From assembly GCA_010093605.1 (NCBI GenBank), contig MU004185.1, positions 517,334 to 581,333 on the forward strand: a stretch of 64,000 nt of DNA, read 5' to 3'. The translations under genes and the position numbers were made by a program. This document shows, one piece after another, positions 1 to 64,000 of the stretch; the first letter of the stretch is position 1, and each line of letters opens with the position of its first letter. The notes under the pieces are model-generated. The model was not told the origin of the DNA. It made no database searches and worked only from the letters and a program-made list of their open reading frames with translations. The stretch is from Lophium mytilinum (lineage: Eukaryota).

Positions 1-1
1 G

Positions 2-1171
2 CGACGGCTATTCCCATACAATTGGTCCACGACTACCTCGCCAACAGTCTTCGAAGCTTCCACATTCCTTAATCGCATGGCTGCATGGGAGGTAGAAGAG
101 GTCCGCTGCATCTACTACTACATCGAAGTCAACTTTATTGAGATTGTTGATAGCTTAGAGGACGCCGTGGTCCGCAAGTTCCACCAGGCACAAGCTGCAG
201 ACATCGACGGAACGGATAGCCATGGCAACGATTATCGACTGGAGCATCTCGGATTAGGCATATTTCGAACGCCAGCTTCGGTTGAACACCTAATCGATCT
301 ACCGGTGTATATCCATTGTCTGATTGAGGTTGGGCTTCCTTACCTGAGGGCCGTTTTGGAAGCAACCGAGGAACGTCGAATGGCGATGGTTGCATCCAAT
401 CCTATCACAAGACCACCACGAGAAACACTTCTCATGCACCTCGACAAGCGCTCTCACGAGCTTGCCATGCACCAGGCCTCTCTTGACGAGTCGGCAGGGC
501 ACAACGCTGCTGAGCGGGTCGTGCCTATGGGATATGAGGAGTCAGCAACCCAACCGAACGCCGGCTGGATTACGTTCAGAGACGAAGATAAATGGAGCAT
601 TCCGAGGTGGATGGGGGCTGTGTTCTGGGACCACAGCCGGCTGCTGGAGCTGGATTTGGTGCCGCGCCTCGATCACCCCCTCCGTGGCGAGTTCGGGATA
701 AGACGCCCAGGGCGCAAGGGATTCATGATGCGACCCCCGGCTGAGCAGCGATTCCATGGGAAACCGATCAGTCTGAGGGCTCTCCAAAGGTTGAGACCGC
801 CTGGTCTATTCCCAGCCGACACCCTCCACGGAATCGAGCCCTGGCTGGCGAGCCTAGACTACAACATGGACCCAGTGTCTCGCGAAGTCTTGGAAGAGAC
901 CTTCCACCATCTGCCACGTCCGCTGAATCAAGAGCTCAAAGGGGTGCTTCAGTCTAAGGACTTCGGGCCAGATTCGCGGATAGTGGGACACCAGGAAACA
1001 GCAGCGTATGACTCACGATGCTATCCTGCGGAGAGAGTCTCGCAATGCTTTCATGCAAACAACGTCTCGCGATGCTTTCACAGAGAGCCGAATGGCCGCC
1101 AGCTTACCAGCACCCCGGCTTGTCGTGCTTGTGCAGATGTGGATACTGGGTTGTCGTGCCCGTGTAGTTGA
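2..1171 (+). CDS. Hypothetical protein, probably 5'-truncated by the window edge
   Basis: The frame is open from base 2 to the stop at 1171 (364 aa from the ATG at 77). Composition is protein-like, but no family was recognised. Confidence 0.6.
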   Translation, partial: RRLFPYNWSTTTSPTVFEASTFLNRMAAWEVEEVRCIYYYIEVNFIEIVDSLEDAVVRKFHQAQAADIDGTDSHGNDYRLEHLGLGIFRTPASVEHLIDLPVYIHCLIEVGLPYLRAVLEATEERRMAMVASNPITRPPRETLLMHLDKRSHELAMHQASLDESAGHNAAERVVPMGYEESATQPNAGWITFRDEDKWSIPRWMGAVFWDHSRLLELDLVPRLDHPLRGEFGIRRPGRKGFMMRPPAEQRFHGKPISLRALQRLRPPGLFPADTLHGIEPWLASLDYNMDPVSREVLEETFHHLPRPLNQELKGVLQSKDFGPDSRIVGHQETAAYDSRCYPAERVSQCFHANNVSRCFHREPNGRQLTSTPACRACADVDTGLSCPCS

Positions 1172-2251
1172 GGATGGATTTTCTTGGATTGGAACCTGGG
1201 ATTGCGCCGAACGGACGGGCTGTTAGGTAGGTAGGCTATTAATGGCGACATAGAGCGCTATATGTGATTGAGAAGGTGTTGAGAGCCGGGCTGGGTCTGT
1301 GGTGGGTTGAGACGCTACCCGATCGGGTTATTTTGGTGAATGACCTCCACAAAAGCGTCCTGCAAAAGCGTGAACGCACCTTAAAATACGCATAAATAGC
1401 AGCTTAAGATCACCTACGCATTCCCTAAGCCTCGAGCTTTGACTTGTTGTTCCGACAACCTCAGACCGCCACCCCACCCCTGCTAAACCCTGTTCTTAGC
1501 GGTCTGACTGCAAAAGGGGGCGGTCTGGGGATTTTGCAAGGTTCGTCTCGGCTAATACTCTACGAGCGATCTACCAACACGTCGTCGTCAAAGGGGTGTT
1601 TATTGGTTTGATAGGTTCGTGATAATGTTCCAGTGTACTAGTGACGATACCGGGAGCTCTGAGGCGAAGGAGTGCAGGTCTAGAAACTCACCGCTTGACG
1701 GAACGGTGTATTGGAATCTACTCGATGTGTTGCAGCTGAAGCTTGGCTTGTTTGAGCTATGCCTTACGGGCTAGCAGAGACTGGTGTTGTAGAGCGACAT
1801 AACGTATGGTGTGGCAGGGAGCAGGGGGGCCGAGGAGGCGCTCCAAGATTTGTGTTTGTGGGATCTAGACTTTTAGTCTGTGCAAGGAGAAGTAGAGGTC
1901 CATGAGGTATGGCATTAGATTTATGCGGAGGTGAGCGCCTCAACGCATTAGCGATAATAACCGAGCACACTATCGTTCACCCAATGCTCCCTTGCCAATC
2001 GAGCTACCAGAATTACGGATGGAAAAAGTCTCTTTGTATGAAGCGAGAGCAGGAGAAACAAAAGCTCTAGCACGAGCGGGAAATGAAAGGGGAAACGAAT
2101 GAGTAACGCGCCTGAATGTGAAGAGATTGATGACAGGAATCAATGTCGTGATCCGAGACAGGAACATAGAAGCAAGAGCTGGAGTCTAGTTATAATGAAT
2201 AGAAAAACGAATGGCAGGCAAATGGCTAGAGAAGGGTTTTCTCTTCCCTCC

Positions 2252-2736
2252 CTAATTGCCCATCTGCATCCCGCCCTGCCCGAACTTGACTTTATCATTC
2301 AGTCCCAGCCGCTCATACTCGGATTTACGCCGCTCCTTCTCCTTTTCCTTTTCCTTCAGGCGCTCGAACTCAGCTTCAGACGAGGGAAGTTCATGGCCTT
2401 TGCTACTGCTCGAGGACGAGAGCTTGCGTCGTGCTTTGTCGAGGGCGGACATGATGCTAGATTTCTCTTTTGGGGAGGAGGATGATGCTCTGGAAGGAGG
2501 AGGTGAGCATTGAGCATAGTTGAACGGTTGAGTAGATGGGATGGGTGTAGTTACCTTGCTTTCTGGAGAGCAATTGAGTCCTCAGATTCGAATGAATGTC
2601 TCGCCTCTGCTCCTAGCTGGTTGGGTTTGCTCTCAGAAGGCGATTGTGTTTGCGGTGCGTTTGAGGCTTGAGACAGGTTAGGGTTGGGCTTTACTAGTCC
2701 TGAGTGAAAAATTGTACTAGACCCACTGGATGACAT
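2252..2736 (-). CDS. Small Ser-rich, charged hypothetical protein (~139 aa, 2 exons)
   Basis: Exon 2736-2555, intron 2554-2490 (GTAACT...CTCAC...CCAG), exon 2489-2252. Splicing joins two listed ORFs in frame. Confidence 0.7.
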
Positions 2737-4489
2737 TTTGATGCGAGGTGTCTGATGTCGAAATGGCTGTTTCGGAGATAACTTTGGTTGCGAGAAGCTG
2801 ATCTCGGCTGATACTTTCCAAGACGTATGGGAGGGACGCTTTTTGTAGGTCCTTTGGTCAGGGGTATGTTGGCTTGGGTATCTAGGATGTATCCACGTCG
2901 ATGCGGTGTAATGCTATTTGGTGATGATGGTGTACGTGGTGTCCTTGTGGCCTTGTGGGCCAAGAAAATACAGCATGCAGGATTCCAAGTAGTGTAGGCG
3001 GCGCCTGGCAAATCAGGAATTGATCAGGCAGGTGAGGGCTGAAGATGTTATGAGTGATGATGCGGCCTCAGGAGCCTACCCTCAGGCATTTTATATGTCC
3101 GCGTAAGAGAGCAAACGCAGCTTGGGTGAAAATGGATAGGCTTGAGTTCGCCCTACGCGCATTTCCGGCCCTCGGAGTCATTATGCAGACGGTATAGAAC
3201 GCGAGCAACACGAGGCCAGCCCTACCGGCCTTGTCATTGCTTGGTGGGATTGCTTGTTCTGGGTTCGCGTGCCTAGATGCCCATTCATCTCATGCATGAG
3301 CAGCTACGGGACTTCGTATGCCCGCATTTCTGCCTTGCTCGACATGGATAGAGCGAATGGTCTTCATTGGTCGATTGCCGTGCCAAGAAGAGCCTACGAA
3401 GCAAAGTGAGCCGGGGTGGTTGCTATACGATTCCAGTCTAGGGTGGTGGTAGGCGACTGCTGTTACGCGGCTGCTCACAGGCGTGCTATGCAGAGACGGC
3501 ACGAGAGGATCTTGGAGACGCGGCACAACCAGCTAGAGAGCGCATTTTGGGGCCAAGGTCGTCGGCAGACTGCTTCCAGAAGCATGAACAGTCATCCGTA
3601 GAACTAGTGTGGCTGCGTAAGTGCTTCCATCGCCCACTGCTCGGACATCGAAGTGGTAGTCTTGTTGCAGCGGAGTTGTTATGTGAGTCAGAGGATGAAA
3701 TACTTCGACCTTTGTGATATACTCTTCCATTCCAAGCATGATCACCGAATGCCCGAAATTGTGGCGGGGAGGCTGTGTTTGGGTTGCAACCCTTCACGGG
3801 ACGATGATGAGGGAAGAGTTGAGCGATAAATGCAGGTGATATTTCTGGCAAGGCGGACTTGTAGAACATCTAGGCCACTTGACTCTAAAAGTAGACCTTA
3901 TTGTGAGGCTGTGAGCAGGATGTTCATCGTCCCTAAGAAAGAGTTCGGGGCTTCTATTAATGTACATTACAATCATCACTTCATTTATCATCGTTCTTAA
4001 ATCACGCATCTCGGGTTCCGTCACGTGCTCACCACTTTTACACAGTCCGAACCTTGCGTCATATCTTGTGCAGGTTGCCTGGAAACGCTGGCAGCAGTCA
4101 ATTCGTTGAAGTATTTGGGTCCTTTCTTCTAATTTTCCTAACAATAATTTTCTGTCTGAGGGAGACCTCTCGCAACTTAGATATTGATGAGTTGAGCGCC
4201 AACCCATTCTTCTCCAGTATGGAGATGCAGGACGCCGCACTCTGCCCAAGTAGCTTGCAAGTCTCGATGTAGTACTTCAGGTATTCAAGTATCAAACAGA
4301 GTCTGCGATCTTCGCGATCTTTTTCGGAGTGCTAGCCGGTAAGTACGCAGCATCAGAAGGTGCAATTACTGAACAGTAACCTAAATTTTGAACATTGACA
4401 AATGAAACCGTATCCATTGTGGACGGTAGTTGTTGTAAGGCGAAATATGTACAGACTCAAGACCCGCGCACAGCCGTGGCCTCTGCTTC

Positions 4490-5248
4490 CTACTTCTCTT
4501 CCCGCTCCGCCGGTAGACTGCCATCCTTCAATGCTTGTAGCTTGGCTTCCTGCGCCCCATAGTTCTCCTTCTCGTATTTAGCGATCAGCTTGTCTAGGTT
4601 CACGCTGCTGCCGGCGGGGACGTTGTATGGGGATCCGAAGTTGAATTGCCTGTTGAGTATGCCGAATTAGCGACTGTTTTCTGTCAGGAGCCTCCCACGG
4701 CTTCTTCCTGTGCCAATTACACTTCCTGCCTCCTACATCCTGCTCTCATCTCCTAATTGCATAAAGTAGGGACGTACTCAGGGAACTTCAAGTCGACGGT
4801 CTGCTGGCCCTTGGAATGAATGAACAGGTTCCGATCTGCACCGGCTCGTTCCAGCGCCTTGGTGTGTATGTCGTTCCGCTCAGCCCAAAGAGTTTTGTAC
4901 TCTGAGTAAGAGTCGATATACCGGTAGAGGAGGGGCCGATCGTCGTCGCTGGAGCGGGATGCATAGTAAAGTCCGAGTAGCGCGGGTATGGCGGCAATGC
5001 CGATATAGAACTTGGGCTACAGAACATCGTGTATTAGCATTGGAATTGGTCAAGTGAATAGCGCAATGCCCCCAAGACCAAAGTCGGAAAGGTGCAAGAC
5101 GCAGAGAGAGGCATACTCCGAACGACTCGTTTACGGGGCCGTGATGGGCGTCGTGATGAGCGTCATGGTGGGCACTACGTCGTAGCCGGGCCACGGGGGC
5201 CCGCGCAATCCGGGCAGAGGTGAGGGCGGATCTCCGCAACGAGAGCAT
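4490..5248 (-). CDS. nuo17.8: NADH:ubiquinone oxidoreductase 17.8 kDa accessory subunit (fungal complex I), 3 exons
   Basis: Arg-rich presequence, then HHDAHH-GPVNESFG, a hydrophobic helix, and ...KFPE/QFNFGSPYNVPAG...; this matches my recollection of the fungal 17.8 kDa subunit family. Confidence 0.8.
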
Positions 5249-6288
5249 GGCGGCTGTGTGTGGTGTTGTGGATGCCAATGGCGGGCAGTTGACGATGGAG
5301 CTCGAGAGGTTGGATTTGGGGCGAGCCCGAATCCGGCGTAGCGCGAAGAAGCCAAGCCATCCGTCAAGACCTCACCCCAACCTTTCATCCAAACATTACC
5401 TTTTGCAGATTGATTTAGGCTGTGAAAGGTCTTGCGATAGCCCAGAGCTGCTAGCTGGGGCTCACAACGAGCAGGTAGATTGCCTTCGTGATAGTGCCTT
5501 CGTTCTTAGCCCAAAACATCTCCTCTTTCGACGAAATCGAAGGGGTAATATCCAACACGTCTGTGGACTACTAAGTGCCGCAAGAGTGTCTGTTTAGTCC
5601 GGAAATAATATCTAGTAGCTCATAAGCTCTGCGCTACCATGAGGCCTCATAGGCCAAAGTAGTGAAGCGCGTTGCTACCTTGAGATGCCTAAGATCAATT
5701 TGCGATCGCTGAACTATCAAAAGAGCTATCTCTGCCTGTAAGAGTAGATCCGAAATCAGTAGCGAGGAGAGACATTAGAGCAGGTAGGATCACGCTTACG
5801 CAGCCTTTTCCGGCATAGTGAAAGGCTGCAAAGCGGTGACCGGAAGTCGAGGTAGCAAGTACAGTGACATTCATTAGTCCCGTTCCATTTCTAGTCCTAC
5901 AGCGAATCTTTCAAGTCAGGAATCCTTCCCTCCAAGTCACTATCGTCAGTGCATCTTCTTAGATGTGCTTGCCGCACCAGTTCTCTCCGGGTCACGTGAC
6001 GAATAAACATTGAGGAAACTGGAGCACTCGAGATGGAGCGAAAGCATTTGTTTGAGAGTTGAGCCTACTGAACGGCTTTCGAGGTCGTCATCTAGTGTTC
6101 GCGGTCGGCTAGTGCTAATGAGGCTACTCTGGACGTCCTCTCCTTCTATCTACCGCACCGTGGCGCCTTCCTCTTCTTTCCTTCCCCTCATCTTCTCCCA
6201 TTTCGCTCCTCTTCTTCCTTTTCACCATCCAACAACCTCTGAACTGCTTCAAAACAACACAGCAAACCCACATACATTTGCAGCCGTC

Positions 6289-8074
6289 ATGAAGTTCATC
6301 CTCACCGCTGTGGCGGCCCTGGTTACTCTGGCCATCGCCCGACCAGGCGTACTCAACGGACCCAACGCCGACGACCACCAGCTCACTACGCCTGCGGAAA
6401 TCCTGTCCGAACTCGACCAGCGTGACCAGACCAAGTCTCAACGTTGTGTGCAATGCGCTGGAGAATACGGCAGCCAATGCTTCGCGGTGAGTGTTCCTCA
6501 GCTGAACTCGCCGGTTCCGTGGCTAATGAGACTGTTGTCTAGTGCAAAGATGTGTCGTGCTTCCAATCATGCAACGACGAAATATGCAACAACTCCAAGG
6601 TAAGACGAGGCATATCTTCTAGGAAAAATGATCTTGCTCACATATCTCTACAGTGTCAAGATTGTGCCTTTTGCTGTACTCCCCAAGAGAGCGAGCTTCA
6701 TCAGCGCGACTCGTCTCCTTGCCAAGGGTGCTACGCAACATATGATGAGTGCATCGAGGTAAGTAACGATGCATTGACCGCACGGCAGTAGACTCTGACA
6801 AGATGTATAGCTATGCCACGATGATGTGGCCTGCCGCAAAGCCTGCGACTCCAACATCTGCAGCTCTCCTGAGGTAGGCAACTACTATACCGAACTCCTT
6901 CCATCGAAGCACAGCTAACGCGCCTCCAGTGCTTCCGTTGCCAGAACTTCCCCTGCATCCATACCGGGCACGTCGATCCCAGCCTCTCGACGCGCGAGGA
7001 CAACAGCTCCGTGGTTCCGGATACTCCACCGCCGACAGAAATGGACTGCAATTGGTGCGCCAAAGAATACGCCAATTGCCTTCAGCATTGTTCACCAATG
7101 ACCGATCAGTGCATCCACCATTGCAACGTCATGCTCTGTGGCAATCAAGAGTGCCGCGACTCCTGTGGCTGGAACATCTGCCCCATACACAAATCCGCCA
7201 TTGACGGCGTCCCTGCAACTCCATCCGCTCTCTCAAAGCGCGAGGAAAACAGCCCCGTCGTCTCAGATACTCCACCACAGACAGCAAGTAGCTGTGATGA
7301 CTGCGACGTATTTTACGACCAGTGCCTTCACAGTTGCAAGTTCACCGATGCGTGTGTCCACTATTGCATGGGCCTAATGTGCAGCAATCCACTGTGCCAC
7401 GACTATTGTGGCTATGAATGCTCCAAGCATGAACCCGCTATCGACGACGTCCCTGCGACTCCATCCGCTCTCTTAAAGCGTGCCGCTCTTCCTATGGCCC
7501 AGGACGTGTGGACGCCTTCTGCCGCCAAGGACGACACGGAAAGCAAAGAGCCTGAACAGGAAGAAATGAACAAGCTCACAATCCGTGCCGCTCTTCCTAT
7601 GGCAGAGGACGTGTGGACGCATTCTACCGCCAAGGACGAACCTGTCTCTCCGGATGTCGCTCCACTCGAAGAAACGAACAAGCTCACGATCCGTGCCGCC
7701 CTTGCTATGCCCCAGGACGTGTGGACGCATTCTGCCGTCAAGAACGAACCCGTCTCTCCGGATGTCGCTCCAGATGTCGCTCCACTCCCCGTTCCCCCGC
7801 CTCCGTGCATTGGGTGCGAGGCTCAGTATCTCAATTGCATCAAGGTAAGTCTTCGTCTGCATCTCTTCTAGTGACCTCTAGAGTATAGCATGGTCTGACA
7901 TGCATCCGCAGCCTTGCCCAGATGATCCTGGATGCCAAGAAGCATGCAAGCATATCGTCTGCCTGAACCCAGACTTGAACCATCGAGTGAGTATACTCTC
8001 GTCAGACTCGTCGAAGATGATTTACTGACGACTTTGAGGAGTGCAAGAACGACTGCGGCTTCAAGGACTGCTAG
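6289..8074 (+). CDS. Secreted cysteine-rich repeat polyprotein (~482 aa, 7 exons), effector or peptide-precursor candidate
   Basis: Signal peptide MKFILTAVAALVTLAIA. Exons 6289-6486, 6543-6599, 6654-6758, 6811-6873, 6930-7844, 7912-7986 and 8039-8074 join in frame through phase-0 GT-AG introns. Five ~10-Cys modules. Confidence 0.85.
7481..7790 (+). repeat. Three coding tandem repeats (AALxMxxDVWTxSxxK[D/N])
   Basis: Repeated DNA tgccgctcttcctatggc...aggacgtgtggacgc at about 7481, 7586 and 7694. Confidence 0.9.
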
Positions 8075-8542
8075 ACGAATCGGCCAGCCCCTGCCCAGTC
8101 AGTGGTCCAACTGAAGGCGACGCTCAAAGTCCGATCAGTCGTTTCTGCCTTCGTTCATGGTAACTCGGCAACTTTTCTGTGAAGTATCGGAACGGACTTT
8201 TATGTACTCCGGAGAACAGATTAGTATAGTATGGCTTTGCAACCTCGAATGAAAAATGGCCTCTGGTCACATCTGACAACGAATTGATTTGTATGATGTC
8301 GTGAACTCTGAAAACAAATGCAAATGGTCGCTTGAAGAAATGGATCTGCTTCTTACGTGGTCTTGATCTGTGAAGATAATCACACCACTGTTCTAGGTTT
8401 GTTGTCCTACTCTCGTCGCCAAAGCAACAACTGTGAAGAAAAGAAGAACGAAGTGACTGGTTAACGAAGCTTAGATGAGTTTACTCCCTCTAATCTCTAA
8501 AGCAAGCCTATAACCCCTTTCAATACCTTCCCCACATTCAAA

Positions 8543-9714
8543 CTACAACTTCGCCGCCGCCGCCTTCTCAAAATCCGCCCTGGTCAACTCATCCCCCCGC
8601 CTCTTCTCCATGGCCAACCGCCCCGTCTTCAGCAACCTCGCAATCATATCCTCATCCCCATGATGTGCATTATGCTCAAACTCAGGCTCCTCCCCATACG
8701 CGACCCTCGCCGCATCCACCAAAATCCGCGCCGTCATCCCAAACACCCTGAACCGCGTCTGCCGATCCAACGCATCCTCCTCTTCCTCGCCAGGGGCCGT
8801 CGGATGCGTGATCTTCGGCCGCGCCTTCTTCCGCGGCCGCACAACCGTCTGGCTACTATTGCCCGCCGCGCCGACGGGCACGTAGAAGTTGTGCATCCGC
8901 CATCGGCTCTCGTGCCAGTCGGTCCACACGCCGCGGTACCACTCGGCCTTGAAGCCGGCCGCCTCGGCGCCGGGGAAGTCGCCCGCGCTCGCGCTCGAGT
9001 GGGCTAGGTTGTCCGCGGCCTCGTCCTTTTCGCGGAGGAAGTTGTGGAAGGGGGCGGTGAAGACGGCGGCGACTTCTTTGGGGTCGAGGCGCGGGATGAG
9101 GGCGCTTTCGGCGGATGGGTTGGGGGATGACGCCGCGTTAGAGGGGGAGGAGGTGGAGAGGAACGCGACGCAGGGCCGCACGCCGAGCTCTGTTCGCGCG
9201 AGGTTCGAGGGGAGCTGGCAGAGGTGCTCGACGCGGAAAGGGGAGGGGAGGTGGGCGTCGTGGAGGGGGAGGCCGATTTCTTCGTAGGCTTCGCGGCGGG
9301 CGGTGGCGAAGGGCGTTTCGGTGAGGGTGTCGGATTTGCCTGGGGATCCTTCAGTTAGAAGACTGGCGAGGTCTGTAAGGGGAGGAGGGAGTAATACCTC
9401 CTGGGAGGGCGGCTTGTCCGGCGTCTGGTGGGGGGATTAGTAAAGAGCTTGGAAAGGCATTTGATGGAGGAGGTGTACATGTTCTCAGCGTGCCTGCGCG
9501 CATGGTGAGGACGACTCTGAGGTCGCCAGCTCGGTCAGCGAAGAGCAGGATTAGGACTGCTGCTCTCCGCGATAGTGGGAGGTTGTTCCATTGTGTAGGT
9601 GGTGGTCGGTAGGCGCGCAGACGCGCAATTGCTTGCTATAGCTTGATCAGACCTTCTATTCTTGTGTAACATCAAGGAAGCTATTACCGCAGAAGCTGGC
9701 GTGAGAGTGGCCAT
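8543..9714 (-). CDS. PCD1: Peroxisomal coenzyme A diphosphatase (Nudix, PCD1/NUDT7 family)
   Basis: RRAAVLILLF...VVLTMR...GQAALPGG, Nudix box TARREAYEEIG, VFGMTARIL, and a C-terminal AKL PTS1. Multi-exon. Confidence 0.88.
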
Positions 9715-10210
9715 GATAGTTCATAGTGTAAGCCATGGCGGTGCAGCTGGCGATCAAGTTGAAGGGCAAAGAGCACAGGCGGTACCTATGGAGGGGTCGA
9801 TGTCCCTGCGCCGAGGTCAATCTGATCGAGTCGTGGACGTTGATATCCTGGCGGTCATCACTATTATCACATCATTCAAAGAAGATCAGAAACGATTGGA
9901 TGTGAGAAGATAACTATGGCTTTTGTGCCGATTGCCTCTGAGTAGAGGGGCCTCTTAATACAGAGGACTTTGTATGCTAGTAACAAGAAAGAATCATGTG
10001 GACATGCCCGATGCCCGATGCCCGGTGTCCCCATTCCAACCAGCCCAATCCATTGGGGTATCCGTTCCTATGCAGCCTGGTACTCCAAGTAACAAATTGT
10101 GATCGCTCGTTAAGGTACTTCGTGTTCTTCGTTCGCAAACCTTTGAGGCCATACAATGATATCAATCAAGGACGCCATGTCTGTCGAGCCTGTTCTTCGA
10201 TGCATATTCT

Positions 10211-12199
10211 TCATGCGAATGCGTCCGCGGGGAGGGCTGCCTTGTAGGTCTCGAAGGTAACTAAGGCGGTATGTAGGTCCCAGTTGCTTTGCTCCAGGCA
10301 CTGCGTGGCCGCCGCCGCGGTCAATCCGGTGACTTTGGCAACCTCCAATACCATCTGATCTCGCTCCATCACTGGTGCAATAGGTGCTGGTGCCGGTGCC
10401 ATGGCCAATGCAACACCTGGTAGGCCCAACTGTTGATTGAGTTGGAGCTCTTCCTGCTTCGCAACCTGAGCTCTGAATGCCGAAAATCCTCCATAAGCTC
10501 GGACCGTGAGAATGTCGCTCTGGATTCTGACTCCAGTTGGTCCTCCTGGACCCACGATGAAGGTGCGGTCGAAGCTTCGGCGCATCGTCCTATCCTGGCG
10601 TGCAGAGATCGGCTCCTCATATTCCCCGTGAATTGTCACCACGAATCCAAGGAGTCCTTGCGGGTAGGTATTGGTTGGGTCGCGAACACCTTGTTGGGCG
10701 TGGCACTCGATAACCCACTTGTGAAAGTCGCTAGTCAAGGCCGGGTGACGAGTGGCTGGGAGTTGGGTCCAGATCTTGGCAATCTCTTCGGGTCCGGTGA
10801 CCTTGCGAATGGTGCGGACGTTGGGGTTGTTGAGATGCTTGAGATTCCTGCTGAACCGAATATATGGATCCCAAGCTTGCTTCTGCATTGGATCTTGTAC
10901 ATCTTTATCGCGCAGTGCGTGGGTGTTGATGTTGATGGAGAAGCTGCAATCTTTATCGTAGTACTTGTTGGCAAGCGCAGCACGATCGCTGTCGTAGGCT
11001 GGGAAAAACTCAAGCAAAAGGTTCTGTACGATATCATTCTCATCGTTGAAGTCTGGCTTCATGACCCATGGGATAGCCTTGGGTTCATCCATCTGTGCGA
11101 GTTGTGCATCGGTGCGGACTTCGATGCCGTTGAGAACTCGAAGCTTAGGGAACCACTTCATCACCTCGACCTCCCAGCCGGGCTGCAGCTTTTCGATGGG
11201 GTTGTTGTTGAGAAGAAGCTGTTCGAGAAGTCGGAATTTGTGCCTCCAGGCAATGAGGGCAGATGTGTTTTCGATCTTGTTACCGGACAGGTCGAGGTTC
11301 TTCAAGTCGGGAAAGGTTTGCGCGAGCGAGGTGACGATTGAAAGATTGAGAAGACTGTTATCGGCAAGGGACACGCTCTGGATGGTCTCGCGCTTTTCCT
11401 CTGCTGTCTGGAACTGTGCGCTGCAGACTTTCATCGTGGCTAGGAAGAACTTGCCCTGAGTCTCCTCGGTCTTGAACATGCCGATTTCCTGAAGTTTCTC
11501 GTCCGTGCCGAGAGCGTTGAGCCGCAGGAGATTCGAGGAGGGATCGAAGCGACGGGAGAGGAAGTCTTGAATCAACTGCTGTACTTCGTTGGGGGGTTCC
11601 GGGGAGGTGGCGCTGTTGTGTGGGGACCTTGACCGCGGTGGGTTCTCGCAGGTGACTATGATGGGCTTTCCGGCGAAGACGAAGTTGTTCAGTCGCGAGT
11701 AGGCTTCGTATTCTTGCTGCGGAACGAAGATGTGGAGGATGTCGCCCTCGACGCGAGACCTATTGATGCGAGAGCCGGTGGCAGCTTTTCCACCGCGTTG
11801 CCTGAAGATGGCGCTCCTCTTGGTGGCATGTCGCTCGAGAAAGGTAATGAGGCTGGAGACGCCGCGGTCCTCGTTGGACGAGGCCTTGCTATTGACCCAG
11901 CCGGTGACCTGCAACTCTACGAGAGAGCTCTGTCGATCTGGGGTGATGTTTCGCATCGAAGCAGGGCGGGCGCCGTCGCCTACATGCTTGAGGATATCGC
12001 GCTGGAGACGCTCCGTGTTGATGCCGCCTCCACGTCCACGGCCTCCTCTTCCACGTCCTCCTCTTCCGCCGCGGTCTCCAGGCCTAGAGATGCCTCCTTC
12101 CATGACCACATCGCCCTCGCGGTCTGTCTTCGATCGCCGGCTTCGTGCTCCGTGGTGGGAGAAGCCATCGGCGGAGCGCTTCCCTCCTGGGATAGTCAT
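10211..12199 (-). CDS. MEX67: mRNA export factor Mex67/NXF1
   Basis: RGG-rich N-terminus, LRR (LKNLDLSGN), NTF2-like domain (RSFDRTFIVGPG) and C-terminal TAP-C/UBA (CLEQSNWDL). Single exon. Confidence 0.93.
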   Translation of the reverse strand: MTIPGGKRSADGFSHHGARSRRSKTDREGDVVMEGGISRPGDRGGRGGRGRGGRGRGGGINTERLQRDILKHVGDGARPASMRNITPDRQSSLVELQVTGWVNSKASSNEDRGVSSLITFLERHATKRSAIFRQRGGKAATGSRINRSRVEGDILHIFVPQQEYEAYSRLNNFVFAGKPIIVTCENPPRSRSPHNSATSPEPPNEVQQLIQDFLSRRFDPSSNLLRLNALGTDEKLQEIGMFKTEETQGKFFLATMKVCSAQFQTAEEKRETIQSVSLADNSLLNLSIVTSLAQTFPDLKNLDLSGNKIENTSALIAWRHKFRLLEQLLLNNNPIEKLQPGWEVEVMKWFPKLRVLNGIEVRTDAQLAQMDEPKAIPWVMKPDFNDENDIVQNLLLEFFPAYDSDRAALANKYYDKDCSFSININTHALRDKDVQDPMQKQAWDPYIRFSRNLKHLNNPNVRTIRKVTGPEEIAKIWTQLPATRHPALTSDFHKWVIECHAQQGVRDPTNTYPQGLLGFVVTIHGEYEEPISARQDRTMRRSFDRTFIVGPGGPTGVRIQSDILTVRAYGGFSAFRAQVAKQEELQLNQQLGLPGVALAMAPAPAPIAPVMERDQMVLEVAKVTGLTAAAATQCLEQSNWDLHTALVTFETYKAALPADAFA

Positions 12200-13134
12200 G
12201 GCTGAGTATGGTAGTGTTGCGGAAGGTAGTGGTTTGAGTGTGAGAGATTGGTGTGGATTGTGGGTTGTGGGTTGTATGGTGGGTAAGGTATGTGAAGGAG
12301 TGTGTTGGAGGAAGGAAAGTGGTCGGCCAGAGGAAGGGCTATTGAAGCCGCAGAACAATAAGAATCCCCAGCCGCGCTTCTTATTGTTCTTATTGTCGGT
12401 GAAAGTCTTGTGCAGGCAGCGCCAGGTAGCTTTAGGCGCGGCTGGGCGGCCCCACTATGCTGACTCATCCAGGCACGCTGCGCCCTGCCTACGTAGGTGA
12501 AATCTGGGGTCACTGCTGGGCTCCAGCGGTTTCAATAACCTTTCAGATACCCCATAACCAGTTCAATGCGAACAGCGCATCGTGCATATATTCTGCAATT
12601 GGATTGGAGTATGTTTAGTATGCGTATACATTTGTATACACCTGATGCGGCTTGTGCGAATTCAGAATGTCACTCATTTGTGCCCCGCGTGCCCCTCTGC
12701 AAGCTGCCCAATCACGTGCATTCACTATACCACATCTCTTGCTATATGGTCAGGCACTCAATTCACCCAGCGCTATCTGCACAGGTTCAGTCAGAGCTTT
12801 GTGTGGTTCTGACTACGGAGTCACAGATTAGGACATTCCTTGGGCGCGAAAGATTGGCACAATGTGTTTGAAGTAATAGCTTCACCTTTTTATTCTCCCC
12901 TTTTGTTCCCTAAGACAGTTCTAGCTACTGGGTATCCTCTAGGGCGAGCTTCGGACAACCTTGATCCCCCTATAGCTACCCCAATTGGACAAGCAATTCA
13001 CCATTCTATCGTGCCTACTCATCAAGCCGTCACAGCATTGGTGACACCCCATTACTGAATCTTGGATCGCGATCGAAGTCTTTCTAACCAAAGCGCGATG
13101 TCGATATTGAGACTCGAATGCACAGTTACATTGC

Positions 13135-14580
13135 TTAAAACGCTCCTTTGAGTCTTTCAAAGTTCTCCCTGCGCGCCTGTACCTCGCCTAGAGTCTCTTC
13201 GGCGCTGATGACTTTCTGCTCCCCTTCCTCCAGATTCCCCTGTAGATACTGTCTCGTGCTCACAGAGACGTCTTTCGCGGCACTTGCCCATGCTAAGGCG
13301 CTGCTCGCACCCGGCGTAACAAGATGACTCTCATCCGCTAGCCTCCCAATCGTCCGGAGTGATTCCTCCGAAGTAAGAGCCAATTGGTGCCGAAGATACG
13401 TGCCTTGTTGAAGCAAAGCCCGCTCTTCGCGTGCCGTTTGGAGCAGAGACGGCATGAATGGTAATATGTCTACCACCTTGACGCTTTCTGCGTTTGTGTC
13501 GGGACTCGAGGTTTCCACGTCCTTTGGTGGCGCTATTGTCGTGATGTTGGAGTGCTCCTGGCCTTTGACAGCATCCATTGTCTTGACCAGCTCTGCCCTG
13601 ACTGCGACGTACTCCCTATACCGCTCTTCGATCTCTTCAAGGGGCGGCCTCCCCTCCCCGTCGCCATCCCCCGCGTGCGCTGCTCTCTTCTTGACTGGAG
13701 AGGCGTCCTCCAAGACACTCTCCTCCTGCAGTTTCCCCAGCTCGTCCTCTAGCCATCGCACAAGCTCGGCTTTTGCAGCCCTCAGCCCTCGAACCTGCAA
13801 TCTCACCCCAACCTCATCCCCCTCAATACCGCTCTTAGCCTTTATCTTCCTCTCCTCTGTCGCGTCCATGTCCGCCTTTGCGCTGACAACCCCTCTTTTG
13901 ACTCTCCACACCATCTCCTCCACCATCGCCTTCCCACTCTCCTCCCCGATCCCCTCCAACTTCACACTGGGCATATCCGGCTGCTTCCCCACAATCTCCT
14001 CCACCACCTCTCGAACGCCTGTCCTCCTTTTCCCAATCCCTCCAGCCCCACCCTCTGCAAGCCGCGCATCCCATACTTTCTCAACCGCCTTATCCACCAC
14101 CCTCGCTCTCTCCACCTTCCGCCTCAACTTGACCAGCTGGATATACTCCTCCGCCGCCCCGTCCCCACGAGTGACATCCCTCGACGCGCTATCCACAGCC
14201 CGACTTTCCCTCAGCTCTTCGATCTCATCCCGGAGGGCCTGATACCGCTTCTTCGCCGCAGCGTGCGATTGGAGCGCGGAGAGGTATGCAGCACGCACAC
14301 GAGCGTCCCCTCCGCCTTGTAGCTCTTTTGGTGTGCGCTTGACGACGAGTGTGGATGGCGGGGCCGCGAGGGTGAGATGCGTGATGGGGGTCTCGCCATC
14401 TGCACTGTCTCCATCGTTCTCGTATGTGAGTGAGGCGGCGAGGTGTGCAGAGAGCAGACGACGGATGCGGAGGGTTTCGGCTCGAGTGTGGATGTAGGGA
14501 GCGAGGGCGGCGGCGACTTCGGGGAGGGGAGGGTTTTGGGTTGGGTTCATAGGTAGGGGAGACTGTGGTAAGGGAGCCAT
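13135..14580 (-). CDS. Hypothetical coiled-coil protein (481 aa)
   Basis: Long single-exon ORF with helical, charged composition. Family not recognised. Confidence 0.8.
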   Translation of the reverse strand: MAPLPQSPLPMNPTQNPPLPEVAAALAPYIHTRAETLRIRRLLSAHLAASLTYENDGDSADGETPITHLTLAAPPSTLVVKRTPKELQGGGDARVRAAYLSALQSHAAAKKRYQALRDEIEELRESRAVDSASRDVTRGDGAAEEYIQLVKLRRKVERARVVDKAVEKVWDARLAEGGAGGIGKRRTGVREVVEEIVGKQPDMPSVKLEGIGEESGKAMVEEMVWRVKRGVVSAKADMDATEERKIKAKSGIEGDEVGVRLQVRGLRAAKAELVRWLEDELGKLQEESVLEDASPVKKRAAHAGDGDGEGRPPLEEIEERYREYVAVRAELVKTMDAVKGQEHSNITTIAPPKDVETSSPDTNAESVKVVDILPFMPSLLQTAREERALLQQGTYLRHQLALTSEESLRTIGRLADESHLVTPGASSALAWASAAKDVSVSTRQYLQGNLEEGEQKVISAEETLGEVQARRENFERLKGAF

Positions 14581-15288
14581 TCTGTGGTGGTTGCGCTTTG
14601 TAGCTTGTTGCTGTCTTGTTTTTTGTGAAACAAAGAGTGGGGATCGGGAAAAGAACGAACGTCACGCGCTACCACGTGATGATTTTGATGAGCGCAAATG
14701 TGGAGGGTGAAACATTGGTTCGATGCGGGTAGATAGCGAGTCGAGTTAGGAGGTTTTCGTCTTCCACCTGCTAAAGCTAGTATCTACAACTCGTATGGGA
14801 TGGCCTCGGCGTTTCCGAAGCTTATAAAATCTACAGACTTCAGCTTCACAGTGATACTCTACAGCCATAATCGCTGCCCTTATGATGAACACTCTGATTC
14901 ATGTCAATCTCGAACGAGATAGCCAACATGGTCTACCTTGTATGCAGCGGACGAACTCCCCTTCGAAAACTCCCAGCCCGTCATTGCAGCACGTCTCGAA
15001 CACGGACCCAAATGTTCATCTCGTAGATTGCCGTGGCACACGCAGTGTATCTCTCCAAATAACCAATAGATAACACCACGAGGGTAGCTGCAGGTACCTT
15101 TGCCGGGAACCCGGGTCATTCATCGCAAGTCGCCTCCAGTCGGGCGCTTTGGTATCCACCTCCCCAACGAGGTAAGGAGCTTCAGATCCTAGTGACTTCA
15201 TAAGGTAGGTGGGAACTTAAGCTTATTCTCGAGCCGGAATTCAAATATCGTCCAATTCTCATCTCTTTGTTTCCCGATTGTCGCAAAC

Positions 15289-16458
15289 ATGAGGTCTCAA
15301 TTCGTTTTCTCGGGTGCGCTGCTTCTGGCTCCTGCCATTGCTTCACTTTATGGCGAGAGCAATCTCAACCACACTTGTCTCTTCAGTATGTACTCACAAT
15401 TACGAACCTGTAGAGTACTCTAACTAGATCATAGGCAAGCCATTATTATCATGCTCGCCCGGCGCAATCCCTTCTGAAGTGGACACTTGCTGCGTAGAGA
15501 CGTTTGGGGGGCTATTGTTACAGACCCAGATTTGGAGCTCGTACACTGGTTTCGAGTCAGAAGGCCAGGTCTTGCCCAAGAACTCATGGACGGTCCATGG
15601 ATTGTGGCCGGACTTCTGCAATGGTTCATACACGCAATACTGTGACCTGAATCGGCAATATGATCCTAATCCTTCTCCAAACACCACGAATGCTCTTCCC
15701 AATGGTACGGCACTAAGACAGACGCTCATTTGGGTGATTATTCGCTAACAGAATGTAGGCACCGTAGTTCCTCCTTACAAAGGTCCGGGTATTAGCACGT
15801 TCGTTGAGGCCTTCGGGAAATTCGATCTTTTAGCCTGGATGAACAAGTGAGCAACGAATTCTATCGATAATACATGAACGGTCACTTACCGCGTATCAGG
15901 TACTGGGTGTCATCAGGCAGCCCGAATCAGGACTTCTGGGGCCACGAGTTCTCCAAACACGCAACTTGCTACTCCACTTTCGACGTCCCTTGCTACGGCC
16001 CTCAGTACAAGGAGCACGAGGAAGTTGTCGACTTCTTCGAAACCACCATCAAGTTCTTCCAGAAGTACCCCACGTTCCAATGGCTCGCACAGGATGGCAT
16101 TCGGCCCACGAACGTGACTGCTTACTCGCTGTCTGACATCCAGGGCACATTGGCGAAGCGCTCCGGTGGCATCCCGTATGTCAGCTGCACTGGACCGCGT
16201 TACAACACCACGGATGCAGGGAAAGGTTCGCTTGACAACGGCGCTACCGTTCTCGGCGAGATTTGGTATTACTCGCATGTAAGTTTAGGTGGCGTTGACT
16301 GCTGTTGCTTCAAGTCCTCGACTAACTCGGCGTAGGTCAAGGGTAGGCCTCAAGACAGCCATTCTGTGCCGACGGATGCAACAGGATCTACCTCGAACTG
16401 CGCGAAGGCGCCTAATGCTGTTCACTACTACCAAAGGGCCAAAGGGTCGGAGAAATGA
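15289..16458 (+). CDS. Secreted ribonuclease T2
   Basis: Signal peptide, CAS I WTVHGLWPD and CAS II FWGHEFSKHATC motifs. Five exons. Confidence 0.95.
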
Positions 16459-17618
16459 GGGTCGATCCCGCAGGCTCAAACATGCCGTAAGAAGACGCTT
16501 CTAATGATAATTTATTCAGCGATCTACGAAATAGTGAAACGGTGACGTGGATATATAATTTAGGATAGTAGAAAGCTCCTGTGTCAGCAAGTTATGTTTG
16601 GGTTCATGATTTGTAGTGAGCCTTTTGGGAGCTGTCAGGGTCTCAAACTCTCGGTTTCGCTTTCCCTCTGAGAACTTTCCCGATTTAGAGCCAATTGAGG
16701 GCCTGGGATGTCTGGCTTCGAATGAACATTGATGCGATTTGCATCTGCATTCCAAGGACATGTCTAACTTACTGACGGCAGTACTGAGGAATATAAGCCT
16801 GGAATTCCTTCCATCCCTCAACTTCTTCACTCCATCGCCCACTCGAAGCTCCGACGGCTCATGCAAACAGACGCCTGCTACTCGGTTCGCCTTTATGCAC
16901 GACACCAGCAATCCCAAGACGTCGGCCTATCGCCTTTTATGCTTCTGCAGTTCAACGACACTGCCCTCCTGTTGGCTATAGCAGTACGGAACCAATGACG
17001 AAAGAATATGCTACCATATCCCGTCCGTGACTAGGATCGCGCTCTTTACCCTGTTCAATGCAAGAATCCACGTTCTGTCACGCAAAGGGCGTGTTCTACC
17101 TTGCGTATTCGCAGCGATGCCGCGTCACCAGATTCAATTCGGGTGGCGTTCTGCAAAATAATCTGGCAATTCTTTGAGGCTCAATACGGCGAATTGATAT
17201 CCCAAAGCTTCTCAGGTGAAACCATTCACAAAGAGTCCCGAATGGGAGAAGCGCGTCCCTAGACGCAGGTTCCCGGTAAAAGAGTTCTACAACGACCGGG
17301 TAACGCGAACAACTTCAACTTCAACTTCAGTCCCAAGCTGCGCGCAGCATGTCGGCCTTCTCGCCTCCCATGGGCCTCGTCGGCGAGGGAGCGGGCTGTC
17401 TCGCTCGTGCAGACTCCCCCACCATTGATGATGCACGAGCTCCCTGTTCAGGCCTAGCCTGGATGCTCTCATTTTCGTCTCCACAAGCAGCGTCAATAGC
17501 ACCCGACATATGCTCCTGGCGCCTTTGTCCGTGACCATGGCGTCCAGCCTACTTATCTTCTGCTGCAGGCCAGCCAGTACGTGGAACTCCACCTGGCCAA
17601 CTCCTGTATTATTCACAT

Positions 17619-18947
17619 ATGCTCCCAGCAGTTCGCGCCGCCTCCCACTTCACTCCCCGTAGCCCCACTACTCTGCCTATAAGAGCTGCCCGAGCACGAT
17701 TCTTCACCGCAAGAACTCGCCCGAAGAACGCCTCGCTATTGCCGCCCTTCAGCATGACCAAGTACTCCAAAGTCGCCTCCAATGGCGCCCGAGCCGTCTC
17801 CAACGTCTCCAATGGCTCCAACGGCCGACCCACCCACAATGCCTGGTCCTCGCCTGGCCCCTCTGCGTTCGATCTACGTAGCGATGTCGTGACCACTCCC
17901 ACGAGCTCCATGCTCCAAGCAATAGCGCAGACAACTCTCCTCGACGATGTTTTCACCGAAGACCCAACCACCAACTCGCTCGAGGCCTTCATCGCCGAGC
18001 TCACGGGCAAGCCCGCCGCCCTCCTCGTACTCTCCGGCTCCATGGGGAACCAGGTCGCCATCCGCGCCCACCTCGGCGCGCCTCCCAATGCCATTCTCTG
18101 CGATCAGCGCTGCCATATCATCCAGTACGAAGCCGGCGGCGTGGCCAGCACGAGCGGCGCAATGGTGCAGACCATCGTGCCCGCGAACAAGAAATACATC
18201 ACGCTGGAAGAGGTCGAGGCGAACGCCGTGCTGGGCGACAACATCCACTCGTGCCCGACCAAGATCGTTGAGGTCGAGAACACCCTGAACGGGACTATCA
18301 TGCCGCTCGCCGAGCTACGCCGCATCAGCAAGTGGGCGCGCGAAAGAGATATCATCGTGCACATGGACGGCGCCCGGCTATGGGAAGCCGTTGCGGCGGG
18401 TGCGGGCTCGCTGAAGGAGTTCTGCGCAGAGGTGGACAGCGTGAGTTTGTGCTTCAGCAAGGGCTTGGGCGCGCCGATTGGGAGCATCATCGCGGGTAGC
18501 GAGACGTTCATCAAGAAGGCGCGGTGGGTGCGGAAGACGCTCGGGGGCGGGCTTCGGCAGGCGGGCGTTGTGGCGGCGCCGGCTAGGGTTGCGGTGGAGG
18601 AGACGTTCCTGGGCGGGAAGCTCAAGCAGAGCCACGTCACGGCGAAGCGGGTGGAGAAGATCTGGCAGGACCTCGGCGGGAAGACGCTGTATCCGGTCGA
18701 CACGAACATGGTCTGGCTGGACTTTGCGGCGAATGGGGTCGTCGAGGATAAGTTTGTTACGCTCGGGGATAAGTATGGGCTCAAGCTGAACGGGGCCCGG
18801 CTTGTGATACACTACCAGATCGGCGAAGAGGCGGTCTCGAAGCTCGAGCAGGTCTTCACAGAGGTGTTGAAGGGCAAGAAGGGCAGTTCGAAGAAGCGGA
18901 AAGCCGACGTCAGTGCGGAGGAGCTGAAGCTTCAGCACGTCGAATGA
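17619..18947 (+). CDS. GLY1: Low-specificity L-threonine aldolase (PLP-dependent)
   Basis: DLRSDVVT, SGSMGNQVA, HMDGARLW and the PLP-lysine motif SLCFSKGLGAPIGS. Alternative ATG at 17754. Confidence 0.95.
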   Translation: MLPAVRAASHFTPRSPTTLPIRAARARFFTARTRPKNASLLPPFSMTKYSKVASNGARAVSNVSNGSNGRPTHNAWSSPGPSAFDLRSDVVTTPTSSMLQAIAQTTLLDDVFTEDPTTNSLEAFIAELTGKPAALLVLSGSMGNQVAIRAHLGAPPNAILCDQRCHIIQYEAGGVASTSGAMVQTIVPANKKYITLEEVEANAVLGDNIHSCPTKIVEVENTLNGTIMPLAELRRISKWARERDIIVHMDGARLWEAVAAGAGSLKEFCAEVDSVSLCFSKGLGAPIGSIIAGSETFIKKARWVRKTLGGGLRQAGVVAAPARVAVEETFLGGKLKQSHVTAKRVEKIWQDLGGKTLYPVDTNMVWLDFAANGVVEDKFVTLGDKYGLKLNGARLVIHYQIGEEAVSKLEQVFTEVLKGKKGSSKKRKADVSAEELKLQHVE

Positions 18948-20559
18948 GGTGTCGTAGGGCTTGCATGTCAATAAAGCTGGGCGGGTTGGTGCTACGGTGG
19001 TACAACTCCTGTTTCGGAACCGCAGCTCTTAAAGGTAGACTAATCCTCCCCATGGCTAACGGTCAGGGGCTCTGAATGCGGCGCAGTTTTCGTCGTTGTC
19101 TCGGAAGAGACATGTCGATATATTGCTGTTTTACTTTCCCGATAGATAGCGTACGAAGGGAAAAGCGTCGTCTGGCATAGACTTACAGATCATGAAATAG
19201 AACGAGTTCGTTTCTGTAATAGAATTCTGCAACCGTCGCAAAGCAAGGAAGTTTCTACATGTAGATTGATGTCCTTGTTTCCTCTGTGCATCACAAACTC
19301 CACTTTTCTATCCCACATACTTCGTCAGTACAATATCATATTCCGCTCCGCCTAGAATGTCGCTTCCTGTACATCCAACAACCCACCTCTCCTTCATCCT
19401 AAGGCCTCGCTAATATCACACCAACCATCACCTTAACTATCACGTTCAGCTCGCAACTTCTAACCGTTCTCAGAGTCTGCTCCGAATCCCCTCCTCTTTC
19501 GCTCCAACAACTAAACACATATCTCGACCTCCCCCGGCCTCACCCGATGCCTATCACGCACGTGCTTCTCACCCTAGCCATCACGAGTGTCACATGGCTA
19601 AGCACGTGTTCCCTTCCTCGCTCAGATATATAAACTTATTCCCAGAACCCAGAAACTTCTTTCTGCAGAGTTCTCTCATGTTCTGGGCTTGGGATCAAAA
19701 TCGACAGACTTACGAGGAGGCTATGTCCAGTGGCGGGATCGTGTCAAAACGTTGCTACAGAAAGGACATGGGAGGGGTGGAGAGGTTGTGGGTGCAACAC
19801 GGATCACAGAGATGATGCATGGTAGAGTGGTGGGAGTTAAAAAACCGATGCAAAATGAACGTATGGAGTGGGTGTGGGTGGGAGTTCAAAATCGGTCGGG
19901 ATTGGATGAATAGAGTGGTGGGTGGACTAGTGGGTGCGCCCACTGCCACTGCAGGGGTTGATGATGGGTAGCAGTATCATTTGAAGCTGTTGTTGGCTGC
20001 TGAAAGTAGGTTAATTCCAGGGGGCGGTGATTTTAGATATTCTTACGCATACGTGAAAGGAGGAGGCGAGTAGCAGGAGAAGGTCATGGTGGTCGGCATC
20101 GTGCAAGCAGTGCTGCACCCATTATCCACTTTCTTCTTGGGTTCTTGCACCATGCGGGCTTCGGCCGCTTCATGTTGCGTATAAACGGGTGGAAAACTCC
20201 ACTGCGTCTCCCACATAGACGACGGTGACTGCGAACTTTTGACGCCACATAAGACGCTGGCTTGGCAGTTTTTGCATGACATCAATCTCCTATTCAATCC
20301 TACTTCTCTGGAAGAAGCCGGGGGCCAGTGCGAGGATTATATACCTCATTTACAAGAGAGAGGAACGTGGTTATCGTGTGACTTGATGGCGGTTTGCTCC
20401 TTGTCAACTCGGTACTCATATAAGTCCCGTGAGAGACCGCACTGTTCTTCTCAACCAACTTACAAAGCTCACGTTAATCAACATGGTAGTTGGTAGTAAA
20501 GGTTCCGATCGTAATATTCTCATGGTGCCCACATCCTGAAGTGACTCCGTTTCACTGCC

Positions 20560-22333
20560 TTACGTCTGTTTGAGCCTGCGCAAAGGCTCCTGCTCTTCGT
20601 CCTGATCTTCATCCTGATCTTCGTCCGGAACTTCTTCTCGCGACTCTGTCTCAAATCCGTTCTCTTTCTCTTCTTCTTCCTGTTCATCCTTTTCTTCTTC
20701 TTCAGTAACCTCGGTTGTCTCTTCATTGTCGTTGTCGTCGTTGTCCCTAACAGCCTCGTCTTCACCTCCGTCTCCATCTTCTTCATTTGTCTCGGCAATT
20801 TCTGAGATCTCAGGTCTTTCCGCACTCAATCGACCCCAGTCCTCGACCCCACTGTCCACGCCATGTTGTCCGTAGTAGTCCGAGTAGAATTCCTTACCGC
20901 CATAGTTCACATAAAACCCCTTAACCCCATTATACCCCTCAGGCGGCGGTACAATCGGCGCCTCCTTAAACGGCGGCACCCCAAAAACCGGCGGCTCATC
21001 CGGAAACCACGGCGGCGGCAAAATCGACGCCTGCACAAACGGCGACGTCGTCGTATCCGGCACTTCCAGCGTCGTCGTCGGCAGGATGATCTCCACACTC
21101 GTGGACACCGGAATCTCAGGGACCTCCCACGGTGCCACAGGGACCTCAACCGACGTAGGAGCTTCAGGCGTCGACACCACCACCACATCATCCGCCACAG
21201 CCTTGAACACATGCAACGAGTTGATATCCCAAAACGCCTCCTTCATCTCCTCCGGATGGCCCGCAACATACGCCACACAACTCCCCAACCCATCCCCTGG
21301 CACGCTCATCGGGCACCCGTTCGCTTCAAACGTGTTCCCGCCATACGCTCCGCAAAACGTCGTATCGAACACGATCTGATGCTGCTTAAAGTGCTCATCG
21401 ATATCACACCCCGGCCCCGCAAAGCTCGCACCCGGGATGCCGAACTCATCCGGTTTCGGATTCGGCGTGTAGAGGGACGGGGGCACGGAGCCATGCGGCC
21501 AGAACCAGATGCGTATGGCAGCGGAGGTCCACTCCATGGCGTAGATACCGCCGCCTGCGGCGTTGAAGCCCGCGCCGTAGGAGTTTGGCTCGACCATTGC
21601 GGAGCCGCAGCCGATGTTGCCGGGGGCGGCGGGGGAGCAGTCGGGTTGGGAGAGGGTGGCGGTTTGGTTGGAGCCGGTGATGGTGCAGCCGGCGGAGGTG
21701 TGGGCGGAGGGTTTGTTGGCGGTCATGAGGTTGACGCCTTCGAGGATGTCTGGATCATGATTTTGTTAGTATAGTAGCTGTGTTTGGCGAAAATAGGTGG
21801 TGGTGAGGGTGTACCGATTTCGCCGTTGTTGGGCCAGTCTTTTCCGACTGTCCACCTGAGTGGTCGTTAGGTTTGGATATGATTATGATTGAAAGGGGGG
21901 TAGGATTGTACCATGCGGGCCAGACACCACATCCCACGGGCAAGTGGTTGAGATCTAGAACGAATAGGCCGTGAGTGTATGTTGCTTTGCTCTCGAGCCG
22001 CACACTCGGTCGTCCACGAGCATTGATAGGGTAAATGGTGTCAGAATCAACCCCGATATAGATGCTGTTCGCTTGATCCTTCATAAAGCCTGAAGAGAAG
22101 GCTGTGGGCTGGTCTACATAATTTACGAATCCGCTCGTTGGATCATCTCCCTTCTCAACTGTTAGATCTAAATTTGGAGTAGATTGACAAGGGAGGGTAT
22201 AGCATACTGTGAAATGATTGAACTCATTGAAGAAGTTGGAAGGCGTGTAGGCGTGGTCTAGCACATATTTTGCAGTCGAGAACGGAAATGGAATAGAAAG
22301 AAACACAAGTTTCAATGTAAATTGCGTTCGCAT
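20560..22333 (-). CDS. GH16 endo-1,3(4)-beta-glucanase (fungal laminarinase-like) with Pro-rich and acidic tail
   Basis: Signal peptide, DDPTSGFVNYV, GRPSVRLES, GCGVWPAW and the catalytic GEIDILEG split by an intron, then YAMEWTS and FDTTFCG. Confidence 0.9.
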
Positions 22334-23264
22334 CGCAGCGGAGATTAGAGATGATCAGAGCTAAAGCTATCGATGAGCAGAAGGCTGGCGGGTATATATC
22401 GGACTGCCCTTGCGGTGGTCATACCGGCGCATTCCAGGGCGTTGGTGTTTTATTACGTGCCTCGGAATGTGGATAATGCATTCTTCGGAATCCAAGATCA
22501 CCGTACTCCTCAGCCTAAGGAGCCATGATGGTGGTTCCGCGGCCCTAAACGTGCGCTTGTCGTAGGCTGCACTGCACTGCTCGAATAGAAATGCTGAAGC
22601 TAAAAGCAAGAAAAACGTTACAAATGGTCTCGTTTTTGGTATGTTTTAAATGAAGTACCTTGAGAGGAGCTCCTAGTGATGAGATATATTACTAGCCACT
22701 GCTGCCTATCACCCTGGGTAAGAAAAAGGTGGCACACTCAGCAAGCATTTTCCCTTTCGTACGTGTGTTTGCTGCTGTTTGTGGTGCTTCAAGGCAGTTT
22801 TAAAGATATAAACGAGATGGCAACTCCTAGCTTTGAGCTATATAGAAATTTATTGAAGCACTCCAAGCAGTGGGAGACGAGTGTACACACGACCACTAAG
22901 CCAAACGAGACAGAAAGCTTGCTGAATCTGGCACCAGTTACTCTGCCCAGCGTGGCTATCCCGATGGCGCAAGTTGGATTGTGGAGACATCGTCCCGTGG
23001 TCGTGTTCCCTAAGCCCAATCTGAGTGGCTCTATCTAACACTCCAGTCAGTAGATGCCATGTCCGGCAAGAGACTCTGTTGAGACTAGTCGCCGCCGATG
23101 TCCATTGAGCTTCAATCAGTGAACGTCTATGTCGTATATCGTTGCATGCGATTCAGAACTCCAGCCAGTTGCACGCCAACATCTCAGAGGACCCTTTCGT
23201 CGACCTTTTTAGATCCCAATTGTAAAGCAAATCATCCAGATCGTCATCGTGGAGATCTTCGGTT

Positions 23265-23498
23265 TCAGTTCCTGCTCCCCATGATTCTCTCGTCCCGTGT
23301 TCTCGCGATTCTGCCCTTCTCCTGCGGCAGCGGCTTCAGCTCGTCGTTCGGGTCTTTCTCTCTGCCGTTTCCAGAAGTGAACGAGATCTGGGAGGCCTGG
23401 CTCTGGGTTTGTTCCCACTGTCGGCGCTGCCGGTCCTGTTCGTATTTGGCAATGTCATCGGCGGTCAAGGTGATCAGAGTTGCAGGACGGCGGAGCAT
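23265..23498 (-). CDS. CDC26: Anaphase-promoting complex subunit Cdc26
   Basis: N-terminal MLRRPAT-I-LTADDIAKYE signature; 77 aa. Confidence 0.88.
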   Translation of the reverse strand: MLRRPATLITLTADDIAKYEQDRQRRQWEQTQSQASQISFTSGNGREKDPNDELKPLPQEKGRIARTRDERIMGSRN

Positions 23499-23781
23499 GA
23501 TTGCGGTATGTTGTTGATATGTTAAGTGCGGAAGTGGGGCGCGTTTTTGGAATATGTGGTGGTGAGCTGGGCGATATCAATAGTGAACTCGGTAACCTTA
23601 GGATTAGGTTCTGTTTACCGTCTTGGACTTGTGTATGGATGTTGAAGGTGTTCAAGTCGCGACGTGCCGATCACTTTGACGGTGCCCGAGCTTTAACTTG
23701 GTCTTGGCAGTCGACATCACCACCGAAAAGTCGACCTCCCATCCCATCCCGGCGCCCCATTGCATACATACCACCATCACC

Positions 23782-24885
23782 ATGTATCAGCGGCACGTCC
23801 GCCCGTCGGCGGGCCTAATAGGGCGGCCGTTATCTCACGACATATCGAGCATTGCCAATGCCTCCCGCCGGGCTTTCCACATCACCTCCTCGACGTGCGA
23901 AGAAAAAGACCCGGCAGCACCAGGTAACTATTCCTACTGCATTTCTAACCTCTCCTATCATACGGCAGTTCCAGGCCTTGTTCTTTTCTAAGACCTAGCT
24001 TATATGCATATAGCATCTCCTCCAACTCCTCAACGCGACTCCCGCGCCGCTCGCTCCAGCAGCGCCTTTGCCCAACTCAACAACCTCCCCCGAAAGTCCA
24101 CCATGGCCCCCATCGGCGGACTACGCGCAGGCGTCTTCAGGAGCGGCCAGAAACCTTCTGGTCCGCCCCCGGCGCAGCTCCTTCAGCGACGGACACCTCC
24201 GGCCAGACTTCCTGATGGAACACTTGCCTCTCCTACTGGGGCACCGTCTGCTGGACCCCCGAAGCTGCTCATCCGGAGAGTCGCAGACCCAAACCAGCAA
24301 TACCGTGACGGGCCCCCAACGGGCCCCGGCGGGTTTGCGCCTCGTGCTCCCCGGGCTCCTCGCGAAGGAAGGGAAGGAGGCGGACGGCCAAGGCGCGAGA
24401 AGAGGGATCGGAAGGACCGTGATGGTCAGAAAGGGCGCAAACGGCCGGAGCCGGAGTTGATTGACGTGGCTGATCATCTCACGGATGGCGACGTGCTACA
24501 TCTCCTGCGGCTGCAGCGCGCAGCGTGGGACCCGAAGCCGTACGAGCCGATATACTCCGCTGAAAGTCAGGCTATCAATGGATTAGTTGAGACTGGGCGG
24601 AAGCTTATCTTTGGGGAAGAGGTGGAGGAGAAGCCATGGATTCGGTTGACGAAGAAGGAGAAGAGAGCGCTGGCGGAGGAGAAGCAACGGGTAGCAGGGG
24701 GAAAATATGAGATCAGCGCACTGGGACTGGCGAAGGGAAGTAAGAAGGAAGAATTGTGGATGGGGACGGCGTTGAGGGGCGCGCAGACGAATGCCTCTTT
24801 TACGACGAAGGATAGGGATATGTTCTTGGACAAGCTATCAGGCTTTATGGGCGTGAAAGCGCCGTTGCAGGCCACTGTGCAGTAG
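23782..24885 (+). CDS. Probable mitochondrial protein of unknown function (2 exons)
   Basis: Presequence-like start (MYQRHVRPS...SRRAFHITS), intron about 23924-24012, then a 293-codon Pro/Arg-rich exon. Confidence 0.75.
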
Positions 24886-25616
24886 GTATCACATCGTTAA
24901 GCTAAGTGTAGAATATGTACATTTACAAACAGTTATTCTGTCTTTAGCCAAACTGTCTAGGAAGTTCCTAGCTACTTGAAGCACATTTCTACATCGAATG
25001 TTTTTCTATATTTGGAGCGACTTGGTCAATCTCTATATCATGATCTATAATCTATGGACATTTCTTCTACAGCATGTTGTTCCTTTTGTTGCTTCTTGTC
25101 CACAAAGCGTCCACGCGTGGTGCATATAGACCACCTATAGCAACGAAGCAACCAGTCACCACTGTTGCTTGTTGTACCCAAAGCGTGGCCTCCGCGTACC
25201 CCAGTAAACAGCTTGAGACACCCCCACCATCTCAAACTCACCTGAGACAGATCCAGCCAATAGGACTATCCAGAGAATATATCTATAACAGCGCTAAACA
25301 TCTATTTAGGACTGTTTACCATTCACTCTACCCTCCACGCTTTTCCAGCCCCGGAGCCCGGAACAGGAAAGTCTTGGGTGCTTGAGGGGTAACGGAGTTT
25401 GGTAGTTACTACGGGTGCTTCTTGTAACCTCTGCGTACCCTCCGCGTGGGCTGGAGCCCAGCAAGCCTTTGCTCGAGATCAGATTTACAGGCTCTGGCCA
25501 AAGGGTGAGGATTCGTGCCAGATATCCACTGCCTGGAAATCCGCATTGGCTTAGCGATTGATCTGGGGAATGTTTGTGACGCTAGGGGTCCTCTGCTTGA
25601 GCGGGGTGCTCAGGAC

Positions 25617-26372
25617 GAGATGTCGAGTGTCAAAGCATAAACCATTCACCGAATTCTGCTTATTCACGTGGCTCACTATTCCTGAATAGGATGTAAAGGC
25701 GAGGATAGATGTCGAGGCATAACCAATTCACCAAATCCCACGCAATCCCGTGGTACCTCAGCGGACGTAAAGGTAAAGATTTCGAGTACGACCAATTCAC
25801 CGAAACGCAATCACGTGCATAAACGGAGCTTCAAGGTTCGAAGGTAAAGGTGTCGCCTTAGAACCAATTCACTGTTTTTTCCTCAATCACGTGGTGTTTC
25901 TAGCGAAGCTGTAGAGGTTGAGATGTTAGAGCACAACCAATTCACCGAATTTCTACGCGATCACATGGCAAAGAAGGTGTTCTAGCGCTGGGAGTCGAGA
26001 TATGACCAGTTCACCGATATCTTCTAAATCACGTGGCGTTATAAGCGAAGTTATCGTTTCCAAGACGTGGAAGTAAGACGAATTCACCGAATCTGGCTTG
26101 ATCATGTGGCAAGTACTTGCTACAAGTAGTCAAGATGTCAGAATGCGAACAAGTCACCGGTTATAAAGCAGCTCGGGTAGAAATTTCGTTGAAGAAGTCA
26201 AGATCGATGTACCTAGACTAAAAATCAATTCACCCAATCTAAAAGCTCACGCGGTTGATCTTGGAGTCTGTCCTGGGACTCTGGCCAAGCAGAATATACA
26301 ACTATCGTAATCTCTCCGCTACAAGAAGGCAACATACATCGAATTCACCATATTGGGTCTAATCACGTGAGC
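25617..26372. repeat. Degenerate non-coding tandem array, 10 units of ~70 bp, each with AATTCACC and TCACGTG motifs
   Basis: TTCACC-type cores at 25645, 25727, 25796, 25868, 25941, 26010, 26083, 26153, 26229 and 26344. E-box or variant about 20 bp downstream in 9 of 10 units. Confidence 0.9.
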
Positions 26373-26580
26373 ATCCCCATACTCCTACATGGACCCTCGG
26401 TACTTTTCGGCTCAAATCTCACATCATCACAAACACCTCGCAGATTTTATGAACATGTATGTCAGATCTATTCGCAAGCTTAGGTAATTTTCGAAGATAA
26501 AACTCCATAGCTCAAACGAAAATGCCCTCAAATACTACAATTACACGTATCAAAAAAGGCTCAACGGCTCACACTCGGCT

Positions 26581-28708
26581 CTAATACTCCAACGTGACCT
26601 TCTGCCCCTTGACCCGTCCGATCACGATGTCAGGCGCGTACTTCGGGATCACTTCATCGTCGTGCAGCATCTCAAACTCCTCCGACGCGTCCTTGCCCAT
26701 GTGCGAGAACAGCGCCTGGGGGCCGCCGGGGTGCTCGTCGACCCAGTTTGTCACGTCGAGCACGATGCCCTTGACTGCGATCCATAGATCCTCTTTCTTG
26801 TTGTGCTTGGCGACTTCCTCAAGCGAAAATTCCTTGTCGGGGATCTTGAAGTCCTTGACGTTGGCGGTTGAGGAGACCTTGCCCGGGTCGGCGGAGTCGG
26901 CGCCCTCTTTTAGGACGGGACCGGCCGATGTCTGCGATTGTTCTGCGATGGTGGAGGAGGAGGATGAACCGGAGCCATTGCCCCATTCTACGGAGACCTT
27001 GCCGGGGGTGTTGGGGTCGATGTGGAGGGATATTTGGCCGAGACGAGAGGCGGCGGAGCCACCACCGCTCTTGAGGAGGTTCTGGAAGAGGTATTTGGAG
27101 GCGGACTCGCCGGCTACTCGTCCGTAGACGACGCAGCCGAGAAGGGAGGAGCCACCGAGACGGTTAGCGCCGTGGACGCCACCAGCCAGCTCACCACACA
27201 CGTAGAGGCCGTCGAAAGGCTTGCCCTCGGAGTTTAGGCACTGCGCTTGGTCGTTGATCTCAATGCCGCCCATGGTGAAATGTAGTACGGGCTCCATCTC
27301 AGCAACGTGAAAGGTGTCGTCGATGTTGAAGGGAAGGTTGTGGAAGTATTTCTTATTCCACTCGTCCTTCTTCTTGCCATCGGCGATGGCGTTGTAGTCA
27401 TCAAAGCTGGCCTCCAGAGCGGCATCGCCGCAGCCGATCAACTTTGCCAACTCCTTGCCGGTCATCTTCTTCATTAGACCACGGCCGGAGTAGTGACGAG
27501 TGTGGAAGTCGAGGATGTTGGAGGCTTTGGAGTTAAGAACAAGTCGGATGGGCCATAAACCCTTCTCCTTCTCTTCCCACATCTTGCCTGAGACGTAATC
27601 ACGGTGACCGAGGTCGTCGCAGAAGCGTACACCCTTGGAGTTGAGGAGGATACCTCCTTCACCACGCAGAGCTGTTTGATATTAGTGGTATGTCTTCTAG
27701 GAAATCTCAGACGTTCTCACCTTCAGCAGCCAAGAATTTCGTCTTTGCTGTTGGGTCCTTGGGGTCTACTAGACCAGTGGGATGCACCTGAACTTTATCC
27801 ATATCAATGCCGTTCGCGCCAATGTTCATCAGCATCTTGTGTCCATCACCAGTGGCGTGTGCACCGTTGGTGGTCGACAGGCCATAGGTATCCGGGCGAT
27901 GCTTCTTCAGCAGCGAGTCTTCCGTAAAATCGGCAGCGTATCCACCAGTAGCCAAGATTACAGGGCCATCCACAACGGTCTCCTTTCCGTTGAAGAGGTA
28001 TGTCACGCCAGTCGCCTTGTTACCATCCTTGTTGACCTTGGTCACCTTAGCCTTCTTGATGAGCTGGACACGGTCTGGCTCGGCATCGGCTAGCTCCTCA
28101 AACCGTTGCATGAGAGCGTATGTGATAGCCATACCAGGGAACTTGGCATCGTGGCCACGATGTGTCCGCGGGAAGGAGTGTCCTCTGAAACTCAGATTAG
28201 CACATGCTCAAGATGATTTCAGTAGTTGAAGAGAGGCTAAAACATACCCTAACCGCGAAACCAGAGTCAAATCGAGGTTGAAGACATCCTGTAGCCACTC
28301 GACGGCCGCGGCGGATTTGTAGGTAAGCACCTTGATCAGATCCGGGCGGGCCTTGTCTCGCGCCGACTTTAGCGTGTCGTCGTAGAACTGCTTGACGCTA
28401 TCCTGGATCTTGTGGTCGACCTGCGTCCTTGTGAGGGCACCATTGATACCCGAGGTAGCCTTTGTCGAGTTGCCGCCCATGAAGTCTGGCAGCTGTCAAT
28501 CCCGCGGCACGGCAAGGATCTGGATGTGTCAAAGAGCTTACTGTTTTTATCGAGGAGCACGACATTGCCGCCGGATAGATAGATGGTGTGAGCAGCGCTC
28601 AGACCGGACACTGTGAATGAGGGTCAGTTACCGCAGCAATCCCGCAGCGTATCCGAGGGCATGTCGTCACTTACAGCCGGCACCAACAACAATGACTCTC
28701 TCAGGCAT
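26581..28708 (-). CDS. OSM1: Soluble FAD-dependent fumarate reductase with C-terminal cytochrome b5 domain
   Basis: VIVVGAGLSGL FAD-binding motif, GGNSTKATSGIN, VQVHPTG, LHFTMGG, GVHGANRLGGSSL, and the b5 heme motif EHPGG. Five exons. Confidence 0.93.
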
Positions 28709-30039
28709 GTTTGCGGAGGAATGGGTATAGAGGGAGGAATAAAGGATGTGAGAGAGGTGTAGAGGACTGGAGAGCAGTGGTGAAGCGTAAGACCTCGGTG
28801 GCGGAGAGGGAGCTGGGTGGGTTATGTAGAAGTGCAGGTGTAGAAGACAGTAATTGCCTCGGCCGTTAAGAGGCAGACTAAACTCGATGCGGGCGTGCCG
28901 TGGAGCAGGTGCAGCAAATCACAGCGGGTTTAATGTCAAGGGCGAGTCTCGTGCGATGGCTCAGCCTTTAAATCTCAAAGCTCGCTGACCCTCGCGCGCC
29001 GAATCTAACCAAGGGAAAATGCACTTGCGCATGTGAAGGCTGGCCCAGCAGCGCGTGATGTGGAGTCAGCTTGGTGCACCTCGCCGCTCCATCGCCCATC
29101 GACGCCGACTGGCCGCTGAGAAGCCCGAAATCTGGGGAAGGGCCAGTTCCCCTGTTTTTCATGTGAAAGTACGCTCCCCGCCATGGACAAGCTCGAGAGC
29201 CTCCCCAGATTTCTCCGTATTGTCTTTTTATTCCGCGCAAAACAATTCACCATGGAACAGTCGCTTGCATACCTTCTGGATCTCTTCTGATTTACAATTA
29301 ACTCTATGACAACTCTCCCTCTTCTGCACGCAGCGGGGGAATGTCCACCGAAGACACGAAAGGAAACTTTCGCCGCGAGTTTCCTAGCCGTCTCCGTCCA
29401 CGACGAGCTCCCCACAATACACACTTACAGAATCACTTACAAGACTCACGACCGCCATCACTCTGCAATGATCCTCTCGAGCAGCACATTCCGCAGAACC
29501 AGTAATTCGCGCAAGAGAGAGCAGAAAGCTACGGACAACTCTCGGTGTAGAACTCGGAAGCCCTTCTCTAAACCGGCCCGTGCTCGGACAACCTGCCATT
29601 CCGGACACCTCCATGATTCCGACAGTTCATACACAAACGGCATTCGCAATATTAGAATGGGCAGTTCGCGGCTCTGGGCGCGTCTCAATCCGTCACAGCA
29701 GTTCCCAGACGCTGGATTGCGGCTGAGGTGGATAACTGATAAACTTAGCATCACTAATGTTTCTTTGCACAAGAAAGGCTTCCAGCACTAACGATGAGGG
29801 CGTAGTTAGGCTTCTATACGACATAGAAAATCGATTGGGAAGGTAATATAGTGATATGAGCATCGAACATTCGTAAGCCATGCTGTTTTACGCCCACAGC
29901 TGTATGAGTGCGGCACAGCAAAGTAACAGACATCTTCGCCACTTTCAGAGCCTTCACGATGCAGCCCACATTATAGTACTACCAGCTCGAAAGCCACGCG
30001 AATACAGCGATCTTGCAATCTCATTCCATTATCATTCGC

Positions 30040-30547
30040 ATGGCAGGGCAAAACCACCTCAAGCAAACCGAGTTATCGTCCACAGCCACGATACTGATAG
30101 AAGCGTTCGGCCAGTGGGTCAACACCACGACAGAATGGCGCAAAATACAAGATGGCTTATATCTATGCGCGGATCCAAAGCTAGAAGACCAGCTGAACAT
30201 TCTCCGCATGGAGCGGGTGTGTTATACTCAGCACAACGCACTAGGCAAGGCTGACTCATATACTCTGCTAGATAATACCCCACAACGCGCTATCTATTAG
30301 AGTTCTTAGACTCACTTCTTCTGGAAAAGGCGCCCCGATCTTCACAAAGACGGGGTCAGTGAGCTGCATACTTCCTCTTCGAGGCCCAGATCCAACCGTC
30401 TCAGGACAAGTTGTGCCCATAGGCTACGCAATTACCTTCGAAGGGCCAGTCATGCTATACCCGCCAATGGACGTTCTCACACACACATTTCAAAACGAGG
30501 AGGAATGGATAGAGCAGAGGGAGGCTCTGAACGAAGCAGACAAGTGA
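30040..30547 (+). CDS. Small hypothetical protein (2 exons; may extend further 5')
   Basis: ORFs 30013-30300 and 30359-30547 join in frame through a predicted GC-AG intron at 30245-30329. Confidence 0.45.
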
Positions 30548-30840
30548 CATGGGGGCGTCCTTTAGCACTTTGATCCTAGCGTTTTTAGGCATAGTACCAG
30601 TTATAAACTAGATCTGCAAAGCTTGAAGCAGCTCGCTGCTTTCGACGATTTTCGGTTCTCCCATCTTTCGGATGTGTAATGTTTACTCCTTCATCAAAGA
30701 ATCTCAGAGACTCTTTGATAGAGCCTTGATATCGTTGAACATATCCGTCTCATCTCAATCCGACTTGCCAGAAAATCGTCCTCCCCTGCCTCCACCTTGC
30801 CTTCTACCTCCATCATTGCGCTCCCCCTCCCCCATTCCAC

Positions 30841-31314
30841 TCATTCAACAACCCACTCCTCCCCCCAAAACTCCCTCACCCCCCTCCCCACCTCCGCCCC
30901 CATCGCCCCCTCCAGCACATCCCCTCCCATCGAATCCACCCCCCCCTGCAACGCCTTCGCCACCAACTCCCGCAGACTCCCCGCCACCTCCGCTAGATTC
31001 GTGATATCCTGTTCGCTCAGCACACCTCGGGTTGTGCAGTAAGGCAGCAGATCCTGGATAGTGATTCTGGGTTGCTGGGGATGGTTTGGCGCGAAGGGGT
31101 CAGCTGGGTTGGTGTGGGCGGTAGGGCCTGGGCGGCGGTCGGCGGGGATGTGGCGGGGTGGTGGGGGAGGGCGTGAGGGGTGCTGTTGGTGGGTGGGTGG
31201 TTTGAGGAGTTGGGACGAGGTGGAGGCGGTGGCTTTGGGGCGAGATTGAGGTTGAGCTTGAGGGCCTGCGATGGTGCGGCGTTGTGGGGTGGGTGGAGGG
31301 GGTTGGCTGTTCAT
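30841..31314 (-). CDS. Hypothetical protein with Pro/Gln-rich N-terminus and small helical C-terminal domain
   Basis: ORF MNSQPPPP...LLPYCTTRGVLSEQDITNL...VREFWGEEWVVE. Family not recognised. Confidence 0.65.
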   Translation of the reverse strand: MNSQPPPPTPQRRTIAGPQAQPQSRPKATASTSSQLLKPPTHQQHPSRPPPPPRHIPADRRPGPTAHTNPADPFAPNHPQQPRITIQDLLPYCTTRGVLSEQDITNLAEVAGSLRELVAKALQGGVDSMGGDVLEGAMGAEVGRGVREFWGEEWVVE

Positions 31315-31952
31315 TTTGACGATGGGTTCGAGATGGTATGTAGAGGTTAGAAGTGAGATGGCGGTCGGAGCCGTTGAGGTTGAGAGGGATGTGAGGTCAA
31401 TGAGTGGATGTTGGGGTGACGTTGTAAGAAGGTTTCCTGGACAGGTGAGATGCCGCACTTCAACCACATCTCAGAAACTACAATATCGGCACATGGAATT
31501 TACGTATTTTACCTCGTGTTGAGGAATTTGTTCTTCTTTTACAGCCCTCTCGACGGGAGCGCCTGTACGATCTTCTATTTTAGCACAGCAGTCGCTCTAG
31601 CCTGCGACGCGCAACACGTCCATCTGCCTAAATAGGCCCCTGATGTGGTCTCAAGAAAGTGGAGTCATCCGCCTTAAAAGCAAACGCCAATTTGAACACC
31701 GTCCAGACAACGTCGGAAATACTGATCGGAGAGCCGAGGAGCAGCTGGGAGAGGTGAGGGTACAAATATTGTATGATACATATCTACTTTTGGAACGTTG
31801 AAGCTCTGAACATGAAGTATACGTGACGCTGATGAGCGAAATGGCCGATGGGTATCAAGAGAGGAGAATACAATTCGTGGCTGCTTTTACGCAAGGTTGT
31901 GTATCCAGAGAAGGGGGCTGCTCGATAGTATACAAGATTATGTGGCTGAACA

Positions 31953-32911
31953 TTATGTTTGGTTTGGGTTCGTAGTTGGCTCCGTGAGAGGCCTGGCTTC
32001 GGTGCTTGAAGGCTGTTCTGTCGTCTTCGCATCTACAGTTGTCTCCGCGTGGCTTTCTGGCCTGGTAGTCCAGAACTCAAGCAGCTTGGGTGTGTGCTGC
32101 TGTATGTGTGTCTCTACCTCATCCAGTTGCGTGCGAAGCGTGGTGATTTCAGCCTTTATTGCCTCAATCTCATGTTGTAGAGGCTTGGAATCTGCCTTGG
32201 AGAATGATGTTGTCTTTCCGTCCGTTGCCCCATTTTCAGGCTTGGCCTTGAAAAAACCCAGTAGTTTGCTTGACGTAGGCTCTGGGGTGTGCGTCGCTGC
32301 GACTTCCTGCATCTGGTTGCGAAGAGTCGTCATCTCAGCTTTCATAGCATCAAGCTCCTCTTGCACCTCATTGCGACGACCTTTCTCCTTCCGGCTTGAC
32401 CACCACCTCTCGAATAGTATGACACTGATTGCTACACTGAAGACGAATGCCTCAGAGACAAAATTGGCACCCGTTTCAATAGCTTTGGCCTCCGTAAGTG
32501 GCCGGATCCTCGGCTTATGTGCTTGCTTCGCCTTCTCTTTTATTGCCTCCCTCTCCTTGGCTGTGAGAGCTTCGTCCGCTTTGGTTTCGGCCTCTGTTTT
32601 CACCGTTGGTGCCTGCAACTTTTTCCTCCTCGCTTCAGCTTCCGCGACCTCCCTAGCAATCTGGCGATCTATAACTGCAGGGTCTTGGAGGAGCCCCAGG
32701 CGCATGTGCATGTCTATCCGATGAAGGCCTTGGGCGAAGCGGACACATACTTTTCGGAAGCGTTCGTGTTCGTGGGCATTGCGCTTAATGGCGTTCTGTT
32801 GTGATGCAATTAGCATACAACCTGAGGATGGAATGCGACATGAAGTCTCACAGCCACAGGCTTAGCCAGCGTCCTCACGAACAGCGAACCGATCTTAAGT
32901 GTCAAAGACAT
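31953..32911 (-). CDS. OPA3: OPA3-like mitochondrial protein
   Basis: MSLTLKIGSLFVRTLAKPVA/NAIK...IRPLTEAKAIETGANFVSEAFVF. One intron. Confidence 0.9.
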
Positions 32912-33238
32912 GGTAGTTTACAGGTAGTCGGTCAGATGTGAGAAGGGAGAGGGCGTCGTCAAAATCGGGCATTGAGGGGCGGGAGTCGAAACGAGCGAGC
33001 AGCCATTACGACGAGTAGGCCATATCTTAGTTTGGATGCAAATGAAGCTGTTACCAACTGCTGAGGTCGTAACGGTGAATGGAGGTGATGCTGCCTCGTG
33101 CAGGGTCATAAGGGCGCACGGGCCGCAGCTTCCTGATTTGCCCGGCAACCATTTCTATGTTTGTTGTTCAAGGTCGCTTCGTGCTCCCAAATCTCCAACC
33201 CACCTCGCCAGGACCACCACCACAACCCCGTCCTCCCC

Positions 33239-35973
33239 ATGTCTGTCCACGCAGATGCGCCGCCTGCGGTGGTAAGTGATCCGTCCGGATTGGAGTATGC
33301 CACGGGACGCCAGCTCGGAAAGGGTGGCTTTGCCATCTGCCACCACGCGGAGCTGCTCGAGAAGGGCAATCGGACTGGGAACGTTATCGCGTTAAAGATT
33401 GTGAAGTCAAAGATGGAGCCTCCCAAACTGGCACAAAAGGTAAGACTGCCCATTATACAGCTTGTCGTGTTGTCAAAGCGAGGGCTCCAAGCTAATTAGT
33501 ACAGTTTGTGACTGAACTGCAAATCCACTCGAAGCTCCTACATCCCAACATCGTCGAGTTCTACCGCGCCTTTTCCTTCGAACTGAACACCTACGTGGTC
33601 CTCGAGCTCTGTGAGAATGGCTCTCTCGCCGATGCTATCAAGAAGCGGAAGTACTTTACGATGCCAGAAATTCGTCGATTCATGATACAGACCTGCGGCG
33701 CTATCAAGTACTTACACCATCGGAACATCGTCCACCGGGACTTGAAGACCGGAAACCTATTCCTAGATAAGGATATGAATGTCAAGGTTGGAGACTTTGG
33801 GCTGGCCGCACTTCTTGTCTCGAATCACGACATGCAGGCTATTCGTCGTATGACGATGTGCGGGACACCCAACTACCTTGCTCCGGAAGTGCTCGAACGA
33901 CAAGGACATGGACACAACGAGAAAGTAGACATATGGGCCATTGGTATCATGATGTGAGTGAAGTTTACTTCTGCGAAGTTACAGGCGCTAACATTCGCAG
34001 GTATACTCTTGCTGTAGGGAGGGCACCGTTCCACGCCGCCAAGAGGGAGGACATTTACAAGAAGCTGAAAGATGGAGACTACAAGTGGCCTGATCTATCG
34101 AAGTTTCCGAACGACATCTCTGCCGAGTTGCGCGAAGTCGTTTCATCATTACTTGTCCCCGAGAACGATAGGCCAACCCCGGATAAGATCGTCAGCCACG
34201 ACTTTTTCAAGATGAATTACATACCGTTGGAACTTAACAGCAAATGCACTTCTGTCGTCCCCAGATGGCCAGCAGTCCGCCCTCCATCGCCTGCGACCGT
34301 TCGACGAGGGTATACCGAAGAGTGGCACACGTTATGCAAAGCATCAGGGGTCGGAGAATACGAGCCAGGAAAAGCATTCACAGTTTTCGGTGGTCGGAAA
34401 ATCAGGTCGGTCGCCAAAGACTGCCAGAAAGAAATCGACCTCCAGAAACAGCCGAACATGCCGTTTACCAATGGTGTTGTTTACCTACCTTTTCCAGAAC
34501 GGGCGCCTTGGCCAGCGAAATCATCGGTTGTCGGCTTGAGTGAAATTGCGGAAGAGAAGGAGTCTTCTTCGGAAGGCATAGCGTTGTTAGAAACGACAGG
34601 GAATGATCGGGCGCGAGAGAGCCGTGGCGTAAGGGCTGAGGAGGTACCAACATCGAAAGAGAATGTGGAGCCTGAAGAGCCGGAGCCCGTGAGAAGACTG
34701 GCCGAAAAGCCAACTCGAATGCGCACAATGCGCAAAATCTCGAACCCGGACCGTGTCACCGCTGGCACAGCGCCTGTACGTTCCATTCGATATCCTCGAG
34801 CGGTCCAGCGGACGAAGTCTACAAGAGAGACGGCGAAGGCGAACGAGGGGCCACAGGAGGAGGTCCCGGTCAGAGCGTATCCGAAGCCGCAAGCTTCCGT
34901 GAACGAGGAGAAGCGACGACCTCAAGTCCAGGCACAGCTGGCTCAGATAATTGACTTGACAACCCCTGAGACCGAAAGCCGGATGATTCCTTTCACCGAT
35001 CCGGCTACGGTCCTTGTCCGAGTCTCCAAGTTCCGTGACAGTGTCGCAAGAGCCTTGACAAACCGGTCAAAGGCACCCGCTCGTTCAAATCCACCGCATC
35101 TCCCTTTCGTGTCGAAATGGGTGGACTACTCCCGGAAGCATGGGGTGGGATATGTGCTTGAGGAGGGTAGCATTGGCTGCCTCTTGAATGCAACACCGAA
35201 GCATCCAGTAACGCATGTTGTCGCTCGGGACGGGTATGCTTGCTTGGGCCATGTTGCGAAGGACATGAAGTCGGTAGAAAAGATACCGTTGGAGTACTAC
35301 ACTGATTGCGGCGCCAAAGGGGTACGAGTTGCTCCAGTTGAGAAGGATCGCCGAAGGACTACCAACACGATTTGGATGAAGTTCGGAAAGTACATGTGCC
35401 AGCAACTTGGAATCACTGAGGGGCGGCCGTCGATGCCATCGAGCTCAATGCAGACCTCGTTCGTGAGGTTTTACCAGCGGCTCGGCAACGTCGGCGTCTG
35501 GGGGTTTGGAGATGGATCGTTCCAGGTATGCATTCACCTTTTCTTCCGCCAAGTGCTTGCTCAATCTAACATTACTTTAGTTCAATTTTCCCGATCACAC
35601 AAAACTCGTCTTCTCGGCTGATGGCGAATACTGCCAGTTCCATTGCCTCACTCTCGACGCCACAGAGCACCTCGCCGAATATGGCCAGGTCCCATTCAAG
35701 TACATACGCAACCGCGAGATTTTGCAATGTTCGATCCATAATCTCCTCCACGGAACGGGAAGCGTACACATGTCCTACAGGAAGATCACTGAGGCGAACC
35801 TCTTGGGAAAGAAACTCGAATTCGTCGTGGCGCTTATGGACCAATGGATTGCGGGTGGTGGCATTGGTTGCGTGACAGACTTGGACAAGCTGTCATGGAC
35901 TGGACCGCAACTCGAGGATAACAAGAAGCAAGACTGGGTAACGGTTGGGCGTTATGGTGGCGATGAAAACTAA
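33239..35973 (+). CDS. CDC5: Polo-like protein kinase (Cdc5/Plo1/PlkA)
   Basis: LGKGGFA, HRDLKTGN, DFG and CGTPNYLAPE kinase motifs, plus polo boxes KWVDYS...GVGY and FQFNFPDHTK. Four exons. Confidence 0.93.
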
Positions 35974-36612
35974 GCATGACTGCATTTTTGAAGTTTCTGA
36001 TGCTCTTCTCAGCGATGGAGTCCAAGGGCCTTGAATATTCATATTGGAGTAGTGAATGGGCTTTGATGGGACCTCCATATTTTGAGAGGGGTCCGTTAAC
36101 GTAGCGATGAGATGTACACTTTCTCGATAAATTGTCCTCATGGACTTCTGATCCAACTCATAAATATCGCTTCTATCAATAGCTGTGAGCATTGGTGGAA
36201 TATTGATCGTGCTCCTTGATATTGCATCAAAGTGAAAAGAGGGCTTCTCGTAATCTTCTCATGAGCTATCAATGATGTGGAATCAACGTTGCAGCGTGAA
36301 AAGCGGACTTTGCAAAGGGTTGCGCGTCGCTGATGTCGAAGGCAATCATAATCGTGGCTGTGCTCTCAGTGGCTTTAGCATTCGTGACGAACTTAACACG
36401 CCCGCCATCCTCCGATTGCTTGCGACGACTTCCGCTCGCAACGTCTAGGAAAAGACTTTTGCGCCCTCACTTCGCCCCTCCTCATAACACAGAATCCCAT
36501 TTCCAAGAGCGCCCCTCTATCGCCGCCCTCCCCCCGCGATCCTCTACAGTACAGAACCCAAGGAACCCACCACGCGCTTTGGGTTGGAGACACTGCCTGT
36601 TGAGCCCCAACT

Positions 36613-39600
36613 ATGGTACCGTAGTCCGCCCCACGGCAGCATCCACTCTTATGCTTCAAGAACTGATCCTGAATCTTCTCTAGGCGGTTTCCAAGAGAGC
36701 CGGGCGCAAGAAGGATGCCAGCAGCTCGAAACAGTCCAACGCTGGCCCCAAAGCCCAATTCGCAAAGAAGGCCGTCTTTGAGAGCACGAAGAAGAAGGAA
36801 GTCGGGGTGTCAGATCTTACCCTGATCAGCAAGATTTCGAACGAAGCTATAAATGACAACTTGAAAAAGAGGTTCGAAAATGCGGAAATCTACGTACGTC
36901 CACCCCCGCATCAGGCAGCGCACGGGAGTTGCGCCCACGAGCTTCGTTGACGTTGTGGTAGACTTATATTGGCCATGTGCTGGTCTCGGTCAACCCTTTC
37001 CGAGATCGTATGTGACACTATCAAAACCGCATTCTTTTGCTATGCTGACATTAAATAGTGGGTATCTACACCGATGCTGTCCTCGATAGCTACAGGGGCA
37101 AGAACAGGCTGGAGGTATTCAGAAAAAGGCCATGACTCTTTTGTAATTCTGCTAACAGCTTCAGATGCCTCCCCACGTCTTCGCCATCGCCGAGGCATCC
37201 TACTACAACATGAAGGGATACAAGGAAAACCAGTGTATCATTATATCAGGAGAGTCTGGCGCGGGGAAAACTGAGGCGGCGAAGCGGATAATGCAGTACA
37301 TTGCGAACGTCTCCGGAGGCAGCAATTCTTCTATTCAGGAGATCAAGGATATGGTGCTGGCCACGAATCCTTTGCTTGAGTCGTTTGGAAACGCGAAGAC
37401 TTTGAGGAACAATAACTCCTCACGGTTCGGAAAATATCTGGAGATCCAATTCAACTCGCAGGGCGAACCAGTTGGAGCAAACATCAATAACTACTTGTTA
37501 GAAAAGACGAGGGTAGTGGGTCAGATTGTGAACGAGCGGAATTTCCACATTTTTTACCAGTTTACAAAAGCCGCTTCGGCAAACCACCGAGGTATTATAC
37601 AATTATTCCTTGCTCATACAGAAAGCTAAATCTGATCTACAGAAATTTTCGGTGTGCAGCAGCCACAATCCTACATATACACAAGTAAATCGAAGTGTTA
37701 CGATGTCCAAGGAATCGACGATCACGCGGAATTCAAGGAGACGCTGGATGCCATGAAGATAATTGGTTTATCACAGGCAGAACAGGACAATATCTTCCGA
37801 ATGCTGGCTGCCATACTTTGGCTTGGCAATGTCTCCTTCGTAGAGGACGACTCCGGTAACGCAGCAATTGCTGATAGTTCTGTTGTCGATTTTGTCGCCT
37901 ACCTCCTCGAAGTGGAGGCGGCACACGTCAACAAAGCTCTCACACTGCGAATAGTCGAGACCAGCCGAGGTGGACGGAGAGGATCTGTCTATGAAGTCCC
38001 CCTCAATCCCGCTCAAGCAACAGCCGTACGAGATGCGCTATCCAAAGCCATTTATTTCAACCTGTTCGATTGGATCGTTGAGAGAGTTAACGCGTCTCTC
38101 AAAGCTCGAGGCGTCATGGCGAATTCTGTTGGTATCCTCGATATCTACGGCTTCGAGATTTTCGAGCGGAACAGCTTTGAGCAGCTCTGCATTAACTATG
38201 TTAACGAAAAGCTTCAGCAAATCTTCATTCAATTGACTCTACGAACGGAGCAAGAAGAGTACGCTCGGGAACAGATCAAATGGACACCTATCAAATATTT
38301 CGACAACAAGGTTGTTTGCGACTTGATTGAAGAGAGACGTCCACCGGGAGTCTTCTCGGCGCTGAACGACGCCTGTGCGACTGCACATGCTGATCCTACA
38401 GCTGCCGACCAAACCTTTGTGCAGAGGCTGAACGCCCTGTCCGACAACCCAAACTTCCAGCCCCGACAAGGGCAGTTTATCATCAAGCATTACGCAGGTG
38501 ATGTGGCTTACGCCGTCGATGGTATGACTGATAAGAACAAGGACCAGCTCCTGAAAGATCTACTCAACTTGGTTGGCCAGAGCTCCAACAGCTTCGTCCA
38601 CGTGCTATTCCCGCATCAAGTCGACCAAGACAACAAACGACGACCTCCAACTGCCGGCGACAAAATCAAGCTATCTGCAAATGATCTCGTGGCGACCTTG
38701 ATGAAAGCCTCACCGTCGTATATTCGAACAATCAAGCCTAATGAAAACAAGTCAGCCTCGGAATATAACTCGCCTAACGTCCTCCATCAAATTAAGTACC
38801 TTGGCCTGCAGGAAAATGTTAGGATCCGGCGAGCAGGGTTCGCATCTAGACAAACCTTTGAGAAATTCGTCGAACGATTCTTCCTACTATCTCCGAAGAC
38901 GGGTTATGCGGGCGAGTACACATGGACCGGCGATTACCAGACTGGCACCAAGCAGATTCTCAAGGATACTAGTATCCCTGCCGAAGAATTTCAGATGGGT
39001 GTCACCAAAGTCTTCATCAAGACTCCGGAAACATTGTTCGCATTAGAAACCATGCGGGACCGTTACTGGCACAATATGGCTATCAGGATTCAACGAGCAT
39101 GGAGGAATTACCTTCGCTACAGAATCGAGTGTGCTACTCGGATCCAACGCTTCTGGAGGAGGGTCAACGGTGGTCTTGAGTTCATCCAATTCCGAGATCA
39201 GGGCCATAAAATCCTGGCTGGACGCAAAGAGAGGAGGCGATACAGTCTAGTCGGATACCGCCGATTCCTAGGCGACTATCTGGGCATTGGCAATAGAGGT
39301 GGCCCGGGAGAAGTGATAAGGAACGGCGCCAATATCAGTGGAAGCGAAGAGGTCCTCTTCTCGTGCAGGGCTGAGCTACTTGTATCCAAGCTCGGCCGAT
39401 CAAGTAAGCCGGAACCACGGATACTAATCCTTACCAAGAAAAGCGTATATATTGTCAAACAAGTCATGGTCAACCGGCAACTGTCGATACAAGCGGAGAG
39501 GGTCATCGGCTTAGGAGCGATCAAATACGTCAGTGCCTCGAATTTGAAGGATGATTGGTTTGCTCTTGGCGTTGGATCACCTCAAGAGCCGGACCCCCTG

Positions 39601-40712
39601 ATCAACTGTATCTTCAAGACCGAGTTCTTCACCCATCTGAAGACGACAACCCGTGGCTCAGTGGACATTAGGGTCGGGCCTACGTAAGTGAATGGACTAT
39701 AAGACGATGAATAGGGCTAACGATTGGCAGCATTGAATTCAACAAGAAACCTGGGAAGCTTGTCGTGGTCAAGGCCGTCAAAGATCCTGCCATACCCAGA
39801 GACGACCTATACAAGAGTGGAGCTATACACACTGCGCAAGGAGAGCCACCGAATTCCGTGTCAAAGCCCACCCCCAGGGGCAAACAGGTGGCGGGCAAGC
39901 CAATTACGAGCGGTAAGCTCTTACGGCCTGGTGGTCCTAAGGGAGGGCCTTCCAAGCTTGCCAATCGTCCAGCTCCAAGGCAGACGCAAGCTGCAACGCA
40001 GCCACAAGCTGCAGCGCAGCCAAGACCAGTACCCCAACCGGTAGCAGCGTTGTCGAATGGAGCTGCGCATAATCGCAATACATCAACGGCATCAACTGCA
40101 TCGGCGCGTCTTCCTCCCCCACCACCACCACCGCCTCCTGCGGCCGCCCCAACTCCTAAGGAACCAACGTACCGAGCTGTGTATGAGTTCGCTGGACAAT
40201 CCGAAGGCGAGCTCAGCTTGAGGAAAGATGAGATCATCTTGGTTACCCAGAAGGCGGACAATGGTGCGTATTCCTGCTCATAAGTCCCCATATTATGCCA
40301 CTGACAGAAATGAACAGGTTGGTGGTTAGCAAGTCGGATGGACAAATCAGTATCAGGATGGGCCCCGTCCGCATACCTCGAAGAATATGCGAGCAAGCCA
40401 GCTCCGCCTCCCCCACCGCCCGTTGCACCCCGCGCTGCGCCTGCGCCGCCTGCCGCGAATGGTGTATCGAGCAATGGAGGTATCAGAGGCAAGCCAACTC
40501 CACCTGCCCCGCCTGCAAAACGTCCGGCCGCAAAGAAAGCCTTGCCGACTCCAGCTCCACGGGATAGCGGCTACTCCGGGAGCGGAGCGAGCAGTAGCGA
40601 CACAGGAGCCAGAGACAGTGGTGGAAGTATTGCGGGAGGCTTGGCAGAGGCATTGAGGGCAAGGCAGGCCGCTATGCAGGGTCGCCGTCCTGCTCAGGAA
40701 GAGGAATGGTGA
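36613..40712 (+). CDS. myoA: Class I myosin (motor, IQ, TH1, Pro-rich, SH3, acidic tail)
   Basis: P-loop [27 protein letters not shown] region RRGSVYEVP, two IQ motifs, an SH3 domain and a C-terminal EEEW. Multi-exon. Confidence 0.96.
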
Positions 40713-42314
40713 ATGCGCCATGGTTGAGGTAAATTGCCGCATACAGCGGTACCTCAGAGTCCTTGCCGATTTGTACTCTTCATCTATGGGTTTTGGGATG
40801 TCGATACATGCATTTGACGTAGCGAGGCCGGCGCCACGGTAAGGAAAATCGTATCGCGGCTCGGCTTAGTGGTTTGCTATCAGATAGCGTTTCGATATTG
40901 GTTATCTTCTACTGGAAGGACGGCGACGGGCCTCACTTTACATGGGAGAATCGTTAGCGTATGGCGCAACAGGTACGGATAGATCGTCGAATTCACATAG
41001 TTGTTTCTGCTAGTCACAGGTTAAGTATGTCGCCTCGTGATTGCTCCATTATGTACCATCCCAACGAGACATTGATTTCATGGCTAGTAACTCTGCTACA
41101 GATAAACATGCGATATACTTGGAAAAAGGGATAAGTTGAAAATGGACACTTAAAGATGTGGCGGTGCGGCACAAGATTTAGTTGAGATATTTAGAAGTAA
41201 AGTTGTTATAATCAGCTTTATCTAGAATTGAGCAGCGGGTGAGCTGAATGTTGATAAATTTGCTGGACAGCCGGGATTATGGCGCTAATCCATCACTTGG
41301 TCGATAATATATGCACAGATTTTCCCCATGTCGAGTCTGCTCCGAATATATTATCAATCACGTCCAGGTCACGTTGGCATTTGCCCTGCGCTAGCTCGGT
41401 ACACAGGGCCGCAACTCCAGCTGTGGACCTTGCACGACCTCCCAATTATCCGACAGGATTCCATGAGACCACTGGACTGACCCCCGCGTCCATCCTTTCA
41501 GCGAGAGTGACTGGCGCCCGTATCATGACTTTTTGCGACTAACCTCGGACTTTGTGCCTCCGGTACCTTACCAGAACGCCATCGTCCGCATGCTGCTCAA
41601 GTTCCGGCCGAATCAACGCCCACTACGGCGTCAGAATCCTCAGTATACGACGATAAAATCAGCTAGATTGCTGCGTCCCACAGTCAGCACGCTGTGATTC
41701 ATGCTATCTTCCCATGATACCATGTGCTTGATGGCCCTCGGGACAGACCTCGTTGCAATTCGAGCGCCGGCACACCGGTTGACTTACTCTATACATCTAC
41801 GCTTCTTAGATCTAGATTGACGGAGGTCCCACGGTAGCAGGCAGCTAGCTAAATCGATACCCAGCCTCTTGTATCTCGCCGCACCATTGTCCCAACCAGT
41901 AGCGATGACCAGGTAACCTTAGACCTACCATCTGTATATCGCTTACTACTGTTACCTTGCGGCCGTATCTTCTTCTGGCGCGAACTCATGAATAGCGTTG
42001 CATGGTTCCGGTACTTACTGATTACAAACACCTTATTCTCCGCCTTAACGATTTCTTTCTGCGCCTCCGAGGCGGCCCGCTTGTCTGGCGTGGCAAGACA
42101 CGGATCGAGGCCAGATACTCCGATTGCCTGATTTAGCCATCTATACCTTGCCATGGGCGATACATACCTTGCAAGTTTTGGGCGAGAGGACCCTGGGAGA
42201 GAAAGCGTCGATATAAAGCACGCCACGCTTCATTCTGATGGTGCGTTTCTCGTGCCAGAACTGGATCTACCTTTTTCACCGCTCATCCCGAAGTGCTCTG
42301 CTTATATAAGCGAT

Positions 42315-45300
42315 ATGGCTGGGAAGAAGGTGTTTGGTACTGAGAAACCTGATGATAGGGCGAGGGAGTTGGCAAAGACCTTGTCTTTGGAGGAACAAGT
42401 ATGTTGTGCTTCGGCACCTTTCAAACATGTCACATCCTATCAAACTACTCTCCAGAGATGCTATGATTTGCCATTGTAATGGTTTCAGTCTCTTATGTGG
42501 CTCTTCTTCAGATTCTTCACGGCTCATTCAGGGTACTCTCGACAAGTCTGGAGATTGTCTAAATAGTGAAATTACCTTCCCATCCAAAACTTCCCAACCT
42601 GTACCTGTACATCATATTTTATTTCATTTCCCAGATTCTCCATAAGCTTTCTCAAGACGCTAGGCTGATATCCCAAGATTTCTCTTCTCGCCGGCGCAGA
42701 CTTCTGGAGAACCAAAGCTTTCCCAGAAAGGGGAATCCCCTCCATCAAGACCACAGACGGACCAAACGGGGCTAGAGGAGAGTTCTTCAAAGATGGCACC
42801 CCTGTAAGTTGCGACTAGTGTGGTTTAGGACATCAAAGATGCTAATCACTCCCAGGCTGCTTTGTTCCCTTGCGGTGTTTCAATGGCTGCAACATGGAAC
42901 GTAGACCTGATTGAAGAGATCGGAAGCCACCTCGCCGATGAAACCAAAGCTCGAGGTGCAGACGTTCTCCTTGCTCCCACGGTCTGCATGCATCGGTCCC
43001 CACTAGGAGGAAGGAATTTCGAATCTTTCTCCGAAGATCCGTACCTCTGCGGAAAGCTGGCCGCTTCTTACATCCATGGGCTTCAGAAGAAGGGCGTGGC
43101 GGCGACTATCAAGCATTTTGTTGGAAATGAACAAGAAACTGAGCGCAAAGCTTACGATGCTGTAATAGCGGAGAGGCCTTTGAGGGAGATCTATCTCAAA
43201 CCGTTCGAGATTGCGGTGCGAGAAAGCTCACCATGGGCCTTAATGAGCTCGTATAACCTGGTTAATGGGGTCCATGCTGATGAGAACGAGCATACTATTA
43301 AAGATATTCTGCGAGGGGAGTGGCAGTATGACGGGTAAGTCTTTTGCCTGTTGAACTCATGAAATCGGCATGAGAGCGAGCGGAAAAGAAGAGGCCTAGC
43401 GATTGGGGAAACACAGGAGACCTTTCACAAAACAGAAGGCTGACATATCTACAGACTAGTCATGTCAGACTGGACAGGGACATATGCCACGGCTCCAGCA
43501 ATCAGTGCGGGCTGCGACATCGAGATGCCCGGGCCAGCCAAATATCGAGAAATCTCAAAAGTCTTACAAGCCGTAGAGGCGGGTGAGCTATCGCGCAGCG
43601 ACATCGAGCTAGCAGCTGGGAATGTCCTCTATCTTGTGGACAGGACCAAGGGCTTAGACGGGCCGCCGGAATCACCGGAACGATCCAGGGACACGCCGGA
43701 AACTCGTCAGCTGATTCGCCAAGCGGGTGTCGAAGGGCTGACCCTGTTGAAAAACGACAATAATATTCTTCCCATCAAAGGAGCTAAGAGGATTGCTATC
43801 ATTGGCCCGAATGCGAAGCGAGCTATTGCAGGAGGTGGCGGAAGTGCGACTCTTAATCCTTACTATCTAACGACGCCATTTGACGGCATTAGCTCAGGGA
43901 CAGAAGCCAAGCTCGTCTTTGCTCAAGGGTGCGATAGTAGGAAATGGCTACCACTCGCAAACGACTACTGTCGTACCTCATCCGGAGAACCCGGCGTTAC
44001 GGTTGAGTTCTACTATGGTGATAGATTCAAAGGCGAGCCAGCGGAGATACAGAATCGACCGGGGACCGACCTATGGATGTGGGACTCAGCGCCTAAAAAG
44101 GTGCTCCCAGCTTTCTCTTTCAAGGTAAAGACTATACTCACTCCGGTAACAAGTGGCTTCCACGAGTTCAGCTTTTCTAGCGTTGGCCCAGGGCGAATGC
44201 TCTTGGACGGTGAGCTGTTCATTGACGTCTGGAATTGGACAGAGGAGGGCGAAGCCATGTTCTCAGCTTGCAAAGACGTCGTCAAGTCAATTTTTCTAGA
44301 AGAAGGGGTCCCTGTTCAGATCCTCATTGAAAGCACGAATGAAGTCCGGCCGCTGGCGAAGATGTCGATCGAGGGAAAGTCACACGAATATGGTGGATGT
44401 CGTATCGGATATAGAGAGGAAGAGCAGGTTGACCTTGAAGACGAGGCAGTGAAGGCGGCTCGCGATGCCGACGTTGCTATTGTTGTTGTAGGGCTGGATG
44501 CAGAGTGGGAGTCCGAAGGCTATGACCGACAAACCATGGATCTCCCGAAAGACGGCAGCCAGGACAGACTTATCGAAGCCGTACTGAAGGCAAACCCGAA
44601 GACCATCGTGGTCAACCAGTCGGGAACCCCGGTTACGATGCCCTGGGCCGACAAGGTTCCCGCTATACTGCAAGCCTGGTACCAAGGACAAGAAGCCGGC
44701 AACGCCTTAGCGGATGTGCTCTTTGGCATCCAAAGCCCCAGTGGGAAGCTCCCGACCACTTTCCCAAAGAGGCTCGAGGACAACCCGGCATACCACAATT
44801 GGCCGTGCGAGAACCTGGAAACAGTGTATGGCGAAGGTATCTACATCGGCTACCGGCATTACGAGAAGTCGAAGATTGAGCCCCTGTTCCCTTTTGGTCA
44901 CGGGCTTTCATACACCACTTTCGACTATGGTGCGCCGACGATCAACGCGAAAGTGCTCGCGGAGTCAGACACTCTCGTTGTCTCGATTCCAATCACTAAC
45001 AGTGGTCAAGTGGCTGCGCGTGAAATCGTGCAGGGGTATGTCAGAGACCCGAAGTCCAACCTTCCAAGACCGGAAAAGGAGCTGCAGGCTTTTGCGAAGG
45101 TATTCCTGGAGCCCGGTGGGACGAAGACGGTGGATCTGAAGCTAGATAAGTATTCTGTTGGGTACTATGACACTTCTCTGGGCCAGGCTGGAGCATGGAT
45201 TGCTGAGGAAGGGACGTTTCATGTACTGATTGGGGCGTCGTCAGCAGATATCAAGTACGTTGATGTGGTCTTTGTGACAAGTCCGGGATGAGATATGCTA

Positions 45301-45362
45301 ACTTGAATGCTAGGGCGTCGGTTTCATTCGAGGTCACGGAGTCGTTTCAGTGGATTTTCTAG
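42315..45362 (+). CDS. Intracellular GH3 beta-glucosidase with PA14-type insertion and Fn3-like C-terminus
   Basis: TDGPNGARG, GGRNFESFSEDP, KHFVGNEQE, nucleophile motif VMSDW, ESEGYDR and FPFGHGLSYTTF. No signal peptide. Confidence 0.93.
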
Positions 45363-46272
45363 ACTTTCCTTACTGCGTAATATGCTCTGATATATCCCCA
45401 ATCCCGAAAGACCGGGCAATTCGTTGAAGGTCGCCAACCAGTGCTTGGCAAAGGCGTAGTCTAACTAGTTTCTGAGTATTCTACTAGAAGCCATGGAGCT
45501 ACCCCTGTAAGGGGATTCCGTTTGTCCTGGTGTTGTCACGGCGTTGGCACCTCAATGGCCACAAAGTAATTAGTTAGATTGATGACATGCCCTACACCTC
45601 AATACAGTGTCAAATGGTCCTCACAGGTGTTATGTCTTTATTGCTAGCTTATTTCTGTTTGAGTTTCACGGCTAGCTCGATTTGGATCGATTTTCGAATG
45701 CTTTTGAGGATGGCCTTCTCCCATTGAAGCGCCCTGTGCATTATCAAGCAAGGTCTCGTAGACTTAAGTCCTAGTCTGTCATGTGATGGTAAAGTACCTT
45801 GTGATTGAAGTAAAGAATCATGCAACCTCTAAAGGGACAGGATCCGGCCAATCGATCGCCCTTCACCGGACTGGGGTCCGCGGGCGGTGGCAGAAAGCAG
45901 AATCGCGGAATTCGATCAGAGCCAGAGCGCCTCCTCTCGCCCACCTCTTCAACACCACGGCCGTTGCGCATCACCAGAACATTCACCCTCTCCTCCCTCC
46001 CGGCTACGATCGCGCGACCGCTGCGCGAAGCTATTGTTACGTTTCTGTCCAGACGCCAGCGCGTTCACGTCCGACACCTTCACGGCTCGAGCTGCCAGCC
46101 CCCGTCCCGGTGTTTAGGAGCTGTCTAATTCCATCCGACCTTCCGCGACCCGGTCGCTCACTCTTCTCGAGACCTTGATGAGCTGAGAAGCTTCCTCCAT
46201 ACTCGTCGATACAAGACATATAGATGTTTTCGTCCCCTCGCGCGTCCTGACACCAACCACCGCGGCCGCACA

Positions 46273-49200
46273 ATGAATCCCTCACCTCGCGACGGGTGGC
46301 TACCGGCACAAGCGCCGGGAGCTGGAAGTGGACAGCAAACAGCTGATGCAGCTCAGGGACCCACTCCGAGAGCTCTAGGAGGATTTGGGTAAGCCTTTTG
46401 AACAATCCCTCTCGCCCTCTATCGCCCTGTACTGCGTCATCATGGACACAGCTACTTTATCTCATACCCTCAGCCTCTGGTTTGACCGTTACCATGCTGA
46501 CTCTCTTCGCCACAGCTCTAGCAATGCAAACCAGCAACAAGTCCCGCAAGCTTCGGCGTCCCAGAGCAATGGACCAGTCCTACCCCCACCAACAGGTATA
46601 CCCCCTCTCTTGACTTTTGCGATACAAGATTGCATTCCGCCCGCGTCACAGTATGCTAATGCTCTGCGTACTATAGCCCCGTTCTACTCCTCAAATCAGC
46701 CTTCGCCGCACAATCTTCCTGCTATTGCCGGCTTGACTCAAGCTACGCAGTCTTCCCCTGGCCAGAGCGCGCAACGGCCACCATCATCGAATCAAGAATC
46801 GGCTTCTGGGCCTCCTCCTCATCAGAATGCCTTGCAAGGACCTGGATACTCGTTGCCAGGCATATCGCAGACCTTGCAACAACCGCATTTGCATGCCCAG
46901 AATCAGGCAAATCTGGATCGCGAAAGGGAGATGCGAGACCGAGACAACAGGGAACGGGAGATGATAGAGGCGCAAGAAGAGGCCGCGAGGCGTGAAGCTG
47001 AACAAAGAGAGCGCGAAATACGAGAAAGACAGCAACAGCATGAAGCTGCCATACAAAACCACTCAGAAACGATGCAGATCCATCAGCCTGTAGCTGTAGC
47101 TCCAGCAGTGCGGACTATACATGGACCAAATGGACTGCTCGGAAACTCCGCAACCTTGGGCGGGACTAACGTACTCTCGGCGTCCATCGGTGCGCAAAAC
47201 GGGCCAGGAAACGTTTTCGGGGGTGGTGCTGTTCAGCAGGGTGATGCTACTCCGCGAATGCAGCCCGCTGTTCAACCACAAGCCCAGAGTTCAATGCTCA
47301 TGCCTTTTGGGGGTCCTGGCATGCCTGGGCAGCTGGGAATGGTGCAGGGACAACAGCCAATTCTCAATGTAAGTCTGCTCGAAATGCGATGGCATTTCCG
47401 TATGAAAGCTTATTGACTTTTCGCAACAGGATGCGCTCAGCTATCTCGACCAAGTCAAGGTCCAGTTTGCAGATCATCCCGACGTTTATAATAAGTTCCT
47501 CGACATCATGAAAGACTTCAAGAGTGGAGCGTAAGTTTCTCACTTCTCCTCTTTGATGAACATTGCTCATTCTGATAGAATTGATACACCTGGCGTTATC
47601 GAGCGAGTGTCAACTCTATTTGCCGGCAACCCAAATTTGATCCAAGGGTTCAACACATTTCTTCCTCCCGGATATAAGATTGAATGTGGCACCGGCGGCG
47701 ATCCCAACGCGATCAGGGTCACCACCCCTATGGGGACCACGGTATCATCGATGCCAGTGCCGCGCCCGCTCTCGGCCCCTCGCAGTGCAGCTGTGAACGG
47801 GAACGGGAACAATCCTGGGGAAAGCCCTTACTACGACTCGGCGTCTCGTGGTGCAAGCAGCAATTGGCAGCAAGCCCGGGTACAAGAGCCGCAGGAAGCC
47901 ATGTTCAGCCCGAACAACCGAAATCTTGGTCATTCACTTTTCGGTGGTCAAGGTCAGCATGCTCAGGCGCCTCTTTCACCGGAGGCTATTGCTCAGCGCA
48001 ACCACCAAGACGCCGCATCTACTGCTGCGGCCATGGCTCATCAGCAAGAGCAGCGGGGAGTTTCGCAACTTCAAAGTGCCGTGTCAGCAGCAGCCACAGG
48101 TCGGTCCTTGTTGTCTCCTAGCGGTGAATCGGCTATACCGCTCCCTATTCAAGGCATAAACGGAGCCAGTCAAGTCGCACAGTCGGTCAGTGTGGGGCCA
48201 GGGGGGGAGAAGCGAGTTCCAGTGGAGTTCAACCACGCCATAAGTTATGTTAATAAGATCAAGGTGAGTTCAACATAGGCGCTCCTTCCCGTACGGAATT
48301 CTCTCAAGCTAACGCAAATGACCACGCAGAACCGGTTTGCTACGCAGCCAGACATCTACAAACAGTTCCTAGAGATTCTGCAGACGTATCAGCGGGAATC
48401 CAAACCTATCCAAGACGTATACGCTCAGGTCACGAGCCTCTTCAACTCTGCGCCGGACCTACTGGAAGACTTCAAACAGTTTCTTCCTGAATCTGCAGCG
48501 CAACACCGAGCAGCTCAGCAGCAGGCCGCCGCACGCCACGCTGAAGATGCCGTTATGCTCAGCAACGTTAGAGGCGAGCCAGGATACCAGGCAGGCCCTA
48601 CGCACTCGCACCAGACACCTCGCGCAGATGCTTCGAGGCTTCCGCCTATGGGCAATTTTGCCCCGACTCCAACGGCGAACAGAGAGAACAAGCGCAAGCG
48701 TGGCGAAAGGCCCGCTGGAGATGGACGATCCGCCGGTATAGCTAATTCCGTTGCTCCCGAGCAAGGAAGCGGAGGCGCCAGAGCTGGCTACGGCCAAGCA
48801 AACATCGCAAAGGTATGTGAACAATAGCTCTTATTGTGTCGTGTAAAAAGCCTATTGTTCTCCTCCCGCAGCCAATAGCAGGTGGCCGGTCATGGCCCGT
48901 GCGCTGGCTTCTTCCTCACCTCCACGTCGTACAATACCCTCTTCTTTTTTCAACCACTACATCTACAACACACCTCATCCTCCGGCGCAAACCAGCTTCC
49001 CAAATTCCTGCACCTCATCATACTCATCATCTTCATCCATACACTCATTCCCATCTCTGCAACATGGACGATCCCATCAAGGAGTCCGCAGAACGCTTCA
49101 CCCCTCTTCCCAATGCAGTCAACGCACTCCCGATCCCACCTCTTGGCTTGTCCGGGGGTGGAAAACGGCGGGCTTCGACTACGAGCCTTCCACGGTTAGA

Positions 49201-52023
49201 CCATGCAGCTAACACATCCACTACAAAGCGCGCAAAGACCGCCCATACCGCAAAGCAGCCCATGATCCCCGACGGCCCCGCAGTGTCTCCAACCTTAACA
49301 CCAGCCCTTCCCGAGCCTATCAAACCCGTCACGACAACAGTCGCTACCGGCGAAGAGCTGGCCTTCTTCGACCGAGCCAAGAAATTTATCGGCAACAAGA
49401 ACACGATGAACGAGTTCCTCAAGCTCTGCAACCTCTTCTCTCAGGACCTGATCGACAAGAATCTGCTCTATACACGTGCGCAGAGCTTCATTGGCGGTAA
49501 TCCAGACTTGCTCGAATGGTTCAGACAATTCTTGAGCATCGAGGAGGAGAGGATTACGATCAAGACCAAGGCGAAGACTGTGACGTCTAGGGTGTCTCTG
49601 TCGAACTGCCGTGGTCTAGGCCCAAGCTACCGCCTTCTACCGAAGCGGGTAAGTATTCTAGTTGTATTGAGATCAGACCATCTACTGACATGAATCTCTA
49701 GGAGCGCGAACGAGTCTGCAGTGGTCGCGATCAGCTCTGCCAAGCCGTCCTCAACGACGAATGGGCCTCTCACCCAACTTGGGCTTCTGAAGACTCAGGC
49801 TTCGTCGCTCATCGCAAGAACCAATACGAAGAGGGGCTTCATCGCATCGAAGAAGAGCGCCACGATTATGACTTCAACATTGAAGCCTGCATCAGGACTA
49901 TCCAACAGCTCGAACCTATCGCGACACAGCTCCTCCAGAGCTCCGCCGATGAGCGATTGACCTTTGTCCTGCCTCCCGGCCTGGGTGGGCAGAGTGAGAC
50001 CATTTACAAGAGGGTCATTCGAAAGATCTATGGCCGCGATAAGGGAAATCAGGTCATCATTGAGCTGTTTGCTCAACCCTACAATGTCATTCCAGTTCTT
50101 TTGAGCCGACTGAAGCAGAAGCTGGAAGAATGGAAGGCCGCTCAGCGAGAGTGGGAGAAGGTTTGGCGTGAACAGACCCAGAAGATATTCTGGAAGTCGC
50201 TCGATCATCAAAGCCTAGGCGCCAAACAGGCCGACAAGCGCCAATTCCAACTCAAGACCTTACAGAATGAGATCCAAGTCAAGTACGAGGAACAGCGCCG
50301 CCAACTCGAGTTCAACGAGGTCAAGACCACGCCGTTCCAATTTGCCTACTCATTCAAGGATGAAGAAGTTCTGTTCGACACTGCTCGTCTTATCATCTGC
50401 TACGTCGAGCATACCTCTCACTCATCATCCGACTCGAGCAGCATCACGAAGTTCATCAAGGAATTTGTCCCTCTCTTCTTCGGTATCGATCCGACTCGCT
50501 TCGAGCAAGGCATTCACACCTCTACCAATGGTTCACCTAGGAATGAATCTGGCGAAGAAGACACTATGAGCGCTGATGACGGCTCATCTCAGAAAGGCCA
50601 CAAGTCGAAGAAACAGAATCTTCTCCGTGGCGTTCTAGATCGTGGCCGCGGCAAGTCGGCTCGTAAGGACAAGGATGATAGTGCTGCGTCTGAGAGCCGC
50701 GATAGTACTCCCGACCACGCTTCTGCTGCTGAAGAAGAGTATACCACAATCGCTACTAGTTCCGCTTCCGCTACCAAGGACGCCTCCGGCGCTCACCGAT
50801 GGGCAACATACGCGACTGGAGATGAAGAAGGCGCCAGCGATGACCTGAAGCCGGATGAGCCTTACATCCGAGAAGCTTACAACATGTATTGCAATCTGAC
50901 CATTTACTGTTTCTTCCGGATGTTTGTCATTCTGTACGAGCGTCTCTCGGCCCTCAAACAGACCGAACCGAAGGTCAGGGAGACTGTCGCACGGGCCAAG
51001 CAATATAAGCCAGCAACGGAGCTCAAGATGATCGACAAATATCCTGAGGATTTCTTTGGAGATACATCAGATACCGCCAACTACTACGAACAGATGTTGG
51101 CCATCTTTGAGGACCAAATCAAGAATGATATCGACGCGGGCGTAGTCGAGGAGACCTTGCGCCGTTATTACCTCCAAAGTGGATGGCAACTGTATTCGAT
51201 CGAGAGGTTGCTTAGTGCCTTGGTCCGGTTTGCAGGAGGTATTTTCCCCAGCGAAAGCAAGGACAAGACTGGAGAAGTCTACCAGGCGTTCAAGAAAGAT
51301 CGTCCTTTCCGCGAGACCACCCACCGAGACGAGATTAGTTATCGAAGGGCAGTGGAAAAGAACATCAAAGACGGCGACGTGTACAAGATCAACTACGTAA
51401 GTACAACTAGCGTTCGGATGCATTTGAGAATGAGGAAAACTAACACTGCATTCCAGGATACCACAAAACAGGTCGCCTCTGTGAACATTCTCAAGAAGGA
51501 CGACGACACGTATACTGTCAGCACCCTTGATAAGATCAAGGCGTGGCGCTACTACATCGCCTCATTCACCTCATCAGAGCCTACGGAGAATGTCGCCCAC
51601 GACAAAGTCCACCTTCCGTACCTAAAGCGATCCATTGGCAAAGCCAGCCTCGATATTGACGAGCCCGGAGACCGAGTCGATAGCGTTCGGAGCGAAGAGA
51701 AGAAGGCGTTCAAGATTATGCCTGATAGGGCTTACACTATGAAGTACCTGAACTCCAGTGGCCCTTACGAGGGTGTGGATTTCCTCGTCCAGACCGATGC
51801 TGTCAGGTCTGGGTTTCGAGAAGGCGACGCAGAGATGTCCCGCAAGACGGCTAGCAGGAACGAATCCGCTTCCGAGAGACTCTTGATGAACACCACATGG
51901 ATGAAGGACGTGTCGCGCGAGGACGTTGATGCTCGCAAAGACATCTTCAGGAAGGAAACAGAAGGCAGCCCAAGCAACGTGAACGGTACCGTCGACAGCG
52001 ATGAGACTATGGGAGAAGTGTGA
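46273..52023 (+). CDS. SIN3: Sin3 corepressor (PAH1-3, HDAC-interaction domain, Sin3 C-terminus)
   Basis: PAH1 [10 protein letters not shown]...[13 protein letters not shown]2 [17 protein letters not shown]3 [10 protein letters not shown], and [12 protein letters not shown]...CSGRD...[14 protein letters not shown]. Confidence 0.96.
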
Positions 52024-52409
52024 TTGCCAAGCGTGGTACATCAGCATGAACTCTTTATCGAAAAAGCACATGTCACTCTTTCCTCTAATCTGGCGTTTCT
52101 AGGACACATGGCTGGACAGATGGGCTTTGCATTGGATGCGTCGAGTCTAAGATTTGGCTCTTGCATGGTCCCCTTCCCTGGCTCTTTTCTTTTCACTTCT
52201 ATTTCCTGATGTTATATTTTGCGATGCTGTCTTAAGGATACCGTATGAGGCTGCTTCTGATGGAGGCTGCCTTCTCCTTCTGGTTTTGCAATGATAGGTT
52301 GCTCTTTTCTGGCGCTACTGAATGTAGAGTAGGCTGGGCTCTCAACTTAGTTATGAATCTTCTTTGACATTAAAATCACCCCTTCTCATTGCTGTGTGAT
52401 GATCTTTTC

Positions 52410-53940
52410 CTAGTCTCGCAACATTGATGTATCCGACACTTCCCTAACCCCGTTCTCGAACATCCCATTCGACTGAACAGCACTCTCATCCATCAACTTC
52501 TTCGCCACTTCATGCCCTCCAGCCGGCACTTTTACTTCGAACCTCATCCCAGCCCCCGCCGTCCTTCCGTCAATCGGGTACGGGAACGGAAGATATTCTG
52601 GTAGCAGGCCGAGCTGGACCAACACCGTAGCTTGGTCCCACGCAATATGCTCATGATACAACCGATCCCCGCGAATATTCACGACACTCGTCATAGGCAC
52701 ATTAAGCAGCCTCCCAGTCGGCGGCACACCCGGCAATCTATCCAAAAGCGTCAGCTCATCTGCCCGCCTTACTCTCCTATCGCCGCATGGATTCTACTCA
52801 CAGCCAATCCACAACCCTATCATGCGTGCAAACAAGCACAAACTCATCAATCACCCTATCGATCCCCACGGTGCGACTCACCAGCTCGAGTTTCACATCA
52901 TCCGGGTTACTGAAAATGAAATGGTGCCGGTAGAAGGCGGTTAGGCTCGCCCGCCCCACGCCCCCCGTCAGCGTGGGGATGTGGTTCACGTACGGCTCGT
53001 CGACCATGGTCGCCATGGTTTGCTCGACGGAGCGCGCGCCGAACTCGTAGCGCATGTGCTCGTCCCAGATGGCTTCGAGGTCGAAGTAGGGGCCGTGCAG
53101 GAGGGGTTTGAGGAAGGCGAGGGTGCGGGTGTGGGAGAGGGCGGCGGAGGAGGGGTGGTGGTCTGGGTGGGAGGGGAGGATGAAGTGGGGGTCGGCGGAG
53201 GGGTAGATGTGATGTTTTGTGGTGGTGGTTGGGTTGATGGTTGAGGATTTGCTGGCGCTGTAGTGGGCGAGTGTTGGGGGGGTGAAATTGGGGGTGGAGA
53301 TTGGGGGGTCGTAGGCTACTATGGCCTTGATTGCGTGTTGCGTTTCTTCGTCGAGGGCATGGACGAGGGGTATGGGGTCTACTCCGTAGGCTTTGAGGAT
53401 GTTAGCTTCGAGGTCGATACGGAGGGCCTGGGGCACTGCTTCGTCGTAGATATGCTTACGCATGCCTTTTTGAGATTCTTTCAACTCGGGTTCACGAGAC
53501 TAAACGAGATGGAAGTTCTCAATTTGGCACTCTTCATGAAGTTACCGGGTCGCCTTAAACAGTAACTAAAGAATGTACGTAGACTATAACAAGTCACTGT
53601 TGAACTTACATATCACTCCCCATCCTGCTTCAGGTTCCAATCCATGGAACCTGTCACTCTTCAGCCATTTAATTGCATTGCTAATAAGCTGTTCAGGATG
53701 CGGCCCGTGGATCAGTACTTGAGCTACTGCAAAGCCTTCTTCTGCCCATTTTTTGAGCGGCGGGGGATCAAGAGTTTTGGTGTTCTCGGGAAGTAGTGTT
53801 GTTTGGAGTTCTTCTTGGTCTACTATGAGTATGAGGCCTGGACCGGTGCCTCTGCGGGAGAGTGGGGGTTGGACGAGGATTCGCCCGCTGATCATCACTG
53901 GTGGTGCGGAGGGAAGGGGAGGAATATTTAGGTCAGCCAT
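52410..53940 (-). CDS. Fungal dienelactone hydrolase-like / SnoaL (NTF2-like) domain protein, 3 exons
   Basis: PPLSRRGTGPGLILI, KWAEEGFAV, DLEAIWDEH..YEF, PYVNHIPTLTGG, RGDRLYHEHIAWDQATVL. Confidence 0.85.
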
Positions 53941-55225
53941 GATGCTCTTCGAAATAGTGGCGAGGAGAAAGATGAAATGTAATGGAGTGGAGGAGTATCG
54001 TTGAAAGAGAGTGGTGCGGGGGCCCTATCTTGGGTTGCTTACAGCCATCCTATGGTGAGATTTAGGCCACCCCTATAAGGAGATCCTGAAACACTGTCGG
54101 GACCCGGCACACATATAGTGAGCTGTAGGTATGGTCCGAATGGTGTGACGTCATAATATTATATTCAATGAAGGTCACTAGCACATGAATTAGGGTCTGC
54201 GTCTAACGACTTTGATTGTGCTCGTGAAAGACAAGCAACAAGCAATCCTCCCGTAAAATGCTGCTACAAAAACGACATCATGCCGAAATCTAGTCTTAAG
54301 CACTTCCGAGCGCAAATGAGTCGTCTTCCTCCTCCTCTGAGAGGCCTTCGCTTTCGTCTTCATCCTTATCATCCTCGTCAGCCTCCTCCTCCATGTCTAT
54401 CTCCTTTCGTTGAACATACTAGGTTTTGTTACTCCCAGATGTGTGTCTCCGTGTAGCCGTTGGTGTGGTAAGCCTCAGACTAGGCGGATGTCCGAGTTGA
54501 CGGATTAGGATACTTCTTCCTTGCTCGCGGCCTCTCGATGTCATGCCTATGTGATACGAATCCTTGTTACTGTCCACTGGCCTTCTGCATCCACTGTAGC
54601 GCGCTCAAAGCCTTCAAACATGACGGTCGCTTTGGAGCTTACAATCTCCCGAGTCTGCAGTCTTTCTACAAGTACTCTTCCTACATAAGCACACTTTACA
54701 TCTTCTTCGGAAGAGCTTCCTTCTTCGCCGTAGCCAGACTCACGAAGAAGAGCAGTGGCGGGGAACCATTGTCCCGCGGGAGGAATAGCCCGATCGTTGG
54801 GACTGTCGGAGGAAATGGATGGGGGATCGATCGTGATGGCGTGTCGCGAGTGCGAGTGACCGCAAGCTTGTAAGGCGGGACTATTGAGGTAACGCGATAG
54901 TCATGGGAGCGTGAAGTGAGCGAGGACGCGTAAAGCTAATGAGAAAGGCCACGGGTTCTATTGGTCGTACATAGCAAGAGTATGTGATGGACGGCACAAT
55001 GGCAGAGACCACGGTACAGCATCTTCAGACAGTTCGAGGTCTGTAGATTGGTAGATGGATGGCCTACCTCAATCCAACCTTTGCCATAGAGCCAACAGTC
55101 GCGACAACATCCTCCCTCCATAAACTAAGTCGCCATGGCGGTCCACCATACCGCACACCCCCATCTCGCCGAAGCGAGAAAACTCTTCTTCAACCACCCG
55201 CACAAGGCGAGCAAATCAATGAAAA

Positions 55226-55378
55226 GTCGTCGAAAGACAATGTAACGGACCAGCAAAAATTACGCCGGTGAAGCCCCCGAAGGAGATTCATGACAGCTCG
55301 TCGCCGCTTTGTGCAATGCAGGACAATCTGCCAGGTGGACCGGATTCATGAGCTCGGCCACCCCAACAAGGTAAGTAT
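55226..55378 (-). ncRNA. U1: U1 spliceosomal snRNA
   Basis: 5' ATACTTACCT; closing helix GTTGG/CCGGC; SL1; SL2 with the U1A loop ATTGCAC; SL3 TGAA-CTCC-TTCG-GGGG-TTCA; Sm site AATTTTTG at 55261-55254. The 3' end is approximate. Confidence 0.92.
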
Positions 55379-56097
55379 AATTTTCAGGAATGTGCGGAGG
55401 GGGAGGGCCTTGATATACGTGGGCGAAAGTGCGCCAAGGCGCTAGTGAGTAGTGTATGGAATGTCGTGGAAACTGGCGGAATCGCTGCTGCCTGGCCTGG
55501 AGTGAGTGAGGAGCCGGGCCGGTTAGGTGAGGTTGAGCTCGAGCCGTGGGAAGAGCAATGCGGCGAAGGGAGCCGAATCTGGCCAACCTCCCTTTCTCGG
55601 CTAATGCAGAAATGCAGGTGGACTGGCTTGAATGTTGATTGGCTAGGGGGCTGCTTTTCCCCCTTAGAGGCGACCGCAAATGCTACCAGTTGCCTATGTC
55701 AAGGGACGTGGGAAGAGTTGCTACGTAGGTTATGTAAGTAGTCTATCAATTTAAATATGTCAAGACGTTCAAGAAGTGGAAGCACCACAAGCAGCGGAGC
55801 AGCTTCTGGCAGTCTGCATGTGTGAATTTTCAATCCAGATCTCTGTCTCCGTCGAAGCACCGCATGCAGTTGCAGAAGAGCATGCGCAGACTTTTAACAA
55901 GTCACTGCATCCATATGAAGCAGCCGTCAATTGTAATATACACCCAATGCCCGTGAAGAATGCCCGTAAGAAGGCTCCCAAGACACCGCATAATCCCATG
56001 TCCTTTTCCAAGTCATATTCTGTCTTGGAGCTGCGACAGCCACAGTCACAGCCAGCCGGGAACCGTCCATCAACGCCACAGAAAAAGAAGAGAAACC

Positions 56098-59000
56098 TTA
56101 CCTGGTCGCCGTACTCGCCAACCTGACAGTACCGCCCTCCCCTCCATCTTCATCCTCGTCCTCGTCACCTCCGTCTCCGCTGGAACTACTGAATCCGGCA
56201 TCATCGCCGCCACCCATGCCGCCTCGTTTGACGGCTGAAAAGGCTTGATGGGTCACGTAGAGCGCATTGTACATTTCCCATGTCGATCTACGAATCTCCT
56301 TGGCCATCAAGTCGGGGTCCGTATCGCTGGCTAGAGTTTCCGGATCTGGGCCTCGGGGAATAGGAAAGTTCACTGTCAGTCTGCCACCAGGGCCGGGAGG
56401 GGCCCGTAGGCCGGTTCGCGGCGGCGCAGAAGCCATGTCTGGTTGGGTGAGAGAGTCCAGGATTGTCTCAGATGATGCGTGAGGAAAGTCGTCCAAGTCG
56501 GATGGAAGGTTGGCGAGATCGTTGTCCTGGCTGGGCGAGCAGCGGGGGCGGCGTGGAGGCCATTGGCTGAGGTCGCCAGTTGTCAACGCTTCAATTTGGT
56601 CCCATAGCTCGTCTAACGATTCGTCGTCGTCTGCAGAAAGATCCGTGTTGTAGGATGGTGGTGGACTAGAAGTTGAATACTCCGAGTCATAAGCTGCATT
56701 GTGGTTCCATGTATCCCAGGCCGATGGCTGATGGTGATATTGATGTGGGCGTTGCCGGATATTGCTGGGGGCGGGTTTCATATCGTGCTGGGAGACGGAC
56801 ACGCCTCGTGTGTGAAGACTTCCGCGGTACGATGACTGATCTTGGTCCGAGCCGTAGCCATGGTCAGGGTCGTCGTCACTAGGTGTCAAAAGACCCAAGA
56901 CCTGCTGCATAGGCTCGGATTGAGTTGGGCGATGAAAGGACGCCCGGTTGTTGGTCGAAGTGCGCTTGACCTGATCTTCTAGATTGAACGGATTTTCGTG
57001 ATTTGCATCTGTTTCAGTCGTGGAGTTCGCGGTCGAAGGTCGTTGGGCTTCTGCTATGTAGGCCATATCAAGGTCAATCATTGACATCCGTGATGGTGAC
57101 TCGGGAGCTGAGCTTAGCTGGAAATCTTCAAACGCAGCGCCGATTGGTTCCGTTGCAACATGGCGTAGCTGTGGTCGAAAGCTAGCTCCAATAGTGGGAG
57201 ACGGTTGAAGGGTAGGTCCTTGGTCAGACGTGCTGCTGACTTGAGCGTCTGGCTCTCTAGGCGGGAAGACAAAATCACGGGTCTGACGATTATCTTTGAA
57301 AGGAGCCGTGGGGATAGGAAGTGTCAAGTCTTTTGTCAACCGTCGACGCGGACCTGAGTTGTTCTTGACTTGCTCGGGTTCCTCTTCAGGTTCCGCAGCC
57401 GGGAACGTCCAATCGAGAGTGTTACGGTTTATGGCCGCTTCCTGAGCCATGGGAAATTTCCACTCTTTCGTTGTTCGTCGCGCGGTAATCTCTTCTTGAG
57501 CCATGGGAAATTTCCAATCCTGTGTTGCTCGTCGTGCTGTTTGATCCTGATTATAATAATCGTACCGCTCTTCTTCTTCTTCTTCATCGAGCTCCCTAAT
57601 CGTTCGCCCCCTAGCTTTTAGCGTTGCTATCTCTCCCAGGTCAATAGTCGGTCCATCATTAGCGGTGGGTGTCGCAAAGCTGAGGTCGATGACAGTGTCT
57701 CTTGGACTTCCGGGGTTGAAGCCGCGAAGAATGAGATCCGAAGGAGGTCGTTCAGAGGTGATGCTGTTTCTGTACGGTGTTAAATTTGGGTCAAAGATAC
57801 GGTCTAGCCTCTTCTTTCCACGTTCCGCTGCCTGTTCCTGGTGCCGTAGGAGGAGCTGTCCAAACCGGTCGTCGGGGTCTGGCTTTGGTAGCTCGTACCC
57901 GGTGATAGTTTGTTGTCCCGAACCAGTACCAAATGGGTCAGAAAACGAATAACGAGAGTATCTGCGCTCGAATTCATCTGTGGTACTGAAATTCCAATCA
58001 TCCTCGTCCTCGTCCTCGTCATGAGGCTCAAGAGGATCCGGAGCCTGCGCGCCGTACATGTTGAATAGGGATGCGCGAACACCGCCTCCCTGCTCCCATC
58101 TGATGTAACGTTCGATGAGTTCCTTCAACATGCTGGTCGGATTGGTTTGTGATGTATCGGCAAGGTAGGGATGCTCGAGTATTTGATCCGCAGTGGGTCT
58201 GTCTTCGGGCCGGCCTTCGAGCACGTAGGCGACAAGTTGGCATATACCCTCTGAGTATCTCTCGCCTTCTATCCTTGGTGGTGCCTGTTCGGGTAGCCTC
58301 TCCGGCGGCAGCCGATGGAAAGGCGGTGCGCCAGTGACCATCTCGAAGATGGTGCAACCATAAGCCCACACATCAATCTCGGATCCGTAAAGAATGGGTT
58401 GGGGTTGGAATGGGTTATTTCGATCTATGTCTTTGACCCATTCTCTCTGGAGCTCCGGAGCCATCCAATTTGGAGTCCCGACAATTGTAGAGCGCTTGGC
58501 GATCTGAGGTTCAAGCACATTAGATACTCCGAAATCGCACAGCTGCAGTCTTCCTTGTTCAGATATCAAGATATTGCCACCTTTCGTACATATGTTAGCC
58601 TTGGTTGAAAGATCATTTCGAGTTGCGCTGGAAACAAACATTTTAGATCTCGGTGAAGAACGCCTGCTTCGTGGACGAACTTGAGAGCAGAGGCGAGTTC
58701 GCGAGCAATCGCTATTACGTATTTCTCTTCGAGGCCAGGAGCACGAGTCATCAGCGTCGGCTTCATCAACGTGTACACACTGCCTCCCGGGCAATACTCG
58801 CTGACGATCCACAGCTCGTTATGCACTGGTAGGGCTTCCATGATTATGTTGACGTAGTGCTTCGCATTGCTAATACTCAGCTGTTGGAGCACGCTGATCT
58901 CCTTGAGCGTTTCGTCGAGTGTGTTGTCTCCAATGTAATCAGGATTGTCCACATCTAGAATCTTTACAGCAACAAGCTCGTTTGTTTTACGGCTCTTGCT

Positions 59001-59739
59001 GTCATGTGGTTTAGCATTAATTGGAAATCATGGTCGCCGCTGGCGACCAGAGAGAAGATCTGTCTACGGACCTCTTGAATACACGACCGAACGACCCCTT
59101 TCCGATCAATTCGAGGAATTCGTATGGGGGAGCCTCCCCGCCAGCTCGGCGAGCTCTCTCCTCCACGAGCGTTTGCATTTCCTTTGCCTGCTCTATTTGC
59201 TTCAACTTCGTGCCAGCCGCAACCGGCAGCTGCAATTGTGAGGTAGCCATTGTCATATCGAGCCCGTTCGGTTTGTGTCCAGCTTTGATATTGAGAATGC
59301 GCGAGGAGTCGCCCTGCAGGTAATGGGAGGGTCTTTGAGGCGCAGGGTGGAGCAGAAACGAGGTAACAGGAGTAAGCGGGTCGGAAACGCTTTTCTTCTC
59401 CCTATTTCCTGTCTTATTCTTGCCCTTCTTTTGGGAAGCTGACGTCGATGGTCGGCTCTGGTAACTTGGGAACGGCGGGAAAGGACCTGGATCGCCCGGG
59501 TAAGGGGTGGAAGGTGCGCTGTACGAAAACTCTGGCGAGAGGATAGGTGGCGAGTTCAAGCCTAGGTCGGCTGGGACATACGTTGGTGAGTGATCGTAGG
59601 GGAATGGGTCGTCGTCTGACGATCTGTTTTTGTGTGAGCGAATCGATTTTGCCACGTCCGATATCATTTTGATGAGGGTAGGACGCCTCTTCTTGGTTCC
59701 CCCCGTACTAGGGGTCCTCTCCTTCCTGTTACCCGCCAT
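56098..59739 (-). CDS. nak1: Ste20/GCK-family Ser/Thr kinase, Nak1/Kic1-like (3 exons; start at 59739 or 59256/59250)
   Basis: YEFLELIGKGSFGRVFK, VAVKILDVD, HRDLK, LCDFGV, KRSTIVGTPNWMAPE, then a long low-complexity tail. Confidence 0.85.
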
Positions 59740-60558
59740 AGTGGAGGGCCCCGCCGTTGAAAGCGTGGTGGGGTGTAGTGTCGCTAGGAAGTTGAAGAAG
59801 TAAAGAACGCGACCTACCAGCAGGTGTAAAGAGACGAGTTCGACTGCAGGCTACAAGTGGCCAGCACCTGGATTCACTTCATAGCTTCTTTCAAGTTTTA
59901 CCCTCCAACAGTGTTCGAGAACCCTTCCACTAGGGAAGATGTTGGGACACGGATCTTTCCCTCACCATGAGACCATATTTGTTTCCCCAAGAGACATTCT
60001 TGTTAAACCAAAGTAAGCAGAAGACTTCGAGGGTTAGTTTTCGATATTGTGGGTGCAATTATGAGCGTTGTGGTGGATATAGGAACTGTGAGATAGCTGG
60101 TTCCTGAAGTTTCCCTGAAGTTGAGGTCTGAGATCCACTTTCAAGGGTCGTTAGAAAAGCGGCAAGTAACGGCCCGATTACTCTGCAATATGGTCTGTGC
60201 GGCAGAGCTAGGCCGCATATATACTAGTGCGGTCCTCCACTTGTGAGACCATTCATGAAGAGGATTTTCTATCAGCTCAAAATTACAGGTACTTAGAACG
60301 TAAATGAGGAAAAAGAATAGCCGCAGACTGGCTGCCATCAAGTAGTCCTAAATGTTCCTCTATAATTCAAAAAGCAGTAACGGGATGATCCCTGAAGTGC
60401 CCCAACCTTGTACTCTGACATCATCAGCCACACCTTGCATCCGCCTCAAGGCTTGGCCAAGATATAAATCAAGATCCCATCTAGGAAGAGCGTGATATCG
60501 TACAGACCAAACTACACTCCATAAACTTTCGCATCTCCCATATAAAAGAATATCCAAA

Positions 60559-60962
60559 ATGGCACCAAACGACAGCTGGCTCACGCGCACCATGAACACG
60601 GCGACAGCAGGCGTAGGCAACTTTGCAGGCGGTGTTGTAGGAGCAGTAGGCACTGGAGTCGCAGGCGCAGGCCGAGGGGCTGGCTCAAGGTGAGTTTTTC
60701 TGTGCAACCCTCGCTTTCCACATTTACGTTAACAAGTGCCGGAAACAGCATAACGAACACATCCCGTACCTGGGGCGATTCAGTTCGCGATTACGGCAAC
60801 GGCATCAAAGATGCCACTGGTGCGTCAGGACCCCGATCAGGAACCGCCAACAACCCTCTCGGCGTGGGACGCAACAAGGAGAGCGTGAGGTTATCGAACC
60901 AGGCGAAAAAAGGCAGTGGGAGTACAACGAAGGGGTCGGCGAACAACCCGCTTGGACTATAA
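60559..60962 (+). CDS. Small Gly-rich hypothetical protein (2 exons)
   Basis: MAPNDSW...GVGNFAGGVVGAVG...GAGSS, intron about 60690-60748, then ITNTSRTWGDSVRDYGNGIKDATGA with ANNPLG twice. A TATAAA lies just upstream at 60541. Confidence 0.8.
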
Positions 60963-61660
60963 ACGGTTGCGTGGAATACTCTTGGCCACATTTAGGTCAT
61001 GACGATGGATATGGGCAATGGGATGGGATTGGGATCGTTGATCAGTCAAAATGTCGCAGGCGTTGGAGCAACTTGTATCAGTATGAATAATTAAATGCCG
61101 TTATGATATCTTGGTATAGCAAGTGTACGCCAGAGAATGCTAGATCCAATCCGCCCACGCTATGCTGATGTGGTCCCAAACGCCTGAGCTCGAGAAAGCA
61201 GTCGTGATGTTACATCTCGCCTACAGAAGGGCTGAGGGAAGTAGCGGCACTCTACAAAGCGCTTGGTATGCAGCCTTATACCTTATCTTCCAACACCCCA
61301 ATGACAACGTCTTTCTTTGGAAGTAAAAATCCTTCCTCCACATAGATGCGAGATTCCTGTCTCCATGATAGGAGGCAGCGTCGTCAGGGATAGCGACTCC
61401 TCCACCCTTGAGGTTTTCGAATCCAAATGAGGCCATCAGTTCGAGACGTACGAGGCGTCTTCGGTTCCTGCAGCTCGGATTTTTCCTCAGAGCGAAGAGT
61501 ATGCGGAAGCAGAGGCTGTTGTCGTGATTGTTTCGACAATCCTAGGGTGGGATATCCATCATCCGTCGGCCCTGTACGCATGCGGCCTCACTTGTGAAAG
61601 GTTGCGTCGCAACAATACTTTAACAGCCGAGAAAATTCATTTTCTTTATATCAGCCCTCT

Positions 61661-63973
61661 TCATGAAACTTCGAAACTGTTCAGATCGCCTGTAGAGATA
61701 TTCGGCACGCCCATCTCTTTCTTAGCCTCATCGATCATGCTCTCCACTTCTATAGCGCTGTACTGTCGGACCATAACCACACGGACAAACTCCGATAACA
61801 GGTTCAAATCTAGTTCTCCTCTTTCTTGTTTCGTCATGTCGGTCAAATTGACGCCGGTGTTCTCCAACCGTTGTAATCGTCTGCGGAGGAGCACTTGGTA
61901 AACTCGTGAAATCTTGTCTATGTTGCGTGTGAAAACCCCAGACGTTTTGTAGCTTAACCGGACTTGTTTGGTTTCACTGCGGAGATCGATCCAGGCCATC
62001 TGCTTAACCAAAATCTCGGCCGTCTGGTTGGTTGGGAATATACCAAGTCGGGCTTTTAGGGCGTGTAAAGCAACCAAAGCCCCCGCGAGATCCTTGGTGT
62101 AGCTGAAACAATGCTGGATCAGGCCGCTTATTTCGCGATTTGGTCCCGTAAGACCTCGTAAGTAGTTCTCGGTTTGATGCCATCCTACGAGCCCTGTCCA
62201 CCACTCGATCATCATAGCCATTAGCTGTCGAGGTTGTGGAAGCGATTCGAAAGCCCAGGTATGGTGATCGTCGAGAGCAAATCTCAGCGTCTTCCATAAG
62301 ACTCGATAGGTTCCACCGTTGGGAACAACACGCGGGAACCCAAGCGGAGGATGCGTCATAGAGTCGAATCTATCCCAGACTTCCTGATACTTAGATCGCC
62401 GCAGGTCAACCATCATCAAAGAATTCAAAAGGGGAGCAACTGGAGGTTGTTCAAGTCGGACGAGAGCTGTCTGTAGATATTCAATATGGTTCCATTCCCA
62501 GTTCCTGGTATGATGCCGAATGAGATGTGCAAAGGTCATCATGTCTGCCATCGGGATAGGCCTGGCCAGGAAGAATGGTACGAGCGGTCCGTCGAGATCC
62601 TCAAGTTGCTTAGCAATTGGTTTGTGTTGCATTCTGTAGGCTTGTTGAAACTCTGGATATTGTAAAGAGGACGTTTTGAGGGCTTCTTCAACCATTTTCC
62701 ATCCCATTAATGCTGCCTTCTCACTATTTGTCACTGTTCCTGAGCGTAACAATGCGCCAATGACCAGGTTAAAGTGCAAGGTTCCAGGGTTAAGACCGCG
62801 CTCAAACATCAACTCGAGTATCTGAACAGCTGATTCCGGTGAATTCTTGGCAACAGTCAGCATCATCCACCGTCGAAATATGTGATTGTGATATGCTCGC
62901 GGCAGGACTGATATCGCGGAAAGAGCGACCATGCTAGCTTCTTCGAGACTCTTGCTGAGATTCAACATCGCATTTGACCGCTTCAACGTTCGCTGGACAT
63001 GCGAACGTATGAACGACCCTGCCAAGCAGCCAAATGAGACCATGTCTTTGAAGACGGCGACAGCGAGGTCAACACGGCCGCCTTCCAGAAAACCAACAAA
63101 GCATGTGTCGTAATCTTCAAATGTCATTGCTGGCCCCAGTCGGTCCTTCAATCGAACGTACAGAGACCAAGTGTAATCCGGGCCATGTTGACTTCGTGTG
63201 TGTGCACGGATGACTCCTATCATGAGTCGTGGGTCTGATCCTGGGTATGCCTGATATAGCTCTTCCATGACCTCGCGGGCGCGTTGCGCGTTATCTGTAA
63301 TCGCATACATCCGGACGCCTAGATCCAGAAATTCTGGCTTGTAGCCATGAACAGATTTTGCAGTCCAATCATTGTATTCCTCTTCCCATCTTTGTATTGC
63401 AGCCTCGTGCTTTCCAGTAATGAATGTCGCCTCGAGTTCGGCGATGTTCTGAGCAACCGTCGGAGGTCTGCCGATTGACTTCATATCTTGCACTAGTTGT
63501 TTCTGATGCTCTATAGAGTTTAGGTTGGTCGGTAATATGGCGGATTGTGTTTCCCATAGCAGGTCCCAAGCTCGATCTGGTATACACTGCAGTAAGCTCG
63601 GATGGATCTGTTTCGCGAAGCTATATGCTTTCCACAGAGCGCGTCCGTTTTCAACATCGTCTAGGTTTTTGCTTGCAGCCAACAGAGACCTATTGAGCTT
63701 TTTGAGCCACGGATTGGTATTCAGCTTCCCCTGCATCCGAATCTTGACTTGCTCTTCTCGACGGCTTCGCGCCCGATTTGCCTGTCTTGCACTGATCTTA
63801 TCATCGGCCTGGACATGTTTGACAGCGGACGCTGCCCGGGCGGCTGGAACGAATTTCTCCCATTGTATAGAGCCCCACAAGGGTAGCCGGGGAGTATCGA
63901 GAGCGCTCTTCGGTAGAACGTAGGAAGGGAGGGAGGCTAGACGAATTGGTTGGCGGGGTACAGCCCGGAGCAT
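61661..63973 (-). CDS. Mitochondrial pentatricopeptide-repeat (PPR)-like protein
   Basis: 770-aa single exon with a presequence-like start and PPR-like helices (AVAVFKDMV, LELMFERGLNPGTLHFNLVIGAL, PNGGTYRVLWK). Confidence 0.8.
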   Translation of the reverse strand: MLRAVPRQPIRLASLPSYVLPKSALDTPRLPLWGSIQWEKFVPAARAASAVKHVQADDKISARQANRARSRREEQVKIRMQGKLNTNPWLKKLNRSLLAASKNLDDVENGRALWKAYSFAKQIHPSLLQCIPDRAWDLLWETQSAILPTNLNSIEHQKQLVQDMKSIGRPPTVAQNIAELEATFITGKHEAAIQRWEEEYNDWTAKSVHGYKPEFLDLGVRMYAITDNAQRAREVMEELYQAYPGSDPRLMIGVIRAHTRSQHGPDYTWSLYVRLKDRLGPAMTFEDYDTCFVGFLEGGRVDLAVAVFKDMVSFGCLAGSFIRSHVQRTLKRSNAMLNLSKSLEEASMVALSAISVLPRAYHNHIFRRWMMLTVAKNSPESAVQILELMFERGLNPGTLHFNLVIGALLRSGTVTNSEKAALMGWKMVEEALKTSSLQYPEFQQAYRMQHKPIAKQLEDLDGPLVPFFLARPIPMADMMTFAHLIRHHTRNWEWNHIEYLQTALVRLEQPPVAPLLNSLMMVDLRRSKYQEVWDRFDSMTHPPLGFPRVVPNGGTYRVLWKTLRFALDDHHTWAFESLPQPRQLMAMMIEWWTGLVGWHQTENYLRGLTGPNREISGLIQHCFSYTKDLAGALVALHALKARLGIFPTNQTAEILVKQMAWIDLRSETKQVRLSYKTSGVFTRNIDKISRVYQVLLRRRLQRLENTGVNLTDMTKQERGELDLNLLSEFVRVVMVRQYSAIEVESMIDEAKKEMGVPNISTGDLNSFEVS

Positions 63974-64000
63974 TGAGAGCTGACGGTTGAGTTTCCAGAC

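Follow-up and report, generated by a model that had tools for sequence, protein, structure and literature searches.

The SV40 enhancer contains two near-identical 72-bp repeats upstream of its promoter, the Drosophila gypsy insulator carries 12 Su(Hw) sites and the fission-yeast RTS1 fork barrier has repeated motifs of about 60 bp. In the point centromere of budding yeast, a single CDEI site—the Cbf1/CDEI-type consensus is RTCACRTG—lies beside an AT-rich (about 90%) CDEII element of about 80 bp and a CDEIII element with a TTCCGAA core. That duplicated modules of transcription-factor sites alter expression is established in fungi: in the cyp51A promoter of Aspergillus fumigatus, TR34 and TR46 are tandem copies of a 34-bp or 46-bp module with sites for SrbA (bHLH), AtrR and CBC, and the duplication changes the regulatory output of cyp51A (PMC4954732, PMC9239056). 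The CBC pentamer is CCAAT or CGAAT (PMC4954732, PMC7144946) and the CBC:HapX site of Aspergillus is CSAAT-N12-RWT plus a TKAN half-site 11–23 nucleotides (nt) downstream (PMC7144946).

Here we describe an array of ten head-to-tail units, all in one orientation (25618–26389, plus strand), in a 64-kb window (the whole stretch of DNA that was analysed). Its GC content is 0.446, compared with 0.525 for the window. The unit is approximately 72 bp long and holds up to three boxes: A (aAGATGTCGAG), B (AACCAATTCACCGAAT) and C (ATCACGTGG, a T-flanked E-box). We tentatively favour, at slightly less than even probability, the reading that selection has maintained this array as a DNA docking site for several proteins, with a cis-regulatory role. 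More specifically, and with the same not quite even expectation, it may be a homotypic cis-regulatory platform: a cluster of ten tripartite modules that arose by tandem duplication, is putatively bound by proteins as double-stranded DNA and is maintained by purifying selection.

Like TR34 and TR46, the array is a head-to-tail duplicated composite module in which a bHLH-type site lies beside a CCAAT/CGAAT-type pentamer. TR34 and TR46, however, are two recent, near-identical copies in a 5′ promoter, whereas the array comprises ten copies that are old, have decayed linkers and lie 3′ of both neighbouring genes; in addition, the SrbA ChIP motif occurs in 0 of the 10 units and box B does not make a clean CBC site. 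With the SV40 repeats the array shares a tandem unit of approximately 72 bp with several (here putative) factor sites, although SV40 has two near-identical copies and the array has ten diverged ones, which lie in a 3′ spacer on a fungal chromosome. Many short candidate protein sites in the same orientation, separated by poorly conserved spacers, also recall gypsy and RTS1, in which function arises from multivalency; those systems belong to other organisms, with other factors and motifs.

Anchoring on the TTCACC-type core of box B gave the same ten units and spacings as the sequence-only reading had listed, with core-to-core distances of 82, 69, 72, 73, 69, 73, 70, 76 and 115 bp (standard deviation of unit length, 4.3 bp). 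Unit 1 (25618–25699) has box A GATGTCGAG at 25619–25627, box B CCATTCACCGAAT with its core TTCACC at 25645, and box C TTCACGTGG at 25663–25671; its A-to-B distance is 26 nt. Unit 2 (25700–25768) has A GATGTCGAG at 25708–25716, B ACCAATTCACCAAA (core at 25727) and a variant C, ATCCCGTGG, at 25745–25753. In unit 3 (25769–25840), A GATTTCGAG at 25778–25786 is followed by B ACCAATTCACCGAA (core at 25796) and, after a shortened B-to-C distance of 15 nt, by C ATCACGTGC at 25810–25818. Units 4 to 7 run from 25841 to 25913 (B ACCAATTCACTGTT, core at 25868; C ATCACGTGG, 25886–25894), from 25914 to 25982 (B ACCAATTCACCGAA, core at 25941; C ATCACATGG, 25960–25968), from 25983 to 26055 (B ACCAGTTCACCGAT, core at 26010; C ATCACGTGG, 26028–26036) and from 26056 to 26125 (B ACGAATTCACCGAA, core at 26083; C ATCATGTGG, 26101–26109). 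The most decayed is unit 8 (26126–26201), in which A GATGTCAGA and a weakened B, AACAAGTCACCGGT (core at 26153), are present and box C is missing. Unit 9 (26202–26316) has B ATCAATTCACCCAA (core at 26229) and a variant C, CTCACGCGG, at 26246–26254, and then an 80-nt linker; unit 10 (26317–26389), which lies inside an RNA contig of the neighbouring reductase gene, has B TCGAATTCACCATA (core at 26344) and C ATCACGTGA at 26362–26370. All units are on the plus strand.

The start-to-start distances from TTCACC to TCACGTG are 19, 19, 15, 19, 20, 19, 19, none, 18 and 19 nt, each 1 lower than listed before because a different reference base was used. Spacing within the unit is therefore regular: boxes B and C are 19 nt apart in 6 of 9 units (R 0.77; Rayleigh P = 0.002). 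Box A, which the earlier description did not include, lies at a fixed 19 nt from B in 7 of 10 units (Rayleigh P = 0.009). The earlier suggestion that many proteins are bound on one face of the DNA thus holds in part. It is consistent with the B-to-C statistics within a unit, and it fails across units, for which helical phasing is not significant (R 0.41, P = 0.22) and absolute phases are scattered (R 0.16).

The array is the only cluster of its kind in the window. Of the occurrences in 64 kb, 8 of 31 for TTCACC, 5 of 8 for TCACGTG and 6 of 9 for plus-strand AATTCACC fall within it. The pattern of three successive TTCACCRAW boxes at gaps of 55–80 nt gave two matches in the window, each of them within the array, and matched 0 of 100 dinucleotide shuffles. 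An HMM of the unit recovered exactly the ten array places from the 64 kb (E values of 5.6e-13 to 4.5e-07) and no further match up to E = 100; no copy of the B–C composite module was found outside the array within 64 kb, so there is no sign of a general regulatory module. A k-mer cluster scan of the window showed no comparable cluster elsewhere, except for six copies of CTTGCC inside the reductase open reading frame (ORF). TRF does not report the array (its score is under the threshold) because it is too degenerate, and a separate repeat search recovers it. A scan of metagenomes for three phased TTCACCRAW boxes matched at least 120 stretches; among the matches listed (119 loci read), none resembles the unit (best nhmmer E value, 0.29), one locus has a single match to a relaxed B–C pattern, and many loci with several phased matches are unrelated tandem arrays.

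A degenerate DNA transposon or MITE, of which the units would be either subterminal sites for transposase binding or internal repeats, is a very unlikely source: no second unit or B–C composite occurs in the 64 kb, and no transposase ORF lies nearby. The array is flanked by an imperfect inverted repeat of 19 nt (79% complementary) at 25561–25579 and 26427–26445, and bipartite boxes with a fixed spacer would resemble recombinase or transposase sites. However, the inverted repeat is at chance level because eleven other inverted pairs of similar quality occur in the same 1.8 kb, and no target-site duplication was seen beside its arms.

Conservation among the units is concentrated in the boxes. 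In a ten-unit alignment, which compares paralogous units of one locus and is anchored on the boxes themselves, pairwise identity is 0.8–1.0 in box columns and 0.19–0.36 in linker columns, compared with 0.255 expected from composition; the contrast between boxes and indel-rich linkers is inflated because of this anchoring. TCAC is kept in all ten copies of box B and TC..G in all nine copies of box C. Rate heterogeneity among sites is significant (lnL of −707.80 under HKY versus −696.33 under HKY+G4; 2ΔlnL = 22.9), and the slow sites are contiguous (columns 23–33 and 48–55), with identities of 0.83 for the 11-column block (simulated maximum, 0.73) and 0.78 for the 8-column block (simulated maximum, 0.74); none of 2,000 uniform-rate simulations on the maximum-likelihood tree attained the observed blocks. 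The proposal that the motifs and their spacing within units are kept far better than the linkers is therefore borne out by the rate test, the simulations and the spacing statistics.

Linkers of adjacent units resemble one another (mean z of 2.4, with pairs up to 4.6–5.0) and those of non-adjacent units much less so (0.8), which indicates that the units are true paralogues, that the array grew by tandem duplication and that the linkers then decayed while the boxes were retained. The array accordingly has the features of a degenerate minisatellite (head-to-tail units, a near-constant period of 69–82 bp plus one of 115 bp, and shared ancestry) as well as that of a homotypic cluster of transcription-factor sites, namely repeated short motifs conserved above their surroundings.

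The same history could have produced an old, functionless and decaying minisatellite, in which the boxes stand out because the alignment was anchored, because units were duplicated locally in recent times or because of gene conversion. Minisatellites of the type that TRF detects are common in fungal intergenic DNA, the linker similarity of adjacent units implies that some duplications were fairly recent, and box C has been lost in unit 8 and carries variant E-boxes in units 2, 7 and 9; the variable unit length, without helical phasing, and the lack of another copy in the window or of a known function point the same way. We nevertheless regard a neutral origin of the pattern as unlikely. Uniform-rate evolution is rejected by the tests above, the boxes are conserved between groups of units whose linkers are at random identity, and gene conversion would not pick the same 11-column and 8-column blocks in every unit. 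Nor does a mutational bias that spares the boxes account for them, as the boxes contain CpA, TpG and CpG. The RIP signature, for which the thresholds are TpA/ApT above about 0.89 and (CpA+TpG)/(ApC+GpT) below about 1.03, is absent (0.79 and 1.02 in the array; 0.69 and 1.22 in the window), CpG decay does not explain the pattern (observed/expected CpG of 1.12 in the array) and many of the linker differences are transversions. If the array were neutral after all, it would be a useful warning that paralogue-based conservation within a repeat can mimic constraint.

Factors are named here as candidates, on motif resemblance only. Box C holds the palindrome CACGTG, as is usual where a dimer binds duplex DNA, and resembles Cbf1 sites in that RTCACRTG is exact in 5 of 10 units; TCAYRTG occurs in 7 of 10, and units 2 and 9 have one-base variants. 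The resemblance does not extend to a centromere-type role, which the sequence-only reading had entertained as a chromosome-structural site. Whereas centromeric CDEI is a single site beside CDEII and CDEIII, the array has ten copies of the box, each with two further boxes. It contains no CDEIII core (0 occurrences of TTCCGAA) and no AT-rich stretch like CDEII, the maximum AT content of 80-bp windows across 24886–26580 being 0.69. A Cbf1-type protein would fit the T-flanked E-box, as had been proposed, and a study of Aspergillus oryzae, a filamentous ascomycete, gives TCACGTG as a Cbf1-like in vivo DNase footprint motif (PMC4482085). The SREBP-type reading of the same box is weak by comparison: the SrbA ChIP motif, (A/G)TCA(T/C/G)(C/G)CCAC(T/C) (PMC4223079), and the human SRE, TCACNCCAC, match 0 of 10 units and neither strand of the array, and agreement with these patterns is limited to their initial six positions (ATCACG).

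The left edge of box B reads CCAAT in four and CGAAT in two of the ten units, and its CC columns are less conserved (0.49 and 0.64) than AATTCACC (0.8–1.0). We could name no factor that matches box B as a whole. TTCN3GAA, for which we know of no fungal factor, falls in box B of four units, and the HSF-type motif TTCnnGAA has one site in the array. Like the CBC:HapX sites of Aspergillus (PMC7144946), the units have a CCAAT or CGAAT pentamer followed by a second short box at a fixed distance, and in 5 of 6 pentamer units the minus-strand TGAT of box C lies 17–22 nt after the left pentamer. Unlike those sites, the array has RWT at N12 after only 1 of 10 CSAAT occurrences, and its conservation is highest in AATTCACC rather than in the CC of CCAAT; the CBC:HapX rule was therefore rejected. 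Other candidates that were tried gave one ZafA/Zap1-type CARGGT site in the purine-rich linkers and no telomerase-RNA template or telomere-like repeat in the array; a scan for bacterial-type promoters and terminators is uninformative for a fungus. When the literature was searched with the box strings, the only matches were primers and unrelated sequences.

From this arrangement we infer protein binding, the kinds of binder and an output, as follows. Each unit of about 72 bp would offer three recognition boxes about 19 bp apart: box A (aAGATGTCGAG); box B with its invariant TCAC and, in 6 of 10 units, the pentamer; and box C, an E-box of class B such as Cbf1/USF-type bHLH dimers recognize. Cooperative binding within each unit, by a bHLH dimer at box C together with one or two partners at boxes B and A, would account for the constant spacing of the boxes, and ten units in series could give high local occupancy. 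The most likely output would be conditional transcriptional control from the 1.7-kb tail-to-tail spacer between the neighbouring genes, with the array acting as a 3′-located enhancer or UAS for the adjacent flavocytochrome fumarate-reductase gene or as a promoter from which a non-coding or antisense RNA, not yet annotated, is transcribed. The location 3′ of both neighbours, atypical for a fungal UAS, counts against this, and the contigs of RNA run X1, in which depth over the array is only about 2.5, show no transcript that the array might drive. If the boxes are bound in this way, the locus would be a natural ten-copy affinity reagent for the fungal factor of the AATTCACCGAA box and a clean test of a T-flanked E-box factor that cooperates with partners at a fixed 19-bp spacing.

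The array is non-coding, in agreement with the earlier assessment, the longest overlapping ORF (ATG, GTG or TTG start) being 50 amino acids. Small ORFs of up to 103 amino acids occur in the spacer, without support from RNA cover. The earlier note also placed the array downstream of both neighbours, and the stop codons, ending at 24885 (plus strand) and beginning at 26581 (minus strand), agree with this; it does not, however, lie wholly outside transcripts. The upstream neighbour (last exon 24012–24885, plus strand) encodes a basic low-complexity protein without a Pfam family. The downstream neighbour (last exon 26581–27681, minus strand; stop codon 26581–26583) encodes a flavocytochrome-type fumarate-reductase-like protein with FAD_binding_2 and a C-terminal Cyt-b5 domain. 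In run X1, a 2,075-nt RNA contig with a depth of 3074 covers 26232–27673, so that unit 10 lies in the apparent 3′ untranslated region (UTR) of the reductase (26232–26580, minus strand), the contig end not being a mapped poly(A) site. Two further contigs in the array (25505–25762 and 25830–26078; together 25505–26078), which carry no strand information, have a depth of about 2.5. Stretches without cover in this run, 24916–25423 and 26079–26231, are holes in the contig data and not evidence of silence, and runs X2–X4, from relatives or metagenomes, cover only the coding parts of the two neighbours.

These contigs raise the prospect of an element that acts in RNA, as repeated sites for RNA-binding proteins or a small-RNA sponge, carried either by a long non-coding RNA or by reductase mRNA that has an extended 3′ UTR or results from read-through. 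Unit 10 is within the 3′ UTR contig, the low-depth contigs lie in the array and none covers the 590 bp to their left or the neighbour's intron, and a single strand orientation is common to all units. Even so, we find such a role quite improbable: the depth is about 1,000-fold below that of the neighbours, the contigs do not tell the strand, the best-kept box is a DNA-type palindrome (CACGTG) and conserved structure is lacking. RNAalifold predicted 0 pairs on the plus strand, 3 trivial invariant pairs on the minus strand and no covarying pairs on either, and whole-array fold z-scores are −0.72 and +0.92. There were 0 Rfam matches in the array at E values of up to 10 and ARAGORN found 0 tRNAs. 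The same predictions and searches leave hardly any probability that the units are small RNA genes (snoRNA-, tRNA- or guide-RNA-like) that combine conserved boxes with variable inserts. A unit of about 72 nt with conserved and variable stretches would look superficially similar to such families, but the boxes presumably do not match the C/D or A/B box consensus and RNA depth is very low, although the library type may miss small RNAs.

The neighbouring genes are strongly expressed, with RNA contig depths of 1620 and 3074 in run X1, and converge on the spacer. This setting suggests another, unlikely reading, in which a putative protein-bound array forms a wall between the two genes instead of activating transcription. 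By the same improbable account, polymerases reading through would be halted there, in the way that Cbf1 halts them at yeast centromeres, and the array might also retain cohesin or make forks pause. Cbf1, a binder of T-flanked E-boxes, is a demonstrated transcriptional roadblock (PMC9371891), and box C likewise lies where convergent read-through transcription would meet. The many tandem sites have a single orientation, and the reductase contig ends at 26232, at box B of unit 9, beyond which cover is 2.5 or less. Against this, contig ends are not RNA ends (the contig of the other neighbour stops at 24811, before its own stop codon), the reductase transcript passes unit 10 unhindered and ten units seem more than would be needed. 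In its fullest form—a genetically encoded chromosomal boundary of ten modules, each a bHLH dimer with a AATTCACC-binding partner, that ends read-through between convergent, highly expressed genes and might position cohesin or pause forks—we think the idea a little less probable still. It would be a class of roadblock or insulator that is not known from Pezizomycotina; searches of the literature for the box strings and for Cbf1/TCACGTG tandem repeats in filamentous fungi found no such element.

The place of the array, 3′ of two convergent and strongly expressed genes, offers a tractable way to ask a broader question: do arrays of sites in compact fungal genomes act as 3′ enhancers, antisense promoters or barriers to read-through? 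In the RNA contigs, the intron of the upstream neighbour at 23922–24011 is spliced out.

The sequence-only reading had described ten repeated units, and the array is indeed there: ten same-strand, head-to-tail units of about 72 bp occupy positions 25618–26389 (+) of a 1.7-kb spacer between the stop codons of a plus-strand open reading frame (ORF; 24885) and a minus-strand ORF (26581–26583; 24700–26800 inspected). The TTCACC-type cores that anchor the units lie on the plus strand at 25645, 25727, 25796, 25868, 25941, 26010, 26083, 26153, 26229 and 26344. The resulting core-to-core spacings of 82, 69, 72, 73, 69, 73, 70, 76 and 115 bp are identical to those noted earlier, and the distances from TTCACC to TCACGTG in units 1–10 (19, 19, 15, 19, 20, 19, 19, none, 18 and 19) repeat the earlier series, each one lower. 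On the plus strand, 6 of the 9 occurrences of AATTCACC in the 64 kb fall inside the array, as do 8 of 31 occurrences of TTCACC and 5 of 8 of TCACGTG. Three phased TTCACCRAW boxes match twice in the window, both times in the array, and in none of 100 shuffles. The array was overlooked by TRF and recovered by a separate repeat search. A hidden Markov model (HMM) of the unit, run over the 64 kb at E values of up to 100, matched only the ten units, and an HMM of the composite of boxes B and C recovered all ten at E of 0.01 or better (next best match, 0.12). An open k-mer cluster scan of the window yielded no comparable cluster, the sole exception being six copies of CTTGCC inside a coding region. 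The array is real, statistically firm and cheap to test.

Each unit carries three short motifs, boxes A, B and C, which were defined from a MAFFT alignment of the units and from gap-free columns anchored on each box. Box A (aAGATGTCGAG) is moderately kept. Box B (A-N-AACCAATTCACCGAAT) has column identities of 0.8–1.0, with TCAC in all ten units and TTCACC in eight; box C, a T-flanked E-box (ATCACGTGG), is found in 9 of 10 units with column identities of 0.78–1.0. Boxes A and B lie 19 nt apart in 7 of 10 units, and boxes B and C are separated by the same distance in 6 of 9. Unit 8 no longer has a box C, and its box B reads GTCACC; units 2, 5, 7 and 9 have single-base variants of the E-box. Pairwise identity in the non-box columns is 0.19–0.36, compared with 0.255 expected from base composition, in an alignment that is anchored on the boxes and in which linker indels depress the apparent linker identity.

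Over the first 66 alignment columns, IQ-TREE log-likelihoods were −707.80 for HKY and −696.33 for HKY+G4 (2ΔlnL of 22.9, one parameter), and the slow sites are grouped in two unbroken stretches, columns 23–33 and 48–55. None of 2,000 replicates simulated under uniform-rate HKY on the maximum-likelihood tree matched the identity of 0.83 observed in the best 11-column block (at most 0.73 in the simulations), and none matched the 0.78 of the best 8-column block that does not overlap it (at most 0.74). Scored by local alignment against shuffled controls, the linkers of adjacent units are still related (mean z of 2.4), whereas those of non-adjacent units are not (0.8); the strongest pairs are L0–L1 (4.6), L2–L3 (4.6), L7–L8 (4.1) and L7–L9 (5.0). 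Local tandem duplication therefore built the array. The linkers, though homologous, have decayed, and the constrained boxes have outlasted them across groups of units whose linkers have random identity; a neutral relic is improbable. Decay by RIP or at methyl-CpG was rejected as the cause (TpA/ApT 0.79, (CpA+TpG)/(ApC+GpT) 1.02, CpG observed/expected 1.12), and CpA, TpG and CpG all occur within the boxes themselves. An imperfect 19-nt inverted repeat brackets the array (25561–25579 and 26427–26445, 79% complementary) and is at chance level, because it is one of twelve pairs of like quality in 1.8 kb; an origin as a transposon relic is very unlikely. The 10-mer CTCTGGCCAA flanks units 1–9 at 25492–25501 and 26279–26288, 787 bp apart; since chance alone would produce about one pair of this kind in 1.8 kb, it is probably not meaningful.

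The array is non-coding, as had been proposed, the longest overlapping ORF being 50 amino acids. The largest ORF in the spacer (103 amino acids from an ATG, 25074–25385 (+)) lies outside the array, has a signal-peptide-like hydrophobic start (MLFLLLLLV...) and is without cover in the RNA sequencing run X1, in which holes between contigs prove nothing. Rfam gave no match in 24500–27000 at E values of up to 10, and ARAGORN found no tRNA. RNAalifold on the units gave no pairs on the plus strand and three invariant, trivial pairs on the minus strand, and folding of the whole array is ordinary (z of −0.72 and +0.92). A repeat that acts at the RNA level is quite doubtful, and small-RNA genes are extremely improbable. 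A centromere-type site did not hold up: neither a CDEIII core in the array nor an AT-rich CDEII-like stretch in the spacer was found (AT maximum of 0.69 per 80 bp).

The minus-strand neighbour has FAD_binding_2 and then Cyt-b5 domains at its end, which mark it as a flavocytochrome-type fumarate-reductase-like gene. The plus-strand neighbour encodes a basic, low-complexity protein that belongs to no Pfam family and falls nearest to Atlas clusters of hypothetical proteins from ascomycetes. Four RNA runs (X1–X4) have contigs that match the window; X1 represents the window's own sequence (4 of 4 contigs at least 99% alike), and X2–X4 cover coding parts only. The upstream neighbour has a 90-nt intron with GT..AG ends (23922–24011) that is spliced out in one contig of X1 and two of X4; the X1 contig that skips it identifies X1 as RNA. 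Contig depths over the neighbours in X1 are 1,620 and 3,074. The reductase contig spans 27673 down to 26232, reaching as far as box B of unit 9 (a contig end does not mark an RNA end, and strand is not given), so that unit 10, the last of the array, lies inside it and can fairly be read as part of a 3′ untranslated region. Two further X1 contigs, within or around the array (25505–25762 and 25830–26078), have a depth of about 2.5. On a fair reading, X1 shows no abundant RNA from the array, which may be transcribed at a low level. For the upstream neighbour, the high-depth contig breaks off at 24811, which is 74 nt short of the stop codon, and includes 11 letters without a match, a repetition of a word about 70 nt upstream; this is probably an assembly artefact, and contig ends in X1 are thus unreliable here.

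At 10.5 bp per turn, spacing within a unit is tight, both from B to C (Rayleigh R of 0.77, P = 0.002) and from A to B (R of 0.66, P = 0.009). Helical phasing from unit to unit was not found (R of 0.41, P = 0.22; absolute phases of box B, R of 0.16). The idea of proteins bound on one face of the DNA survives inside a unit and fails across the array, since phasing is present within units and absent between them.

Five of the 10 units have a box C that agrees exactly with the consensus RTCACRTG, and 7 of the 10 contain TCAYRTG. In Aspergillus oryzae, TCACGTG is reported as a motif of in vivo DNase footprints whose cleavage pattern is Cbf1-like, and a T 5′ of the E-box reportedly rules out Pho4-type factors (PMC4482085). 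A SREBP-type site, also suggested, finds no match: the SrbA chromatin immunoprecipitation motif, given as (A/G)TCA(T/C/G)(C/G)CCAC(T/C) (PMC4223079), and TCACNCCAC are each absent from all ten units. The left edge of box B reads CCAAT or CGAAT in 6 of 10 units, with CC columns less conserved than AATTCACC; CBC is reported to accept both pentamers (PMC4954732), written as CSAAT in PMC7144946. The CBC:HapX rule stated there, CSAAT-N12-RWT, holds for 1 of 10 CSAAT occurrences, and such a site was rejected. Box B is thus a candidate site for a factor that none of these motifs names. Its TTC-N3-GAA half-palindrome occurs in four units.

Judged from sequence, the array best fits a selected set of protein-binding modules on duplex DNA; its architecture and constraint are demonstrated, and protein binding, the bound factors and a regulatory output are inferred. 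The putative factors would bind cooperatively inside each unit, and the ten units together would add multivalency. A role in cis is plausible, if tentative: the array would either act on the reductase gene as a 3′ enhancer/UAS or serve as promoter for a non-coding or antisense transcript that is not annotated. Cbf1 is described as a known roadblock (PMC9371891); that the array serves as a boundary or roadblock is unlikely. Clusters of homotypic sites, like enhancers built from repeats, are already known. This array stands out for its ten old tripartite units, in which the inner spacing is fixed, for a 16-nt box without an assigned factor and for its setting between convergent, highly expressed genes of a compact fungal genome. 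In the papers searched for the box strings and for Cbf1/TCACGTG tandem repeats in filamentous fungi, no such array is described. A metagenome scan for the phased pattern was dominated by tandem arrays of other kinds, and none of the 119 loci among the matches listed resembles the unit.

Five of these metagenome loci (L055, L076, L079, L051 and L021) hold unrelated tandem arrays of 7–28 matches with periods of about 58–75 bp. Just upstream of the array, a second repeat family (25078–25447) comprises three copies of about 44 nt at 25078, 25154 and 25404, with a pattern (TGTTGCTTCTTGT..AAAGCGT..CCGCGT-like) that differs from the array unit. A 10-bp palindrome, CCACGCGTGG, with an MluI-type ACGCGT core, lies at 25111–25120. 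The entire spacer of 1.7 kb may form a single composite control region. Elsewhere in the window, a 108-bp tandem repeat occupies 7560–7772 (2.0 copies, 89% matches). Isolated high-scoring copies of box C occur at 14672–14680 (−; ATCACGTGG), just upstream of the 13135–14661 ORF, and at 12711 (+; ATCACGTGC), and a weak box B-like site at 12992 (+); all three are single sites rather than composites of B and C.
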